From a virus (Duplodnaviria > Caudoviricetes), in the IMG/VR virus record IMGVR_UViG_3300029288_000113, positions 33,418-97,417 of that record: a stretch of 64,000 nucleotides of DNA. One strand, written 5' to 3'. Each line of letters starts with the position of its first letter. Within the stretch, counting starts at the first letter, position 1. Shown here piece after piece: positions 1 through 64,000 of this stretch. The translations under genes were made by a program, and so were the position numbers. Below the pieces are notes generated by a model, which worked only from the letters and a program-made list of their open reading frames with translations, made no database searches and was not told the DNA's origin.

Positions 1-960
1 GTGACGGCCGGGTTCAATGTCTGTCCCCTGTGCCTGGACCTGGCTTCCAAGGGGCCATACACCATCGAGCAGGCAATGGGCATGATCCCGGCCCACCCTC
101 ATTGCAGATGTGCGTGGCGGCCCGAGCCCGTGGAAAATAAAGAAGTTAAATTACAGTTAGAGCCAATAGAAATTCCAGAGCCTATTCCTGAATGGGTGCC
201 AATATCGACTAAAGCTAAGGACATGGCTGTTGAGGCGCAAGATTACTTGATTTCTAAAGGTATGCCTTATGCTTCATTTAGGGATATTTCAGTAGATCAT
301 ATTCCAGCGATAGTTAACACTGTTGAAAAGCTTGCATCTGAATATGGTGTTGGCTTAGACAGGTTTTCTATTGGTACACAGGCAATGAGTAATCAAAGTC
401 AGTGGGCTGCAGTTAGAAACTTTCATATGAAGATTAGTGAGGAAAAGTATCTTAAGTTAAAAGCTACTGGTGTGCCAGGATTAGATAAGGGAGTGTCCAA
501 GGGGCAGACTACTTACTGGTGGTCACCGGAAGGCGTTTCGTCCATGAGCTTGTCGATTAGTAAGGGGGCAAGCAAGTATGGTTTTGCCTGGCCAGAACAG
601 AAGTTTTATGAAAAGTACATACAGGGGAATATGTATTTCACCGTCAATATTCCAAACGAGAATCCTGCCGCTCATATAGTTGAGCATGAGTTTGGCCATA
701 TCCTCAGGCGGGTATACAGTAAAGGTTTGCTATCTGAATGGGGGCAAGTTTATCAGAGCTTACCTCGGACTTGGTGGATGAGTAATGTTTCTGAATATGC
801 GGGAGCTAACCTTGAGGAAGGGTTTGCTGAGGCGTTTAGATTATGGAAGAATCAAGGGAAGGCTGCAGTAAAGTCTGGTAGTAAATGGAACATACAAGAA
901 TTTCCCGGCGAACTAAGAAATTTCTTTGAGAAATTTGATGCTGCTGTCAATAAGAGGTAA
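1..960 (+). CDS. MuF/SPP1 gp7-like head morphogenesis protein (5'-truncated) with C-terminal zincin metallopeptidase domain
   Basis: CPLC...IPAHPHCRC is the MuF C-terminal motif. It is followed by HEFGH (HExxH) and SEYA..N..EGFAEAF. Lies upstream of the head genes. Confidence 0.8.
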   Translation: MTAGFNVCPLCLDLASKGPYTIEQAMGMIPAHPHCRCAWRPEPVENKEVKLQLEPIEIPEPIPEWVPISTKAKDMAVEAQDYLISKGMPYASFRDISVDHIPAIVNTVEKLASEYGVGLDRFSIGTQAMSNQSQWAAVRNFHMKISEEKYLKLKATGVPGLDKGVSKGQTTYWWSPEGVSSMSLSISKGASKYGFAWPEQKFYEKYIQGNMYFTVNIPNENPAAHIVEHEFGHILRRVYSKGLLSEWGQVYQSLPRTWWMSNVSEYAGANLEEGFAEAFRLWKNQGKAAVKSGSKWNIQEFPGELRNFFEKFDAAVNKR

Positions 961-962
961 TT

Positions 963-1166
963 ATGTTACAAGTACCATTCTGTTATACCCGCCAATGTCG
1001 CCACTACCAAGGCGTCAAGTGGCTTGGAGAAGATGAGTCAACTGAAGACAACTATTGTGCGGCTTTCCCAGATGGAATTCCCCAGGAAATCGCCTACGGT
1101 TCTAATAAGCATAATCAGCCTTGTTGTGGTCAGGATAATGACTTAGTTTTTGAGGTTAAGCAATGA
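963..1166 (+). CDS. Small Cys-rich protein following MuF-toxin (putative inhibitor/immunity partner)
   Basis: C..C.H...CAAFPDGIP.EI..G...H..P motif; starts 2 nt after the MuF stop. Confidence 0.6.
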   Translation: MLQVPFCYTRQCRHYQGVKWLGEDESTEDNYCAAFPDGIPQEIAYGSNKHNQPCCGQDNDLVFEVKQ

Positions 1167-1348
1167 CCACTTCCGGGCTCACCGAACAGGAGGTCCTGCT
1201 TTTGGCCCATCACCGTGATATGGTGGGCAAAAATGCCTATGGTGAACTCCAGGCCCGTTACAAGGCCGGTCGCCTGGTGGAGGTCAGTTACCGGGAGGTC
1301 ATTCTGGTGCCCAATGATGGCAATAACGGGAGGTTCTCGGACAGATGA
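1163..1348 (+). CDS. Hypothetical protein
   Basis: ATGA overlap with the upstream gene; GAGG RBS. Confidence 0.5.
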   Translation: MTTSGLTEQEVLLLAHHRDMVGKNAYGELQARYKAGRLVEVSYREVILVPNDGNNGRFSDR

Positions 1349-1518
1349 AACAGGTCAGGTTCCACGTTTTGGACAGAACCGGGTTCGCCGCTAATTCCAA
1401 TCCCTGCCACAACCCTGCCGGCCCAGGCGGGGGCCAGTTTTGTGGCGTGGCCAGTCCACATTGGCCAGGGACCGCCAAGAACCCAAGGCCAGGTTTTTTA
1501 AGATATCCGATCAATTGA
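1345..1518 (+). CDS. Small hypothetical protein (57 aa, MKQVRF...NPCHNPAGPGGGQFC...)
   Basis: Read by hand, below the ORF-track cutoff. ATGA overlap with 1163-1348 and GGGAGG RBS. Confidence 0.5.
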   Translation: MKQVRFHVLDRTGFAANSNPCHNPAGPGGGQFCGVASPHWPGTAKNPRPGFLRYPIN

Positions 1519-1528
1519 GAGGAAAGAG

Positions 1529-1867
1529 ATGAAAATCCTGATCAAGGCAAGGTATTGGTTGTTGGTCATCTGGCTGTCCACCAAATGGATGTTCAGGATC
1601 AACCTGGGGGACAAGGTCTGGTGGTCTGGTTGGAAACTGATGCGGTTCACGGTCCTGAATGGGGTCAGGCCAGGCTCGTGGCGACTGGCTGAGCTGATGG
1701 ACGACAACGATGGCTGGGTGTCCCGCAATGAGTGCCGCAAGTCCTGGACCCTGCCCAATATGCTCAGGTCGTTTCGATCCGGCTACAGGTTCTACATGAT
1801 CAATTGGTATGACATTTGGGTCAACGAGGGCATAACGGCCTGGATGAGGCGATGCCGCATCTGGTAG
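1529..1867 (+). CDS. Hypothetical Trp-rich protein
   Basis: ORF with GAGGA RBS, in the co-oriented gene run. Confidence 0.55.
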   Translation: MKILIKARYWLLVIWLSTKWMFRINLGDKVWWSGWKLMRFTVLNGVRPGSWRLAELMDDNDGWVSRNECRKSWTLPNMLRSFRSGYRFYMINWYDIWVNEGITAWMRRCRIW

Positions 1868-1875
1868 ACATTTTT

Positions 1876-1985
1876 CATTAGGGTTTTGGCCCCTGAATAT
1901 TTATAATTAATCCTGACTGAAGTTTAGTGGCATTGGCCACGGGAGAAACCCGGGCCGGCGACCAGAAGATGGCGCCGGCCTTTTT
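1876..1985 (+). promoter_or_regulatory. Late promoter plus leader hairpin/terminator (copy 1)
   Basis: CATTAGGGTTTTGG..CTGAATATTTATAATTAATCC, then TGGCCACGGGAGAAACCCGGGCCGG...CCGGCC-TTTTT. Near-identical copy at 26941-27044. Confidence 0.7.
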
Positions 1986-2004
1986 GTTTGGAGAGGAATT
2001 GCAA

Positions 2005-4029
2005 ATGCCCTGGACGGTAGATGATGTTGAGCGCCACAATCAAGGCCTGAGTGACGAGCAGAAACGTCAGTGGGTGGCCGTGGCCAACTCGGCCCGCAAG
2101 AAATGCATGGACGAGGGTGGCGAATCTGCCCAGTGCGATGCATCGGCCATCAGGCAGGCCAATGGTGTGGTCAAGTCCAACCAGATGGAGTCATACCGCA
2201 GGCTTGCCCCGAACTATACAGTCCGCGAGGAACTGCTCCAGGGCCGCACCCACCTGGTCGTCCCCGTGGTGATGATGACCCAGGGCGTCCATGCCGGCTC
2301 CCACGGCCCGATCCTCCACCTGAGTGATGAGCTGGGGAGATTCCCGGCCGCCTGGGACGGCATACCCGTCTGCATCGGTCACCCCAAGGACGGTGATTTC
2401 AACATATCGGCCAACCAACCCAGGGTGCTCGATGAGTGGATGGTGGGCCGTGTGTTCAACACCCACATGGACGGCCAGAAGCTGCGGGCCGAGGCCTGGC
2501 TGGACAAGGACCTGCTCGGCAGCATGTCGCCCCAGGCCATGGCCCATATCTCCAAGGGCCTGCCCATCGATGTAAGCGTCGGTGTGTTCACCGAGGACGA
2601 GATGTCGTCCGGTGACCACCTGGGCGAGCACTACGAGGCCGTGGCCCGCAACCACCGGCCGGACCACCTGGCCCTGCTGCCTGGTGCCACCGGGGCCTGT
2701 TCCTGGGCCGATGGCTGTGGGGTCCGGGCCAACCAAAAGGAACTTGCCATGTCGAAGAAAAATATTCAAGTCAATGTTGGCCGCCTGAAATATGACGGCA
2801 CCGAATCCACGGCCTGGAATGCCCCATCCCTGCAGGACTTTGGCATGGGCAGTGACTGGGCCGGCATGGGCCAGCCCGACCGGGCCAAGATTGCCGCCCA
2901 TTTCCTGATTGGCACCGGCCAGTCCGAGTCCTTCAGTGACCTCAAGCTGCCAGTGGTCAACCCCAAGTCTGGGAAGCTGAATGAGCATGCCCTCCGGGCC
3001 TGCATATCCGGTCGGGGTGCCCAGGTGTCCGCCAGCCCCAGGGAGAAGATGGCGGCCAGGCGCATGGCCTACGGTCTCCTGAACAAGGAGTTCGGTGCTG
3101 ACCTGGCCATCCCCGACACCCTGGAATTGGAGGGGCAGCTGACCGAGGTGCTTGTCCAGGAGCTGGCCAAGGAAGGCATACTGCTTGAGGTCAATGAATT
3201 GAGCCATCAGGACATCTCAGGTCAGATCCAGGCCAAGCTCGACCGCATGGATGATGACACCAAGTTCCACTTCCTGAAGGATGTGTTCAACGACCATTTC
3301 ATCTACCGGGTTGAGCCCAGGGGAAATTCGAACCAGATTTCCGCGGGCCCGGACGGCAGCAGCAACCTGTTCAAGCGCGACTACACGGCGGCCGCAGACG
3401 GCACCGTTGAGTTCACCGGGGAGGCAATCCCGGTCATAAAGAGGGTCAGTTATGACCCAATCCAAAGAGGAGGCGTGCAAAACATGAGCAAGCCCTGTTG
3501 CAAGGAAAAGGTCGAGATGCTGATCCAGACCGGTCTTTATACCGAAAGCGACCGTGATCGGCTCCTGGCCATGGAGGAGGCTGACATTGACATCCTGTCC
3601 GCCTCTGCGGAGCGGGCCCAGGCCCAGGTGAATGAGCAGAAGACCAAGGTCGAGACCCTGCAGGCCAACGCGGCCGCCCAGGGCCAGACCCGGGATCAGG
3701 CCATCCAGACCCTCAAGGATGACCTGAAGGACAAGGACAAGTTCCTGGCCTTGGCGCCCCCGGAGATTCAGGCCACCCTCAAGCACGGCCTGAACCTGTA
3801 TGAGGCCGAGAAGACCAGGAAGATCAGTCACATCCTGGCCAACACTGTCGAGGGGGTGTACACCAAGGAGGGGCTGGAGGCCATGGATTCCTCGGCCCTG
3901 GATGCCCTGGCCCGTGCCATCAAGGCCCCCGATGACTATTCCGGCCTCGCCCCGACCAATCCCGTATCCCAGGTCGGGCCCACCGGGTACGAAGACAATG
4001 CCGTATATCCGCCCGAGGTCCAGGGCTAA
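2005..4029 (+). CDS. Prohead protease/scaffold (DUF2213-like) with N-terminal ChaB-like domain
   Basis: MPWT..LS..QKRQW..VANS N-terminus; VSVG and PDHLALLP..GACSW.DGCG protease-like motifs; helical C-terminal scaffold. Precedes the capsid genes. GAGAGG RBS before ATG 2005. Confidence 0.75.
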   Translation: MPWTVDDVERHNQGLSDEQKRQWVAVANSARKKCMDEGGESAQCDASAIRQANGVVKSNQMESYRRLAPNYTVREELLQGRTHLVVPVVMMTQGVHAGSHGPILHLSDELGRFPAAWDGIPVCIGHPKDGDFNISANQPRVLDEWMVGRVFNTHMDGQKLRAEAWLDKDLLGSMSPQAMAHISKGLPIDVSVGVFTEDEMSSGDHLGEHYEAVARNHRPDHLALLPGATGACSWADGCGVRANQKELAMSKKNIQVNVGRLKYDGTESTAWNAPSLQDFGMGSDWAGMGQPDRAKIAAHFLIGTGQSESFSDLKLPVVNPKSGKLNEHALRACISGRGAQVSASPREKMAARRMAYGLLNKEFGADLAIPDTLELEGQLTEVLVQELAKEGILLEVNELSHQDISGQIQAKLDRMDDDTKFHFLKDVFNDHFIYRVEPRGNSNQISAGPDGSSNLFKRDYTAAADGTVEFTGEAIPVIKRVSYDPIQRGGVQNMSKPCCKEKVEMLIQTGLYTESDRDRLLAMEEADIDILSASAERAQAQVNEQKTKVETLQANAAAQGQTRDQAIQTLKDDLKDKDKFLALAPPEIQATLKHGLNLYEAEKTRKISHILANTVEGVYTKEGLEAMDSSALDALARAIKAPDDYSGLAPTNPVSQVGPTGYEDNAVYPPEVQG

Positions 4030-4066
4030 GGCCTGGGGCCATCAAGGCTAGAGGAGGGAACGAACC

Positions 4067-4525
4067 ATGGCCAGCACCATCATTCTGAAGGGGGAGAACC
4101 CCACTCTCGAGGAACTGGAGGCGAATGCCGCCATCACCCCGGGCATGCTCATTGAGATCATGAGCACGAACAAGGTCCGGGCGCATGCAGAGGACGACGG
4201 CTTTGCCGTGCCCCTGTTTGCCCTGGAGGACGAGCTGCAGGGCAAGGGTATTTCCGAGGCCTATGCCGCGGGCGACCAGGTGCCCTGTTGGAGGCCCAAG
4301 CCGGGCGACCAGGTGAACGCCCTGTTGGCGGACGGTGAGAATGTCGCCATCGGGGACAAGCTGAGCTCGAACGGCGATGGCTACCTGCGCAAGTATGCCA
4401 GCCCCCAATCCGTCATTGAGGAAACCGGTGCCATTGTGGGCATCGCCCGTGAGGCGATTGACCGCAGTTCCAGCTCCGGTGGGGACACCAACACCACGGG
4501 CCGCATCGCGGTCGAGATCGTCTAA
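4067..4525 (+). CDS. Capsid decoration/cement protein
   Basis: Lies between scaffold and major capsid; AITPGMLIE...IGDKLSSNGDG.L pattern; strong RBS. Confidence 0.7.
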   Translation: MASTIILKGENPTLEELEANAAITPGMLIEIMSTNKVRAHAEDDGFAVPLFALEDELQGKGISEAYAAGDQVPCWRPKPGDQVNALLADGENVAIGDKLSSNGDGYLRKYASPQSVIEETGAIVGIAREAIDRSSSSGGDTNTTGRIAVEIV

Positions 4526-4558
4526 ATCCAGCCCCACGGGGAAGGGAGGAATTGAGAA

Positions 4559-5668
4559 ATGAAAGTCAACATTGATTATTTTGGCCCCCAGGGGGCTGTT
4601 CAGGGCCCGCTGGCATCCTACATTGCCGAGCAGGGCCGGATCAACCCGGCCTTCATGCGGCCCATCCTGGGGCCTGACGGGCACACGTACTTCACCGTCT
4701 ACCAGGGCGGGGACCGCACCAAGAAGGAGTCGTACCGGACCTTCCGGCGCGATGAGCTCCAGGCACTGGGCATCGCCACCTACGGTACCCTGCGTCGGGA
4801 TGAGTGGAAGCAGTTGGATGCCGCCATCCTCCAGGCCGCCCATATCCGCCTGGGAGGCATCGACGACCTGATCAGTGCCAATCTGACCTACAACCTGACC
4901 AACGCCATGGGCACCACTGTCCTGGAACACCACACCATCAACGAATCCATGAACGCCGAAGTCAGCATGGACCCCTCGGTGCGCTCCCGGAAGGATCGGC
5001 CGAACTACAACACCGTGTACACCCCGATCCCGGTGATCCATGCGGACTTCTCCATCAGCTCCCGTTCCCTGGAAGCCAGCCGCAGGCTGGGCAATCCCCT
5101 GGACGTCGACATGGTCCAGGAGGCCACCCGGGTGGTCATGGAGAAGCGCGAGCAGATGCTGTTCAACAACAATGAGACCCCGTTCCAGTTCGGCGGCGGC
5201 TACATCTACAGCTACCTCGACCATGCCAACCGCAACCAGTACTCGCTGACCGGCGCCTGGACCGGCCTCACCGGCGCCCAGATTCTGGCCGATGTCCAGG
5301 GCATGATCCAGGCCAGCGTCACCGACCGGCACTATGGCCCCTGGAAGCTGTACATCCCCACGGGCTACCAGACCGTGATCGGCAACGACTACCAGACCGG
5401 TTACCCCAAGAGCATCCGTGAGCGCCTGCTCGAGCTCGAGGGGCTGCAGGGCATCAAGGTCATCGACACCCTGCCGGCCAATAACGTGGCCCTGGTGGAG
5501 ATGCTGCCCACCACCGTCCGCCTCATTAATGGTATGGGCATCCAGGTGGTCCAGTGGCAGGTGGGCTCCAGCCTGAGCCCCACTGAGTACAAGGTCCTCT
5601 GTATCCAGGTCCCGCAGATTCGGTCCGACCAGAACGGCCGCTGCGGCGTGGTCCACGGCTCCGTGTAA
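4559..5668 (+). CDS. Major capsid protein (HK97 fold, linocin/encapsulin-like family)
   Basis: 369 aa; TLRRDEWKQLD, P.PVIH.DF.I..R.LEASR and YGPW.LY motifs; GGGAGG RBS; gene position. Confidence 0.85.
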   Translation: MKVNIDYFGPQGAVQGPLASYIAEQGRINPAFMRPILGPDGHTYFTVYQGGDRTKKESYRTFRRDELQALGIATYGTLRRDEWKQLDAAILQAAHIRLGGIDDLISANLTYNLTNAMGTTVLEHHTINESMNAEVSMDPSVRSRKDRPNYNTVYTPIPVIHADFSISSRSLEASRRLGNPLDVDMVQEATRVVMEKREQMLFNNNETPFQFGGGYIYSYLDHANRNQYSLTGAWTGLTGAQILADVQGMIQASVTDRHYGPWKLYIPTGYQTVIGNDYQTGYPKSIRERLLELEGLQGIKVIDTLPANNVALVEMLPTTVRLINGMGIQVVQWQVGSSLSPTEYKVLCIQVPQIRSDQNGRCGVVHGSV

Positions 5669-5735
5669 GGGCCGGTTCATCAGCAATCTCCCGGTTGATG
5701 GCTAACCAGGCCGAGCCGGACATATATTTGGAGGT

Positions 5736-6095
5736 ATGATCATGCCGTCTAATCAGGACAAGCCCATGCAGTGGAAGAACATCTCAGGGACGTTCAATCT
5801 TCGCCGCCCCGATGGTGAGATCGAGGTGATCCAGCCAGGCAGTGTGTTCACCGCCACGCAGTCACAGGTGCCCAGGGCATTCCGGGACACCATCAGGCCG
5901 GTCGATCCGACCGATCTTGAGGAACAACCCGCCCCGGCCCCTACCGCCATCATGGATAACCAGTTCAAGATCGTGCCCCGGCCCAGGGGCGGGTTCAACG
6001 TGGTCAATTCCATCGGCAAGGCCATAAACGAGAGATCGCTGACCGAGGCCGAGGCCGATGTGCTCCTCAATGGCCTCAGGAGTGTCCATGGATGA
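5736..6095 (+). CDS. Hypothetical head-associated protein
   Basis: Directly after the major capsid gene; GGAGG RBS. Confidence 0.6.
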   Translation: MIMPSNQDKPMQWKNISGTFNLRRPDGEIEVIQPGSVFTATQSQVPRAFRDTIRPVDPTDLEEQPAPAPTAIMDNQFKIVPRPRGGFNVVNSIGKAINERSLTEAEADVLLNGLRSVHG

Positions 6096-6541
6096 CAAAT
6101 TCCCTGGAAATGTTCGGTCAGCACCTGATCGCTGACGGGTATGGTGCCCCGGCTCATCTGCTTTCCGACATCGACCTAGTCCACAGGTTCCTTGATGAGA
6201 CCCCTGACCTGATAGGCATGACCAAGGTGATGCCTCCCTATGCATTCAGGTACAGGGGCAAGGTGCCTGAAGATTGGGGCATTTCAGGGTTTGTGATCAT
6301 AGCCGAGAGCCACATCGCCATCCACACGTTCCCCGACCGGGGATTCCTCAGCCTCGACATCTTCTCCTGCCGGGGCTTCGATGCCATCCTGGCACTGGCC
6401 TTTTGCAGGAGGCAGTTTGGGGTCTTTCGTATTGACCACAGGATCATAGACCGCGGCCTGGAGTTTCCCAGGGACCGTGGGATCGTCACCGGGATAATCA
6501 CCTCCCAAAGACAAGGAATCATGGGGGGCATCAATAAATGA
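6092..6541 (+). CDS. speD: S-adenosylmethionine decarboxylase proenzyme (class 1B, pyruvoyl-dependent)
   Basis: FGQHLIADGY, GISGFVIIAESHIAIHTFP (E-S autocleavage site) and DIFSC. Confidence 0.9.
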   Translation: MTNSLEMFGQHLIADGYGAPAHLLSDIDLVHRFLDETPDLIGMTKVMPPYAFRYRGKVPEDWGISGFVIIAESHIAIHTFPDRGFLSLDIFSCRGFDAILALAFCRRQFGVFRIDHRIIDRGLEFPRDRGIVTGIITSQRQGIMGGINK

Positions 6542-6873
6542 CCGAACAAAACAGGGACCTGTCGGATCGCACCTGGAGCATTCAGGGCAAGATTTTGGCA
6601 GCCATGGGGGCATTGATCATTATCTCGTTGGGTGCCAATGGCAGCATGCTGCTGATGGGCATCAATAACCTCCAGAACCAGATGTCGACATCTGACAAGT
6701 CCATATTGGACAAGATCAATTCGGACAATGCGGACGTCAAGGCCAGGCTGGGGGAGATATGCCAGCAGAATGCCGAGACCAACAAGATGATGATGAGGCA
6801 CGCCGAGAAATTGGCCGTACTTGAGACCAATCAGAATGCCAGGCTTGAAAAGGAGAGGCGGGGGTTCAGGTGA
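6538..6873 (+). CDS. Single-TM coiled-coil membrane protein
   Basis: Hydrophobic ILAAMGALIIISLG segment followed by a heptad-like region. Confidence 0.55.
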   Translation: MTEQNRDLSDRTWSIQGKILAAMGALIIISLGANGSMLLMGINNLQNQMSTSDKSILDKINSDNADVKARLGEICQQNAETNKMMMRHAEKLAVLETNQNARLEKERRGFR

Positions 6874-7565
6874 GCAAGACGTGGGTTGCACCGCGCATGT
6901 GGGATGGGGGCCGATGCATCGTGATCGCCGGTGGGCCGTCACTGGTGACACAGTTCGGCATCCCGGATGATGTGGTGGCCACGGTCCGTTCGGGCCAGGC
7001 GCCATTGTCCACCTATTCACCGTTCATGTCCGCCATTCATGATGAGCACGTCATTGCGGTCAATAATTCATACCTGCTTGGTGATTGGCCTGACATCTGC
7101 TTTTTTGGTGACCATGGATGGTGGCGGGTCCACAGGCAGGCCCTGATCGAATGGCCGGGTCTGAAGGTCACCAATTGCCCGGGCCTGTCCGATCCGGCTG
7201 TCGCCCGGGCATCCAACGTCAGATATTTGGCCAGGGACCGAAACCGCAAGCTAGGCCTGAGCCCAGACCCGGGCAAGCTGTCATGGAACTTCAATTCCGG
7301 CAGTTCGGCCATAGACCTGGCTGTCCATTTGGGCTCGAGCAAGGTTATCCTTTTGGGCTTCGACATGAGGTATGGCAATGGGGGCGAATCGCATTGGCAC
7401 CCCGGGCACGGCCATGACAAGAAGCCCAATTATGCCAGATTCATGCAGGGGTTCCCTGTCATTGCCAATGATGCCCAGAGACTCGGTGTCGAGATAATCA
7501 ATTGTTCACCCGGAACGGCCCTGGTCGATTTCCCGGTCATGAACCTTTCGGAGGCATTGTCATGA
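6870..7565 (+). CDS. Maf/DUF115 (MptE-like, sialyltransferase-fold) putative glycosyltransferase
   Basis: VIAGGPSL, VIAVNNS, FFGD, NSG..AI.LA.HLG..KVILLGFDM and IINCS motifs. Confidence 0.65.
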   Translation: MSKTWVAPRMWDGGRCIVIAGGPSLVTQFGIPDDVVATVRSGQAPLSTYSPFMSAIHDEHVIAVNNSYLLGDWPDICFFGDHGWWRVHRQALIEWPGLKVTNCPGLSDPAVARASNVRYLARDRNRKLGLSPDPGKLSWNFNSGSSAIDLAVHLGSSKVILLGFDMRYGNGGESHWHPGHGHDKKPNYARFMQGFPVIANDAQRLGVEIINCSPGTALVDFPVMNLSEALS

Positions 7566-9847
7566 GGTTGACCAAGAGGATATCCAAGTCACTCCTGGTG
7601 TTTGTGCTTTGCATGTCTGTCATGTGGGTGGGCATCAGGGCTGGCCAGGCCGTGATCTACACCCATCCGAATTACAGGGCCCAGCACTGGGACCTCCTGA
7701 TGAACTCGTTCATCGATGCCGTGCAGTCGGATGTCACCACCCTGTACACCCAGACGGCGGCCCTGGCCAATACGTTTGCCAATTGGGTGACCACGGTTGA
7801 CCAGCCGGTCCTGATCACCGCCACACCAGTTTTTGTCAATGACCACACATTCACGTTGGCCGGCGACTACACTGCGGTGCTGCCTGCCGGCAAGCGCATG
7901 CTGTTTGACCTGGGCCAGGACCCCATGGTCGGCAATACGGTGGTATCCTCCACATATTCCTCCCCCAACACCACTGTGGTGGTGACCTTCAACAACCTGA
8001 CCGGCAACCTCCAGGCGGCCTCATATTATGCCACTCGCTCCGGCACCCGGACCTATGGGTCTGGGGATATTGTGGCCTCCGAATACGGAAGCCCCTCGTG
8101 GGCCAACCTGCAGGCCGCCATATCCGTGTCCAATGCGGCCGGCCGCAGGTTGGTGGTCACCCCGGGCACCTGGCCGGTGACGGGGAATATTGCCATCACC
8201 TCCCCATGCACGGTCTCATCGGGCGCCATCCTGGACATCGCCACAGGCGTCGTCCTGAGTCAGAATGGGTCATTCAGTGCCGGTGGGTACCAGGTGTTCT
8301 CGTACACCGGGACGGGCAATGTCGTGTTCGGGGTCGGGTCAGTGAATGCCGTCTTGTTCGATTGGTGGGGTCCGACCGCCAATGGGATCGTGGATGACAG
8401 TGCCAAGTTGCAGAAGGCAATTGATTCACTGGCCACGGCCAAGGGCACGGTCAGGGTTGGCAGCAAGTCGTATGCCCTGGCCAGCCGGGTCAACGGGCGT
8501 TATGCAGTCCAGGTTTGCGGCGTCCCGGAGATGACCAAGTTCATTCCCACGGGCACCGATCCGGCATTCGGTCAGGCGGAGGACTTCTACGATAATACGG
8601 CCTCCACGGGCTATTGGACGGCATTCCGGGATTTCACCATTGATGCGTCGGCGAATACCAATGACATGGATCTGATGTACTTCGACCGCAACTTCAACAT
8701 GTGTGCGATCAGGAACATCAATTTTTATGGCAACCCGGCCAAGACCCAGACCGGCCTGCATGTGTACCACACCAATCCGGACACCGGTTTGGGCAATCTC
8801 TCCTACCATAACTTTTTTCACGGCCTGAATTTCATCAATTGCAAGTCCGCCAATGGGGCCATGTTCCTGGATGGTTCCGGAACCCTGAGCAGGCGCATCA
8901 ACGATTGCATTGTAGACTTTTGCAAGTTCTCCGGCTACAAGGTTGGGCTCAAGGTCGGTGGCATCGGTAACCGGGCCAAGAATTGCGCATTCAACGTCCC
9001 TGACAACCCGGTACTGTTAAACAATACGGGCGGAACCGATTTCCGGGTCATATTCTACGACGGCACCGGCAATGCCCTGATGAATAATTTCTTTGACCTG
9101 GCCGGCACTCATGTGGTGTTGATGATGTATGGCCAGGCGTTCAACCAGACTGCGGTTTGTGACATCCCAATGACCAATCCTGGGCTGACTGGCATTAACC
9201 AGATCGCAGACTTGGCCAGCGCGGTCTCGGTCCCATACTGCCATGTGGCCACCTATTCGGCTGCCGACACATTGGTCGTGGCCACCAATGTCACTGCCAC
9301 CTATCCTGTGGACAGGCAGGTCTGGGTGGATTGTGGTACCGATGGCTGGCGCACCTTGACGGTCCTGACCTCCACATACAGTGCCCCGAACACCACCATT
9401 GTACTGAATGATTCCGTCCTGACCTCGAATCTGGCAACAGTCAGTTCTGCATTCTATGCAGATAGGTTCCGTCCCCATTTTACGAACGGGTATCAGCTGT
9501 ATTATCAGCAGATGATGCCATCCAGGCTGTACCTAGGCAATGGCGAAACCAAATATCTGGATGCGGCCAAAAAGGGTTCGGTCATTTATGATTTCTCGGC
9601 CACCCCCTTGACCATCAATGCCGGTGTCACCGCCACCCTCACGTTACCGATTGATTCCAGCTACGGGCTCATCGCAGGCATGGCAGTGACCATCAATACC
9701 TCGACGGCGTTCCCGGTCGGGGTGGTCAGGACCAATGCCCAGACCAGCACTGATTCCATTGTGCTGAAGCTGTTCAATCCAACGGCAGCCCCGATAACAA
9801 TTAACACGAGCCAGACCTTCAAATGGGCCGTGTTTGAAGGGGTATAA
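7562..9847 (+). CDS. Beta-helix (pectate lyase-like) spike/fibre protein
   Basis: WWG...NG..DDSAKLQKAID beta-helix cap; Asn/Gly/Thr-rich beta repeats; ATGA overlap. Confidence 0.65.
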   Translation: MRLTKRISKSLLVFVLCMSVMWVGIRAGQAVIYTHPNYRAQHWDLLMNSFIDAVQSDVTTLYTQTAALANTFANWVTTVDQPVLITATPVFVNDHTFTLAGDYTAVLPAGKRMLFDLGQDPMVGNTVVSSTYSSPNTTVVVTFNNLTGNLQAASYYATRSGTRTYGSGDIVASEYGSPSWANLQAAISVSNAAGRRLVVTPGTWPVTGNIAITSPCTVSSGAILDIATGVVLSQNGSFSAGGYQVFSYTGTGNVVFGVGSVNAVLFDWWGPTANGIVDDSAKLQKAIDSLATAKGTVRVGSKSYALASRVNGRYAVQVCGVPEMTKFIPTGTDPAFGQAEDFYDNTASTGYWTAFRDFTIDASANTNDMDLMYFDRNFNMCAIRNINFYGNPAKTQTGLHVYHTNPDTGLGNLSYHNFFHGLNFINCKSANGAMFLDGSGTLSRRINDCIVDFCKFSGYKVGLKVGGIGNRAKNCAFNVPDNPVLLNNTGGTDFRVIFYDGTGNALMNNFFDLAGTHVVLMMYGQAFNQTAVCDIPMTNPGLTGINQIADLASAVSVPYCHVATYSAADTLVVATNVTATYPVDRQVWVDCGTDGWRTLTVLTSTYSAPNTTIVLNDSVLTSNLATVSSAFYADRFRPHFTNGYQLYYQQMMPSRLYLGNGETKYLDAAKKGSVIYDFSATPLTINAGVTATLTLPIDSSYGLIAGMAVTINTSTAFPVGVVRTNAQTSTDSIVLKLFNPTAAPITINTSQTFKWAVFEGV

Positions 9848-9859
9848 GGAATCAACGAC

Positions 9860-10294
9860 ATGGGCATCCCGATCAGGAAGATAGTCGAATGGGCAGAGAA
9901 ACTGAATGGCATCAAGTATGTCTTTGCTGCCGAGAATGACCGCAAGCCCGTATCCGAGATCGAGCGAGAGGACTGCTCCGAGTTGATCCAGAATGCCTGT
10001 GACCAGAATAGCGTGGTGCCCAGGATGCCCGACGGGGCCAAAAATCAGTATCACCATTGCCATGACCATGGCACCCTGATCTCGGTCCAGGAGGCCATCG
10101 ACACCTATGGCGCCCTGCTTTTCCGCATAGCCGACCAGAGCCATGTTGCATTCAGCATGGGGGACGGCCACCGTACGTTCGAGGCCAAGGGCAGTCGTGA
10201 TGGTGTCGGTTATTTTGATAATGTTGCCGACCGCCCCTGGACGCACGGGGCATTGATTCCCGGGGCTGATTACCCCGGATGGGAGGTTTCATGA
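9860..10294 (+). CDS. NlpC/P60 peptidoglycan endopeptidase (probable endolysin)
   Basis: KYVF...DCSELIQ...HVAFSMGDG..FEA Cys/His motifs; next to holin-like genes. Confidence 0.7.
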   Translation: MGIPIRKIVEWAEKLNGIKYVFAAENDRKPVSEIEREDCSELIQNACDQNSVVPRMPDGAKNQYHHCHDHGTLISVQEAIDTYGALLFRIADQSHVAFSMGDGHRTFEAKGSRDGVGYFDNVADRPWTHGALIPGADYPGWEVS

Positions 10295-10467
10295 TGGGTG
10301 GCTTGAAGGACCTTAGGACCACAATACCCGGGCTGGCGATCATAGCCATTGTCGGGGCAGCCCTGCTGTTGGGCAAGATTGACTTCAATCAGTTTGTCAC
10401 ATTCATCGGGGGCCTGCTTGGTGGCGGGCTTATTACTGCCAACACCAAGGTCAATCCTGGGCCATGA
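10291..10467 (+). CDS. Putative holin (2 TM)
   Basis: 58 aa with two hydrophobic helices; directly after the endolysin. Confidence 0.6.
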   Translation: MMGGLKDLRTTIPGLAIIAIVGAALLLGKIDFNQFVTFIGGLLGGGLITANTKVNPGP

Positions 10468-10637
10468 TTGAGTCCTTGTTCATTGAGTCCTTGTTCAGGG
10501 ACCTGATGATGTCCGGCTGTGCATTGGTGCTGGCCATCAGCGGCACATTGGTGGGCATCTTCCTCCTGGCCGTCGCGGCCTGGAGGAGCGGAAGATCAAA
10601 GAGAATGGGGTATAGGAACCCCAAGGAGGAACCATGA
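10464..10637 (+). CDS. Small TM protein (57 aa, MIESLFIESLFRDLMMSG...), lysis-associated candidate
   Basis: Read by hand. ATGA overlaps at both ends; one TM segment plus basic tail. Confidence 0.55.
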   Translation: MIESLFIESLFRDLMMSGCALVLAISGTLVGIFLLAVAAWRSGRSKRMGYRNPKEEP

Positions 10638-10972
10638 AGAGATTGACTGTTTTATTGGCTGTGTTATTGATGGTGGTCCTGCTGCTGTCCGGCTGTCAGA
10701 CGCTCAAGGCGGCATTCTGTTCCCCATCGGCAGATCAGTTTGTGCAGGCGGCGACTTCGTTGACCCAGGCCACTGAGCTCAAGGGCTTCCTGTCCGTCCT
10801 GCCGCCATCGCCGGAGGTGACTGCGATCCTCGCAGGTGTGAATCTGGCCATACCCATTCTGGACAGGGTCAGGCAGAACATATGCGTATCGGCCGAGGAG
10901 TTCCAGGCGGCCATCGAGGCTGTGAGGTCCAATGAGGCATTCGCCAAGGCCAAGCTGGGCTACAAGAAATAA
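10634..10972 (+). CDS. Lipoprotein (spanin-like candidate)
   Basis: MKR + hydrophobic core + LSGC lipobox; AGGAGG RBS. Confidence 0.65.
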   Translation: MKRLTVLLAVLLMVVLLLSGCQTLKAAFCSPSADQFVQAATSLTQATELKGFLSVLPPSPEVTAILAGVNLAIPILDRVRQNICVSAEEFQAAIEAVRSNEAFAKAKLGYKK

Positions 10973-11009
10973 TTGGCATTGCATAAAATGATCAAGGGGG
11001 GTTGACGAG

Positions 11010-11765
11010 ATGGCTGAGAGAAGGTTCACATGGCGCCCGGCTGCATATGATGCAGTGAACAACTGGCGTCTCGGGGTCACTGCCGATTTGGTGGACATGC
11101 CCAAGGTCATGTTTCTCATCAACTCCCTTACCGAAAGACAGGAGAAGGGAGACTGTGTATTCAATGCATTGGTCACCCATCTGGAATCAATCGGGGTGAA
11201 TTCGGGCACCGTGCCACCGGTCGACCTGTCCCGCATGTTTGCCTACTACCAGTACCGCAAGCGGTTTGGGGAGGTCAGCGAGGACAACGGGGCATCCATC
11301 TTCTACGCCCTGAAGGTCCTGTCGGGCACCGGCATCTGTGCCGAGGAGCTGTGGCCCTATGTGGAGGGGAACTATGCCAGGGAGCCGTCCCCAGAGGCAT
11401 ACAGGGATGCCCTGGCCAGGCCGATTGGGTCATATTGCCAGCTGGTCAACCTGGGGGACATGCTGTCGTGCATAGCCTCCGGGTTCGGGTTTGTCGGCGG
11501 CATATCGGTATATGATTCGTTTGAGTCCGACGTAACCGAGCGCACCGGTGTGGTGTCCATGCCAGGCAAGGGTGACAAATTCCTGGGAGGCCATGCCATT
11601 TATTTCTGTGGGTATGACCTGCACAAGAACGCCATGCAATTCCAGAATTCCTGGGGCCTGGAGTGGGCCAGTGAGAGCAACTATCCGGGCCATGGGTGGA
11701 TTCCATTCGAGTACCTGGCCAACCCGTTCCTGGCCGGCGAATTCTTCACACTGAGGCCGAAATGA
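11010..11765 (+). CDS. Papain-like C1 cysteine peptidase
   Basis: Q..GDC (catalytic Cys), LSRMF.YY, GGHAI and QNSWG motifs. Confidence 0.85.
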   Translation: MAERRFTWRPAAYDAVNNWRLGVTADLVDMPKVMFLINSLTERQEKGDCVFNALVTHLESIGVNSGTVPPVDLSRMFAYYQYRKRFGEVSEDNGASIFYALKVLSGTGICAEELWPYVEGNYAREPSPEAYRDALARPIGSYCQLVNLGDMLSCIASGFGFVGGISVYDSFESDVTERTGVVSMPGKGDKFLGGHAIYFCGYDLHKNAMQFQNSWGLEWASESNYPGHGWIPFEYLANPFLAGEFFTLRPK

Positions 11766-12250
11766 TGCCATATTATCAACCGGAGCCCCACATCCTGGGG
11801 TGGCTGAGGAACTTCATCCTGCCCAACGACGTGATCCTCGATGTCGGGTCCGGTGATGGCCGGCACCGGGACATTGGTGGCAGGAGGTACATATCCCTGG
11901 ACTCGTGGCCGGCCGCCCAGCCCGACTACCTCATGGACCTGAATGAGAGGGATCTGCCCAGGGTCAAGGCCAGTGTGGTGCTCATGTCCGATGTCCTGGA
12001 GCACCTGCCCAGGGATCGGGGCCTGGAGGTGCTTGGGCAGGCCCAGAGGCTGACGAGCAGGGCGGTGGTGGTCCTTACCCCCCTGGCTTGGGACGAGAAC
12101 CGCGAGGCATACGATGAGGGGTTCTACCAGGGGAATGAGAACGTGCTGCACAAGAGTCTCTGGGACCTCAGGGACTTCCACCCGGGGTGGGTCCGGGTCT
12201 GGCTGCCCTCAACTCTGGACAACTTCTTCGGGTATTGGATAAAACAGTGA
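11762..12250 (+). CDS. Class I SAM-dependent methyltransferase
   Basis: ILDVGSGDG; DVLEHL. Confidence 0.8.
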   Translation: MMPYYQPEPHILGWLRNFILPNDVILDVGSGDGRHRDIGGRRYISLDSWPAAQPDYLMDLNERDLPRVKASVVLMSDVLEHLPRDRGLEVLGQAQRLTSRAVVVLTPLAWDENREAYDEGFYQGNENVLHKSLWDLRDFHPGWVRVWLPSTLDNFFGYWIKQ

Positions 12251-12372
12251 AATTGAATATCAAGCCTCCTGAATTTGATCTTGTGGACGAAGGCATTGGA
12301 TTGCCTATATCTGGATGCTTTGATGCTTTAATTTTTATTATCATCATTTTGGGATTTGTCTATTATGGCTGA
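12247..12372 (+). CDS. Small AT-rich membrane peptide
   Basis: GTGA overlap; hydrophobic C-terminus; AT-rich. Confidence 0.4.
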   Translation: MKLNIKPPEFDLVDEGIGLPISGCFDALIFIIIILGFVYYG

Positions 12373-13858
12373 AATTAATCTCATAGCCCAGGTCTGCATG
12401 CACAACGAGGTCCGCAAGGGCAACCTTGACCGGTGCCTGGATAACCTGATCAGGTACTGCGACCGGGTCATCATCTGGGACGATGCCTCCGATGACGACA
12501 GCGTCAAGGTGGCAGAGGACTATGGCTGCCACGTCATCCGGGGTGAGGTCAATAACCAGATGGAGGAGCTGGCCCACAAGCAGGCCATGTTGGATGCGGC
12601 CCTGTCCATGGGGGCCACACACCTGTTCTGGCTTGATTGCGATGAGGTCCTGGACAGGCCCGGCACCCTGGGCGGTCTCAGGGACCTATGCATGAATTGG
12701 CCAGACGATCTGGATGCATACAGTTTTCCCCAGGTCAACCTCTGGCGCTCCCAGACCTGGCAGAGGCTCGACTCCCTGTTCACCAGGGCTCGGTTCGTCC
12801 GGCTCTGGAGGGCCAATCCTGGGATCAGTTTTGATGTGAGGCATGGCGTCCACAAGCGGCTGTACCCGATCACCATAGAGACCGTCAGGGAGGCACCATT
12901 CTCGATCATCCATTATGGATTTTGGGATTACAAGCGCATGCTGACCAAGATTGGTGCCGACCACCTAGATGCCAATGGCATCAGGTCTTGTGCCGAGTTT
13001 GGCCTTGACCGCAAGGGTGCCAATTGGATACTTGATGAACGAGAATGCCGATGCAGGAAGGTCGAGGACCGCGAGTACCCGCCAGGCACGTTGCCCCCGG
13101 ACATCTGGGCCGAGCCTGGTCCCAGAAAGATCCAGGAATTGGCGCCACATGCGCAGGTACAGGATGAGCCCGAATTCCCATTGGTCGACTCCAGGGCAAT
13201 GGCCTGTTGGGATGGCCTGCACGAGGCCGGCTACCATGGCCAATACTGTGACATCCATGAACGCAACACCAGATATTGGGAGAAATCACCCAAGGTCTTT
13301 GCAGAATTGAGGAGGGCCTGCCTGTTCAGTTTTGATCCCAGGGACAGGGTCATCTACGATGTGGCCTGTGGTGGTGGCTGGTATATGCTGGACTGCATCG
13401 TCAATGGGGCGGCCAGGGTGATCGGCCTTGAGATGGGCCAGCCATTGGTGTCCATGGCCAGGGCGAGTTTCCGGGAGCTTGGCGTACCGGATGACAGGTA
13501 CCAGTTGATCGACCTCTTCGAGAGCCCGAATGGGCCCACCGGGCTGCCCAAGGCGGACATCATCTACTGCCTGGCCATGCTCATGCACATACCGTTCTGG
13601 CAGGCCTGCCGGTACTTCAGGTGGATGAGGCAGTCGGTGGCCCCGGCCGGTGAGGTCCATCTCCAGTTTTACCGCCAGCCGGGGTCGACCACCACCATGT
13701 TCTGGGATGGGTTCAAGGGCGCCGTCCACGGTGGGGATCATGTGTCCAACATCAGGCTGCACCATGAGCTGGAGAGGGCTGGCCTCAAGGTGGTTGAGAC
13801 CCATGTGGCCGATGCACCCCTGCCCGTATGGGAGATGTACAGGTGCGTACCGGTATAA
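12365..13858 (+). CDS. GT2-family glycosyltransferase fused to a class I methyltransferase
   Basis: N-terminal HNE..., DDASDD and WLDCDE (DxD), IIHYG; C-terminal IYDVACGGG and MLMHI. Confidence 0.8.
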   Translation: MAEINLIAQVCMHNEVRKGNLDRCLDNLIRYCDRVIIWDDASDDDSVKVAEDYGCHVIRGEVNNQMEELAHKQAMLDAALSMGATHLFWLDCDEVLDRPGTLGGLRDLCMNWPDDLDAYSFPQVNLWRSQTWQRLDSLFTRARFVRLWRANPGISFDVRHGVHKRLYPITIETVREAPFSIIHYGFWDYKRMLTKIGADHLDANGIRSCAEFGLDRKGANWILDERECRCRKVEDREYPPGTLPPDIWAEPGPRKIQELAPHAQVQDEPEFPLVDSRAMACWDGLHEAGYHGQYCDIHERNTRYWEKSPKVFAELRRACLFSFDPRDRVIYDVACGGGWYMLDCIVNGAARVIGLEMGQPLVSMARASFRELGVPDDRYQLIDLFESPNGPTGLPKADIIYCLAMLMHIPFWQACRYFRWMRQSVAPAGEVHLQFYRQPGSTTTMFWDGFKGAVHGGDHVSNIRLHHELERAGLKVVETHVADAPLPVWEMYRCVPV

Positions 13859-14082
13859 AGAAATTAAAGCCGGTTGAATCAATATCGGAATTTGATGCAG
13901 TGGGTGATTTAAATATTAGGACGAGAGGAAGAATCACCCATGGTCAGGCTCTTGGATGGAACAGGGGACATCAAGCAGGTATTCATAGCGCGTATTTGAC
14001 ACTTAAAGAAGATTATCCAGAAGCAGTAGCAGCTTTGATAGATGCTTGGAATATGGACAAGGATGGTACCATTTCATTATGA
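13855..14082 (+). CDS. Small AT-rich hypothetical protein (possible ATA start)
   Basis: Open frame fills the gap. ATAA overlap with the upstream stop and ATGA overlap downstream. Confidence 0.45.
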   Translation: MKKLKPVESISEFDAVGDLNIRTRGRITHGQALGWNRGHQAGIHSAYLTLKEDYPEAVAALIDAWNMDKDGTISL

Positions 14083-14798
14083 CCAACTGGACCATCGACC
14101 AGATCAGGAATCAGTTCCTGGTCATATCCCAGCCCAGGGCCGGCACCCAGATGCTTGAACGGTCGCTGTCCGCGCACCCGGACGTGGTCATGAGGACATG
14201 GAGCACCAGTCAGGACAATCCTGGATCCATCCTCGACCTGTATGACTTCAGGCCCATGGATGAGCAGGAAAGGCAGAGGCCCTTCAGGGGCACCATCACC
14301 CACTCGTGGGGCGAAGTGTTCACCAAGGATCAGTTTGGCATGGCCCTTGACCAGTATTGGGGAATGGTTGGCCGGTTCTTCCCAAGGGTGGTCATCCTCA
14401 CCAGGAGGAACCAGCTCAGGAGGTTCCTGTCATACAAGGTAGCCGAGACCCTGAACCAATGGGGGGTGTATGAGGCCCCGGTTAGCCATCCCGGCCTTGA
14501 ATTCGACTTCGACGAGTTCCTGGCCTTCCTGCACGACACCATGGTGTACAGGCAGTCGGTGGCCCGGGTCTTTCCCAATGCATTCAGGGTGGAATACGAG
14601 GACCTGGTGTGCGACCCCAGCAAATATCAGGAACTCCTGGGCTGGCTGGGGATACCATACAGCAACATGAACGTGACCTCCCATACATACCGCCAGGAGT
14701 ACAGGCAAGCATGGGAGGTCATGTCAAATTGGAATCCGGAACTTGAGACGGCGTTTGGTCATTACGGCATGACATCCTGGCTTTACGAACTTCCATAG
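14079..14798 (+). CDS. Sulfotransferase (Stf0-like)
   Basis: SQPRAGTQML (PAPS-binding loop), L..HP, LTRRNQLRRFLS and VEYEDL. Confidence 0.75.
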   Translation: MTNWTIDQIRNQFLVISQPRAGTQMLERSLSAHPDVVMRTWSTSQDNPGSILDLYDFRPMDEQERQRPFRGTITHSWGEVFTKDQFGMALDQYWGMVGRFFPRVVILTRRNQLRRFLSYKVAETLNQWGVYEAPVSHPGLEFDFDEFLAFLHDTMVYRQSVARVFPNAFRVEYEDLVCDPSKYQELLGWLGIPYSNMNVTSHTYRQEYRQAWEVMSNWNPELETAFGHYGMTSWLYELP

Positions 14799-14808
14799 GG
14801 GATCAGGC

Positions 14809-15447
14809 ATGGATCATGGTGATTGGCACAAGTGGTGGGAGGAACAGGCCCCAGGGTATTTTACGGACAAGTGCTGGCGGTTCAGCCAACAGGACCTCAT
14901 TGACAGGTTGGCCATCCAGCCCCACCACTGCGTTCTGGAGATAGGCTTCGGGTATGGCCGTGAATTGAGCCAGTTCTGCAAGCTGTCGACCAATGTGTAT
15001 GGCCTGGAGCTGACCGACTGGGCCTGCGAGAACACCCTCATCGAGCTCCAGGGCCGTGGGGTCACCCCCTTGCCCAGGCTGAGGTCCTATGACGGCCGGT
15101 CAATCCCGTTCCCATCCGGGGCCTTCAATGTCATCTATTCGTGCTTTGTGGTCCAGCACATGGCCAGGCAGCACGTGGTTGACCTGATTGAGAAGACGCT
15201 CCAGGCGCTCTGCCATGATGGCCTGGGCCTGTTTGAGTTCTTCGGGGACCCCCAGTATCAGTCCGATGATGGCAGTGATGTGTTCTCCGGGGTGGATGGC
15301 GAAGGGGGCATGTTCAATAATGCCTATAACAGGCTGGAGGTGGTGGGTCTGATGGAGCGGGCCGGCGCCGACCTCAAGTGGCTGGAGACCAGGAGCATCA
15401 CCAAGGAGTGGGGCAACCATTGGGCCTGCTTTGGGAGGAAAGTGTGA
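14809..15447 (+). CDS. Class I SAM-dependent methyltransferase
   Basis: VLEIGFGYGR; FNVIYSCFVVQH. Confidence 0.8.
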   Translation: MDHGDWHKWWEEQAPGYFTDKCWRFSQQDLIDRLAIQPHHCVLEIGFGYGRELSQFCKLSTNVYGLELTDWACENTLIELQGRGVTPLPRLRSYDGRSIPFPSGAFNVIYSCFVVQHMARQHVVDLIEKTLQALCHDGLGLFEFFGDPQYQSDDGSDVFSGVDGEGGMFNNAYNRLEVVGLMERAGADLKWLETRSITKEWGNHWACFGRKV

Positions 15448-16145
15448 AATCCAATCTCTTCATCGCCGAATATTTCCAGTACCAGGGCTGCATGAACATT
15501 GAGCAGGGGGTCAATCTCTGGCATCTGCTTAACCAGGTGCTTGTGGCCGGCGTCCCGGGTGACGTGGTGGAGCTGGGCAGCCTCACAGGCATGACCGCAG
15601 CGGTCATTCAGCGGACCCTGGAGGATTTCGGGTCAAGCAAGGGATTGCACCTGTATGACAGCTTCGAGGGCCTGCCCATTCCCACATCAGAGGATGGCAA
15701 TTGTCCGTTGATACCGGGCAACTTCAAGGTTTCCATGGAGCACACGGTCAAGAGGTTCAATGACCTTGGCCTGGGCCTGCCCAACATAGTCGCTGGTTGG
15801 TTTACGGATACGTTGCCCTGGGCCCTTCCTGAACAGATTGCATTTGCACATCTGGATGGGGACCTGTATGGGTCGACACTGGTGAGCATGCAGGAGGTCT
15901 ACCCCAGGCTGTCACCCGGTGCCGTGGTCCTGGTCGACGATTATGCGGACACCGGCCTGTGTAGCGAGATCGTCAAGGCGTATGGGGACAATATCTACTG
16001 GAAGAACATGGGCAGGAGGTGCCAGGCATCCAACTGGCTGCCCGGGGTCCAAAAGGCCTGCGAGGAATTTCTTGCGGACAAGCCGGAGGAAATGACCGTG
16101 CTGATTGCCGGCGATGAGCGGCACGCATTCTTCAGGAAGGTGTGA
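15444..16145 (+). CDS. TylF/MycF/NovP-family sugar O-methyltransferase
   Basis: VPGDVVELG, YDSFEGLP, GWF.DTLP, AHLDGDLY.ST and VDDY motifs. Confidence 0.85.
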   Translation: MKSNLFIAEYFQYQGCMNIEQGVNLWHLLNQVLVAGVPGDVVELGSLTGMTAAVIQRTLEDFGSSKGLHLYDSFEGLPIPTSEDGNCPLIPGNFKVSMEHTVKRFNDLGLGLPNIVAGWFTDTLPWALPEQIAFAHLDGDLYGSTLVSMQEVYPRLSPGAVVLVDDYADTGLCSEIVKAYGDNIYWKNMGRRCQASNWLPGVQKACEEFLADKPEEMTVLIAGDERHAFFRKV

Positions 16146-17212
16146 TCATGATCAGGGATGAGTACAGCCTGTACAAACTGGTGCATCATGGACGGATTCT
16201 GAGCCGGATGAGGTCTGGTCTTCTGCCCCCTCCCATCCAGGCCCATGTCATCCCGACCAACCGCTGCAATCAGGACTGCGCCATCTGTGCATACCGCAGG
16301 GATGGGTTTCAGAGCAACCAGAACTTCAATGCCCATGACCAGATGACAACTGCCCAATTGATGGGCTTGGTGGCCGACCTGGCCGCACTTGGGAACCAGG
16401 CCGTGCAGTTCACGGGCGGCGGGGAGCCCCTGCTGCATCCAGACATCTGCCAAACGGTCGAGAGCTCAATGGCCCTGGGCATGTCCGTGGCGATGGTCAC
16501 TAATGGGGTCCTGTTGGGTGACCGGCAAAGGAAGACCTTGTCCGAGGCCTCATGGATAAGGGTGTCACTCGATGCGGCAACCCCTGAGGCATATTCCAGG
16601 GTCAAGAACAGCCCCAAGACCTTGTTCACCACCGTATGTCGCAACATCGAGTCCATGGCCAAGGCCAAGTCCAAGGGGACCATCCTTGGTGTCGGGTTTG
16701 TGGTCCAGGAGTATAACTGGAGGGAGATCATCGACGCGACTGAACTGGCCAGGGAATTAGGGGCGGACAACATCAGGATTTCTGCCGCCTTCACACCTTG
16801 GGGGTCAGGTTATTTCGATGCATTTGTCCAGCTGGCCAGGGAGCAGTCATCGATGGCCAGTGCCTGCACCCGGGGTGACTTTACGGTGTTCAATCTGTTT
16901 AATGAGCGCCTTGATGAATTGTTCATGGGCCGGCAGGATTACCCATATTGCCACTCCAAGGACCTGGTGCCGTATATTGGGGCGGACATGAATGTGTATT
17001 CCTGTTGTGTCAAGGCATATACGGATCATGGCCTCATGGGCAACATCGCCAAGACTGGGCTTGCGGAGTTTTGGGCCAGTGATCAGCGCATGGACAGGTA
17101 TTCCGGGCACGACCCCCGGATGGATTGCCCCCACCCATGCATGTTTGAGCACAAGAACAAATTCATCAACTATTGTGTCAAGTCGAGGCCCCGTCACATG
17201 GAGTTCATATAG
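16142..17212 (+). CDS. Radical SAM protein with SPASM/twitch domain
   Basis: CNQDCAIC (CxxxCxxC), TGGGEPLLHP, TNG, and C-terminal Cys cluster with GNI. Confidence 0.9.
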   Translation: MIMIRDEYSLYKLVHHGRILSRMRSGLLPPPIQAHVIPTNRCNQDCAICAYRRDGFQSNQNFNAHDQMTTAQLMGLVADLAALGNQAVQFTGGGEPLLHPDICQTVESSMALGMSVAMVTNGVLLGDRQRKTLSEASWIRVSLDAATPEAYSRVKNSPKTLFTTVCRNIESMAKAKSKGTILGVGFVVQEYNWREIIDATELARELGADNIRISAAFTPWGSGYFDAFVQLAREQSSMASACTRGDFTVFNLFNERLDELFMGRQDYPYCHSKDLVPYIGADMNVYSCCVKAYTDHGLMGNIAKTGLAEFWASDQRMDRYSGHDPRMDCPHPCMFEHKNKFINYCVKSRPRHMEFI

Positions 17213-17214
17213 AG

Positions 17215-19527
17215 ATGAAGGCCACCATCCCTAAAATTCTTCATCTATATTGGGGCAAGGACAAGCCGCTGAGCTGGCTCAGGTGGATGACAATCAGGAC
17301 GTTCTCCATGCTCAACCCTGATTGGCAGATCATATTGTGGTATCCCAGGAGCCCCGGCCGGACCCCCAAGTGGCCCACCAGGGAGCACTCGCATTATTCA
17401 TGGTCGGGTGAGGATTGGTTCAGGAAGGCATCAGAGGCCGGCCCCAATGTCGAGACCAGGGTCGCCCCGATTGATGACTTCCCATTGATGACGGAGGTCC
17501 ACCGTTCGGATCTGCTCAGGTGGCGCCTGCTTCACACCATGGGCGGGTTTTGGTCCGACATCGACATTGTCTTTTTCCGACCCATGGAGACTGCCGGCCT
17601 GGACATGACCGCCGACGCACTGCTTTGTTGGGGTGAGACCGACGAGCTGGCCCATTGGCAGGCCATAGGGTTCCTGGCGGGCAAGCCTGGCAACAGCCTG
17701 TTCAAGGCCATGGAGGCAGCCGGCCTGGGCCTGTCAAGGCTGCCGTCATTGGGATACCAGGAGATTGGCACGGAATTGCTGATCAGATTTGCCCCGGCCC
17801 GGGCCACTGATTCAATGGGCACTCGGATTGGGCAGATTCCGCAACACGTAGTCTATCCATTCAAGTCGGTCAGGTCGCAGCAGGCGGCCCTGTGGGGTAA
17901 CCACCGGCTCATGGATCTCAGGGAGACCACATGTGGCATCCATTGGTTTGCGGCCCAGCCCCGGTCATGCCTCAAGGAGGCCTTGTGGACCGGCACCAGG
18001 AATGTGGAATCTGATCTTGGCCTTGGTGGGGTCAAGTGGGCCATGGCCCAGCTCGGCCTGGTTGCTGCCCAGGATGACGGGATCAAGTACAGCATCATCA
18101 TGCCCTACATAAATCGACCAGTGCTGCTTCACAACACCCTGTTGAGCTATCATCATTGGTACTCGGGCAGGAAGGATTGGGAGGCCGTGATCATCAGGGA
18201 TTCCAAGTGCGACAACCCTGGCGATGCCCAATCGGTTGTGGATCATTGGATCGGCATGGGTCTGAACATTAATATGCTTGACTTCGATGGCTCGGGCATC
18301 TACAGCCCAGCCCCATTGTTCAATTTTGCCGCCGAGAATGCCTCCGGCGAGTTCATCGTGTTGACCAATCCCGAGCAGTTCCATAACAGTGACATCCTGG
18401 CCGGCATGGACCAGGAGTTCAAGCGGGGCCAGGATCAATATGTGGTCTGCGCTTGCATCAGTATGCCGCAGAGGCCACTGCAGGCCAGAAGGATGAGGAA
18501 GTTTACCCCACTCAAGGAAAAGGGAGAACGCTGGGTCCAGCACAGTGTCCACCGGCCTATGCTGTACCATTTTTGTTCCGCCCTGAGCAAGGACAATTAT
18601 TTTAAGTGCGGCGGGTTTGCCCCTGAGTTTGGCCCGGGCTTCTGTTTTGATGATGATGATTTCCGGGAGTCGGTCAGGGAGCTGGGCATTCCCATTGTCC
18701 AACGGGATGACCTGATCACGGCCCACCAGTGGCATCCATCATGCAATGTACCTGGCCGCATGGAAAAGTGGCATAGGAACAAGGCCTTGTATGAGTCCCG
18801 GCATGGCAGGTACATAACCATGGATGAGCCGCTGGCTGACCAGGAACCAACAGTGCAGGAGCCTAGGCCTGCAACAAGACCGGGCAAGACCGCCATCGTG
18901 TTTGCCTGTGTCCTCAAGTCTGGAGGCGCATTCACACCAGATTATGTGTCCAGGTTGGTGTCGGCAGTGGAAAGAAACACCACCGTGCCCCATGATTTCG
19001 TCTGCCTGACGGACATGTCGATCAAGGGCTGCCGGGCAATCAGGCTGGTGGATAACCTCCCTGGCTGGTGGTCCAAGCTGGAGTTGTTCAGGCCCGGACT
19101 CTTTCCGGATGGCATTCCGGTGGTGTACTTCGACCTTGATACCCTCATCCTGGGCAACATCGATGGCCTGGCCTTGCTCACCGAGGGATTCCATGCCCTG
19201 AGGCCCTGGAATCCAGTGAACAGGAGCATGGGCTATTGTGGGAGTGGCTTCATGGTCTGGACTGGTGGGCAATTTGAATTCATCCATAACAGGTTCGTCA
19301 GGTCGATGACCCCCACATTCAGGGGTGGCGACCAGGAATACATATCAAGGTCATTGGCCGCGGCTGGGATGAACTGGAGATCGCTTCAGGACAGCGTCGG
19401 TGGCATTTATTCTTACAAGCGGCAGTGCCGCAGTGGCCCACCACCCGGGGCCAGGATCGTGTGCTTCCATGGCCGGCCTCGCATACATGAGTGCCAGGAT
19501 CAGTGGGTGAGGGAGGCATGGAATTGA
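17215..19527 (+). CDS. Three-domain glycosyltransferase (GT32-like + GT2-like + GT8-like)
   Basis: IPKILHLYW...SDLLR...GGFWSDID; SIIMPYINR...GGF...FDDDDF; CLTD...GWWSKLELF...YFDLD...GDQ...VCFHGRP. Confidence 0.8.
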   Translation: MKATIPKILHLYWGKDKPLSWLRWMTIRTFSMLNPDWQIILWYPRSPGRTPKWPTREHSHYSWSGEDWFRKASEAGPNVETRVAPIDDFPLMTEVHRSDLLRWRLLHTMGGFWSDIDIVFFRPMETAGLDMTADALLCWGETDELAHWQAIGFLAGKPGNSLFKAMEAAGLGLSRLPSLGYQEIGTELLIRFAPARATDSMGTRIGQIPQHVVYPFKSVRSQQAALWGNHRLMDLRETTCGIHWFAAQPRSCLKEALWTGTRNVESDLGLGGVKWAMAQLGLVAAQDDGIKYSIIMPYINRPVLLHNTLLSYHHWYSGRKDWEAVIIRDSKCDNPGDAQSVVDHWIGMGLNINMLDFDGSGIYSPAPLFNFAAENASGEFIVLTNPEQFHNSDILAGMDQEFKRGQDQYVVCACISMPQRPLQARRMRKFTPLKEKGERWVQHSVHRPMLYHFCSALSKDNYFKCGGFAPEFGPGFCFDDDDFRESVRELGIPIVQRDDLITAHQWHPSCNVPGRMEKWHRNKALYESRHGRYITMDEPLADQEPTVQEPRPATRPGKTAIVFACVLKSGGAFTPDYVSRLVSAVERNTTVPHDFVCLTDMSIKGCRAIRLVDNLPGWWSKLELFRPGLFPDGIPVVYFDLDTLILGNIDGLALLTEGFHALRPWNPVNRSMGYCGSGFMVWTGGQFEFIHNRFVRSMTPTFRGGDQEYISRSLAAAGMNWRSLQDSVGGIYSYKRQCRSGPPPGARIVCFHGRPRIHECQDQWVREAWN

Positions 19528-19706
19528 ACCAGGACCAAATTGAGATCATAAAATACAGGGCGCCTTGTGACATCAAGGGCTGCAGTGGACACAGCACAAG
19601 TGATTTTGGAGCCATAAGGCTCAAGGGTGATGGCAAGGAGTTTGTCATCTGCAATAAGTGTCTGAAGGAAACAACCATGCTCTTGATGATGAACGAAGGG
19701 GTCTAA
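19518..19706 (+). CDS. Small Zn-finger protein
   Basis: CDIKGC...ICNKC; GGGAGG RBS. Confidence 0.5.
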   Translation: MELNQDQIEIIKYRAPCDIKGCSGHSTSDFGAIRLKGDGKEFVICNKCLKETTMLLMMNEGV

Positions 19707-19709
19707 AAA

Positions 19710-20423
19710 ATGGAACAAAGAACCCCATCTCCAATCTTGATCACCGGGGCCGCCAGGTCTGGAACCAGCATGGTCGCCGGGTCTGTCAACATCTGCGGGG
19801 CATTTGGAGGCATCATGTCCGGCCCCAATAGGAACAACCAGAAAGGCATGTTCGAGAATCACAGGGTCAGGGAGAACATCACCAAACCGTACCTGAGGGG
19901 CATTGGTGTTGATCCCCTGGGGCAATATCCCCTTCCTGACATTGGCAGCCTGCCGATCCCAAACGACTGGCAGGCCAGGATCGAGGAGGTCATGAGGGAT
20001 GAGGGATATCGGTCGGGCCCATGGATGTACAAGGGTGCCAAGATGTGCCTGTTTTGGCCTGTGTGGCACCATGCGTTCCCGAATGCCAAGTGGATCATTG
20101 TCAGGAGGCACAGGCGGGACATTGTTGATTCATGCCTCAAGACCGGGTTCATGAAGGCATTCAGAAATCAGCAAGTGCAGAGGGCCGTTGGGGCTGCCGA
20201 CGAGCGCCATGGTTGGGCCTGGTGGGTTGAGCAGCACCTGGCCAGGTTCAGGGAGATGCAGGATGCAGGCCTCAACATCAAGGTCGTTTGGCCGGAACGC
20301 ATGGTCCAGGGGGACTACACCCAATTGTATGAGACCATTGACTGGTTGGGCCTGACCTGGGACAGCAGGGTGCTTGAGTTCGTGGATCCAAAACTTTGGA
20401 AGGCCAGAAAGGCGGCCAATTGA
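19710..20423 (+). CDS. Sulfotransferase-family protein
   Basis: PILITGAARSGTS, GMFEN, WMYK and IIVRR...IVDSC. Confidence 0.8.
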   Translation: MEQRTPSPILITGAARSGTSMVAGSVNICGAFGGIMSGPNRNNQKGMFENHRVRENITKPYLRGIGVDPLGQYPLPDIGSLPIPNDWQARIEEVMRDEGYRSGPWMYKGAKMCLFWPVWHHAFPNAKWIIVRRHRRDIVDSCLKTGFMKAFRNQQVQRAVGAADERHGWAWWVEQHLARFREMQDAGLNIKVVWPERMVQGDYTQLYETIDWLGLTWDSRVLEFVDPKLWKARKAAN

Positions 20424-20444
20424 TGGCCGCTGGGGAGGTTTGAA

Positions 20445-20972
20445 ATGGCTGAGCAATTGCTTTATCGTTCTGGTGATGTTCCGGTCGTCCTGACCTGTCT
20501 GACCACCGACCCGGAGCCCACGGGGTATGCCTATGGCTCCAAATTGTTCAAGATCAATGTGGCCGATCTTGTCGGGACATGGTACCAGTACACCCCATCT
20601 GGCTGGATTCGGGAATCTGAGGGCGCCCCGTCGGAGGTTGCCAAGTCATTTGCCTTTGGTGCGGCAGAGCTGTCCAAGACTTCGGTCCTGGGCATTGCCG
20701 GCCTCATGGCCAATCTCCAGGTCACCGTGCCCAATTGGGCCAATGACGTTCAGTGCACCCCGTCCCTGCAGAATGCCTCGGGTGTGACCCTGTGGACCGG
20801 GCCCGCCTTGGCCAGGGGTGCCAGCTATAACATTGACTCTGGTTTGGCCCAATCTGGTTATTGGTCCAATCAGCTCATCAAATCCACCTATCTCTTGGTG
20901 ATGACCCTTTCCAATGTGGCTGGCGGGGCCGGTGGCACGGTCACGGCGATAGCCAGGGTGGTTGGGAGTTAG
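20445..20972 (+). CDS. Hypothetical virion protein
   Basis: Beta-rich sequence; GGGGAGG RBS. Confidence 0.55.
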   Translation: MAEQLLYRSGDVPVVLTCLTTDPEPTGYAYGSKLFKINVADLVGTWYQYTPSGWIRESEGAPSEVAKSFAFGAAELSKTSVLGIAGLMANLQVTVPNWANDVQCTPSLQNASGVTLWTGPALARGASYNIDSGLAQSGYWSNQLIKSTYLLVMTLSNVAGGAGGTVTAIARVVGS

Positions 20973-20974
20973 AC

Positions 20975-21127
20975 ATGAAACATATCAGGCGGCTCATACT
21001 GCGGATACTTTTGGAGACAAGGCGGAGAATAACTATCGACACTTCACCCCGGCTGCTCATAGACGACTCCCATTACCTGCTGATAGATGATGCGGGGCAC
21101 AAACTACTGTTGCAAGCGGAGGATTAA
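20975..21127 (+). CDS. Small hypothetical protein
   Basis: LLIDD repeated; fills the gap between neighbours. Confidence 0.45.
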   Translation: MKHIRRLILRILLETRRRITIDTSPRLLIDDSHYLLIDDAGHKLLLQAED

Positions 21128-21130
21128 AAG

Positions 21131-21739
21131 ATGGCTTATGATGCCGATAAGAAAGCCGATGGGCTGGATGCCAAGGCAACCCCGGTTGATGCCGACCGGT
21201 TACCTTTTTGGGATTCAGTGACCAGCCTCCTGAGTCAATTTACCTGGGCCAACCTCAAGGCCGCGTTGTACTTGAGCACTGTGACCAGTGACATCCAGGC
21301 TCAGCTTGATGAGAAGGCCTCCGCCGCCCTGAACAACAACCTCGCCAATGGCGAGCACGACGGTCCAGTGGAGGACATTCTCCTAGGGGCGACTGTCACT
21401 GCCGGCCAAGCCCTGGAACAGTACAATGATGCCGGGACCACCAAGTTCAAGCCCGCGGTCAAGAACTCCACCACCGGGGCATCGCACCTGGCCTTGGCTG
21501 CTGGGGACGCCGGGGACACCATCCAGGGTCTCATCGGGGGACTCTGCCGAATGGACGATGTCTTTAACTTCACCGAAGGCAACCTGCTCTGGCGGGACCT
21601 GACCACAGACGGATCCATCACCTCCACCCAACCCACGGCGGAGGACGATGTCATGCAGTTCCTGGCACTTCGGCGAAGTGACCACGTCATCCTCTGGTGT
21701 CCGTTCCCGCTACCCATGACCCTGGGGGTACAACCATAA
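21131..21739 (+). CDS. Head/tail fibre-associated protein with cement-like C-terminal domain
   Basis: ATPVDAD.L...DS....TWANLKA fibre-like N-terminus; GQAL...G.IT.TQPT C-terminus. Confidence 0.5.
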   Translation: MAYDADKKADGLDAKATPVDADRLPFWDSVTSLLSQFTWANLKAALYLSTVTSDIQAQLDEKASAALNNNLANGEHDGPVEDILLGATVTAGQALEQYNDAGTTKFKPAVKNSTTGASHLALAAGDAGDTIQGLIGGLCRMDDVFNFTEGNLLWRDLTTDGSITSTQPTAEDDVMQFLALRRSDHVILWCPFPLPMTLGVQP

Positions 21740-22674
21740 TGGCCGTCTCATTGTCAGGTGTCGAGCTTGTAGCCGACGGGAATATGGAGGCCGCTGGTGT
21801 TGCCTCGTGGTCTCAGTATGGTACGAACTCAACCTTTGAAAAGGCGGCTCAGGATGGCAGCCAGGCATTACACATAGTTAACACCACCACACAAGCTGGC
21901 GCTCGCCAGACGGTTGCACCAACAGCCGGGTTGTGGTATAGGTTGTCTGGGAAACTTAAAAGTGTTTCTGGAACCTTATGGTTCAAGTATGAGACCGATG
22001 CAGTGGGTGGTTTTGTTGTTGCTCTACAAAATATCGCACCAGCTGCACAGACATCCTATAAGGGCAGTGGTATTTTTAAGGGCGGTCCCAACCACAGGAT
22101 TTACATCAGCGCCTTTTCGGGTGTAACCGCCGAGTTCTATGCCGATGATGTCTCCTTTCAGCAGATTGTCAACGCCTCCATGTTCTCTGCCCAGGTGGAC
22201 TCTGGGTCATCCGATGTAGCCGAAGCGTCGGTAGCTGTGACCTGCCCCTCCACCTATGAGGCCCCAGCGGGAGTGGCGATCTGCATGAACGCCAATGACC
22301 CTAGTAAGTATATTTTAGGGGCAGTGTTTCGACGGGTCGGATACATGAACAGGGTCCAAGTCTACTCAGTTGATGGAACTACAGTGACCCAAGTTTATGA
22401 CGGTGCCATAACCTATGTGGCTGGGCAACGGGTCAAGTTGGTAAAGTCGGGGGACACGGTTAATATTTTTTACAACGGGGTTCAAATCAATCCTAGTGGT
22501 TTGAATATTCCGGGATTCACCGGCACCATACACGGTCTATTTAACACCGATAACGACAACACTCTGGGAGCCTACACCCTGCCAGGACCGCCTGTGGTGG
22601 GGGTCACCTTGTTTGGTAAGTCCATTGCTCAGATATTTGGCAAGGCTGTGAAGCAGGTAGGAGGGAAACCCTGA
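21739..22674 (+). CDS. Carbohydrate-binding/jelly-roll-like appendage protein
   Basis: LVADGNME...W...G.QAL....YRLSG...FYADDVS CBM-like pattern. Confidence 0.5.
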   Translation: MAVSLSGVELVADGNMEAAGVASWSQYGTNSTFEKAAQDGSQALHIVNTTTQAGARQTVAPTAGLWYRLSGKLKSVSGTLWFKYETDAVGGFVVALQNIAPAAQTSYKGSGIFKGGPNHRIYISAFSGVTAEFYADDVSFQQIVNASMFSAQVDSGSSDVAEASVAVTCPSTYEAPAGVAICMNANDPSKYILGAVFRRVGYMNRVQVYSVDGTTVTQVYDGAITYVAGQRVKLVKSGDTVNIFYNGVQINPSGLNIPGFTGTIHGLFNTDNDNTLGAYTLPGPPVVGVTLFGKSIAQIFGKAVKQVGGKP

Positions 22675-24992
22675 TGTTTATTGGTGGTGGACGACCAATA
22701 ACCCGGTTCTTTTTTAACGTTAATACAAACCGTTTGCGAGTTACCACACCCAAGCTGTCTGTGATCTTTGACCGTGGTGTTATCCACTACCTGGACAATA
22801 GGCAAACTGGTACAGTCCTATTGGATGCCAATTTTGCAGACAATACGCCGGCATTACGTGGGTTCAAGAATAGTAATACATCCTTTATGGCCTTTTACCC
22901 GGCAGGCGTGCCGGAATTTGTGCTGGTTACGCCTCTAAAGGCGACGTTGGCTTATACTGTGACCAACGCCACATTCTTGTATACCTTCGAGGTGGACGGT
23001 GATGAAATACTTATTTCTATGAGTGGCACGGAATCGGAGGCTACGGGCTACCATCCAGAGCGGGCCTATCTGCCCATCGTTAACTTGATGAAATCCGGCG
23101 CCGGTAGTGCCACTAATGTCCTCCTTGGTCCCCAGAGTTTTGCTAGTGCTGATGCAACTGCCCTGAGCAAATACCATGCCCCACCTGATGTATGCTGTGT
23201 TGAGGGAGCTTCGGGTGTAGTGGGGTTTTGGTCAGAGAACGATTATTACCAGCCACATGGAATAATTTTGGATCACGTCCAAAGTGATCATACACATTTG
23301 ACTACTTTTTGTGATTCAGAGCCCAATGCCCAGATCGCCGATGTGCAGTCTATCAGTCTTGGACCAGTACGGTTCTCTGCACAGTCCACTTGGCTGGGTG
23401 TGGTCAAGAGGTGGAGAGCCAAGTTTGAGGCCCGGTATCCAGATGCTACCTATGTCTGGAATCACCCGGCAGGATGGCCTGCTGATATCCACTGTTCCTA
23501 CCAATCGAACCATAGCTCGGTTCTGGCTGGGTGGGACAGTGTGCGGGAGGCAATTGACCCCACCAAGTTACTTATCTACATTGACCTGTCTGGATGGCAA
23601 TTGCTTTTCGGTGATAATGGAGCCTATGCCACTGGTGCAGCAGGTCGGCATAGGAAGTCAAGCCTTCCGAGTATCGCGGAAATGGATTATTGGGCCAGCA
23701 AGGGGTGGACTTGGAATGTGCAAGGTTATTGGCACTTCACCATGTTTCACCAAGATCCAGACGCACTACTTGCCACCATTGCCTATGACACACCTGATGG
23801 ATATACCAAGGCTAACTTCACCCCGGATTATGCTGGGTATGACCCCCAGTTGACTGCCGAAGAGCAGATGGCTGCATGGCTGGCATATTGGGCAGACATA
23901 AAAGCCAATTATACAGCCAGTGGAGTGACACAACTTGCCCACCCAGCCTCACCTCAATTTCAGGCATTTGTGCTGCGAAACTATGTCAACTTTTGTACCA
24001 CTTTCGGCCTAAGAGGATGTTTCTGGGATATCTCTGGAGCTGATAAGGATAGTAATTATGTAACCTATAACCCAGGCTCAAGGGTGATCAATGGCAAGGG
24101 CTACATCCAAGGGACAGTCGAGTCCATGGCCCTGGTTAATGCCACTTACCCAGCCATGGCTGAGGATATCCAGGTCGAACTTATCCCTTACTTCTGGTTC
24201 TGCTGGGCCGGTCCCAGAGACACTTGGGTTAAGGTCAACCACCCGTTCTGGAGTGCCTTATTATCCAGCTATTTCTGGTCCAACGACAACGAACCTCGGG
24301 ATGATTACGACCCGAACCGCAGCGCCCTGATGGGGGGCTTGCCGAAGTTCTACCTTGTGGGCGACTATGCCTCAGACTTCCTGGCACCGTTCAGCTTGGC
24401 CAAGGCCACCCTGTACTGTGATAAAGAGTTGCACTGCGACCTGCCGACTACCTGGGCCAGTGGGGTCTTGAACTATTTCCGTAGTAATACGGGGAACTGG
24501 TTCAAAGTGGTGGGGCTGGATGCTTCGCAGCACTTGGCCTACGTCGAGGAGGCCGACGGTGGTGATGTGAACCACCTGATCTTTGAACGGGTGGATGTGA
24601 CGGTATGCCCGGCCACTACGGGGGTGGATATCGTCTTTAGCGATACCTACGCGGAGACGCCGACCGTTGGGATACAGTCCTATATGCCCGGTTGCACTTC
24701 TTCCGGGACAACTGTCACCTGTCCCGACACGGCTGGGCTGGTGGTGGGGCAGCATATCCATAAGACCGGAGAAATTTCAAGCACCTACACCAAAACCATT
24801 GCAGAGATTCTTGGGGCCACTACGTTCAGGATTTCCTCCGCCTTCACCAATGACCTGACCGGGGACAACCTGACAGTGCAGGAGGAAATCAACACTGTCA
24901 CCGGCCTGAACGTTGAAGGGTGCCACATGGAGGTGCTGAATGGTGCGGTTTCTGTAGAACGTACCATTGACTGGTACGTATTTGGTGCATGA
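22674..24992 (+). CDS. Large putative glycoside hydrolase-like/receptor-binding protein
   Basis: 772 aa, aromatic-rich; GLRGCFWD and MAED suggest a TIM-barrel hydrolase; follows a CBM-like gene. Confidence 0.4.
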   Translation: MFIGGGRPITRFFFNVNTNRLRVTTPKLSVIFDRGVIHYLDNRQTGTVLLDANFADNTPALRGFKNSNTSFMAFYPAGVPEFVLVTPLKATLAYTVTNATFLYTFEVDGDEILISMSGTESEATGYHPERAYLPIVNLMKSGAGSATNVLLGPQSFASADATALSKYHAPPDVCCVEGASGVVGFWSENDYYQPHGIILDHVQSDHTHLTTFCDSEPNAQIADVQSISLGPVRFSAQSTWLGVVKRWRAKFEARYPDATYVWNHPAGWPADIHCSYQSNHSSVLAGWDSVREAIDPTKLLIYIDLSGWQLLFGDNGAYATGAAGRHRKSSLPSIAEMDYWASKGWTWNVQGYWHFTMFHQDPDALLATIAYDTPDGYTKANFTPDYAGYDPQLTAEEQMAAWLAYWADIKANYTASGVTQLAHPASPQFQAFVLRNYVNFCTTFGLRGCFWDISGADKDSNYVTYNPGSRVINGKGYIQGTVESMALVNATYPAMAEDIQVELIPYFWFCWAGPRDTWVKVNHPFWSALLSSYFWSNDNEPRDDYDPNRSALMGGLPKFYLVGDYASDFLAPFSLAKATLYCDKELHCDLPTTWASGVLNYFRSNTGNWFKVVGLDASQHLAYVEEADGGDVNHLIFERVDVTVCPATTGVDIVFSDTYAETPTVGIQSYMPGCTSSGTTVTCPDTAGLVVGQHIHKTGEISSTYTKTIAEILGATTFRISSAFTNDLTGDNLTVQEEINTVTGLNVEGCHMEVLNGAVSVERTIDWYVFGA

Positions 24993-25032
24993 GATGTCAT
25001 TGAGCTGATTTCAAATTGGGAGGACCATTCAA

Positions 25033-25410
25033 ATGTCTAGCAGGACCACGGCCGCGGCAGTCAAAGCCATCATGAAGACCGGCGTCACCGAGGCACAGAT
25101 CACCGCCAGTGGTATCCTGGATGATGCCTATAACTTTGTGACCAACAAACTCGGTGACCAGTCACTGGGTGATGACCTCCTGGCCAGCATTGAGAAATGG
25201 GTGGCAGCCCACATGGTGTCCCTGGGCTTGGACCGCCAGATAAGTGAGGGTAAGGGTGGTACGGCATCAGCCAAGTACACTGGGCGGTATGACAGCAATC
25301 TCATGATGACCAGCTACGGCCAGATGGCCTGCTCACTGGATCCGACAGGAATTCTGGCGGCGGCAGGATCCAAGTCTGTCCAGGTCCACGCTGTGACGAG
25401 TTTCTCATGA
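25033..25410 (+). CDS. Head-tail adaptor protein
   Basis: RTT...VK.I...IEKWVAAH...TSYGQMA..LDPTG.L. Confidence 0.7.
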   Translation: MSSRTTAAAVKAIMKTGVTEAQITASGILDDAYNFVTNKLGDQSLGDDLLASIEKWVAAHMVSLGLDRQISEGKGGTASAKYTGRYDSNLMMTSYGQMACSLDPTGILAAAGSKSVQVHAVTSFS

Positions 25411-25799
25411 GCCTCCAATCATTCATCGAAACGGCCTGCCCCCAGGTGGCCACATATTGGGGCCTGCCTGTTCCAGACGGCAGAGGCAACATGTCGCGTG
25501 GCGATCCCGTTGAGTTGAGGGTCAGGTGGGATGATTCGACCAAGCTGATCAAGGATGACAAGGGCAAGGAGGTTGCGTGCCGGGCCGAGGTGTTGGTCGC
25601 CGGCCGCCTGCAGCCGGATGGCTCCTTGGTTCCCATTGACCTTGTGGTGGATGGCATGCTGTACCTCAGTGCATTGGACGACATTGATTCGTCAGGCCAG
25701 GATGACCCCTTGTCCCTGGGGGCCTGGCCCATAATCAGGTTTGACAAGGTTCCGGAGTTTGCAAGTACCGAGGACTTTGTCAGGACCGCATATCTGTGA
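25407..25799 (+). CDS. Head-closure protein
   Basis: Q.ATYW...DG.G......P.EL.VRWD; gene position. Confidence 0.65.
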   Translation: MSLQSFIETACPQVATYWGLPVPDGRGNMSRGDPVELRVRWDDSTKLIKDDKGKEVACRAEVLVAGRLQPDGSLVPIDLVVDGMLYLSALDDIDSSGQDDPLSLGAWPIIRFDKVPEFASTEDFVRTAYL

Positions 25800-25806
25800 G
25801 GCTGCC

Positions 25807-26136
25807 ATGGCTGCTTTTGAAATGAGTTCTACCAGGATTTTCTTGAACAAGGAAGGGCAGTTGGTGATCTCGATGCCCAACAGTGGCTATGAGCCAACCG
25901 AGGAGGATGTGGAGCTCAAGGAGGTGGGTGGGCTGGACATCAGGATGAGGCCGAATGAGGTCGTGATCGCCGAGGTGAAATTGATGTCCCTTTCTGAAAA
26001 TCCCTATTTGAAGGTGTGCAGGCCGGTATTCATGGTTGCAGACCCAATCACCGGCAGGTTGAGGTCGGTCAAGAAGATCGAATTCACCGACGGCGACATC
26101 TGGGAGAACCAATGTGTCGTACCTCAAGGGACTTGA
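25807..26136 (+). CDS. Hypothetical protein
   Basis: GAGG RBS; lies between connector genes. Confidence 0.5.
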   Translation: MAAFEMSSTRIFLNKEGQLVISMPNSGYEPTEEDVELKEVGGLDIRMRPNEVVIAEVKLMSLSENPYLKVCRPVFMVADPITGRLRSVKKIEFTDGDIWENQCVVPQGT

Positions 26137-26548
26137 CGATGTCCTCAGGAACCTGAACAGGGAAATCAAGGCCATCGAGGGGCGTTCACTGAAGGGCATG
26201 CTGTTGGCGGTGGCTGAGATCAGGCGGGACATTGACCAGATACCACCCAAGGTGCCCATAGGTCCCACGGCCGAGCAGGTTGCGGCCCTGGAGAAGATGG
26301 GCATCTATAGGGAGCATGGCACTGGTAACCTGCGTGCCAGCTGGTTCTCCGAGCCATTGAATCTTCCTACCGGCCCTGCTGTCATATTTGGCCATGCTGC
26401 CAATTATGCGGCCTACGTACATGAGATGATCGGGGCAATCCATTGGTCCAGGCCTGGAGCCGGGCCCAAATGGCTGCAGGCCCACATCAGGAGGACCAAG
26501 GACCGGACATTGAGGATAATCGGTGAAAATGCGAGGATTCCCACATGA
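26114..26548 (+). CDS. HK97 gp10-like tail-completion/minor capsid protein
   Basis: LKGLDDV..NL, TGNLRAS, YAAYVHE and GPKWL. Confidence 0.75.
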   Translation: MSYLKGLDDVLRNLNREIKAIEGRSLKGMLLAVAEIRRDIDQIPPKVPIGPTAEQVAALEKMGIYREHGTGNLRASWFSEPLNLPTGPAVIFGHAANYAAYVHEMIGAIHWSRPGAGPKWLQAHIRRTKDRTLRIIGENARIPT

Positions 26549-26940
26549 ACTCGGCAGCCTATGATGTCCAGGACATCCTGGTGGCAGCAGGACTTGGGCT
26601 GGTGGTGAGCACCAACCTATTCAAGGGCCAGGAGCCGTCCGCTCCGGCGAATTGTGTTACGGTCTATGACACCCCGGGTGGCCCAGCCGAATTAACCATG
26701 GACAAGCAGGGATATTACCATCCTGCCATCCAGGTCCGGGTCAGGAACACCAATTACGACAATGGCTATGCCTTGATCGATTTGATAAAGAATGTCCTCC
26801 ATGGATTGTCCCATGAGGTGTGGAATGGGACCTCATATGAATTCATTCAGTGTGACCAGGACCCGTTCCTGTTGGACTATGATGGTTCGGGCAGGCCACG
26901 ATTTGTCTGCAATTTCAGCATCCAGCGGCGCCCCTTATAG
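26545..26940 (+). CDS. Tail terminator/minor capsid protein
   Basis: VYDTPG, QVRVR and D..GR..FVCNF; directly before the tail tube. Confidence 0.7.
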   Translation: MNSAAYDVQDILVAAGLGLVVSTNLFKGQEPSAPANCVTVYDTPGGPAELTMDKQGYYHPAIQVRVRNTNYDNGYALIDLIKNVLHGLSHEVWNGTSYEFIQCDQDPFLLDYDGSGRPRFVCNFSIQRRPL

Positions 26941-27044
26941 CATTAGGGTTTTGGTCGCTGAATATTTATAATTAATCCAAATGGCCACGGGAGGAACCCG
27001 GGCCGGATCACCCATAAAAGGGCGAATCCGGCCTTTTCCTTTTT
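26941..27044 (+). promoter_or_regulatory. Late promoter plus leader hairpin/terminator (copy 2)
   Basis: Near-identical to 1876-1985; upstream of the tail tube gene. Confidence 0.7.
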
Positions 27045-27068
27045 AGGGTCGAATGAAGGAGGTGCTTT

Positions 27069-27509
27069 ATGCCAAGTGATGCTGTAGCTGGTGTTGGGAC
27101 TCAATTCCGACGCTACAATACCGGCGCAGGTGCATGGGAAGGCGTGGCCGAAATCCTGTCCTATGATGGCCCCAACAAAAAGCGGGACACCATTGATGTG
27201 ACCAACATGGACTCCCCGGGTGGATACCGGGAATTCATTGGGGGTTTCAGGGACGGTGGCGAGGTCAAGATTCCCATGAATTTCACCAGGGATGGCTATG
27301 ATCTCATGAATGATGATTTTGAATCCGAGACCAAGCAAACTTATGAGATAGCTCTCCCAGATGCCGACAACACCACATTCTCTTTCCTGGGCCTGGTGAC
27401 TGGCCTGGATCTCAAGGTGCCGACCGACAAGCAGATCACTGCCGATGTGACCATCAAGGTCAGCGGTACGATCACCACCAATTCCGGTTCCGGCCCTGCC
27501 CCTGTGTAA
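27069..27509 (+). CDS. Major tail tube protein
   Basis: GP...RDTIDVTNMDS.GGYREFI.G..DGG and ITADVTIKVSG; AAGGAGG RBS. Confidence 0.85.
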   Translation: MPSDAVAGVGTQFRRYNTGAGAWEGVAEILSYDGPNKKRDTIDVTNMDSPGGYREFIGGFRDGGEVKIPMNFTRDGYDLMNDDFESETKQTYEIALPDADNTTFSFLGLVTGLDLKVPTDKQITADVTIKVSGTITTNSGSGPAPV

Positions 27510-27559
27510 ACCCGAAGCCCTAATCATGGGCTGAACCATATCTTTGGAGGTGCCTGATC

Positions 27560-27940
27560 ATGGCAATATTGACAAGAGAGCAACTGCTGGCCCCCAAGAA
27601 GTTTAAGATCGAGGAGTTGCAACTGAGCACTGGCAAGGTATATGTCCGTCAAATGAGCGGGTTAGACAAGGGCCAGTTTGACCTTACGCTTGGGCGCTGG
27701 GAGGATTATATCGAGGACGGTGAACCCAAGGAGCGGTGGGTGCGCACCATGGACAATTTCAGGGGCAAAATTGCCGTCCATACCCTCTGTGACAAGGATG
27801 GCACTCTCCTACTCAAACCTGAAGATGCGGAAGAGTTTGCCAGGAACACCACCCCCCAAGACCTGATGCTGATCGCTGACCTGGCCCAGAAACTGAATAA
27901 TGTTTCCCAGGTGGACAGGGCAAAGATAAGAAAAAACTGA
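27560..27940 (+). CDS. Tail assembly chaperone (gpG-like)
   Basis: Between tail tube and tape measure; ends in slippery A AAA AAC. Confidence 0.8.
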   Translation: MAILTREQLLAPKKFKIEELQLSTGKVYVRQMSGLDKGQFDLTLGRWEDYIEDGEPKERWVRTMDNFRGKIAVHTLCDKDGTLLLKPEDAEEFARNTTPQDLMLIADLAQKLNNVSQVDRAKIRKN

Positions 27941-28326
27941 GAAGGCGGCCTGGTCGCCGCCTTCTATTCCGTCTATGCCTGGCTGGTTTGGCTCCCCATC
28001 CGGACTTCCTGGAACTGATTCTCACTGGGAATCAGGTGGTCGAGTGGGAGGAATTTGACAGGCTGGAGCCACTGGGGGGCTACAAGGATGATTTCCGATT
28101 TGCCCAGCTGTGCAACCTCATATATGTGCTTGCCCATGCAATTGGCGGCACCAAGGTTGAATCCAAGGTGCAGGATTTCATGCCCTGGTGGTTCATGCAG
28201 TACATCAAGGATGCTAACCTGCCCAAGAGGCAGTCGGTGGATGAGATGAAGGCAAACCTGATGGCCTGGGCCAAGAGGCATAACAGGATGGTCGCAAGGC
28301 AATCCCGGAGAGAGGGGCAAAAATAA
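27931..28326 (+). CDS. Tail chaperone -1 frameshift extension (gpGT-like)
   Basis: AAAAAAC at 27931-27937; the -1 frame reads KLRRRPGRRLLFRLCLAG...EW..F..LEP.G...DFMP. Confidence 0.75.
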   Translation, partial: KKLRRRPGRRLLFRLCLAGLAPHPDFLELILTGNQVVEWEEFDRLEPLGGYKDDFRFAQLCNLIYVLAHAIGGTKVESKVQDFMPWWFMQYIKDANLPKRQSVDEMKANLMAWAKRHNRMVARQSRREGQK

Positions 28327-31300
28327 GTGGATCTCGGTGCCCTATTTGCCACATTTGGAGTTGACTCTAGCCAACTAAAGAGGCTCGAGGGCGAGCTGAA
28401 CAATGTTGATCGGCAGGCCGCATCCACATTTGGCAATATGGGAGGGTATGCATCATCGGCCATGTCACAGATTGCCGGCATTGTTGGTGTTACCCTGACT
28501 GTTGCCGGGGCGTTTTATGCAGTGGAAAGGGCGGTCAGGTTCTCCATCCAGGCCCAGGAGGAGTTCCGAATCAAGACAATTGAGATTGGTTCGGGTCTGA
28601 CCAACCTGGCCAAGGAGGGACAGGGTTCATATGAGAAGATGTTTCGGCAGAATTTCCAGTATGCCCAGAAAATGTATGAGGAAATCAGAAAGGAGGATGC
28701 CAAACGGTTTGCCTCTGCTGATGACTTGATGACGGCATACAATGCCCTTGTCCAGAAGGGATACGGAGTCCGTCTTGATGAGGTTGATGCCTTGGGTGTG
28801 CTGACCGACAAGATCAAGCTGGCAACTGCAGGTCAGAACACACAGCTTCAGATCAACCAGGAGATCAGGGGCCTGCTGGATGGCCAGGTCAGGGCCGGCT
28901 CACTGTTGGGCATGGAGTTGCAATCAAGGCTGGGACCGCAATGGAAGGACCTGGTGGCCCAGCACCGCAATGCAGGCACCCTGCTACAGTGGCTGGCCTC
29001 CATGTGGCCTGGCATCGCAGCTGCCTGTGCTGAGGTTGAGAAGACTCTGGAGGCCCAGTCCACCACATTGACCGGCAATCTGAAGTCGATAGGCAGGCAG
29101 GGAATGGAAGGGGCATACATAGCAATTGTCAATATCCTGAGGGATATCAATGATTATTTGAGGGAAAATGAGGCCATAATAGTTGATAAGATCGTGTCCG
29201 CCTGGACCACTGTCGAGTTCTATACCAGGAAGGTATTAGATAATATTGAGTCCATGAACAAGGCCACGTCGGTATCCGTGCCAACCAACCCGCAGGAAAG
29301 GACAACCGGTCAGCAGGCATTCATGGCCTGGAGGGAGGCATTCGACCCCATTAATTGGATGAATTCCCTACTGACCACAGGTAAATTTCTTTGGAATGGG
29401 ATCATTGATTCCATTGGGAATGCATGGGATTCGGCACAAAGGCTGTCATCTGTGGTTAAGGACTTAATGGATTATATCTCTGAAACTTCCGTCTTTAAAA
29501 ATTGGTATGATAGTGCCGTTGAACTGAAGGCGGAAATAGAGGACATCAAATCCAAGGTTTCCTGGTTGGTCGGCATTTTCTCCAGTTCCATGGATTGGGT
29601 GGTAAATGTTAGGTTCGGGGGCCTGCCAGCCTGGCTTGGATCCTGGTTCAGTGGTCCACAGGCAGGTCCTCCCGCCGTGCCAGTCCCACGTATCACTGTT
29701 CCGGACAAGAGTCTGGAGACCGCGATCAAGCAAGCCCAAGACAAGGCAAGGGGGCTCGTCACAATAGGTCTTCCGACCCAAGGTGTTGTGACGGTGCCAT
29801 ATTCAATGGTCCCGGAAAAATGGGGCGGCCCAGCTGTTGGTCAGACAGTGCCCAAGCCACCACCGGCAGGAAAGGAAAAGGGTGGCAAGGGGGCCGAGGC
29901 CGAGGCCAACCGCCTCATGTCCCTATACGACACCCTGACCAAGGATATCGCCAGGCTGTCCGAGGGCCGCCTGTCGGAAGTTGATGCCAACCTCGAGAAG
30001 ACCATCGATCAGATATACAAGAAGACTGAGCAAAGGGCCGTATCTGAGGCCGAGGTCGAGGTACTGGCCCGTAAGCGTGCGGCACTGCAGAAAGCCAAGA
30101 TCGAGGAGGATTTCTGGTCCAGGATGGCCCGGGAGTCAGGGGATGCCTATGCCGCCATAAGGGTGGAGGCCGACAATTGGCTCAAGGACACGCAGGGCAT
30201 CCAGGGTGCAGCGGCTGCCATTGAGGAATGGAGGATCAGGAAGACCAAGGCCGAGGACATCAACAGGCTGACCGAGTCCCTCGGCATGCAGAAACAGTTC
30301 TATGACCAGATGGCCCAGCTCTCCCCGGAACTGCAGGCACAAAACCGCTACAAGCAGCTCAGCCTGGACCTGGAGAACAAGATGGCCCTGCTGGCCATAG
30401 ACAAGCTGCTGGCCGAGAAGAGATATCTTGAGCCCCTCCGTGAGCAACTGTATGCCCAACAGGAGATGGTCAATGGGGCCAAGCAGTTCAACCTTGAGAT
30501 GGAGAAGAACAAGGGCCTGTCCGGATGGGCATTCAGGCGCGCCCAGGAGGTGCAGAGCAAGGACACCATCAGTGACCTGGTCTCAGGTCTGGAGTCTAGT
30601 ATTGCCAATGCCTGGACCACCGGTTTTGATGCCTTCCTGGCCCAGGATCAGCAGGGCATGCAGAAGGCTGCAGCCAACCTGGTCAAGTCATTCATGTCCG
30701 AGATTGTCAAGCGGAACATCACCATGCTGTTTGACCAGGTTGCACTCAAGATGAAGCCGGAACAGGCCATGACCTCCGGGGCCCAGCAGGCAGGCCAGGT
30801 GCTCACACAGGCAGGCAACACTTGTGGACAGAACATACTTTCATATGCCCAGATGGCGGCCCAGGCCCTGTCCGGACTCCGTCCAGGAGGCAGCCCGGTT
30901 GGTGGCCAGGGTGGTGGTGGGATACCACTTGGTGGCATGCCGGGGGGTGGCGGGATATCCCTGGGTGGAATGCCGGGCATTGGTGAGAAACCTGGCGGTC
31001 TCGGTGGTGCCGGTGGTGGTGGCCTGGCTGCGCCATCTGGCCTGGGTGGATATGACTCCATCATGTCCGAGTTTGCCCCTGCCACCGACAAGTTCCTCCT
31101 GGGTGCGACCAAGTTTGAGCCCGGATCCATCCAATTTGCTGCCACCCCAAATGCACTCAACCAGGCAGCGATGTCTGCTGAGCAGGCTGCCTTCATGGGT
31201 CAGATGAGCAATGCCCAACTTGGTATGGGTGCCATAGGCCTTGGTCTTGGGGCTGTTGGTCTCCTGACTGGCTCAAAGGAACTCGTCGCCGCCAGCATGG

Positions 31301-31698
31301 TGCTGCAGCTTGCTGCCGTGGCCCTTCAGATTGCAGCGCTGATCATGAAGGTCTCTGGGTTCATACCTGGCGCCGCCCAAGGGGCCATAGTGTCGGGCCA
31401 CATGGTGCCAGTCCATAGTTTTGCGGATGGTGCCCCAAGGATAAGTGCCCCCACTCTGGCCTGGGTTGGTGAGGGTGCCAATGAGGAGGCTGTGATTCCC
31501 CTCCAACGGGGTGCCGTACCAGTCAGGCTGTCTGGAAAACAGTCGGCCCCCGGCCTGGTGTATGCCCCGACACTTAACATTGGGGATGGGGTTTCCAGGG
31601 ATGACAAGGAATGGTTCAAGAGAGAATTGCGGCGCCACAAGGAGGAAATTTATACGGCCATCAAGACCGGCAACCGTAATTTTGTGAGGATGAAGTGA
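28327..31698 (+). CDS. Tape measure protein
   Basis: 1123 aa, helical; MDLGALFATFGVD start; C-terminal FADG..I..PTLA.VGE...EAVIPL. Confidence 0.85.
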   Translation: MDLGALFATFGVDSSQLKRLEGELNNVDRQAASTFGNMGGYASSAMSQIAGIVGVTLTVAGAFYAVERAVRFSIQAQEEFRIKTIEIGSGLTNLAKEGQGSYEKMFRQNFQYAQKMYEEIRKEDAKRFASADDLMTAYNALVQKGYGVRLDEVDALGVLTDKIKLATAGQNTQLQINQEIRGLLDGQVRAGSLLGMELQSRLGPQWKDLVAQHRNAGTLLQWLASMWPGIAAACAEVEKTLEAQSTTLTGNLKSIGRQGMEGAYIAIVNILRDINDYLRENEAIIVDKIVSAWTTVEFYTRKVLDNIESMNKATSVSVPTNPQERTTGQQAFMAWREAFDPINWMNSLLTTGKFLWNGIIDSIGNAWDSAQRLSSVVKDLMDYISETSVFKNWYDSAVELKAEIEDIKSKVSWLVGIFSSSMDWVVNVRFGGLPAWLGSWFSGPQAGPPAVPVPRITVPDKSLETAIKQAQDKARGLVTIGLPTQGVVTVPYSMVPEKWGGPAVGQTVPKPPPAGKEKGGKGAEAEANRLMSLYDTLTKDIARLSEGRLSEVDANLEKTIDQIYKKTEQRAVSEAEVEVLARKRAALQKAKIEEDFWSRMARESGDAYAAIRVEADNWLKDTQGIQGAAAAIEEWRIRKTKAEDINRLTESLGMQKQFYDQMAQLSPELQAQNRYKQLSLDLENKMALLAIDKLLAEKRYLEPLREQLYAQQEMVNGAKQFNLEMEKNKGLSGWAFRRAQEVQSKDTISDLVSGLESSIANAWTTGFDAFLAQDQQGMQKAAANLVKSFMSEIVKRNITMLFDQVALKMKPEQAMTSGAQQAGQVLTQAGNTCGQNILSYAQMAAQALSGLRPGGSPVGGQGGGGIPLGGMPGGGGISLGGMPGIGEKPGGLGGAGGGGLAAPSGLGGYDSIMSEFAPATDKFLLGATKFEPGSIQFAATPNALNQAAMSAEQAAFMGQMSNAQLGMGAIGLGLGAVGLLTGSKELVAASMVLQLAAVALQIAALIMKVSGFIPGAAQGAIVSGHMVPVHSFADGAPRISAPTLAWVGEGANEEAVIPLQRGAVPVRLSGKQSAPGLVYAPTLNIGDGVSRDDKEWFKRELRRHKEEIYTAIKTGNRNFVRMK

Positions 31699-32429
31699 TG
31701 GACAACCTGATCTTCCCAACCGAACCAAAGATCCAATATCCCTATGACAAATCCCCCATATTTAACACGATCATAAAGCGGGCGGCCAGCAGGAAGGAGT
31801 ATCGGGGAACGTATTGGCCCACTGACCCCATGTGGGAGTTCACCATCCCATTGAACGGCATGTCAGAGGATGACATGAGGGTCATAGGCGGGTTCCTTGC
31901 CATGACCAGGGGTGCTCTCCATAGCTTCTATTTCCGTGACGTGGCTCCCGAGGTCGAGGGCATGCAGTCCGTCCAGGGCATATACAATACCGTATACTCC
32001 ATCTCCCATGAGATGGCCAATATTGGCACCGGCGTCATGGCCCAATGGCAGTTGTTCCGCAATTGGAATTGGTGGTATCTGGAGTACCCGAAATTTCCAC
32101 CGTTCACATATACTGGATACGGGGTTGATGGCCTTGGTGTGCCGCTCGATGAGAGTGGGTTGGCCGACAGCATCAGTGGCTATGGGGTCCCGATCTGGGA
32201 GACACCCTATATCTACATTGATGACGTTCTCCAGGATTCCGGATATAGCATAAGCCAAACCGGCCTTGTGACATTCGACACACCCCCGGCCCTGAACTCT
32301 GTCCTCCGGGCTGATTTTGGGTTTTACTACAAATGCCGGTTCAAGGAGGATTATGCCAAACTCAGGAGGATAGCCCCAGATGCCTGGGCATTGGCCGACG
32401 CCCTGGTGCTGCAGACGGTGAATGAATGA
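31695..32429 (+). CDS. Distal tail protein (DUF2460-like)
   Basis: SPIFNT...ASRKEYR, RGA..SF.F.D, TG.VTF.TPP and F.FYY.CRF. Confidence 0.75.
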   Translation: MMDNLIFPTEPKIQYPYDKSPIFNTIIKRAASRKEYRGTYWPTDPMWEFTIPLNGMSEDDMRVIGGFLAMTRGALHSFYFRDVAPEVEGMQSVQGIYNTVYSISHEMANIGTGVMAQWQLFRNWNWWYLEYPKFPPFTYTGYGVDGLGVPLDESGLADSISGYGVPIWETPYIYIDDVLQDSGYSISQTGLVTFDTPPALNSVLRADFGFYYKCRFKEDYAKLRRIAPDAWALADALVLQTVNE

Positions 32430-33328
32430 TCAGTGTCAATGCCGCACACGCCGCCCTGCTCGCCTCATTGAGGCCCCTCGTGATGGTGGAGCTGCTAACC
32501 ATCACATTGGCCGACGGGACGGTGCATAGATATTGCAATTCCCCGGTGAGCCTGTCATATGGTGGGCAGACATACGTCCCGTTGTCGTTTGAGCGGGGGG
32601 ATATAACCACATGCATCGGGCTTGAGGTCGACAATGTTGAGTTGATCGTCTATCCCAGGGTGTACCCGATATCATGTGATGACCCGTCCACTCAGGATGA
32701 GATAGGGGGCGCATCCTGGGTGCATGCGGCCAGGACCGGTCTCTTGTACGAATCCGAGGTCCTATTACAAAGGGGGGACATTGACCCAGAGGCAGGCCCG
32801 GACATCGTGGGGGCGCTATATCTCTTTTCTGGTCGCATAGCCGAGCCGTCATTTGACAACGGGCTCCATTTGGTGATAAAGTCCGACCTTGAGGTCCTTA
32901 ACCGGCAGGTGCCATCCCAATTGTATCAGCCCGGGTGCCCATTTGTCCTGTACGATGACAATTGTGGGCTTGACCCCGATGATTGGGTCGTATCCGGTGT
33001 GGTCACTGGGACCTCCAGTGCCAGGCAGGTGGTCTGCGACCTGACCGATGTGGCCGAGTGGTTCAGCCTGGGCAGGATGGAGTTCACATCCGGGGCAAAT
33101 GTGGGCATAAGGCGGACGGTCAGGACATATGAACCTGGCCTCGTACAATTGGCCGGGTCCCTGCTGGCCGCCCCGTCCATTGGTGATGTGTTCAACATCT
33201 GGCCTGGATGCGACAAGATCAAGGAGACCTGCGACACCAAGTTTTCCAACACTGTGGTGGTCGATGGTCAGTCCGTGCTGAGGTACGGCGGCCAGTGCTT
33301 CATACCCAAGCCAGAGGCGGCATACTGA
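32426..33328 (+). CDS. Tail hub protein (DUF2163/BR0599-like)
   Basis: C...LYD..CG, FTSGAN.G, GCDK...TC..KF.N and YGG..FIP.PE. Confidence 0.8.
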   Translation: MISVNAAHAALLASLRPLVMVELLTITLADGTVHRYCNSPVSLSYGGQTYVPLSFERGDITTCIGLEVDNVELIVYPRVYPISCDDPSTQDEIGGASWVHAARTGLLYESEVLLQRGDIDPEAGPDIVGALYLFSGRIAEPSFDNGLHLVIKSDLEVLNRQVPSQLYQPGCPFVLYDDNCGLDPDDWVVSGVVTGTSSARQVVCDLTDVAEWFSLGRMEFTSGANVGIRRTVRTYEPGLVQLAGSLLAAPSIGDVFNIWPGCDKIKETCDTKFSNTVVVDGQSVLRYGGQCFIPKPEAAY

Positions 33329-33804
33329 TGGACCACATGGATCAGCGCCGGATGGTCGTGGACGAGGCCCTGACCTGGCTGGGAACCCCACATCACCATC
33401 AAGGCAGGGTCAAAGGTGCCGTCGGATCTCCCAGGCCCGGTGGTGTCGATTGCCTCATGCTCATGGGGGAGGTCTTCCATAGGGCTGGCCTGATGGACCA
33501 GGTGCCCCTGATCGAATACCCGCCCGATGGACATCTCCATCATAGTGACGAATTGGTCATCGATTGGATATCAAGGTATGCGTTCCGGATCACCGAAGAA
33601 GAGGCACTGCCGGGAGATGTCGTCCTGTACAAGTATGGGCGGCGGTTCGCCCATGGTGCGATCATCATATTCCCGGGATGGCCAAGGATCATACACGCCG
33701 TGCTCAGGCGCACGGTTGAATTCGGCCGTGGTGACCAGGTTGTGAGCGCCGGCCATGAACCCAGGGCCAGGATGTTTTGGCGCTATGATGGGTGGGGTGG
33801 ATAG
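33328..33804 (+). CDS. Tail NlpC/P60 peptidase
   Basis: A.TWLGTP.HHQGR.KG...GVDC, PGDV.L...GR..AHGAI and IIHA. Confidence 0.85.
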   Translation: MDHMDQRRMVVDEALTWLGTPHHHQGRVKGAVGSPRPGGVDCLMLMGEVFHRAGLMDQVPLIEYPPDGHLHHSDELVIDWISRYAFRITEEEALPGDVVLYKYGRRFAHGAIIIFPGWPRIIHAVLRRTVEFGRGDQVVSAGHEPRARMFWRYDGWGG

Positions 33805-36513
33805 ATGGGAGGCCTGTTCGGTGGTGGGCAGACGGTCGAGAGCAGGAGCACATCGACAGTCGACAAGATGGCAGCTGGCCTGCGGTTCCAGACCAGTGCA
33901 TTTGGCCTGGCATGGACCCTCTTGTTTGGCCGCAACCGCATAGCAGGCAACCTGATCGATTACCAGGATTTCACTGCCATCCCACACACCGAGGTTCAGG
34001 AGACTGGTGGAGGCGGAGGTGGTGGAGGCGGTGTGGGAGGCAAGGGTGGTGGGGGCGGAAGCGGCGGGTCATCCTCCTCATCCCACACCAGCTTCACCTA
34101 TCAGGTGGCCCTGGCCATCGGCCTGGTCGCCGGCCCGGTGGCTGCCGATGCCCTGAAATCATTGTGGGTGGGCAAGGAAAAAAAGGCCACATCGACATTC
34201 ACATTGATGATCGGGGACATGCCCCAGGCCCCATGGTCATACATGGTGTCACATCATCCAGAGCGTGCCCTGGGCTACCATGGCCTGGTCTGTGCGGTCA
34301 CACCGGCATTTGACCTGGGAGACAGTGAGAGCCTGGCCAACATAAGCATGGAGCTGGTGGGCCTGCTGCCGTATGGTGTAAGCCAGGTTGGGGCCGTGCC
34401 GGACGAAATCTTTTCATACATCTGGTCCAATGCATTCTGCGGCCTTGGCCAGGACGTGGCCAAGCTGGACGACTTGTCAGATTGGCGGGACTTCTGTCTG
34501 GCCAATAACTGGATAATCTCGCCATTCCTCAGTGCTCAGGAACAGGCCAGGGATTTTCTCTCCAGGATGATCGAGATGACTAATTCCGATCCGGTATGGA
34601 GGGAGGGCCTCATACAGATAATCCCGAGGGGTGATTCACAGGTCATTGGCAATTCGGTCCTGTGGACTCCGGATCTTACCCCCAAGGCCAGCCTGGACAC
34701 CGACCATTTCCTGACCGAAAAAGACAGCTATCCGTTGAAATGGGTTGGGGTCACCCCCCAGGATGCATACAACCATGTTCAGGTCGAGTTCCTCAACAAG
34801 GATAATGAATACAATACCGAGACCGCAGAGTACAAGGATGAGGCAGACATAGAAGGTCATGGCTTGAAGACGGATCAAACCGTCTACAAGTACCATGAGA
34901 TAACAGACAAGGTGATGGCGCAGCAGGTGGCCCAGAACAAGGTCAACGAATACCTGTGGCAATCTGGTGAGTATGAATTCCAGCTGCCTTGGCATTTTGG
35001 AAGGTTGGACCCTGGGGATATTGTCAACCTCACGGATCTTGGATTGTCCATGAGTGACCAGCCTGTCAGGATCACCAGGAAGACCGTGGCGGTTGATGGT
35101 TGCATCACGTTTAAAGGCAAGCCCCTGGACCCTGGATCGGCCACACCTGGCACATATGATGTCCCCCAGGGCCAGGGGTACATCCCGGCACTTGACACCG
35201 ATCCTGGTGATGTCAACCCACCAATCATATTTGTGCCACCCTTGGCGTTGATCACCGGTGAGGTTGAGGTGTGGGCGGCCATCTCAGGAGGGGCCGGCTG
35301 GGGCGGCTGCAATGTCTACATTTCTGAGACCGGGGACAACTACAAGTACATTGGCAGGGTTGTGGGCCCGTCCCGTTATGGCGAGCTCACTGCGGACCTG
35401 CCGGCCGCCGCCTCGTCACCAGACACGGTCAACACCCTGAGTGTCGACCTCTCGGTGAGTGGCGGCACGCTGATATCAGGAACCCAACAGGATGCGGAAA
35501 ACCTCAATACCCTGTGCAAGGTTGGGGATGAATATCTTGCATACAAGACTGCCACCCTGACGGCGCAGTACAAGTACGACCTGACCTGGCTGGTCCGGGG
35601 TGCCTATGGCTCCGGCATGTCCCTGAGGGCCAATGGCTCCGTATTCGTCCGGCTCGACAGTGCATTGTTCAAGTATGCCTGCAAGCGCACCGACATTGGC
35701 AAGACGATTTACATCAAGTGCCAGAGCTTCAATGTGTATTTCAGGCAATTGCAGGATTTGGCCGATGTGACCGAATATTCATTCACCATCACCAATCCTG
35801 GTGACGAGGGCCTGGCCCCGATCCAGGGCGTTTCCATATCCAACGACTCGTCAAGCCCCAATTCCAAGTTGAACATCTCATGGAACTCATGCCCCATGTA
35901 TGACTCGTCCGGCAGCCTGTATGCAGCCGGATCCATGGGGTTCACTCTCAATTCTGCAGTCAATGGGGTTGATGGATTGGATGCCGGGTCCCTGGCCCCC
36001 AGCACGAGATATTACTATTGGGCCATCGCCAATGCCACATCCCAGGTGGCGGCCACCCTGTTGTCCCTCAGCCTGAACAACCCGACCATGCCATCGGGTT
36101 ACAGCCATAAGCGGCTGTTGGGCATGGTGGACACCGACGGGTCGGGTAATTTTGTCAGGTTCAACCAGATTGACCATGAATGGCTGTATGACAATGTGCA
36201 GCTGTTGTCCAGCGGGTCGACGTTGCAAAACTGGGTTGACCAGGATTGCTCGTCCTTGGTGCCTTCCATCAGCACCCGGGCGGCCTTCTCGATCCAGGTG
36301 GTTAACAACAACCTGTCTGCCTCAGTGGGGTTCGGCCTGCGCAGGAATGGGTCGACTGCCTCGCTTGGCCAGCTGCAGGGCACGGTGCTGGCCGCCTCCA
36401 ATGGCCGGGCGGATGGGTGGTGCGATACCGATGTGGGCCAGGTGGTGGAACTAAGGGTTGATGATGATGTCGACTGGGAGCTGTATCTGACTGGGTTCTA
36501 TCTGACCATTTAA
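33805..36513 (+). CDS. Tail tip/host-specificity protein (Phage-tail_3-like)
   Basis: QTSAFG....L.FG.NR.AGNLIDY, LDPGDIV, WGGC.VY.S and LVRG.YG. Confidence 0.8.
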   Translation: MGGLFGGGQTVESRSTSTVDKMAAGLRFQTSAFGLAWTLLFGRNRIAGNLIDYQDFTAIPHTEVQETGGGGGGGGGVGGKGGGGGSGGSSSSSHTSFTYQVALAIGLVAGPVAADALKSLWVGKEKKATSTFTLMIGDMPQAPWSYMVSHHPERALGYHGLVCAVTPAFDLGDSESLANISMELVGLLPYGVSQVGAVPDEIFSYIWSNAFCGLGQDVAKLDDLSDWRDFCLANNWIISPFLSAQEQARDFLSRMIEMTNSDPVWREGLIQIIPRGDSQVIGNSVLWTPDLTPKASLDTDHFLTEKDSYPLKWVGVTPQDAYNHVQVEFLNKDNEYNTETAEYKDEADIEGHGLKTDQTVYKYHEITDKVMAQQVAQNKVNEYLWQSGEYEFQLPWHFGRLDPGDIVNLTDLGLSMSDQPVRITRKTVAVDGCITFKGKPLDPGSATPGTYDVPQGQGYIPALDTDPGDVNPPIIFVPPLALITGEVEVWAAISGGAGWGGCNVYISETGDNYKYIGRVVGPSRYGELTADLPAAASSPDTVNTLSVDLSVSGGTLISGTQQDAENLNTLCKVGDEYLAYKTATLTAQYKYDLTWLVRGAYGSGMSLRANGSVFVRLDSALFKYACKRTDIGKTIYIKCQSFNVYFRQLQDLADVTEYSFTITNPGDEGLAPIQGVSISNDSSSPNSKLNISWNSCPMYDSSGSLYAAGSMGFTLNSAVNGVDGLDAGSLAPSTRYYYWAIANATSQVAATLLSLSLNNPTMPSGYSHKRLLGMVDTDGSGNFVRFNQIDHEWLYDNVQLLSSGSTLQNWVDQDCSSLVPSISTRAAFSIQVVNNNLSASVGFGLRRNGSTASLGQLQGTVLAASNGRADGWCDTDVGQVVELRVDDDVDWELYLTGFYLTI

Positions 36514-36517
36514 AGAT

Positions 36518-36736
36518 TCATAGCCTTATTTTAAATTCATTATAACAAGACCAGCAAGGCTCGGCATCTGCGCCCTCAATCTCATCTGATCCCACAGGAT
36601 CAAAATAGGTGCCATGGATCTTGCAGTGATACTGGCGATCGTTTATCTTCTCCCACCTTTCCTTGACTGCCTGGTCATATCCATCATGGTTGAAAGATGT
36701 GCCTATGAGCTCGTGTTTGTCCTTTAGTATACTCAT
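36518..36736 (-). CDS. Small Zn-binding hypothetical protein
   Basis: CKIHG...PCWSC; ATGA overlap; last gene of the - arm. Confidence 0.5.
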   Translation of the reverse strand: MSILKDKHELIGTSFNHDGYDQAVKERWEKINDRQYHCKIHGTYFDPVGSDEIEGADAEPCWSCYNEFKIRL

Positions 36737-37365
36737 TTTTTCTCCCACTTGACCTGGCTCACGCCCCGGACCTTGCTGACCTTGATCACCCGGTCTGCCC
36801 CGGCCAGCAGTTCTGGCCCCTCATCCTCTCCGGTGATGATGATGAATTGAAGGCCAAGGCGGACGGACAGCTCATGGATCAGTTCCGATGCCCTCTGCTG
36901 GTCATCACGGCCATGCAGGTTCCTGAATGGCTCATCGAGGATGATCACCGGCCTGGTCTCCCGCCCCAAGGACCAGAGCGCCACACGCAGAAGGAAGGCC
37001 ACCACATCCACCAGCCCGCCACCATCCTGATCCGATGGCTTGATGCGGTTGCCCTGGGCATCTGCAAGCATGAGGTCAACCTCGGTCTGTCCCCGTCGTT
37101 GTATGAAGTCAGCCTTGAACCGGTAGTCGGTGTCATTCGGGAATACGGCCTCGGTTCCTGCCGTGACCATGTCATCGAGATAGATGCCAACCTTGGCCTG
37201 CGTCTGCTGGGCTACATGGGTCAGGATCAGCCCACCCTCCTCAATATCCAGTGCCTCGGATCGCAGACTGGTCAGGGCGGATTCAGTGGAGGCAATGGAG
37301 TCCCGGATGGCCCGGAGGGCACCCCGATCCTGTTCCAGTCTTTGGCGAAGTTTGGTGAGGGTCAT
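36733..37365 (-). CDS. SbcC/Rad50-like ABC ATPase, C-terminal half
   Basis: DGGG signature, IILDEPF Walker B and QFIIIT. Confidence 0.8.
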   Translation of the reverse strand: MTLTKLRQRLEQDRGALRAIRDSIASTESALTSLRSEALDIEEGGLILTHVAQQTQAKVGIYLDDMVTAGTEAVFPNDTDYRFKADFIQRRGQTEVDLMLADAQGNRIKPSDQDGGGLVDVVAFLLRVALWSLGRETRPVIILDEPFRNLHGRDDQQRASELIHELSVRLGLQFIIITGEDEGPELLAGADRVIKVSKVRGVSQVKWEKK

Positions 37366-37658
37366 TTGACCGGCCACCCTCCTAATCCACACTTGCGGGC
37401 CGGACATGGTTGTTCTTCATTGCCCAGCCCGACCGTGCAACCGGCACAGGTCCAGGTAATTACTACCCCGTGTAGCTTTATTGATCCGTCCTTCCAATCA
37501 CCCTCTATTGCCACTGGATATAACAAATGGAATACATGTTCTGGGAAGGTAGCCCAGGCAGTGGATAATAGTACCCTTTCATATATTGGACAGGCATTAG
37601 GTACCACATAAGGTGCGGATAATGCCTCTGTCTTGATTCTTTGTTCTATATTACCCAT
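37362..37658 (-). CDS. Hypothetical protein (Cys motifs)
   Basis: ORF tiles the gap; CAGC and CPARKC. Confidence 0.45.
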   Translation of the reverse strand: MGNIEQRIKTEALSAPYVVPNACPIYERVLLSTAWATFPEHVFHLLYPVAIEGDWKDGSIKLHGVVITWTCAGCTVGLGNEEQPCPARKCGLGGWPVK

Positions 37659-38011
37659 CCCATTTCCTCCATCAGACCCTGAGTGCCCTCAGTCAGCTCT
37701 TGGTCCAGCCTGGCCACATCCTGCCTCAGTTCCAGGATCATCTCTTGGGCCTGGGCGTCATCCGGCACCCCATATTCCTGGGTCCGTTGGAGCTCGAGCT
37801 GCTTGATCTGGCCCTCGCCCTGTGCAGTGATGTGCTTCGCCTTGTCAATCCATTCCTGGGCCAACCTTAGTTTCTCAACCCGGTCCTGTGACCCAATGGC
37901 CCGTTGCCTCAGCTGCTCCAGTTCTGGGAATGGGTTGGCTGTCTGGCTATTGGCTGGGGTGGGTAGGTTGGCTGTCTGGCTATTGGCTGGGGTGGGAGGG
38001 TTGGCCATCAT
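37646..38011 (-). CDS. Coiled-coil protein (possible SbcC middle fragment)
   Basis: Heptad-rich; sits within the SbcCD cluster. Confidence 0.55.
   Translation of the reverse strand: MMANPPTPANSQTANLPTPANSQTANPFPELEQLRQRAIGSQDRVEKLRLAQEWIDKAKHITAQGEGQIKQLELQRTQEYGVPDDAQAQEMILELRQDVARLDQELTEGTQGLMEEMGWVI
37933..38005. repeat. 33-bp tandem repeat (~2.2 copies)
   Basis: GGTTGGCTGTCTGGCTATTGGCTGGGGTGGG at 37933 and 37966, partial at 37999; encodes PTPANSQTAN twice. Confidence 0.85.
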
Positions 38012-38355
38012 CGTATATCTCCTTGTGGGATAGCAATGCCAGCAAATAGTCCTATCTTCGGTGTCCGATTAATGTTCCCGCTGATGAACTCATTGGCCAT
38101 TTTCCAGACCAAATTCTCCAGGCAGTCCATGACAGAGTCACCGCTCATGTGCAAGGCCCGATCCACCTTGGCAATACTGTCCTTGTCTGGTGGCCAGGAT
38201 ATGTGTCCAATGAATTGGCAGTGCCCCTGTATCAATTCCGGATGCCGCTCCATGGTCAGGCTGGCACCATGCTCAATGGCATTTTGTATCGTACGAATTA
38301 TGTCTTGTTCTTTCATTTGAAGATTTCTCCTCTCGATTATCCGACCCATCTCCAT
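38008..38355 (-). CDS. Hypothetical protein
   Basis: ORF tiles the gap. Confidence 0.5.
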   Translation of the reverse strand: MEMGRIIERRNLQMKEQDIIRTIQNAIEHGASLTMERHPELIQGHCQFIGHISWPPDKDSIAKVDRALHMSGDSVMDCLENLVWKMANEFISGNINRTPKIGLFAGIAIPQGDIR

Positions 38356-39257
38356 ATTAAATCCTTGACACTGTCCCTTACTGGATTAATCTCCATGTGG
38401 GCCTTGAGGTTTGACTGGAAATCGAGTCCCAGCTCCACATTTGAGTCCAGACGTTTAACGAAGGCACTGATCCGGTTGTCCCTGGCCTTCTCCTGCTCCA
38501 GTTGGGTCAGGTCTAGGACGCCTGGCTCGATGGGCAGGTCGATCCTCCATAGGTAGATCTCAGGATCAGGAGGCACACCGGATTCAGCCCGGAACACACA
38601 GGGTTTGTGGTCGATCTGGGCCGCAGTCATGCGCATCATGGACCCGGGGTTGACTAACCACCTGTCCTTGCCATCCAGGGCCGAGCTTGGCTGTACGGTG
38701 AATGTCTGGTGGTTGTCGCCAGTCACAATGACCTGGTAATATAGGTATTTCCTCAGAATCAGTGTCGGGTCATCCGGCTTGTGCCCAGGCCAGAGCGGTG
38801 CCTGGGCCACCATCCTGTGCCAAATTAGAATGTTTTTGTATTTTGGTGCAAACATTGCTGGGTCCGGTTCTTCCCCCCAGGCACAGCCCCATGCACACCA
38901 ACCGTCACCCCAAACCAAAGATGCCCGGTCCTTGGTCAATATCCTAATGACCCCGGCCGCCTCCAGGACCGCCATGCTGGATCGGTCGTACTGTACCAGG
39001 CTGTGTTCAGGTAGGTCGTGCTGTCCGGGCACACAGATGACCTCCACCCCATATTCTCGCAACAGGGTGATGAGCCACTGCTCCAGCCATGGGTCTGACC
39101 TGGCCTTGTCCAGCAAGTCGCCGGCTACTATCAATGGCGGGGTTGCCCTGGCCAGATCGAGGATGAAACGCAGCTTCCTTTCTTGGGTGGCCATGAAGTC
39201 ATCGGTCCTGGCCCTAGGCGCGGTGGATCGGAGGTGTAGATCGGCAGCAAATATCAT
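38337..39257 (-). CDS. SbcD/Mre11-like metallophosphoesterase nuclease
   Basis: ADLH, AGD..D, PGQHD, GDNH and NPGS. Confidence 0.85.
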   Translation of the reverse strand: MIFAADLHLRSTAPRARTDDFMATQERKLRFILDLARATPPLIVAGDLLDKARSDPWLEQWLITLLREYGVEVICVPGQHDLPEHSLVQYDRSSMAVLEAAGVIRILTKDRASLVWGDGWCAWGCAWGEEPDPAMFAPKYKNILIWHRMVAQAPLWPGHKPDDPTLILRKYLYYQVIVTGDNHQTFTVQPSSALDGKDRWLVNPGSMMRMTAAQIDHKPCVFRAESGVPPDPEIYLWRIDLPIEPGVLDLTQLEQEKARDNRISAFVKRLDSNVELGLDFQSNLKAHMEINPVRDSVKDLIWRWVG

Positions 39258-39280
39258 TCCTTATGACTCCCAATCATTTC

Positions 39281-40480
39281 TTATTTCCATTTTATCTCCT
39301 GCCCACACAGGGGACACTGGTCGCCAAATTCTTGCTTTAATTCTGCTTCCCTTTCCCTTATTATAGCCTGTTTTTCTATTAGGCCTTGCCTAGATATGGT
39401 AATCTGCTCAGTCAATAATGTCAGCCTGGATAGGTGTTTCTTCTTGGCCTGGATGAGGTTGTTCTTGGCCAGACATTCGGACACCTGGGCATCCTTTGCC
39501 AACCCAGGGGTCAACAATGATAATCCAAACCTGATTGTTTGTAGATGATCACTGATGGTGGTCAGGCCTCTCAAGGCGTCAGATTTGGATTCCATGTCGG
39601 ACTGCAGGCCTGTAAGAATGACCAGTCTTCCTGGCACACGTTTGGGAATGCAAGCATGGGCCATGTCAGATTTGATTGTGCATAACTGATCCTGGATGGA
39701 GATCAGTGATTTCAGTTTGTTGTGCCTGGACTCCATGGTGGATTCTAGTCCTGATAGGCAGGCCAGCCTTTGTGGCACCGTGACGGCCACCTGGGCATGG
39801 GCAAGGGTGGCCCGCAGCCATATGAGTTGCCCTTGCAATCTCTCAAGGCCCTCGCCCATGGTCTTCTTCCGGGCCATCTCCCTCTCCTGGGCCTCGAGCA
39901 GGTCCAGGAACTCGGCCCCTGCATCCAGGTCGGGGAACCCGGCTTCCTGCTGCCTGAGTTCGGACAACTGCCCTTCCCTGGCTTTGGTCTCCTGGTCATT
40001 GTGCCTCTTGTCTGACATATGGGCGGCCAGTGCCTTGTCTATGGCATCCAGGTGGACCACCCGGTTCAAGGTGCGGGCCACCTCCCCGGGTGTATCAAAC
40101 AATAGGAATGGCCTGTCATGCTGGCCGGAAATATTGAGCTCACCCAAGTTGAGGGCATCTGTTACAGCCTGGGGCACACCCTGGCCGAAGCCAGACAGTT
40201 CGTCGCCGTCCACTATATATCTCTGTGGGCTGGTTCCCTCCCAGGCGGTTGCATGCCCATCGGTGGTCTTGACCTCAACCCTGGTGGTGTTTCTGGGATC
40301 ATGTTTGTGAATCCAGCGTTCCATGCCCCGTATGGGAGAGTTCCATCCGAGCTTGACTATGCCCCTGAATATGGCCGTCTTGCCCTGGCGGGATTTGCCG
40401 ATGATATAGTTGACACCAGGATGGAACTCGACCTTGGTGTCGGCGTGTGATTGTAGTGTCAGGCGGATGGATTGGAGCAT
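39281..40480 (-). CDS. SbcC/Rad50-like ATPase, N-terminal half
   Basis: QSH..T..EF..GVN.I.GKSRQGKT Walker A; Q-loop; coiled coil; C-terminal CPLCG zinc hook. Confidence 0.85.
   Translation of the reverse strand: MLQSIRLTLQSHADTKVEFHPGVNYIIGKSRQGKTAIFRGIVKLGWNSPIRGMERWIHKHDPRNTTRVEVKTTDGHATAWEGTSPQRYIVDGDELSGFGQGVPQAVTDALNLGELNISGQHDRPFLLFDTPGEVARTLNRVVHLDAIDKALAAHMSDKRHNDQETKAREGQLSELRQQEAGFPDLDAGAEFLDLLEAQEREMARKKTMGEGLERLQGQLIWLRATLAHAQVAVTVPQRLACLSGLESTMESRHNKLKSLISIQDQLCTIKSDMAHACIPKRVPGRLVILTGLQSDMESKSDALRGLTTISDHLQTIRFGLSLLTPGLAKDAQVSECLAKNNLIQAKKKHLSRLTLLTEQITISRQGLIEKQAIIREREAELKQEFGDQCPLCGQEIKWK
39359..39375 (-). promoter_or_regulatory. Replication-arm promoter motif AAAACAGGCTATAATA
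   Basis: One of five copies; lies inside the 3' end of sbcC-N, upstream of the SbcD-like gene. Confidence 0.55.
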
Positions 40481-40481
40481 T

Positions 40482-40799
40482 TTATTTGCCCCTGATGTGT
40501 CCGGCTAATGTACATAATTCCTGGTACAGCGGCCCGGGATCATTAGGCTCGCTGTACAGCTCTGCCACATGGTATAGTTCTGCAGGCGTGTAATAGAACA
40601 TGACTGTGAGGGGGTGTTCCAGGCCATAGATGATCTTGTACCCATCCTGGTTCTTTTTGGGATTGCTTGTCAATGGGCATTGATCCAGTGGCCCCATGCG
40701 GTCCTGGAGCCTGGTCCCGGCCTCCTCCTGGGTCCAGCCTTGTCCTTCCCTCAGCTGCATGAGCCTCAGGCACAACATTTCCAGGTTGACCCTGCTCAT
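40482..40799 (-). CDS. XRE-like HTH protein
   Basis: RL.QLRE..GWTQEEAG; LE.P. Confidence 0.55.
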   Translation of the reverse strand: MSRVNLEMLCLRLMQLREGQGWTQEEAGTRLQDRMGPLDQCPLTSNPKKNQDGYKIIYGLEHPLTVMFYYTPAELYHVAELYSEPNDPGPLYQELCTLAGHIRGK

Positions 40800-41335
40800 G
40801 GCATTATTTCCTTGCTGACAGAAAATTCTAGGCAGACCAGCCTTGGCGGATTGCCCTCGGATTTCATTTCGATGATTTCGACATGGATGTTGATGTCGGG
40901 ATCATGATTGAGGTCCTTGATGACCTGGTTCATCTCGTCCTTGATCTTGTGGAGTTTCTGCACCATGTCAAGGCATCGGGGTTCATGGCTGGTGTCGGTG
41001 CATCTTATGGATTCCATTTGATCAAGGCATTCCTTGGCCATCTGGGCTGCCGCCTCGGCCCGGTCGGCTGCCTCTCGTGCAAGCAGTGCCTTGCCGTCTG
41101 CCCTGCTTGCGGCCGTCATGGCTTCATCGGCATATTGTTTGGCCTGGACATCGGTCATTGTGGCCTTTTTGTCTTCTGGCATGAGAAATTTGGCAAAACT
41201 TTGGTCAACTTCATTTATCCCGATGACCTTGATCATGGGATTGAATCTGAACAGTTGATCGGCATAGTATTGCAATTTTTCCCTAGAGAGTATGGCCTCC
41301 TCTCCCACTTCCACAACTACGACCACACGTTTCAT
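40796..41335 (-). CDS. Hypothetical helical protein
   Basis: AAGGAGG RBS; ATGA overlap. Confidence 0.5.
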   Translation of the reverse strand: MKRVVVVVEVGEEAILSREKLQYYADQLFRFNPMIKVIGINEVDQSFAKFLMPEDKKATMTDVQAKQYADEAMTAASRADGKALLAREAADRAEAAAQMAKECLDQMESIRCTDTSHEPRCLDMVQKLHKIKDEMNQVIKDLNHDPDINIHVEIIEMKSEGNPPRLVCLEFSVSKEIMP

Positions 41336-41922
41336 TGCCGGGCCCTCCTTGGGATCGTGTTGATGCATGCTATTATCAGGTCCTGGAACACCCCCATGTC
41401 CATGACCACGACCGGATCAATCCTATCTTTCTCGAGTACCGCCCTTCGTTTCACCACCAGCATCCAGGCCTCACCATCCGGGGTGTTGGCCATGGCCTGC
41501 CTGATGGCCTGCTGCAGGTTCCAGCTCTTGGTGTTCTTGCATTCACAGTTGGTTGGGAATTTCAGGATTTCAGACAGTAATTTCTTGGCCCTGGGGCTTA
41601 GAACCACATCCACCCCGGCCTGACCAGATTGCCTGGGCTTGATCTCGGCATCATCATCCCTGGAGCTTGCCCATGGTATGCCGGTGATGGCCGAGTAGAG
41701 CCCACAGGCCTGCTTCTGTAGGTCCTGGCCCGCATTACGGCTGGTCCCATGCCTGCCCCTGGTAATCTTATGGAATACCTTGTTGAGCAGGTCCTGCCTT
41801 TTGCCCTCACCATCGGGCAGCGGCTGACCCTGGATCATGGATATGCACTCCCATGCTGCTGGGGTGAGCTCAAAGGCCAGGGTCCTGATATAATCTTTCT
41901 TTTTAAGTTTGGTCTTGGCCAT
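41332..41922 (-). CDS. PD-(D/E)xK Holliday junction resolvase-like nuclease
   Basis: G..LQK, GQAGVDV, ECKN and QA..N motifs. Confidence 0.7.
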   Translation of the reverse strand: MAKTKLKKKDYIRTLAFELTPAAWECISMIQGQPLPDGEGKRQDLLNKVFHKITRGRHGTSRNAGQDLQKQACGLYSAITGIPWASSRDDDAEIKPRQSGQAGVDVVLSPRAKKLLSEILKFPTNCECKNTKSWNLQQAIRQAMANTPDGEAWMLVVKRRAVLEKDRIDPVVVMDMGVFQDLIIACINTIPRRARQ

Positions 41923-42041
41923 TAGGTAAATACCTGATCGATGGCTTTGTCCAATAGTTTTCTTGTTATGCCGAGAAGTTCATGGGGGATAGAGACACAT
42001 AGGTATAGAAAAAGAAGTGTAAATTCAATAATCGGTTTCAC
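41922..42041 (-). CDS. Small AT-rich peptide (39 aa)
   Basis: Read by hand. GTGA overlap with the recA stop and TAATG overlap downstream. Confidence 0.4.
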   Translation of the reverse strand: MKPIIEFTLLFLYLCVSIPHELLGITRKLLDKAIDQVFT

Positions 42042-43168
42042 CTTACCTTCTCCTTTCGCTTGGGCCTGAGCTGTTCCTCAATCTCGCCCCAGACATCCAC
42101 CACCCAGTCCCTGATGTCCTGCTCCAGGTTGTTTTCCTCAACATACCTGATTGCGCCCTCCAGGCTGACGAAATGCTTGTCCCCGATTACATACCCGATC
42201 TTCTTGACATCGGGTTTTGTCGGGTGCTCCTCCATTTGCCCGTGGGCCTTGAGCCACTCCAGGTTGGCCCCGATCTCGTCCCAGCCGTAGTTATAGATGA
42301 GTCTGAGTGGGACCCGATACCCTGGCCGGTTCAGGACCGGCTTACGTATCCAGGCCACCACGGAGATGCCCACCACATGCTTCTCCGCCTTGGCCATGGC
42401 CCCGACCTTGATTTCCCTGGTGATGTCCCCAGTCTTGTACAGGCCGATCCTGAGGCTGGAGTAGAACCCGATTGCATTGCCCCCGGAGGTGTCTTCCGGC
42501 CCCATGTCCCGTTGCCGGACCTGATCTGTACAGAACATCAGGATGTTATGGGCGAATATGTGATCAGAGACCATGCGGAAACCCTCGGAGAAATCCTTGG
42601 CCCGCTTCTTGCCCATCTTGTCCCCCTGGTCCATCTCCATCCTGGAGGCCAGGGAGGCCAGGGAGTCCACGGCATAGATGTTGATCCTGGATGGATCCGG
42701 GGCCCATGCCTTGGTCTTATCCCTCTTGGATTTCACCTCAACTTCCTTGCCAGTCTGCTGGTCCTGCTTGGTCTTGGTGATTATTGGGCCGATCAGGGTC
42801 TCGAATATGTCGGTGATGGTGCCGGTCCTGATCACCTCGGATTGGTTCAGCTTGACTCCGAATGTGTCACAGTACCCAGGATTCAACCTGCCTTCCGGGT
42901 CCCGGACAATGTACTGTCCCCCGGCCCTCTGGACAGCCCCCAGGACATCGGCCATGAGTGTGGTCTTGCCGGTGCTGTTCTGGCCATACACCTGGACGAT
43001 GCACCGGCCCGGGATGCCCCCGTACCTGGCCACACTGCTGGATATGGCCAGGTCGAGGAGCAATGAGCCGGTGGACACCAATTGGCCCCAGTCCAGGGGC
43101 TTATCGAACACCTGGGCTGGAGCCTGGGCTGATTGCTGGATCTGTTCAGGAAGCGACTTGGTCATCAT
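42038..43168 (-). CDS. recA: RecA/UvsX-like recombinase
   Basis: STGSLLLDLA, GGIP.R, GQNSTGKTT, VDSLA, QVR and SGG.A..FYSS.R. Confidence 0.85.
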   Translation of the reverse strand: MMTKSLPEQIQQSAQAPAQVFDKPLDWGQLVSTGSLLLDLAISSSVARYGGIPGRCIVQVYGQNSTGKTTLMADVLGAVQRAGGQYIVRDPEGRLNPGYCDTFGVKLNQSEVIRTGTITDIFETLIGPIITKTKQDQQTGKEVEVKSKRDKTKAWAPDPSRINIYAVDSLASLASRMEMDQGDKMGKKRAKDFSEGFRMVSDHIFAHNILMFCTDQVRQRDMGPEDTSGGNAIGFYSSLRIGLYKTGDITREIKVGAMAKAEKHVVGISVVAWIRKPVLNRPGYRVPLRLIYNYGWDEIGANLEWLKAHGQMEEHPTKPDVKKIGYVIGDKHFVSLEGAIRYVEENNLEQDIRDWVVDVWGEIEEQLRPKRKEKVR

Positions 43169-43473
43169 ATCATTTCTTCCAATTGATTTTTGATTTCAAA
43201 TAGGATTTCCAGTAAGACATCAACAGATTTTGGATTATCGAACAACAACCGGACCCCGGGCACATATCCCTCATATCCGAGTTCGTCGGTTCGACATTTA
43301 TCGGTGAACCGTTCAAGCCCAGGAATCTCATCGCCAATGGGATGAGGCTCCGGGGCTTGCATCAATTCAATGGCCCTGATCTGTGGGGCTTCAGGCAAGG
43401 TGCCGGAAATCACCGCCACTGTACCATGACTGAACTTTACTACAGTGGCCCCATCATCACCTTCGTAAATCAT
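43165..43473 (-). CDS. Hypothetical protein
   Basis: GAGG RBS; ATGA overlap. Confidence 0.5.
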   Translation of the reverse strand: MIYEGDDGATVVKFSHGTVAVISGTLPEAPQIRAIELMQAPEPHPIGDEIPGLERFTDKCRTDELGYEGYVPGVRLLFDNPKSVDVLLEILFEIKNQLEEMI

Positions 43474-43495
43474 TCGTTTTCCTCAAGAGGTGAAA

Positions 43496-43559
43496 GGGAG
43501 GCCCAGGGTCGATTCCCTGGCCACCGGGCATTTCTTCCCGGCAGCGGTACCAGCCTCCC
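43496..43559. other. Structured intergenic element (three-way junction, tRNA-like or terminator)
   Basis: GGGAGGC/GCCTCCC 7-bp closing stem enclosing two hairpins (CCAGGG/CCCTGG and CCGGG/CCCGG). Confidence 0.55.
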
Positions 43560-43568
43560 ATGTTTTTT

Positions 43569-44747
43569 CTATCTGCTGGGCCTTCGCGGCATGGGGGCCG
43601 TACCACCGGGCCCGGCTGCTACGGGTTGGGGACCAGGGGTGGCAGCCGTCGGCCCAGGCATGGCAACAGGAGACGGACTGGCCGCGATAGGTGCCGGGGC
43701 GGGTTCACACTCGACCCTCAGTTGGCAGGTCTGGCACTCCTGCCAGGTCCCGAAGCTCCTGCCCAGGACACCACCATGTGAGGCATATGGGCACTGCTTG
43801 GCCGGCGCACCGAACAGGGGTGGATTGTCCGCCACCGTTCCCATGCTGACCTCACCCGGTCCGTACACCGGTCCCTGGGCTGCAACATCAGGCCCGGGCT
43901 GACCTGGCATGCCAGGGCCCGGCCCGGCCCACACGCCCTCGCCGGTGGGTTGGCCACCAGCAGGATGCCCCTTCATCATCTCGACGATCTCCTTGAGTTC
44001 ATCATAGTCTGGGACATCGAAGAAGTCATCAAGGCACATGGCTGACTGCAGGACCTGGACCGGCACGGGGTTCTGCCTGACGTAAAAGGAGTGACCCTTG
44101 TAGTCATCGTACTGGCCCTTCTTGTAGACCTGGAAACTGATATGCCGGCCGCCCTCGTTGCCCGCAGTGGGCCAGGCATAATTGATGAACGCACCAGTCA
44201 TGGGGTCCCTGGCCACGGCCTGGAGCTTGGACTCCATGAACGAGTTGTTGATCGTCCACAGCGACACTGACTCCTGCCAGGTGATCTGCTGCGGATTGAG
44301 GTGGTTCACAACGTTGTAGGCGCCAATGGGATATGTGCCTGTGTTATAGGGCTTGGCCAGCTCCCAGGCCTGATCCCGGTTTAGACCGGTGTCGGCCAGG
44401 ATGCGGTTGCGTTCCTCGCAGGCGGCGCAGGGCTTGCCGTAGGTCCGGGCCATGCAGATGTACCGGTCATTGCTCGGGCCCATGTTCCGGTGGATGAATG
44501 CCCATGTGATGTGGACCAGGTGCCCCGGCTGGATCCGGTTCGTGGCCACCAGTGGATGATTGATGCCGGCCGGAAACATGATCAGGTCGACCACGTATGT
44601 CCGTTCTCCGGTCTGGGGTGCCGTGGGCTCAAACTTGGGGATGTCCTTGATCTTGTCCTGGAGGAACATCCCCTTCTTGCCGCCGAGTTCACGGCTGGCC
44701 TCCATGGATGCACCCTGCGTGTACCCTGAGTAATCAAACTGGTTCAT
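43569..44747 (-). CDS. Phage single-stranded DNA-binding protein (gp32-like) with C-terminal Cys motif
   Basis: IH...GP....IC...YGKPC.ACE zinc motif; LDD....PDYDEL; sits beside recA and uvsY-like genes. Confidence 0.65.
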   Translation of the reverse strand: MNQFDYSGYTQGASMEASRELGGKKGMFLQDKIKDIPKFEPTAPQTGERTYVVDLIMFPAGINHPLVATNRIQPGHLVHITWAFIHRNMGPSNDRYICMARTYGKPCAACEERNRILADTGLNRDQAWELAKPYNTGTYPIGAYNVVNHLNPQQITWQESVSLWTINNSFMESKLQAVARDPMTGAFINYAWPTAGNEGGRHISFQVYKKGQYDDYKGHSFYVRQNPVPVQVLQSAMCLDDFFDVPDYDELKEIVEMMKGHPAGGQPTGEGVWAGPGPGMPGQPGPDVAAQGPVYGPGEVSMGTVADNPPLFGAPAKQCPYASHGGVLGRSFGTWQECQTCQLRVECEPAPAPIAASPSPVAMPGPTAATPGPQPVAAGPGGTAPMPRRPSR

Positions 44748-44899
44748 GTGCCCTCTCCTTCTCCTTCTTTCTTGGAATTAAATTTCTTCTTGGTTTCAAA
44801 ATATGACAGGAATGCCGCCTTGGTCAAGAGCCTGATAACAACATAGGCAACAATCACCCCACCTATGACCATCAGTATGCAGAGGCCAATGGTGATCAT
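44744..44899 (-). CDS. Small membrane protein
   Basis: One TM helix plus basic tail; ATGA overlaps. Confidence 0.5.
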   Translation of the reverse strand: MITIGLCILMVIGGVIVAYVVIRLLTKAAFLSYFETKKKFNSKKEGEGEGT

Positions 44900-45798
44900 C
44901 TGGGCCTGCGTCGTGGTACCGGGGCGGCCTGCATCGGTGTGGGGTTCGCCTGCACCGGAGTGGGGCCTGGCTGAGTCACTTGTGGCATCCTGAGGTGCCA
45001 CCTGGGTTCCGGATCATCGAACCATTCGTAGATGATCTCAGACGGCCTGTCGGCGTACACGGCCACGATGACCATTCCTGAATCACCACTCCTGTCCAGG
45101 CATTCGTCCACTGTCGGAAATGGGCCGGCATCAAATCCATCCCTGAGCCGGCCGTTCTCCAGGGTGCCGATGGCATAGGTCGGGCCTTCGGGGACAGGCA
45201 TGGTCATGTGGGGCAGGTCCCCGGGTGCCTTCGTGGAATCGACAACCTTCTCGGGAATCGGGCCTGCCGCCAACGCGATCGGACTGGGTTGGCTGCAGAC
45301 GGGGGTAGGAGGGGCCATGCCCATGGCATCCATCGCAACTCCAGCCAGGATGTTGGCCTCGGTGGATCTCAGACTCATGGTGGCCTTATCTGTCCCCTCA
45401 ACCCTGGGGCTTGACCAGTACCCAGACAGGTACAGCTTGACCAGGTTCTCCAGCATGGAGCGCCGGGAAGCCAGGGCCGAGACCGCTCCCATGAGCAAGG
45501 ACACATCATGCTCGGCCTTGTGGTACCGATCCTGGGCCTCAATGTATGTGGGTGAGGTCCTGATCCTGCCATCCACCACTGCCTCCGTGAACTTGGCCTG
45601 GGCAGCAGTCAGTTCGGCCCTGATGGAGGAGTCCAGGTTGGCCCTGGTCACATCAAGGGACTGCTTGGCCTTGTCCCGGTTGAGCTGCGCCTGGGCCAGT
45701 TGCTTGGCATAGGCCATCATCCTGTTGGGCTGCTGCACCAGTTCCTCATCCAACAGGTCCTTGTTTATGTATAGGTCACGTTCAAAATTAAGTTCCAT
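44896..45798 (-). CDS. UvsY-like recombination mediator with Pro-rich C-terminal extension
   Basis: DL.I..D.LDEE...QP...KFTEA.V...I....Y...RRSMLENLV.L...GYWS.P. Confidence 0.6.
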   Translation of the reverse strand: MELNFERDLYINKDLLDEELVQQPNRMMAYAKQLAQAQLNRDKAKQSLDVTRANLDSSIRAELTAAQAKFTEAVVDGRIRTSPTYIEAQDRYHKAEHDVSLLMGAVSALASRRSMLENLVKLYLSGYWSSPRVEGTDKATMSLRSTEANILAGVAMDAMGMAPPTPVCSQPSPIALAAGPIPEKVVDSTKAPGDLPHMTMPVPEGPTYAIGTLENGRLRDGFDAGPFPTVDECLDRSGDSGMVIVAVYADRPSEIIYEWFDDPEPRWHLRMPQVTQPGPTPVQANPTPMQAAPVPRRRPR

Positions 45799-45815
45799 TT
45801 GGTTACCCCTTGTCT

Positions 45816-45833
45816 TATATTATAGCCCATTTT
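45816..45833 (-). promoter_or_regulatory. Promoter motif AAAATGGGCTATAATATA
   Basis: Repeated motif, upstream of the UvsY-like gene. Confidence 0.6.
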
Positions 45834-46797
45834 ACCCCATGCCCTGGTTGCCACAACTGCCCCAACAGGCGGCCACCAGGCCGGCCAGGCCGGAGTCATA
45901 GAAATTGCCCTTGAAGTTCTGGATCACCCTCCAGGCCTGGGTATTGGGCCTGTCACCTAGGAGGACCTTCTGCATGTAGGTCAGCACCGACAGGCGGGTC
46001 CTCTCTATGTCCTGCTTGTCACTCATGGACTGAAGCTGGCCCCTGCACCCCTGCCAGTCGGACTTGAGCAGGGCCCGGCACAGGTCGATGACCGAGGCCT
46101 CGGAGACGGTGGTGCGGCGGACCACCTCGATGACCTGGCCCATGTCCTCCATGTCGATCACCTGGTCGAGCAGCTTCAGTGCCTGGCCTGGGCTTCCCCA
46201 TGAGGATTTGACAATCTCCTGCAGGACCTGCTGGGGATAGTCGGTGATCCCCTCCTTGGCCAGGGAATTGGTCAGGAATTGCATCATCTCGGGTTCAATC
46301 AGGGGTTTTACGTCATAGCGATGCAGGCGCCGTTCGATGGTCTTTTTCTTCGACTTGGAGACCAGGGCCTCTGGATCGGTTGTGCAGAGAATGAACATGA
46401 CATGCCGGGGCGGTTCCTCGAGCACCTTGAGCAATGAGTCCTTGGCATCCGGGGTGGCACCCTGGCACTCATCCAGCATGTAGACCTTGATCGGGCCATT
46501 GGATGGTGCGTAGTGGATGTTCATTTTCAGCTTACGGACATCATCGATACCCCTGGCATCCGAGACATCCATCTCCTGGTAATCCAGGGCCCATTCCGGG
46601 TTCTTGCTGTCACAGCCATAGGCCCGGGCCAATATCCTGGCCAGGGTGGTCTTGCCGCATCCGGATTCACCGACGATCAGGAAACCAGATGGCCTGTCCG
46701 TGGTCCGGGCCATTATGGATCTGAGGCTAGCCTTGAGGCTCTCGTTGCCAAAGAAATCATCCAGGGTCTTGGGGCGATGGTCAAGTTGCAGTGGCAT
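45832..46797 (-). CDS. dnaX: DNA polymerase III gamma/tau-like clamp loader
   Basis: RPKTLDD..GN, GESGCGKTT, GIDDVR, LDEC, LLKVLEEPP and LCTTDP. Confidence 0.85.
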   Translation of the reverse strand: MPLQLDHRPKTLDDFFGNESLKASLRSIMARTTDRPSGFLIVGESGCGKTTLARILARAYGCDSKNPEWALDYQEMDVSDARGIDDVRKLKMNIHYAPSNGPIKVYMLDECQGATPDAKDSLLKVLEEPPRHVMFILCTTDPEALVSKSKKKTIERRLHRYDVKPLIEPEMMQFLTNSLAKEGITDYPQQVLQEIVKSSWGSPGQALKLLDQVIDMEDMGQVIEVVRRTTVSEASVIDLCRALLKSDWQGCRGQLQSMSDKQDIERTRLSVLTYMQKVLLGDRPNTQAWRVIQNFKGNFYDSGLAGLVAACWGSCGNQGMG

Positions 46798-47585
46798 TAT
46801 TTCCTCTCCGGATACTTATAGAGTTTGGATGGCTCCTGGATGCCGGCCTTGTGGCCCAAGAAGTTGAGCAGCTCCCTGTCTGGGTCGGACCCCAAGAGTG
46901 TCTGGAAGAACGTGGCCTCATCCGGGGTCATGGCAATCCTGGTCTTGATCCTCCAGTGCTCCTTATTGTGGGTGAGTTTGTATCCCCGTGGTGTGACGAA
47001 CTTGCCGGCCTTGGCTGACTTCGACGGCCAGTTTTCAATCGACTCTATGAACCCGGCTGCCTCCAGCCTCTCCGTCATCTCAAATGCACGGTCAAAGGCA
47101 TCGAGGTCATCCAGGTCGAGCAGCAGTTCCTTCTCCTGCCTGATGACGACCTCGACTCCAGATTTTCTCTTGGCTAGATCATTTTTCCGTTCCCACTCGC
47201 CTGGGTCGAGGGCACCATCACAATCAAAATAATGGCTTATTTTGGATATTTCCTCCACCAGGTATTCCCATTTTTTCGCCCGCCAGTAGGGCCGCATGAT
47301 TTTTTCACTAATGCTCTCCAGGGCAGTCATGTTCCCTTGCATAGGACTTGGACTTGGTATATCATCTGTCTCCGGTAGTGGCATCCAATGGGTTGGTTCA
47401 CCACCTCCATCAGTGAAGGCATCATTGCTGTGGGTCTGCCATGGATTTGATGGGCGGTATTCAGAGTCATAGTGACCCACCGCGCAGCGTAATGGGGTGC
47501 TGGTGTAGCCACTGGGCCCAAACAGCAGGATATAAGTGCCATCCCTAGGGGCAGTTTGTATGGGCTGGAGCTTGTGTTCCATCAT
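46797..47585 (-). CDS. DUF551-like domain fused to a DxD/GSDP domain
   Basis: QPIQTAPRDG...PTHWMPLP N-terminus; C-terminus paralogous to 58077-58559. Confidence 0.6.
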   Translation of the reverse strand: MMEHKLQPIQTAPRDGTYILLFGPSGYTSTPLRCAVGHYDSEYRPSNPWQTHSNDAFTDGGGEPTHWMPLPETDDIPSPSPMQGNMTALESISEKIMRPYWRAKKWEYLVEEISKISHYFDCDGALDPGEWERKNDLAKRKSGVEVVIRQEKELLLDLDDLDAFDRAFEMTERLEAAGFIESIENWPSKSAKAGKFVTPRGYKLTHNKEHWRIKTRIAMTPDEATFFQTLLGSDPDRELLNFLGHKAGIQEPSKLYKYPERK

Positions 47586-47591
47586 TCATCC

Positions 47592-47837
47592 TCAACTTAG
47601 ATCAGGTACTATCGCCTTGCTCCGGCATTGACCCGGATTCATGGGCGATTTTCCGGAGCCGTCCGGCCATACATAGGCCACATCATGACAATGCTGGCAC
47701 TCCATCCTGTGAAAGTCACTGCCCAACACCTTGGCCATGACAAACCCCTCCCCAATGTCATGGCCCTCCTCCTTGGCCTGGGTCTCCATGTCCTCCAGGA
47801 TTTCTTGCACCGAATCTGGTTCAGGTGGCAGGCTCAT
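47592..47837 (-). CDS. Small Zn-binding hypothetical protein
   Basis: H...CQHC...C. Confidence 0.45.
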   Translation of the reverse strand: MSLPPEPDSVQEILEDMETQAKEEGHDIGEGFVMAKVLGSDFHRMECQHCHDVAYVWPDGSGKSPMNPGQCRSKAIVPDLS

Positions 47838-48006
47838 TTTGCTCATCCTTATATGGCTCATATCTTGCCAGTTTCGATTCCAGGTAGTTTTGCAATTCCC
47901 TTGGTATATAGTTATCATCACCGTAATATGTGGCGACTGGTTGGCCATTTTCAAATACATGAATGGTGCCGTCATCACCAACCAATTCTATTTTTACCAG
48001 TTTCAT
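47821..48006 (-). CDS. Hypothetical protein
   Basis: GGAGG RBS; tiles the gap. Confidence 0.45.
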   Translation of the reverse strand: MKLVKIELVGDDGTIHVFENGQPVATYYGDDNYIPRELQNYLESKLARYEPYKDEQNEPAT

Positions 48007-48209
48007 TTTATGAAATCCTCCAGGCCCCGGTCCTCCACCATCCACAAGGGGATGTCGACCTCCATGGCAGTCTCCCGGATATCCTCTGTTACGGATTTGG
48101 GCAGATTAATAATGGTCGGATCGTCACCGAACCTAAACAGCCATGACAGGCCGGTGCCTGATTCGCCGATCAGCTCGGTATATTCCAGGGTCTTGATGGT
48201 GTTGGACAT
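48003..48209 (-). CDS. Hypothetical protein
   Basis: LPKS...IP.W....RGLE small phage-protein pattern. Confidence 0.5.
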   Translation of the reverse strand: MSNTIKTLEYTELIGESGTGLSWLFRFGDDPTIINLPKSVTEDIRETAMEVDIPLWMVEDRGLEDFIK

Positions 48210-48220
48210 GGGGTTTATTC

Positions 48221-48430
48221 CTAAAGGATCACCTGATCTATACCGGCTATGAAGGCGATGACGTCAGGCATAGGAGATATGGGCTCGCCACAGGGCAACC
48301 CAGTATCCTCATCAATGTTGATATATTGGTTAAGCCATTTTTGCCTGGCATGGTCAAATGAATCAGCCATCACATAAATGGATTCATAGCCGGAACATTG
48401 GATTAAATACAATCCCCTTTCCATGATCAT
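48221..48430 (-). CDS. Hypothetical protein
   Basis: GAGGAG RBS. Confidence 0.5.
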   Translation of the reverse strand: MIMERGLYLIQCSGYESIYVMADSFDHARQKWLNQYINIDEDTGLPCGEPISPMPDVIAFIAGIDQVIL

Positions 48431-48436
48431 TTCTCC

Positions 48437-48649
48437 TCAGAAATATTTTTCACTGACCACTTTTCCACAGGACATGCAGCGTATCACATCACTGGATGGA
48501 CCGGATAATTTTATGAGTATTCCAGGAAGGCCGTCGTTGGTCCCATATTTCAGGTCATTCTGCTCGACCTGAAAGTTGTCCGACCCACAATCGCAGACCA
48601 ATTTATCGACCTTGATTTCTTCTGGCCATAGGTTCTTGGTTTTTGGCAT
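48437..48649 (-). CDS. Small Zn-ribbon protein
   Basis: CDCGS...CMSCG; directly downstream of a promoter motif. Confidence 0.55.
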   Translation of the reverse strand: MPKTKNLWPEEIKVDKLVCDCGSDNFQVEQNDLKYGTNDGLPGILIKLSGPSSDVIRCMSCGKVVSEKYF

Positions 48650-48666
48650 CTTGTTTATTCCTTTCC

Positions 48667-48683
48667 TATATTATAGCCTATTT
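48667..48683 (-). promoter_or_regulatory. Promoter motif AAATAGGCTATAATATA
   Basis: Repeated motif overlapping the dnaE stop. Confidence 0.6.
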
Positions 48684-51600
48684 CATCCAGTCCCCATATG
48701 AGGCAGCCACTGCACAATCATTCCAGATCGGGCATGGTCCACACTCCAGAAAATTATTGTTGTCCAGGCCGAACCTACCATTGTAGGGGCAGACCTGGAC
48801 CTGTGGTACCTGGCCGGTGCCTACATTCTGGCCACCGAGCCTGGCCAGCACCTGTGCGAAATTGGCAATGCCTGTGGAAAAGCTCTCCATGTTGCTTCGG
48901 TTATGGAGAACCGCACTTGGATGCGTGCACCAGCAGACCCAACACTGATACCTGTCTGACCACTCGGTTGTCCCGCTCAGGCCAGATATGCCCGATGACT
49001 TACCGGCAAAAAACTGGTTACCGACATTGCCGAATGCCAGTATCACGATCGGTTGTAGGCACTTGATCTCGGCATCGAGTATGGGCCTGCAGGCCTCGAT
49101 ATGTTTTTTGCCTGGTGTCTTGGTCCTGGATGGCCAGCACTTGCAGACATTGGTGACATGCAGCATCAGGGCGTCCAGACCATGTTTTCTCATCTCTGGC
49201 CATAGGATATCCGTTCCCGCCCTGCCTATGAATCCGATGCCCTGTTCGTCCTCGTCAGGACCAGGGGCCTCACCTGTGGCCATGATATTGTAGCGCCCGA
49301 ACGATGGGTTGACTGGGGCCCGGCACTCGTCCCGGAGCTGGCAGGCCCGACACTCGATCACCGGATGGACATGCCTGGTGATCCTGATCAGGTTTGCACT
49401 GATGTTGCAGCCCAGCAGGTCCGATTCCTGGGCCATGGCCAGGCCAGGGTCCATCTGGATGATCTTGGAAAACCTGCCTGCACTATCCTGGATATTGAAA
49501 TCGAAGTATTGCTGGGCCTGCTGGAGCTCATCGGTAGTCAATGCCCGGCCATCGGCTCCCACCTTGTGTAATATATCTTGGATGGCGTTTCCTGCACGGA
49601 CGGCGGTGGCAGGCTGTTGTGGGGTAGGATCTATATCTAAATCGGTGTCAAAAAAACCCTTTCTAATTGGCTTTGTTTGTTTCTTTGTCTTGCCACTTGG
49701 TTTCGAACTGTTTGTTCCTTTGACTAACTTCTCGGCTTGCGTTGGTCCTATGCCCTTGATCTCGGTGAATGGTGCATATAAGACTGGTTGTGACCTGTCG
49801 GGCATCCATTTCTTGGCCTCGGACAGGCCGATCCTGGGCAAGACCAGCCTGAGGCCCAGTCTCTTGGCCTCGGCAACATGGGAGGCTTTGTGGCGCTCAT
49901 CCCCATATGTGAGCAGGGCGGCCATGAATTCCTTGGGATGGTTGAACTTTAACCACAGGGTCCAATATCCAATGAGACTGTATTCAACTGCATGGGCCTT
50001 GTTGAAGAGATATGACCCACATGTTGACAGCTGTGCCCAAATGTGTTTTGCCTCCTGGGGTCCCAGGGTCTTCTGTGATAAGCAACCATCGACGAATTGT
50101 GGCTCGAATTTGAGAAACTCGGCCGCGCCCTTGCTCTTGCCCATGACCTTGCGGACCTTGTCACAGACGCCCCAGGATAGGCCGGCTAGCTCGTTCATGG
50201 TCCACATCACCTGTTCCTGGTAGATGATTAACCCCAGGGTCTCCCTGGTGTACTGCTCCATCCTGGGATGGATGTAGGTGATGGGTTTTTGGCCTCGGCG
50301 CCTGGCGATGAAGTCATCGGTGATGCCGGCCCCAAGGGGCCCTGGCCTTGACAGGGCATTGATCAGCACCAGGTCGTTGAATTCCCTGACCTGCAGGTCC
50401 TTGGCCAGCCTGATGAGCAGGTTGGTACCGAGCTGGAACCCACCAACGCAGTGCCCTTGGGCTGTCTCCTGGAACACTGTCTGGTCATCCAATGGTATCC
50501 TATCATAGTCGATGTCGATATCACAGTTCTGCTTGATCAGCTTCCTGGTATAGTTGAGTACAGAGAGGGTGGACAGGCCCAGGACATCAAACTTCATGAG
50601 GCCCATGTACTCGCCATCGCCCTTGTCCCAATTGGCAGTGATGACATTGTCCCTTACTGCCAAGTTGCACCGCTCACCGAGCCTGAGGTCATCGGCCGAT
50701 ATGCAGATGCCCGCTGCATGCTTGCCATAGCCCCGGGCCTGGCCCTCGAGTTCCATGGCTAGCTGGATGACATCGGGGTGCCTGAATCTGAACGCCTGGA
50801 GGTCCTGTGATTGTACCAGGGAGTCCTCGATGGTATGGCCGGCCCTGTTGTCACCGTCCGGCTTATCCTGAATGGACTTGGCGGCCCCATCAACCTCATG
50901 CTGGGGCACACTGAAGACCCTGGCCACATCACGGATTGCCGCCCGGCCCTTCATGGTCAGGAATGTGGTGATGCTAGCCACGTTATGATGGCCGTAGCAG
51001 GCCTCGATGTGGGCCCGGACTTCCTCCCTGCGCTCCTTCTCGAAATCCATGTCAATGTCAGGATAGTCGATGCGCTCCGGGCTGATGAACCTGGCGAAGA
51101 TCAGGCCATACCTGATGGGGTCCACGTCGGTCAGACCCATTAGGTAGGCCACTAGGGAGCCACCCACTGACCCACGTCCGGGGCCAGTCATGATGCCCTG
51201 CTCTCTGCACCATTGGACTATCTCCCAGATGATCAGGAAGTATCGCTGGAAACCTTGTTGGCAAATTAGTTCAAATTCTTCAGCAGTTCTGGTTATATAT
51301 TCCTGTGGAACCGTATTGCCAATCCTGATTTTCATTCCTTCCTGTATTATTTCAGTAAGCAGTTGCGTCTCGTCCCGATCCTCATATCCACTGGCCTTGG
51401 GCAATGATACATCCAGCTTCTTGATCTCAAAGCCGGAGCACATCCGGGCAATCTCCATGGTGTTGGACATGGCCTGCCGCCACTCATCCTCGGGCAGGAC
51501 CCCCTGGGTGACGAAGGCCTGGGCCATCTCCTGTTCCGACCTTAGGTGCAGGCCGTCGAACCCGAACCTCCACCTGTCCGGGTCGGTCCATTTGGCCCCC

Positions 51601-52238
51601 CTCTGGATGGCCAGCAGAACTTCCTGTGTTCGGGTCTGGTGGGGTAGGACGTAGTGGCAGTCGTTGGTGGCCACCAGGGGAATCCCGGTCTGCTGGGATA
51701 GCCTTAGCTTGGCCAGGTTCGTCTGTCTCTGGGCCTCAATGTTGTGGGGCATGACCTCAAGGCACACTGGGTTGGTCTTGGACAATTCCATGAGCAGCTC
51801 AAGACCATCGGGCATGAACACGAAGGACTGGATGCAGGCGGACATGAATACCAGGCCCTCGCGGTGGGTCAGCAAGAGATTCGGGTCGATCCTGGGCCTA
51901 TGATAGAACCCCTCAAGGTTGGCTTGGGACAGCATCTGAAGCAGGTTCTTGAATCCAATTTCATTCTGGATCAGGGCTGTGATGTGGTGCCGCTTTTCAC
52001 CCTGGGCTTTGACATATAGGTCAGGGACGATGTACAGCTCACAGCCCATGACTGGGGTGATGCCGTGCTTTTTACAGGACTTCTGGAATTTGATAAGGCC
52101 ATCGACATTGCCGTGATTGGTGATCGAGAGATGGGTTTGCCCCAGCTCCCTGGCCCTGGCACAGTACTGGTCAGCAGTACCGATCCCATCCAGGAGGCTG
52201 TGCTCATTGTGGACATGGAGATGGCAGAAGTTAGTCAC
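48678..52238 (-). CDS. dnaE: DNA polymerase III alpha (DnaE) fused to a family-4-like uracil-DNA glycosylase domain
   Basis: HLHVH..HSLLDG PHP domain, GPGRGS, PDIDMDF, KFDVLGL, FNKAHA; C-terminal CRACQL, GEAPG..ED..G..F.GRAG, KCWP and HPS. Confidence 0.9.
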   Translation of the reverse strand: MTNFCHLHVHNEHSLLDGIGTADQYCARARELGQTHLSITNHGNVDGLIKFQKSCKKHGITPVMGCELYIVPDLYVKAQGEKRHHITALIQNEIGFKNLLQMLSQANLEGFYHRPRIDPNLLLTHREGLVFMSACIQSFVFMPDGLELLMELSKTNPVCLEVMPHNIEAQRQTNLAKLRLSQQTGIPLVATNDCHYVLPHQTRTQEVLLAIQRGAKWTDPDRWRFGFDGLHLRSEQEMAQAFVTQGVLPEDEWRQAMSNTMEIARMCSGFEIKKLDVSLPKASGYEDRDETQLLTEIIQEGMKIRIGNTVPQEYITRTAEEFELICQQGFQRYFLIIWEIVQWCREQGIMTGPGRGSVGGSLVAYLMGLTDVDPIRYGLIFARFISPERIDYPDIDMDFEKERREEVRAHIEACYGHHNVASITTFLTMKGRAAIRDVARVFSVPQHEVDGAAKSIQDKPDGDNRAGHTIEDSLVQSQDLQAFRFRHPDVIQLAMELEGQARGYGKHAAGICISADDLRLGERCNLAVRDNVITANWDKGDGEYMGLMKFDVLGLSTLSVLNYTRKLIKQNCDIDIDYDRIPLDDQTVFQETAQGHCVGGFQLGTNLLIRLAKDLQVREFNDLVLINALSRPGPLGAGITDDFIARRRGQKPITYIHPRMEQYTRETLGLIIYQEQVMWTMNELAGLSWGVCDKVRKVMGKSKGAAEFLKFEPQFVDGCLSQKTLGPQEAKHIWAQLSTCGSYLFNKAHAVEYSLIGYWTLWLKFNHPKEFMAALLTYGDERHKASHVAEAKRLGLRLVLPRIGLSEAKKWMPDRSQPVLYAPFTEIKGIGPTQAEKLVKGTNSSKPSGKTKKQTKPIRKGFFDTDLDIDPTPQQPATAVRAGNAIQDILHKVGADGRALTTDELQQAQQYFDFNIQDSAGRFSKIIQMDPGLAMAQESDLLGCNISANLIRITRHVHPVIECRACQLRDECRAPVNPSFGRYNIMATGEAPGPDEDEQGIGFIGRAGTDILWPEMRKHGLDALMLHVTNVCKCWPSRTKTPGKKHIEACRPILDAEIKCLQPIVILAFGNVGNQFFAGKSSGISGLSGTTEWSDRYQCWVCWCTHPSAVLHNRSNMESFSTGIANFAQVLARLGGQNVGTGQVPQVQVCPYNGRFGLDNNNFLECGPCPIWNDCAVAASYGDWMK

Positions 52239-52392
52239 TTTTTATTTGTTCCCTATATAATGGCCATCCTTTTCCAACTCCCCAAGGTTCTATCATTATG
52301 TAATAGAAAGATAGTAATCTCTGAGCGACTTTGGTCATTAACCAGGCCTCGCGATTTTTGGTCAAAGTGTTAGCAGCGAAGTATATTTTCAT
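52231..52392 (-). CDS. TGT-fragment-like micro-protein A (53 aa, MKIYFAAN...QRLLSFYY...KGWPLYR)
   Basis: Read by hand. ATGA overlap with 52389-52574; paralogous to B, C and D. Confidence 0.7.
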   Translation of the reverse strand: MKIYFAANTLTKNREAWLMTKVAQRLLSFYYIMIEPWGVGKGWPLYREQIKSD

Positions 52393-52574
52393 TCATTATC
52401 AGGTGGCAGAAGTTCATTTGTCCTCTTGATCAAAGTAAAACTAATACCTGTACCCATATCTTCTTTTGGGCCAAGGGATAAATAGAAATAAGACAAAAGT
52501 CTAGTTGGACAAAATTTTAACCAAATTTTTTCCCTTTCTTCAAATCCTGCGTTTCCTGCAAAATAGATCCTCAT
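52389..52574 (-). CDS. TGT-fragment-like micro-protein B (61 aa, MRIYFAGN...TRLLSYFY)
   Basis: ATGA overlap with the beta-clamp stop; shared motif. Confidence 0.7.
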   Translation of the reverse strand: MRIYFAGNAGFEEREKIWLKFCPTRLLSYFYLSLGPKEDMGTGISFTLIKRTNELLPPDNE

Positions 52575-53584
52575 TCATTCACCAGGAGCAACAGGTGTCG
52601 GAAATTGTTCCCTTGGAATAGGCAGCAATTCTCTCCGATTAGGATTTCCTGACATTTAGTCAGAATATCGACTAAAAATAAGGGGTTTGCTACCATGACA
52701 ATTGGATGGCCCGAATATTGAATGGGTACTTCTTCTTCGATCCAGCCAATTTCTTTCTGACCCCGACAAACCAGTTTATTGTCTTGAAGGGTCAGTTTGA
52801 CTTTCAGGTCCAGTTCAGAATCACCCTCCACCATTATCTTGGTTCGTTCCAGGGTCTTTGTCAGGTCAGGCAGTTTGATACTTTGCCCCTGGATATCAAA
52901 GAATTTATCTGTGTTGATGAATTTGGCCATTTTACGTAAAACGCTAAAGATTAGACCGGATTTGTCGTCGGCAAAGTGAATCCAGGCTTTGTCCAAGGCC
53001 ATATGAGTAACTTGATATTTAATTAAGTGTACGGCTGCCTCCATGGGCAAGAGGAAATCGTATGGAATAAGTCCCGATAAAGTGAATTGAGTGATACGCC
53101 AATTGTCTGAACTGGTAGCTTTGGTTCCTTGGAAATGGATGCAGGTCAGGTGAGGCCGGGTTTGGTCCTTGGAGCAAGAGAAGAGACAAAGTCGAAGGGC
53201 CTCTTTGAATTGTTCTGGTAGATCCAGAAAATCATTTTCCGGTTGCAGCCACGGCCAAGCTCCCGGAATGGTATTCAGACCGGCCCGTACTTTGCCGGCC
53301 CTGACTTTGATCTCGGATTCGGCCTGCGTTAACTCGATTTCATCTGCCGAGATTTTGTCCAAAAGTTTGTATAAATCTTCGGCTCTGACTGCACCTTGAA
53401 TTCCGGTTTCAAATGGGATTTGGACTGAGATGTTGCCCCCAAAAGTGACAATTCGATCGCCATGAAAATTGAAGCAGACCCCGGTCTCAATGATGGCATT
53501 ATTTGACAATCCGGGCCGGAGTAGGCCCAGGGCATTGACCAATGCTTGGCGTTGGATTTTTTTTACCGATGCCTGTCGTACCAT
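52571..53584 (-). CDS. dnaN: DNA polymerase III beta sliding clamp
   Basis: 337 aa; RPHLTCIH and SSDNWRI (ATD..RL-like); NP.FL.D.L; next to dnaE, with dnaX present. Confidence 0.75.
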   Translation of the reverse strand: MVRQASVKKIQRQALVNALGLLRPGLSNNAIIETGVCFNFHGDRIVTFGGNISVQIPFETGIQGAVRAEDLYKLLDKISADEIELTQAESEIKVRAGKVRAGLNTIPGAWPWLQPENDFLDLPEQFKEALRLCLFSCSKDQTRPHLTCIHFQGTKATSSDNWRITQFTLSGLIPYDFLLPMEAAVHLIKYQVTHMALDKAWIHFADDKSGLIFSVLRKMAKFINTDKFFDIQGQSIKLPDLTKTLERTKIMVEGDSELDLKVKLTLQDNKLVCRGQKEIGWIEEEVPIQYSGHPIVMVANPLFLVDILTKCQEILIGENCCLFQGNNFRHLLLLVNE

Positions 53585-53711
53585 AGCGATATAACCATCC
53601 TTTGTCTTGATCTCGAATAAAAAAGAAAGATAACAAGCGACTAGTGGCCCGGACTTTGGTCAAGGTCATTCCCTGATTATCCTCGGCCCAAGTGGCTAAG
53701 TAGACTCTCAA
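53499..53711 (-). CDS. TGT-fragment-like micro-protein C (70 aa, MRVYLAT...SRLLSFFF...KGWLYR)
   Basis: TTG start overlapping the DpdA-like stop (TTGA), with GGAGG upstream; shared motif. Confidence 0.65.
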   Translation of the reverse strand: MRVYLATWAEDNQGMTLTKVRATSRLLSFFFIRDQDKGWLYRYGTTGIGKKNPTPSIGQCPGPTPARIVK

Positions 53712-54607
53712 AACCCAAACCCTCCAGCTTGCTTGGGTTGGGATTTTAATTTGAAGGCCCAGGGCCACTCAGGCATAGCTTTTTCCAAATCGAGAAAATA
53801 GATGATGTTAATCTCGTCTCGTTGTATATAGTCATTACAAAGGCCTGGCTCAATAATCAACTCGACTTCCCGGGTACCATCAGTCCTGGCCGGCCCAAGC
53901 CATCGTTCTCCATGCTTGGGTTGGTAATTTTTGGATTCAAGCCTGAATTCTGACTTACCAATCTGGTAGCCTTTAAGATCCAAGTAATTGGTTATTATAG
54001 TCTGTTCCGGAGGGGAGAAGGTCTTGAAGTGTTTGCCAGCGTCCATTTTTTTAGGGGAGCGATCAGATACCGAAACTTTCCAGGAATCGATCAGATAGTC
54101 GTATTTGCCGTTTCGAAATCTGGGTACGTAGATGGAGCCCATACGCCCGGTCATTACCCAGGAAGTAGAGTCGACACTGTACCAAGGGTAGCGAAGCATG
54201 AGCTTGAGAGAAGTCAGGCCAAATCCATGGACTTTGATTTTAGGTGTGCCTTGTTGATCGCAAATATATTGACTGAAGATCATGTCAAGCCAGGGTATTA
54301 AGTCGGTGGTCGAGATAGGTACCATCCCTCCCAGGGCCAAGTAATCATAATTTTCTAGGTAGATTTTTAAGTAATTGATGTCTTCCCCATAATGAAAACA
54401 GGGAAGGGGGTTAAGGCCAGCAGCTTCCATAATTTTCTGATTGGTCAGGGTGCCAGCCGGGTCACCAATTACATCGAGGTTGGCGTAAACAGCAATGACA
54501 TTTTGATTTTCTTTGATAAAAGTGATATACTCCTCAATGTTAATGGTTACCCCTTTGGTGAAGGCGGAGAAAGCCCCGGAGTCCAGAAAAAGATTAACTT
54601 TGTTCAT
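53708..54607 (-). CDS. DpdA/TGT-like 7-deazaguanine DNA transglycosylase (core barrel)
   Basis: LFLDSGAFS, NLDVIG, PCFH, LALGG, VHGFG and SVDSTSW; clustered with folE, queC, queD and queE. Confidence 0.75.
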   Translation of the reverse strand: MNKVNLFLDSGAFSAFTKGVTINIEEYITFIKENQNVIAVYANLDVIGDPAGTLTNQKIMEAAGLNPLPCFHYGEDINYLKIYLENYDYLALGGMVPISTTDLIPWLDMIFSQYICDQQGTPKIKVHGFGLTSLKLMLRYPWYSVDSTSWVMTGRMGSIYVPRFRNGKYDYLIDSWKVSVSDRSPKKMDAGKHFKTFSPPEQTIITNYLDLKGYQIGKSEFRLESKNYQPKHGERWLGPARTDGTREVELIIEPGLCNDYIQRDEINIIYFLDLEKAMPEWPWAFKLKSQPKQAGGFGF

Positions 54608-54619
54608 AATTAGCCTTTA

Positions 54620-54757
54620 TTATTTGTAACAGTTTTTTGGTCCAAATTGGGTTTGCCAATCGTAATAAGAAAGTAATCTTTTGCGAATTAACAAGTTAAA
54701 ACCGTCTTTACCTCGGGTTATATGACCATTAGCAAGGCTGGCAAAATAAATTTTTAT
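54620..54757 (-). CDS. TGT-fragment-like micro-protein D (45 aa, IKIYFAS...KRLLSYY), ATA start or degenerate
   Basis: Read by hand. ATAA overlap with the folE stop; in frame with the DpdA-like ATG but separated by TAA TAA. Confidence 0.55.
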   Translation of the reverse strand: MKIYFASLANGHITRGKDGFNLLIRKRLLSYYDWQTQFGPKNCYK

Positions 54758-55677
54758 TTTATCAGACTCATTAATTCAGCCCGGGCGGCCCGGCCAGAAT
54801 CATTGTCTTCCAGAAAACGTCCACGAAGGCAACTGGCACCCATAATGGAATTTTGTTTCCCGACGCCTCGGCAACGCATACAAAAATGGGCGCCTTCGAT
54901 AATGCAAGCGGCCCCCAATGGCTGCAGGTGCTTCATGAGAGATTCGGTTACTGACTTAGCGATCCGCTCCTGGGTAGTTAGCCGACGGGCAAAGATATCT
55001 ACCAGTCTGGCCAGCTTAGAGGCTCCGATCACTTTTTCACCATTGGCAATATAGGCCACATGAGCTTTACCAAAAAATGGCTGCCAATGATGTTCGCAAT
55101 TTGAATAGAATTCAATGTCTTTCATCCAGACCAGTTCGTTATACCCATCTTCGTCAAAGACCTTGAAGATGTCTTCCGGTTTCTGTTGATAGCCGGCAAA
55201 AATTTCTGACCAGGACCGAACAATGCGGGCAGGAGTCTCGATCAACCCTGTACGGGTTGGATCTTCGCCAATGTATTGGAGCATACGGACAATGTTGTCG
55301 TGGATCGACCTTTCTTCATTGGCTTCCCACCAGAAGGTGATCCAGTCGGAAACCCGATGAACATAGAAGGTCGGCCGCAGATGCTGCGGGGTGTGGTCTT
55401 TGATAAATAAGGTGGCGACGTCGTAGCCGGGAAACCGGGAAATAGTGGCTCCGGAGTCCACCAGGTCGTCCACTATAAGCAGAGATTCTTTTGGCCAGGA
55501 ATCGAGATGTCGCCCCTCTACAAGAGGCAGGCTTAAAAGATGGGACAGCTGCATAGCCAAGGCCGTACCGCCTTGAGGAATGCCATGAATTCCCCGGTAT
55601 GGCTTTTTGCACAAGATGATGTTTTTAGCCAGGAGCCGGCAATCGGTTTGAAATTCGTCTTGGCCGTAAAAAATCAT
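54754..55677 (-). CDS. folE: Purine phosphoribosyltransferase-like domain fused to GTP cyclohydrolase I
   Basis: N-terminal GIPQGG and LLIVDDLVDSGAT (PRPP loop); C-terminal GLIETPAR, CEHH..PF, GASKLAR, QER and HFCM..RG. Confidence 0.9.
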   Translation of the reverse strand: MIFYGQDEFQTDCRLLAKNIILCKKPYRGIHGIPQGGTALAMQLSHLLSLPLVEGRHLDSWPKESLLIVDDLVDSGATISRFPGYDVATLFIKDHTPQHLRPTFYVHRVSDWITFWWEANEERSIHDNIVRMLQYIGEDPTRTGLIETPARIVRSWSEIFAGYQQKPEDIFKVFDEDGYNELVWMKDIEFYSNCEHHWQPFFGKAHVAYIANGEKVIGASKLARLVDIFARRLTTQERIAKSVTESLMKHLQPLGAACIIEGAHFCMRCRGVGKQNSIMGASCLRGRFLEDNDSGRAARAELMSLIK

Positions 55678-56384
55678 TCGTTGCCCTCCACGTATTGTAC
55701 GGGATCTTTCTGGCCAATCTTAGCGAAGGCCTCAAGTCGTTCCTGGCAGGAACCGCAACGGCCGCAGGCCAAAATGCGGACATAAGGAGAACCTTTCACT
55801 CCTTTGCCATCAAGAATTGCTTGCGGGTCATAGCAAGTCCAAGTCAGTTGATAAGGCACCCCCAAAGGTAGGCCGATTTTGAGAATGTCCATCTTGGTCT
55901 TATTGAGAAAAGGAACCCAGAGCTTGACCGGGGTGTAATGAAACAACCGGAGCACCGAATCCATGGCATCGACATATCTAGGGCGACAATCTGGGTAGAT
56001 TGCATGGTCCCCAGCGTGGGCAGCATAGGCCACCGCGTCAAAACCCATGGAGGCAGCCCAGGCTGCAGCAATACTGAGTAAGATAGTATTTCTGCCGGGC
56101 ACCACCGTCTGTTTCATGGACTCGTCTTCATAATGGCCGTGCGGCACCGGAATGTCGGAGGTCAAGGCCGAACCTTGTAGCAGGTGGTTGATGTTGGTAA
56201 TATCCAGGATTTCATGATGGACGGTAAAATGCCGGGCGACTTGTTTGGCCGATTCCAGCTCTCGCTTGTGACGCTGGGCATAATCAATCGACAGGGCCAT
56301 CGCCTCTTGGTATTGCCGTCGAGCTAGCCCCAGCAGTGTTGCTGAGTCCATGCCACCACTGAGAAGAATAACACATTTACTCAT
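55674..56384 (-). CDS. queC: 7-cyano-7-deazaguanine synthase
   Basis: LSGGMDS, YAQRH, VPGRN, YPDCR, TWTCY and CGRCGSC.ER. Confidence 0.95.
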   Translation of the reverse strand: MSKCVILLSGGMDSATLLGLARRQYQEAMALSIDYAQRHKRELESAKQVARHFTVHHEILDITNINHLLQGSALTSDIPVPHGHYEDESMKQTVVPGRNTILLSIAAAWAASMGFDAVAYAAHAGDHAIYPDCRPRYVDAMDSVLRLFHYTPVKLWVPFLNKTKMDILKIGLPLGVPYQLTWTCYDPQAILDGKGVKGSPYVRILACGRCGSCQERLEAFAKIGQKDPVQYVEGNE

Positions 56385-56393
56385 GTAACCTCC

Positions 56394-56421
56394 AGGGGTA
56401 GAGATTAAATTCTCTACCCCT
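56394..56421. terminator. 11-bp perfect hairpin upstream of queC
   Basis: AGGGGTAGAGA-TTAAAT-TCTCTACCCCT; abuts the queC RBS and a TATAAT. Confidence 0.5.
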
Positions 56422-56444
56422 ATTATAGGTTGACGCGGAGAAAC

Positions 56445-57308
56445 TTAGGCCACGAAATACTGGCCGGCGTCGTTTTTGGAGATGGTGATGTTTTTGTCCT
56501 TGGCCATGCGATTGGGGATTTGCACATTGATCGTGGCCTTCATGGAATCTTCCACCCGATCCGGGAATTTGGTCTTGAGCTTGGCCAGGATTTCGGCTTT
56601 GCTGTGCGGGCCAGACTTGATGATCTCCAGGATGGCCGCAATCACACCCGGTTTACCGGTGCCTTGGCCGGAAGCAGCACGAGCTTCCTTGGCCGCGGCC
56701 CGTTCAGCCTTCTTGGCTTCTTTGGCCTTCGCCTTCTCGGCGGCCTTTTCCTCCTTGGTCTTTTTGGTCGGAGCGGTGTCCTGGGCCTTCATCTGCTCCG
56801 CCTTCTCGGCGCATTCGGCCTTGTCAGGGCAGTTGGCGCATTCATCGACGTAGGGGCCTTCGGTGGCGGGGCCGGCGCCCTGTTTGAATGCGGCGCAGCC
56901 TTCGTCATCGCCCTGGCCCTCGGCCCCGGGTTTTTCCGTCTCGACAACGGTCTGAGTCTCACCGGCAACCAGGGCCGGATCGGGCTGACCGGCAGCCTCG
57001 GCGGCCGCGACCTCCGGGCTTTGGCCCTGGGGCTTCATGGCCTCGATCTCGTCAAAGACCTTGTTGTAGACGAGGATCGTCTCGGGGGCCAGGCTGTTGC
57101 ACCGGGAATCGGTCCAGGCCTCGGCGGACCCTTCGGGGGCCACCAGGGGAGACAAGATGTCATAAATCTGCTGCTTCAGGTCGGGCACCTGGGCAATGAA
57201 GCGCAGCTTGGGGGTGGGGGCCAGGACCTTGTTGATGTCCTTGATGGCAGCCTGGAGGCCGAAGCGCTCCTGCTGCTCGGGGGTGAGTTGCGAATCAGTC
57301 TGTGCCAT
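56445..57308 (-). CDS. Putative nucleoid/DNA-binding protein (acidic region, Cys motif, Lys/Ala-rich linker, winged-helix-like C-terminus)
   Basis: KAAEKAKAKEAKK linker; PGVIAAILEII...SK.EIL..L...FPDR; has its own promoter and strong RBS. Confidence 0.55.
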   Translation of the reverse strand: MAQTDSQLTPEQQERFGLQAAIKDINKVLAPTPKLRFIAQVPDLKQQIYDILSPLVAPEGSAEAWTDSRCNSLAPETILVYNKVFDEIEAMKPQGQSPEVAAAEAAGQPDPALVAGETQTVVETEKPGAEGQGDDEGCAAFKQGAGPATEGPYVDECANCPDKAECAEKAEQMKAQDTAPTKKTKEEKAAEKAKAKEAKKAERAAAKEARAASGQGTGKPGVIAAILEIIKSGPHSKAEILAKLKTKFPDRVEDSMKATINVQIPNRMAKDKNITISKNDAGQYFVA

Positions 57309-57359
57309 GATTAGGTTCTCCTTATTCGTTTTGCTTGATTGGCAATCTTTTCATTTGAA

Positions 57360-57377
57360 TATATTATAGCCTGTTTT
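57360..57377 (-). promoter_or_regulatory. Promoter motif AAAACAGGCTATAATATA
   Basis: Intergenic copy of the repeated motif. Confidence 0.65.
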
Positions 57378-57411
57378 GGTGATTTTTGGTCATGGGGACG
57401 CAAAAAAAAAA

Positions 57412-58080
57412 TCATGCCAGAGATAAAAATTTATGGATCTGGCAATTCAGGGTCACCTGCCATAGGCGGTCGGCCAGAATCCACTGGGCCAGTGTGTTGC
57501 CAGGAAGGCTCTCGTGTACCGGGCTGAATGCGATCCTGGCCCTAGTGCCCATGTTGAGGACAATTTCTTTGGCCATGTCATAATCCAGCCGGTTGCTGAT
57601 GACAAACTTGATCCAGTCCCAGGGGCATAGTGCCGAGAAGTCGACTGCAGGCAGCAAGACGGGCAGCATGTGCAGCTTGTAGTCGACCACGAGGCAGACG
57701 CCCGGATTCGGCCTGGTCAGGTTCCTGAATCTGTTCAATGCGATCGTGCCGTTGGTTTCGATGCTGACCTTGAAGTTATGCGGGAACAGGCGATTGAGCA
57801 ATTGATGAATCTCATCTTGTTGGAGTAGGGGTTCGCCCCCCGTGATGGTTATCTTGGGATATGGAGGCGGGTTGAATCCTATGGGATTGATTTTGGCCCA
57901 AATGGAAGCCATCACCTGGTCCACTGTCAGGTTGTCATCTTTTTGTTCCTGGGCATCTGGGGCGTCACAGTAGGGGCATCCCAGGTTGCATCCCTGCATC
58001 CTGATGAATACGGACGGCGTGCCTTGCCCCTGGGCGTTGACCTCACCATCGATGCTCGTGAAGATTGAATGAACTTTCAT
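57412..58080 (-). CDS. queE: 7-carboxy-7-deazaguanine synthase (radical SAM)
   Basis: IF.SIDGE, FIR..GCNLGCPYCD, TGGEPLLQ, IETNGT and QIHK. Confidence 0.9.
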   Translation of the reverse strand: MKVHSIFTSIDGEVNAQGQGTPSVFIRMQGCNLGCPYCDAPDAQEQKDDNLTVDQVMASIWAKINPIGFNPPPYPKITITGGEPLLQQDEIHQLLNRLFPHNFKVSIETNGTIALNRFRNLTRPNPGVCLVVDYKLHMLPVLLPAVDFSALCPWDWIKFVISNRLDYDMAKEIVLNMGTRARIAFSPVHESLPGNTLAQWILADRLWQVTLNCQIHKFLSLA

Positions 58081-58559
58081 TTGGTCTCCCTGGCCGGCGG
58101 CCTGAACAGCCTGGTCGGATGTTCGACCCCGTTTCGTAACCGGATCAGGTTCAGGTATTCCCGCATGGGGTCGGAGCCCAGCATGGCCTGAAGTGCTATG
58201 GCCTCGATCTCCGTGACCTCGGCATTGAGCTGGATCACGGCATGCAGGCGGTCATAACCAGTGTATTCACCATCAGGAGGAAAATCCACTACTTTGGCAT
58301 TCTTGGATGGCCAGGATACTTGTTGACTGTTGACAATGACATCCATTTGGGCCGCCATTTCCCAGTACCGCATCACAGCCATGGGACTGTCCAAGTCCAG
58401 GAGCAACTGATCGGGTTTCCTGACCACGATCTCGAACCCGTCCATTTGGGCCTTCAGGGCAGCCGCCTCATATCCTGCTGGGGTGAGGTCCTCCTGTTGG
58501 TAATTCGGATCATTGGCCTGCTCGATGATCTCCTTGCATTGTATCATTTCAGCCTCCAT
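58077..58559 (-). CDS. Hypothetical DxD/GSDP-domain protein
   Basis: LLLDLD, WPSK, H and Q..LGSDP.RE; paralog of the C-terminus of 46797-47585. Confidence 0.6.
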   Translation of the reverse strand: MEAEMIQCKEIIEQANDPNYQQEDLTPAGYEAAALKAQMDGFEIVVRKPDQLLLDLDSPMAVMRYWEMAAQMDVIVNSQQVSWPSKNAKVVDFPPDGEYTGYDRLHAVIQLNAEVTEIEAIALQAMLGSDPMREYLNLIRLRNGVEHPTRLFRPPARETK

Positions 58560-58945
58560 TCCACACTCGAGCCTTCGGTTTCCCAGAGCTGGAGGTAGGT
58601 GAGCTCAGTCAATGGGTTCAGGTTCCAAACCTTGTTGGCCAGTCGATCCTTGATCCATAGGATCATGTTTTCTGCCGTGGGCATATCCTTGGGAAACTTG
58701 GGCAGTTCATCCATTTGGATATTATTGAGGTGCCTGTGGTCCAGTAGGTCGATGACCTCGGTCTTGACCAGCTTTTTCAGATTTCCGAAATCGCCCACCA
58801 TGCCCATGTCATTGAGGTTATTGTCGTTACACGAGACTCCCACCAGCAGTTTGTACGAATGCCCATGATGGTTGGCACAGGCCCCGGGATATCCTGGCAG
58901 ATAGTGAGAAGCCTCGAAGGTAAATCTTTTTATAATGGTAAGCAT
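58544..58945 (-). CDS. queD: 6-carboxytetrahydropterin synthase
   Basis: FEASH.L, CANHHGHSY, LDHRHLN, PTAEN and LWET. Confidence 0.95.
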   Translation of the reverse strand: MLTIIKRFTFEASHYLPGYPGACANHHGHSYKLLVGVSCNDNNLNDMGMVGDFGNLKKLVKTEVIDLLDHRHLNNIQMDELPKFPKDMPTAENMILWIKDRLANKVWNLNPLTELTYLQLWETEGSSVEWRLK

Positions 58946-58958
58946 GATTCCTCCTACA

Positions 58959-58977
58959 TATATTATAGCCTGTTTTT
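58959..58977 (-). promoter_or_regulatory. Promoter motif AAAAACAGGCTATAATATA
   Basis: Directly upstream of the queD RBS (AGGAGG). Confidence 0.65.
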
Positions 58978-60511
58978 AGAATCTACTATCGAGAATTGCC
59001 TGCCCCAGGCTGATGGCCTGGAGGACGGTCACATATTCACCTTCGATAACATCCTCATCACGTCCCACTCCCACGCTGATCAGGGCCCGCTTGGCCAGCT
59101 CGTCCTCTGGTCCTTGGTCGATCTTGATGGTCATGTCCAGGTGCCCCAGGATGCCGGCATGCTCAGCCACGTCCGAATCCCGCAGTCTCTTGCGCTCCTG
59201 GGCCTCCTTGCCGCCAGCCTGGAATGGAGCCAGCACCAGGCAATGAAGGTCCTGTGCCAGGCCGCAGATACGCTTGGCCAGTTCATCAACCCTGTGTCGG
59301 AAGTCACCTCGACCAGCCACCAGGTCCGACATGCCCGATGGCTGGTCCAACACAAGCACGTCGGGGTTGAACCCCTCGAGGTGCCTCCACACCTGGAGCA
59401 CGGCCCGGGCATCGTCGAATCCTGCCCCGAACTTGGGCCATGACTTGACCTTGAACCTGGCACCCAGGACAGACCCAGCCACCGCCTCGGCCTTGCGCCA
59501 GGCCGTTCTCCAATCCAGGACATCGATCTTTCTCTCGATGAACCAGGTCTCAAGACGATAGTACGGGCACCGGCCCTTGAGGTCGCATGGCCTGTATCCG
59601 GGTGGCTGCATGGCCGGCATGGGCTTATTGCCGTTGCTGTCGAGGAGCTGGACCGGGCATTGCCTTGACGGGCTCTGGCACTCACCGGTCTGGTTCAAGG
59701 CACAGTCCCATGTGGGGATGAACAGGCGGCCGTCCCTGGGTGGCCTCAGGGGCATGGCACACAGGCCCTGGGCCCAGCGGCGGCGTAGCCTGCGTTCACC
59801 CAGTTCGAAGTCAAGATGGGCCACATTCAAGCCTGAATAGACTGACTGTTGCTCGATGTGCTGGCATGTGTAGGACTTGGCGCCCTTGAACTTGCCCACA
59901 ATGCCCACCGCCCATTCCCTCTCCAGTGTCCCCAGGAGCCTGCCAAATGCCCCGGGCAATTGCAACAGGCTATCCTTGTCCTGGAATGCCTCCCGGGTGC
60001 CCTCAAGATCGGTCATGGGCTCAAACCCCATGCCGACCTGGGCTGCCGGGGCGATGAAGTCCGCCACCGCCCCATGGGCCTGATCCAGCGTGCCGGCCCT
60101 CAGGTGCACATCGAGGTCGTCACGCAGTATAGTCAGGGCCCGCTCACGAAAGTACCTGATGGCCTCGTCGATGGCCAGTTGCTCATTGTATTGCTCATCG
60201 CGCTCGTATTCCTGACTGATGCCGGCCAGAAACCGGTCGATGAGCTGGGCCAGGTCCGGGTTGAGGCCATTCCGTCTCTGTGCCTCGAACAAGACCTGGA
60301 TGTTGCGGCCTGGTGCACAATTATATCTCTGCTGGTATTCCAGGCACCAACCTGCGACAGTGGCCGCGAAGTCGGCCACCAGGTACCGGGGCTTGTATGC
60401 CAGGCCAATGATCCTGAGTGCCTGATCGGACACGATCATGGCCGTCAGTATGTGGCGTTCCACATGGGCGGTGGATGGCTCCTGGGTCCAGGTGATAGGG
60501 ATGCCGGTCAT
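58976..60511 (-). CDS. DnaB-like replicative helicase with Cys-rich insertion
   Basis: ER.IL..MI, GKFKGAKS Walker A variant, DFE, PDVLVLD, LA....C.V..P.Q and DVAE. Confidence 0.7.
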   Translation of the reverse strand: MTGIPITWTQEPSTAHVERHILTAMIVSDQALRIIGLAYKPRYLVADFAATVAGWCLEYQQRYNCAPGRNIQVLFEAQRRNGLNPDLAQLIDRFLAGISQEYERDEQYNEQLAIDEAIRYFRERALTILRDDLDVHLRAGTLDQAHGAVADFIAPAAQVGMGFEPMTDLEGTREAFQDKDSLLQLPGAFGRLLGTLEREWAVGIVGKFKGAKSYTCQHIEQQSVYSGLNVAHLDFELGERRLRRRWAQGLCAMPLRPPRDGRLFIPTWDCALNQTGECQSPSRQCPVQLLDSNGNKPMPAMQPPGYRPCDLKGRCPYYRLETWFIERKIDVLDWRTAWRKAEAVAGSVLGARFKVKSWPKFGAGFDDARAVLQVWRHLEGFNPDVLVLDQPSGMSDLVAGRGDFRHRVDELAKRICGLAQDLHCLVLAPFQAGGKEAQERKRLRDSDVAEHAGILGHLDMTIKIDQGPEDELAKRALISVGVGRDEDVIEGEYVTVLQAISLGQAILDSRF

Positions 60512-61224
60512 TAGTTTATCTCATACCCCACAAATCTTCTCCCCCACTCACTGTACAGGTTTTCTTTACCGGGTCCGCAGAATGGGTCCAATATGGTATC
60601 CTCGATTATGGAGAACATTCGCATAAGCCTGTATGGCACCTCTTGGGGCCAGCCGGAGTCGCCACGGGCCCCCTTCTTGCCCTGGATGTTCCAGACTTGT
60701 TGGAACCACAGGTCCCGCTCGGCCTTGGTGAAGGCTGATTGCCTGCGCCTTTCCTTCTCCTCTGGACTGAATTGCCTCAGTCTCTTGCCCTTCCGGAATA
60801 GCCCGATGTACTCATGGTCCTGGGACACATAGGCATTGACTGGCAGGAAACCTGATCCCAGGAAGGCATTGGGCCGGTTGCTGATTTTCTTCCAGAATAT
60901 GGGGATGAGCGGAGTAAAATCATGATGGAACATCATCTTGAGTGCCAGGGCGGCGTAATTGGGATAGCAGCAGAAATTCTTGTCCAGGGTCCTGGTGGCA
61001 TCCCCAATGTTGATGCAGGCAATGCCCCCAGGGATCATGACCCTTTCCACCTCGTCGAGCACCATGTCCAACAACGTCCATTGCTTATCCCAGCCATCGG
61101 CCCCTTGCCTTGAGAAACACTCATCCCACTTGGCTATCATGGGATACGGCGGGCTAGTGATCATGCAATGTACAGACCCATCGGCCAGTTCGTGCATGTC
61201 GTTGGATGAATGATGATGGATCAT
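60511..61224 (-). CDS. DNA N4-cytosine/N6-adenine methyltransferase (beta class)
   Basis: TSPPY motif IV before DPFCGPG motif I; VW.I and GYEIN. Confidence 0.8.
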   Translation of the reverse strand: MIHHHSSNDMHELADGSVHCMITSPPYPMIAKWDECFSRQGADGWDKQWTLLDMVLDEVERVMIPGGIACINIGDATRTLDKNFCCYPNYAALALKMMFHHDFTPLIPIFWKKISNRPNAFLGSGFLPVNAYVSQDHEYIGLFRKGKRLRQFSPEEKERRRQSAFTKAERDLWFQQVWNIQGKKGARGDSGWPQEVPYRLMRMFSIIEDTILDPFCGPGKENLYSEWGRRFVGYEIN

Positions 61225-61466
61225 TCTTTTGATAATCCTCGCCGGTAGGCCAATTCCATGTTTCCGATGATCTGTTGGATTAAGCTGAATGCCTGATAAA
61301 TTAGGCCGCCGTGGCTCTCTCCGGTGCCGGCCAATAGTCCCTTGATGGCATCTGGAATGTCCTGTCTTTGTCTGATCGATGCCCTGATGGCAATTTGTAC
61401 CTGCAGAATGGAGAGATCGCCATTGACCAGGTCATCAACAAGCTGGGAAAATTTATCCTTGGCCAT
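61221..61466 (-). CDS. Hypothetical protein
   Basis: Tiles the gap; ATGA overlap. Confidence 0.45.
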   Translation of the reverse strand: MAKDKFSQLVDDLVNGDLSILQVQIAIRASIRQRQDIPDAIKGLLAGTGESHGGLIYQAFSLIQQIIGNMELAYRRGLSKE

Positions 61467-61959
61467 TTGCCCTTGCCTGTCTCTCCAGGTACATGTCATG
61501 GGTCGACCGGAACCAGCCGTTGCCCACCGATTCGGCCACCTGGGTCTTGAAGTCATCCACAGCGGCCATCCTGGAGGTGAACCCGATCATCAGCTTCGGT
61601 TCAAATATGGTATTCATCCATAGCCACCATCTTGGGGCCAGATGCCAGGACAGCTTGTCGGCGTAGTATAGCCTGGATCTGGGCATGCCTGAGTGGGAAC
61701 AGTGGCCTGCAGTCAGGGACCAGTATTCAGGGCCAAACCAGAAGCCGGCCAGTTCCGCACCCACCTGCCAGTGTCTTTTCTTCTGCTCATAATTGTCCAG
61801 GTAATCATAACCCACGTGCCCAATGTCGTGCAGGAATATGCAGGCCAGTTCCTTCCAGGTGGGCAGGCCATAAAGCCTGGTCCATGCTACTGTAACGAGC
61901 ACTGAATGGATCATGGAGTGGCAGCCGCAGATGATTGAGATGGTGCCCTGTGAGATCAA
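61453..61959 (-). CDS. HD-domain-like protein
   Basis: H...H, FLHDIGH, H and ADKLS. Confidence 0.55.
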   Translation of the reverse strand: MISQGTISIICGCHSMIHSVLVTVAWTRLYGLPTWKELACIFLHDIGHVGYDYLDNYEQKKRHWQVGAELAGFWFGPEYWSLTAGHCSHSGMPRSRLYYADKLSWHLAPRWWLWMNTIFEPKLMIGFTSRMAAVDDFKTQVAESVGNGWFRSTHDMYLERQARANGQG

Positions 61960-62444
61960 AACATGAGCCCCTTCTTGAACTTTGGGTGGCCGATCAGGGC
62001 CACGTGCCTGTCAATCTTCAAATCCCTTATCCTCTCCAGCCTGAGGCCTGAATTGGTGCATGTGGCATACACATTGACACCCATGGCCTCCGGCACATAG
62101 GTCATTGAGGTGGCCTCGGTCTGCATCATTGCCACATCAACATTGTGTTTTAGTTCCTGCCTTGCCTTGGGCTGCCAATAGAGCACGCAGCGGCGCTGGC
62201 GTTCGGACCACTCGGGATGGAACTGCCCCATTGCTTGGGCATGGGCCTCCAAATTGAATTCTGACCAAACAATGAATAATGGCCTGGACAGGTCAAAATA
62301 ATCCTGCACCATGGGGGCCTGTGGTGGGCAGACCGGTCTTCTGCCATACATTGGGCAGCCCTTGGGGTGCCCTGGATATGGCAGCCTGCACCATTCCCTG
62401 GCCTTGGGATTGACCACTAGTCTCCTGACCAAGACATAGCTCAC
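61956..62444 (-). CDS. DUF2284-like metal-binding protein
   Basis: C......GCP.YG....CPP and PEAMGVNV.AT. Confidence 0.7.
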   Translation of the reverse strand: MSYVLVRRLVVNPKAREWCRLPYPGHPKGCPMYGRRPVCPPQAPMVQDYFDLSRPLFIVWSEFNLEAHAQAMGQFHPEWSERQRRCVLYWQPKARQELKHNVDVAMMQTEATSMTYVPEAMGVNVYATCTNSGLRLERIRDLKIDRHVALIGHPKFKKGLMF

Positions 62445-62593
62445 TTGTCGTTCTCCTTTGGCTTGGCAGGTGCCACACCGACCATGACTCGACTGGCCTC
62501 GGCCTCCTGTTCGTTCCGGTACTCACCAGGAAAGAAGTGCTGCCTGAGTTCGGCCATGGATTTGAATACGAGCGGCTTTTTGTGTTTGGTCAT
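62441..62593 (-). CDS. Hypothetical protein
   Basis: AGGA RBS; GTGA overlap. Confidence 0.45.
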   Translation of the reverse strand: MTKHKKPLVFKSMAELRQHFFPGEYRNEQEAEASRVMVGVAPAKPKENDK

Positions 62594-62594
62594 T

Positions 62595-62756
62595 TTAAAT
62601 CCTACTAAATATCCAATATCCCAGATTAAATCCAAGGGAAATAAGGAAAAAAGCAAGTGAAGCTATTGGCCCATAAATAATCCCGGCTGCAAAAGCTATT
62701 GGAATAAGTATTACACCTATTCCTAAGCATATTTTAGCAATAGTAAAGAAATTCAT
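62595..62756 (-). CDS. Small AT-rich 2-TM membrane protein
   Basis: Entirely hydrophobic; ATGA overlap. Confidence 0.5.
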   Translation of the reverse strand: MNFFTIAKICLGIGVILIPIAFAAGIIYGPIASLAFFLISLGFNLGYWIFSRI

Positions 62757-63388
62757 TCTGTCCTCCCCAACCTGCGCCTGCTTGTGTCCGGGTCCAGCAT
62801 GGCCTTGGCCAATTCGATGATTTTCGGCCTGATGACCAGTCTGGACACCATTGGGAATTTGTCTTTTGGCCAATCGAACGGGTCATCATAGTCAAGTTCA
62901 TAATAGATTTGCCTGACGCCGGCCTGACACAGTAGCTTCATGCATACGGCGCACGGCCTGGTGGTACAGTATAGGGTGACCCCATGTACCGCTATACCCA
63001 TCCTGGCGGCCTGGGCAATGGCATTGGCTTCGGCGTGGCTGGATCGGCAGGCCCGGTCCTTCTGGCCATCCGGGGTATTGGTGGCCCGACGGTGGCAGTA
63101 GGGAATAAATCCGGTACCATCACAGATGGAACAAGGGGCTGTGCCCAAAAAATCACCATCAAATGATTTTGTATTTGGGGTTACCTTACTCCCATAGCAC
63201 TCTGGGCAATAGGTTTTCTGTCCCAGGCAGTGCTCCTGTCCGGGCAAGGCCCCGTTATATCCGGTGGCCAGGACCCGATTGTCACGCACCAACACGGCTC
63301 CCTGGGGCCGGGAATTGCAGGTGGAGCGGCTGGCTGCCAGCTTGGCCTGCAACATGAAGTATTCATCCCAAGTTGGCCGGATGGTCAT
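62753..63388 (-). CDS. dCMP deaminase (ComEB-like) with inserted Zn finger
   Basis: RPTWDEYFM, RSTC, TGYNG, HAEANA and PCAVC. Confidence 0.9.
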   Translation of the reverse strand: MTIRPTWDEYFMLQAKLAASRSTCNSRPQGAVLVRDNRVLATGYNGALPGQEHCLGQKTYCPECYGSKVTPNTKSFDGDFLGTAPCSICDGTGFIPYCHRRATNTPDGQKDRACRSSHAEANAIAQAARMGIAVHGVTLYCTTRPCAVCMKLLCQAGVRQIYYELDYDDPFDWPKDKFPMVSRLVIRPKIIELAKAMLDPDTSRRRLGRTE

Positions 63389-63600
63389 TCTATACCTCCA
63401 TACATCCGAAGTTGTTGAGCTTTATCCACAGGGGCCGCGAGCACTGCTTGGTCAATCTCGGCCACAAACTCAAGCAGGCAGGCTTTACAATATTGTTGAT
63501 AGTTAAACAAGACCTTGACCGCTGTCTTTCTTCCACATCTTGAGCAGCAGATGTTGTTCTCAAATTTCTCGCCATCCCACTTGTTGAGTAAGACCGACAT
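63385..63600 (-). CDS. Small Zn-finger protein
   Basis: CSRCG...YCKACL. Confidence 0.5.
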   Translation of the reverse strand: MSVLLNKWDGEKFENNICCSRCGRKTAVKVLFNYQQYCKACLLEFVAEIDQAVLAAPVDKAQQLRMYGGIE

Positions 63601-63603
63601 AGC

Positions 63604-64000
63604 CTATCTCCCCAGCCAGGCGTTGGCCGCCGACCATTCGATATCGTTCACATGGCAGTCCTTCGACATGGCCAGGGTGGGCCCGGGCAGAACCGGCCGG
63701 CCGGACTCGTGCTCGATGATGGCACAATGCAGCTCCTTGAGCAGTTGGATGCCGGCCATATTCAATGGGAAGGCCCCGAAGTGGTTCCAAGCCCGGAAGT
63801 AAATGTAGTAGTGGAGGAAATCTCTGCGTTCGGACAGGATATTTTTGACAATTCCACCAAGTGAGTTTGTAGGTTTATCGATTGGACCATTGACTGCCGG
63901 TAGGCTGATTATCCTGGTGTCAATCATCCGCAAGCACGGGATGGATACATTGGTCTTGCGCACGGTGATAGATCCACCAAGGAGGGGCAGTTCCACCTGT
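63604..64000 (-). CDS. Thymidylate synthase-like protein, C-terminal part (runs off the window)
   Basis: PCLRMID, YFRAWN..GAFPLNM and SKDCHV; next to the dCMP deaminase. Confidence 0.65.
   Translation of the reverse strand, partial: QVELPLLGGSITVRKTNVSIPCLRMIDTRIISLPAVNGPIDKPTNSLGGIVKNILSERRDFLHYYIYFRAWNHFGAFPLNMAGIQLLKELHCAIIEHESGRPVLPGPTLAMSKDCHVNDIEWSAANAWLGR

What the first reader, a model, noticed from the sequence alone, without database searches (positions are those of the whole stretch)
52231..54757. Split DpdA/TGT-like DNA-modifying enzyme with four interchangeable micro-subunit genes
Seen: four small paralogous - strand ORFs flank the DpdA-like and beta-clamp genes. A (52231-52392) MKIYFAANTLTKNREAWLMTKVAQRLLSFYY..KGWPLYR; B (52389-52574) MRIYFAGNAGFEEREKIWLKFCPTRLLSYFY; C (53499-53711) MRVYLATWAEDNQGMTLTKVRATSRLLSFFF..KGWLYR; D (54620-54757) IKIYFASLANG...IRKRLLSYY. 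Each start overlaps the upstream stop, and A and D are missing from the ORF track. The DpdA-like ORF starts at LFLDSGAFS and shows only six strand-like motifs (FLDSG, NLD, PCFH, ALGG, HGFG, SVDS). Knowledge: TGT/DpdA enzymes are (beta/alpha)8 barrels. From memory, not from a search, full-length phage homologs carry an xYFAG...RLxS segment before FLDSG. Inference: the missing beta1-alpha1-beta2 unit is supplied in trans by one of four variant peptides, whose variable linker could switch target-sequence or base specificity. That would be a modular, combinatorial anti-restriction DNA modification system.
Basis: partly seen in the sequence, partly recalled or inferred. Interest (0 to 1): 0.9.

Follow-up and report, generated by a model that had tools for sequence, protein, structure and literature searches.

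The report
Split DpdA enzyme with micro-subunit genes
A phage enzyme that swaps guanine in DNA for a 7-deazaguanine is encoded here without the first quarter of its barrel fold, and four tiny neighbouring genes each re-encode that missing quarter, an arrangement that is widespread in uncultured phages and that I did not find in the DpdA papers I searched.

Summary
Four small minus-strand ORFs (A, B, C, D) flank a 299-aa DpdA-like gene and the clamp gene.

- **Homology:** a profile built only from the N-termini of longer homologues ranks A-D as the top four of 1,766 six-frame segments.
- **Truncated core:** the core model aligns to TGT from residue 94 and to bacterial DpdA from residue 87. A long-form homologue aligns from residues 40 and 4. 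So the core lacks beta1-alpha1-beta2(-alpha2), and the micro-ORFs encode that unit.
- **Docking:** in a predicted complex, B's two strands sit beside core beta8 and beta3 and close the barrel (score 0.89, best control 0.00). This may partly reflect memory of the TGT fold.
- **Spread:** 77 related viral loci with a recognised core carry 1-8 copies, always on the dpdA strand. 97% have a canonical start codon. dN/dS is about 0.1.
- **Old paralogues:** 95% of copies match another phage best.
- **D:** it has no canonical start and may be defunct.

A split two-piece enzyme is well supported in silico. That the copies are interchangeable specificity subunits is plausible but untested. Free copies also accompany complete DpdAs, which a simple split does not explain. 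This scan noted the same architecture before on other DNA.

The parts
53708..54607 (-). DpdA-like catalytic core, 299 aa. It holds barrel strands beta3-beta8 plus a C-terminal beta/alpha subdomain, and lacks beta1-alpha1-beta2-alpha2.
   Evidence: phrog_887 'queuine tRNA-ribosyltransferase' at E 1.4e-54. About 45% identity to Queuovirinae DpdA1 over residues 2-226. AF2 model at pLDDT 90.6 with six barrel strands. VIA-align places core residue 1 at 7UI4 residue 87 (Z 12.7) and Z. mobilis TGT residue 94. D9, D45 and D146 are invariant in 77 homologues.
52389..52574 (-). Micro-ORF B, 61 aa: a free beta1-alpha1-beta2(-alpha2) module. Its ATG overlaps the clamp stop as ATGA.
   Evidence: Independent module profile E 3e-10. 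In the predicted complex with the core the score is 0.89 against a best control of 0.00. B residues 2-5 pair with core 143-146 (beta8) and B residues 25-29 pair with core 5-8 (beta3).
52231..52392 (-). Micro-ORF A, 53 aa: a free module. Its ATG overlaps B's stop as ATGA, and its own stop overlaps the GTG of the PolIII alpha gene.
   Evidence: Module profile E 1e-8. It keeps A6, R14, E15, L18, R25, L26 and S28, the conserved positions of the family. Its tail has the KGW motif seen in fused forms.
53499..53711 (-). Micro-ORF C: a free module directly after the core. Its TTG start overlaps the core's TGA, with GGAGG 8 nt upstream. The module proper is about 53565-53711; the tail overlaps the clamp gene.
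   Evidence: Module profile E 0.014. Clear orthologues sit at the same place in relatives: L003:6226, L005:6637, L004:6101. Its best match is L027 at 63% identity. A module starts right after the dpdA stop, about +870 nt from the FLDSG motif, in many loci.
54620..54757 (-). Module D: a start-less copy directly upstream of the core and in the core's frame. ATA stands where ATG is expected, and TAA TAA separates it from the core. It is probably the cut-off remnant of a formerly fused N-terminus; whether it is expressed is uncertain.
   Evidence: Module profile E 7e-8. Sequence reading. The fused homologue P0006 (76% identical core) has its module at this position.
52571..53584 (-). Sliding-clamp (DNA pol III beta-like) gene inside the array. 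It is translationally coupled to C upstream and B downstream.
   Evidence: PF02768 E 4e-6 and phrog_947 E 1.9e-30. The dpdA-clamp-polymerase order is the same in Queuovirinae.
54754..55677 (-). FolE (GTP cyclohydrolase I), with an N-terminal extension that shows only a weak PRTase-like trace. First enzyme of preQ0 synthesis. Its stop overlaps D's first codon.
   Evidence: PF01227 E 1.2e-59. PF00156 only E 0.0065, 16.2 bits against a 26.3-bit cut-off.
55674..56384 (-). QueC (7-cyano-7-deazaguanine synthase).
   Evidence: PF06508 E 2e-62.
57412..58080 (-). QueE-like radical SAM enzyme.
   Evidence: PF04055 and PF13353. The same gene order occurs in relatives.
58544..58945 (-). QueD (PTPS family).
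   Evidence: PF01242 E 1e-29.

Best explanation
The phage encodes a two-piece DNA guanine transglycosylase.

**The pieces.** The 299-aa gene product carries the catalytic aspartates and barrel strands beta3-beta8, but not the first quarter of the TGT-type (beta/alpha)8 barrel. That quarter (beta1, helix alpha1, beta2 and a short alpha2) is made separately as a micro-protein of about 50-60 aa. It inserts between beta8 and beta3 of the core and closes the barrel.

**The copies here.** B, and by conservation of the same contact residues A and C, are such micro-subunits. They are translated by coupling to the preceding gene within one operon: folE, (D), dpdA core, C, clamp, B, A, PolIII alpha. D is the cut-off remnant of a formerly fused N-terminus and is probably weakly expressed or silent.

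**The reaction.** With FolE, QueD, QueE and QueC from the same operon making preQ0, the assembled enzyme would exchange G for preQ0 in phage DNA.

**What is shown in silico:**
- homology of the micro-ORFs to the DpdA N-terminus;
- the truncated core;
- barrel-closing docking of B;
- conservation, purifying selection and retained start codons across related phages.

**What is inferred:**
- that the pieces assemble in cells;
- that A and C also bind the core;
- that the product is dPreQ0.

**Why several old, distinct copies are kept is open.** My leading idea is alternative subunits. Their variable beta1/alpha1 and beta2/alpha2 loops would lie on the DNA-facing side and change the sequence context of the modified G.
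For: **1. Homology.** A profile built only from fused N-termini finds B, A, D and C as the top four of 1,766 segments.

**2. Truncated core.** The core model (pLDDT 90.6) has six barrel strands. Its residue 1 aligns to 7UI4 residue 87, Z. mobilis TGT 94, human QTRT1 97 and arcTGT 87. Residue 1 of the long-form homologue aligns to 4, 40, 43 and 34.

**3. Docking.** Core plus B scores 0.89, 0.88 and 0.89 against a best control of 0.00. That mark was reached by 58 of 80 solved complexes and 2 of 110 mismatched pairs, roughly, because my own alignments were used. Partner pLDDT is at least 82 and the runs share at least 96% of contacts. B residues 2-5 touch core 143-146 and B residues 25-29 touch core 5-8.

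**4. Spread.** 77 related loci with a recognised core and at least one module hit carry 1-8 copies. None lies on the opposite strand. All 39 of these loci without a fused module have a free one. Three further short-form loci have no hit.

**5. Start codons.** Module position 1 is ATG in 207, GTG in 20 and TTG in 2 of 236 instances.

**6. Selection.** Five orthologous micro-ORF pairs between L003 and L004 have dN/dS 0.06-0.16. The core has 0.10 and the clamp 0.12.

**7. Old paralogues.** 209 of 219 copies match a copy in another phage best.

**8. Conservation pattern.** The strand motifs are conserved while positions 8-13, 16-24 and 33-45 vary.

**9. Family size.** 795 cluster representatives match the module profile. 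Most of the best 150 are free-standing proteins of 45-89 aa.

**10. Genomic context.** There is one core in the genome and a full preQ0 gene set beside it.
Against: - No experiment, transcript or peptide evidence exists for this phage.
- The complex pass may come from the model's memory of TGT and TIM barrels, as pieces of a split gene tend to pass that way. Only B was docked.
- In the fused homologue the module region was modelled at low confidence (pLDDT 52-62).
- Free modules also accompany complete fused DpdAs in 33 of 38 loci.
- Natural proteins exist with two or three tandem modules before one core: P0090, P0190, P0160, P0180. Only one module can fill the barrel slot, so simple complementation does not explain the multiplicity.
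- D has no canonical start.
- dN/dS could not be measured for the window's own copies because synonymous sites are saturated.
Confidence: 0.7

Rival explanations
1. One structural subunit plus others with a different job. Only one micro-protein is the cognate barrel-closing subunit, most likely C, which is translationally coupled to the core. The other copies have diverged to another role, such as regulating the core, tethering it to the clamp or polymerase genes they sit between, or acting as assembly factors. They would not be alternative specificity subunits.
For: A module starts right after the dpdA stop in many loci, and C has its own GGAGG. A and B sit between the clamp and polymerase genes, as in L003-L005. 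Paralogue types are old and hold their positions. Free copies persist beside complete DpdAs.
Against: B, which is not the core-adjacent copy, docked into the barrel slot with a score of 0.89 against 0.00 for controls. All copies keep the same strand motifs and near-invariant A6, R25, L26 and S28, which make sense mainly inside the barrel. A beta-alpha-beta unit of about 50 aa is unlikely to fold alone (inference).
Confidence: 0.15
2. A cassette library for recombination. The copies serve mainly as DNA cassettes that are swapped by recombination into the position in front of the core, replacing the enzyme's N-terminus. Frequent fusion and fission would be its trace.
For: D is an in-frame, cut-off former N-terminus. 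Fused and split forms are about equally common among close relatives. A, B and D have far lower G+C (0.32-0.37) than the genome (0.55). Each copy's best relative is in another phage, often one with a distant core.
Against: 97% of copies keep their own start codon at position 1. The window's copies have coupled starts. Orthologous copies are under purifying selection as strong as that on the core. These features are expected of expressed genes, not silent cassettes. No flanking repeats or recombinase were seen, though I did not search for them systematically.
Confidence: 0.07
3. The core is self-sufficient, and the micro-proteins act on their own. For example, the core closes or pairs its six-stranded sheet by dimerising, and the micro-proteins assemble with each other (four two-strand units could make an eight-strand barrel) or target a host protein.
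For: The core alone is modelled with high confidence. Tandem two- and three-module proteins exist. Free copies occur beside complete enzymes.
Against: Structure predictors model partial barrels confidently, so says little. Of 42 short-form loci, 39 have a free module. The docking is specific: controls scored 0.00. Modules are found only next to dpdA in the loci scanned and only there in this genome.
Confidence: 0.05
4. Decaying relics. The copies are leftovers of gene fission and tandem duplication and have no function.
For: D has lost its start and is cut off by two stops. L004 holds a partial copy at 6101.
Against: dN/dS is 0.06-0.16. Start codons are retained in 97% of copies. There are 795 diverse cluster representatives. 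Paralogue types are conserved across phages.
Confidence: 0.03

Closest known systems
Phage DpdA1 (Enterobacteria phage 9g, CAjan and other Queuovirinae; PaMx25 tgt)
   Same: About 45% identity over the barrel part of the core, with E 1e-55 to 1e-60. The gene order preQ0 genes, dpdA, clamp, DNA polymerase is the same. The catalytic motifs FLDSG, NLD-type and S(V/C)DS are shared. These enzymes insert preQ0 or its derivatives at short motifs such as GA and GGC (PMC6884629, PMC7544227).
   Different: DpdA1 is one chain with the beta1-alpha1-beta2 unit fused (MNVFMAAVYT...ILESYHYV). No free module copies were found in the six cultured-phage loci I scanned. The window's C-terminal 130 aa has no match in 50,697 phage records.
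Bacterial DpdA of the Dpd system (Salmonella Montevideo, PDB 7UI4)
   Same: It is the best structural match: Z 17.3 for the long form and 12.7 for the core. It has three invariant active-site aspartates. Its beta1/alpha1 loop (Ins1) helps form the DNA-binding surface, and its beta2/alpha2 loop (Ins2) flanks the active site (PMC10164549).
   Different: It is a single chain of 413 residues with a structural zinc site (CXCX2CX22H) and a large Ins8, and it needs DpdB and ATP. The window core has only three cysteines and no such motif, and its first quarter is encoded separately.
tRNA-guanine transglycosylases (bacterial TGT, archaeal ArcTGT, eukaryotic QTRT1/QTRT2)
   Same: Same fold, and by inference the same double-displacement base-exchange chemistry. 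Z is 16-17 for the long-form model.
   Different: They act on tRNA, carry an N-terminal beta-sheet lid and a zinc subdomain, and each chain is a complete barrel. The eukaryotic heterodimer pairs two whole barrels, not pieces of one.
Specificity subunits of type I restriction-modification systems (HsdS) and their variable cassettes. This is an analogy from general knowledge, not homology.
   Same: If the leading idea is right, one catalytic core would be combined with alternative small specificity-determining subunits encoded as a variable set of genes.
   Different: HsdS is a separate DNA-binding protein, not a piece of the catalytic fold. Nothing here shows a difference in specificity between the copies.
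Laboratory fragment complementation of (beta/alpha)8 barrels (general knowledge of TIM-barrel folding studies)
   Same: Barrels cut between beta-alpha units can reassemble from two fragments, which makes a natural (beta-alpha)2 plus (beta-alpha)6 enzyme physically plausible.
   Different: Those are engineered cuts. Here the split is natural, recurrent and combined with multiple variant copies of the small piece.

Membership tests
DpdA / TGT-fold guanine transglycosylase | TGT-type (beta/alpha)8 barrel | tested here: met
   Met only for core plus module. The core alone gives six strands and aligns to 7UI4 residues 87-410 (Z 12.7, rmsd 3.4, 221 aligned) and Z. mobilis TGT 94-365. The fused homologue aligns from 7UI4 residue 4 (Z 17.3, rmsd 3.8, 271 aligned). 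B supplies the two missing strands in the predicted complex.
DpdA / TGT-fold guanine transglycosylase | Three invariant active-site aspartates (bacterial DpdA Asp95, Asp130, Asp256; PMC10164549) | tested here: met
   D9 (FLDSG), D45 (NLD) and D146 (SVDS) are invariant in 77 homologues. Core residue 1 aligns to 7UI4 residue 87, so D9 falls on Asp95. The other two are assigned by motif order, which is inference.
DpdA / TGT-fold guanine transglycosylase | Structural zinc site CXCX2CX22H | tested here: not met
   The core has three cysteines (PCFH, YICD, GLCND) and no CxCxxC motif. This sets it apart from bacterial DpdA and the TGTs. I did not check whether characterised phage DpdA1 proteins have the site.
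DpdA / TGT-fold guanine transglycosylase | Linkage to 7-deazaguanine (preQ0) synthesis genes | tested here: met
   FolE, QueC, QueE-like and QueD lie in the same minus-strand gene run. Relatives have the same set.
DpdA / TGT-fold guanine transglycosylase | Guanine-to-7-deazaguanine exchange in DNA | not testable with these tools
   This needs LC-MS of DNA from cells expressing the core with and without the micro-proteins.
Phage DpdA1 subfamily (9g / CAjan type) | Significant sequence similarity to 9g-type DpdA | tested here: met
   44-49% identity over query residues 2-226 to Queuovirinae and other phage DpdAs, with E down to 3e-60. phrog_887 at E 1.4e-54.
Phage DpdA1 subfamily (9g / CAjan type) | Single polypeptide with the N-terminal beta1-alpha1-beta2 unit fused | tested here: not met
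   The window ORF has 8 residues between the upstream in-frame stop and the FLDSG motif. D is separated from the core by TAA TAA.
Phage DpdA1 subfamily (9g / CAjan type) | Shared C-terminal region | tested here: not met
   Matches to cultured-phage DpdAs stop near residue 226-239. The last 130 aa find nothing in 50,697 phage records.
Unnamed micro-protein family (free DpdA N-terminal modules) | 45-75 aa. Motifs M-K-I-Y-[LF]-A-G and R-L-L-S-[YF] separated by 14-25 residues. Next to dpdA on the same strand. | tested here: met
   A, B, C and D match the independent profile and keep A6, R25, L26 and S28. There are 795 cluster representatives, with no Pfam family or name. D fails on one point: it has no canonical start codon.

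The most novel reading that the evidence does not exclude
A large group of uncultured phages uses a two-piece TIM-barrel DNA transglycosylase. Its first quarter comes from a library of old, distinct micro-proteins. Each micro-subunit gives the same catalytic core a different DNA sequence preference through its variable beta1/alpha1 and beta2/alpha2 loops. One enzyme core would then hypermodify guanines in many contexts and blunt many restriction systems. This would be a combinatorial specificity system built by swapping a piece of the catalytic fold itself.
Probability: 0.3. Interest if true: 0.9.

Novelty: new variant of a known kind. Interest (0 to 1): 0.8.

Why it matters
DpdA enzymes are the known route by which phages put 7-deazaguanines into DNA to escape restriction. 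What sets their sequence preference and their level of modification is still open.

A natural enzyme whose barrel is completed by a separately encoded unit of about 50 aa would be a rare natural case of fragment complementation in a (beta/alpha)8 barrel. It also bears on how such barrels evolved from smaller units.

If the variant copies do change target preference, that would be a new way to diversify an enzyme's specificity. It would also give a compact, swappable handle for engineering site-selective DNA base exchange.

In practice, the micro-ORFs are often missed by gene callers and have no family name. Short DpdA genes in metagenomes may therefore be wrongly taken for complete or for broken enzymes.

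Tried and rejected
- **Pfam:** nothing for the core or for any of the four peptides, even at E up to 1.
- **PHROGs:** nothing meaningful for the peptides.
- **PDB by sequence:** a profile search with the DpdA alignment gave only chance hits with E above 0.4. The fold had to be shown through models.
- **dN/dS for the window's own copies:** synonymous sites are saturated against the nearest relatives. Selection was therefore measured on the closer pair L003/L004.
- **Expression:** no RNA holder is listed for this stretch. The only full holder is a landfill metagenome that may be the source sample. I did not lay reads.
- **Cultured phages:** six GenBank phage loci have fused DpdA1-type N-termini and no free module copies.
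- **Rhizobium phage RHph_Y55:** its DpdA looked split by an HNH gene. In fact beta1 (IRLFNAGIYT) lies in frame just upstream of the annotated start, so this is an annotation issue, not a split.
- **C-terminal domain:** a tblastn of the core's last 130 aa against the phage collection found nothing.
- **A second core** that the extra modules might serve: there is none in the genome.
- **ATA as a genuine start codon:** the other ATA cases (L031, L036) have a GTG six codons upstream, so they do not support it.
- **P0263:** a 409-aa protein with seven 'stretches' is an unrelated repeat protein.
- **Internal start in fused forms:** 29 of 33 keep an ATG 3-14 residues before FLDSG. SD-like sequences are no commoner there than in short forms, so the test is inconclusive.
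- **Literature:** one search failed on a term format. Searches of the DpdA papers for 'split', 'truncated' and 'N-terminal' found no description of this arrangement.

Full report
**What is there.**

On the minus strand the window carries one coupled gene run: folE (54754-55677), D (54620-54757), a 299-aa DpdA-like gene (53708-54607), C (53499-53711), a sliding-clamp gene (52571-53584), B (52389-52574), A (52231-52392) and a PolIII alpha gene (48678-52238). QueC, a QueE-like radical SAM enzyme and QueD lie just upstream, so the preQ0 pathway is complete.

The window is part of a 97,417-bp virus record rated complete. It comes from a landfill metagenome.

**Starts and stops of the four micro-ORFs.**

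- A and B begin with an ATG that overlaps the preceding stop as ATGA.
- C begins with a TTG that overlaps the DpdA stop. A GGAGG lies 8 nt upstream, inside the last DpdA codons.
- D has no ATG, GTG or TTG. ATA stands at the position where the others have ATG, and it overlaps folE's TAA.
- D is in the same frame as the core and is separated from it only by TAA TAA plus three codons. D therefore looks like the cut-off N-terminus of a once longer DpdA.

**The four copies are real homologues of the DpdA N-terminus.**

Among the 120 closest homologues of the core, about 70% start a few residues before LFLDSGAFS, as the window protein does. About 30% are 40-60 residues longer and begin MKIYLAG...RL[LH]SY[YF]H. 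One (P0090) has two such units in tandem.

I built a profile from 28 of these fused N-termini, with no window sequence in it. It ranked B (3e-10), A (1e-8), D (7e-8) and C (0.014) as the best four of 1,766 six-frame segments of the window. It found no further copy in the rest of the genome.

Characterised Queuovirinae DpdA1 proteins also have a fused N-terminal unit of a diverged form, MNVFMAAVYT...HILESYHYV. They share the dpdA-clamp-polymerase gene order.

**The unit is beta1-alpha1-beta2(-alpha2) of the barrel, and the core lacks it.**

| Model | pLDDT | 7UI4 (bacterial DpdA) | Z. mobilis TGT | Human QTRT1 | ArcTGT |
|---|---|---|---|---|---|
| Fused homologue P0006 | 82 overall, 52-62 in the module | from residue 4 (Z 17.3) | from 40 | from 43 | from 34 |
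| Window core alone | 90.6 | from residue 87 (Z 12.7) | from 94 | from 97 | from 87 |

The residues at which the fused form begins to align lie, from my knowledge of these structures, at the start of barrel strand beta1. The core model has six barrel strands, and its alignment begins just before the strand that carries the catalytic FLDSG aspartate.

The difference of about 54 residues matches the module length. D9, D45 and D146 of the core are invariant. With core residue 1 at 7UI4 residue 87, D9 falls on Asp95, the general acid/base of bacterial DpdA (PMC10164549).

**Docking.**

The core and peptide B, each with its own alignment, gave scores of 0.89, 0.88 and 0.89 against a best control of 0.00.

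- This mark was reached by 58 of 80 solved complexes and 2 of 110 mismatched pairs. The counts hold only roughly, because my own alignments were used.
- The partner's pLDDT was at least 82, and the three runs shared at least 96% of contacts.
- B residues 2-5 (RIYF) lie against core 143-146 (YSVD, the last barrel strand).
- B residues 25-29 (RLLSY) lie against core 5-8 (LFLD, the first core strand).

This geometry closes an eight-strand barrel. Because TGT barrels are solved structures, the pass may partly reflect memory of the fold. It shows that the pieces fit, not that they bind in cells.

**The arrangement is widespread and selected.**

I scanned 80 IMG/VR loci encoding this DpdA subfamily, together with the loci fetched earlier and the window.

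- 77 loci had a recognisable core and at least one module hit. Each carries 1-8 module copies.
- Every copy is on the dpdA strand, in tandem runs of about 150 nt just upstream of dpdA, just after its stop, and beyond the clamp gene.
- 38 loci have a fused module. 39 have none, and all 39 have at least one free copy.
- Three further short-form loci gave no hit. One contig ends 320 nt after dpdA.
- Of 236 instances aligned from profile position 1, 207 start with ATG, 20 with GTG and 2 with TTG.
- Five orthologous micro-ORF pairs between two related phages have dN/dS of 0.06-0.16. Their DpdA core has 0.10 and their clamp 0.12.
- In 209 of 219 cases a copy's closest relative lies in another phage, not in the same locus. 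Upstream or downstream position is mostly kept. The paralogues are therefore old, distinct types rather than recent duplicates.
- The module profile finds 795 cluster representatives among 1.84 billion proteins. Most of the best 150 are free-standing proteins of 45-89 aa.
- None has a name or a Pfam family.

**What varies.**

The two strand motifs are nearly fixed: A6 100%, R25 96%, L26 99%, S28 97%. Positions 8-13, 16-24 and 33-45 are highly variable, and the linker ranges from 14 to 25 residues.

By barrel topology, the segments that follow beta1 and beta2 lie on the catalytic face. In bacterial DpdA the corresponding insertions are implicated in DNA binding (Ins1) and possibly in sequence recognition (Ins2) (PMC10164549). 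Characterised phage DpdAs do have short target motifs, such as GA and GGC in CAjan (PMC7544227).

From general knowledge of TGT, the base pocket is formed by later strands that belong to the core. Switching of base specificity therefore seems less likely.

**What does not fit a simple split gene.**

- Free copies accompany complete, fused DpdAs in 33 of 38 loci.
- Some proteins carry two or three modules before one core: P0090, P0190, P0160 and P0180.
- Most fused forms (29 of 33) keep a Met where short forms start. A free core might therefore also be made from them, but the test was inconclusive.
- A, B and D are much poorer in G+C (0.32-0.37) than the genome (0.55). Their best relatives sit in phages with distant cores. 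This hints at exchange of copies between phages.

**Verdict.**

The structural reading, a naturally split DpdA completed in trans by a micro-protein, is well supported by independent in-silico lines. I hold it at about 0.7.

The claim that the four copies are interchangeable specificity subunits is open, at about 0.3. D may be defunct.

I found no description of this arrangement in the DpdA papers I could search. Earlier notes of this scan describe the same architecture in other genomes. Those are unchecked AI notes and not independent evidence.

Noticed in passing
53708-53735 (-), last residues of the DpdA core; also P0002-P0120: The DpdA subfamily ends in a conserved G-F-[GD]-[LIF] motif after a basic, low-confidence linker. 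Queuovirinae DpdA1 proteins end in ..QELF or ..MELF. This looks like a sliding-clamp-binding tail, and dpdA sits beside the clamp gene in all these phages. In the window, the GG codons of this tail also form the GGAGG upstream of micro-ORF C.
   Followed up: partly
54745-54775 (-), folE/D junction: D's reading frame is the folE frame shifted by -1 at the sequence A AAA TAA. A -1 slip of the lysine tRNA at the folE stop would continue into D and give a FolE-module fusion. This is pure speculation and was not tested. The simpler reading is that D lost its start by ATGA changing to ATAA.
   Followed up: no
52231-52574 and 54620-54757 against the whole window: Micro-ORFs A, B and D have G+C of 0.37, 0.34 and 0.32. 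The DpdA core, C and the clamp have about 0.45-0.46, and the window has 0.55. The cassette looks compositionally foreign.
   Followed up: partly
48678-52238 (-): The PolIII alpha-type polymerase (1186 aa) has a C-terminal cysteine-rich, UDG-like part; relatives carry Pfam PF03167. The orthologue in L003 also contains an intein.
   Followed up: no
54754-55677 (-): FolE has an N-terminal extension of about 110 aa with a weak phosphoribosyltransferase-like trace (PF00156, E 0.0065). The extension is conserved in relatives, whose proteins are 306-307 aa.
   Followed up: no
L031:6216 and 6395; L036:1321 and 1500: Two tandem module copies have ATA at the usual Met position, preceded by GGGAGGAGGGAGGACA. 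A GTG six codons upstream may be the real start.
   Followed up: partly
P0160 (354 aa), P0180 (405 aa), P0190 (345 aa), P0090 (388 aa): These natural DpdA-type proteins have two or three module copies in tandem before a single core, and each copy begins with its own Met. What the surplus copies do is unexplained.
   Followed up: no
L088:2842-2922 (Rhizobium phage RHph_Y55, MN988500.1): The annotated DpdA (EVB71_059) starts too late. The beta1 motif IRLFNAGIYT lies in frame upstream of the annotated start, just after an HNH endonuclease gene.
   Followed up: yes
60511-61224 (-) and 62753-63388 (-): An N6/N4 DNA methyltransferase and a dCMP deaminase lie in the same gene run. The phage may therefore combine several DNA or nucleotide modifications.
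   Followed up: no
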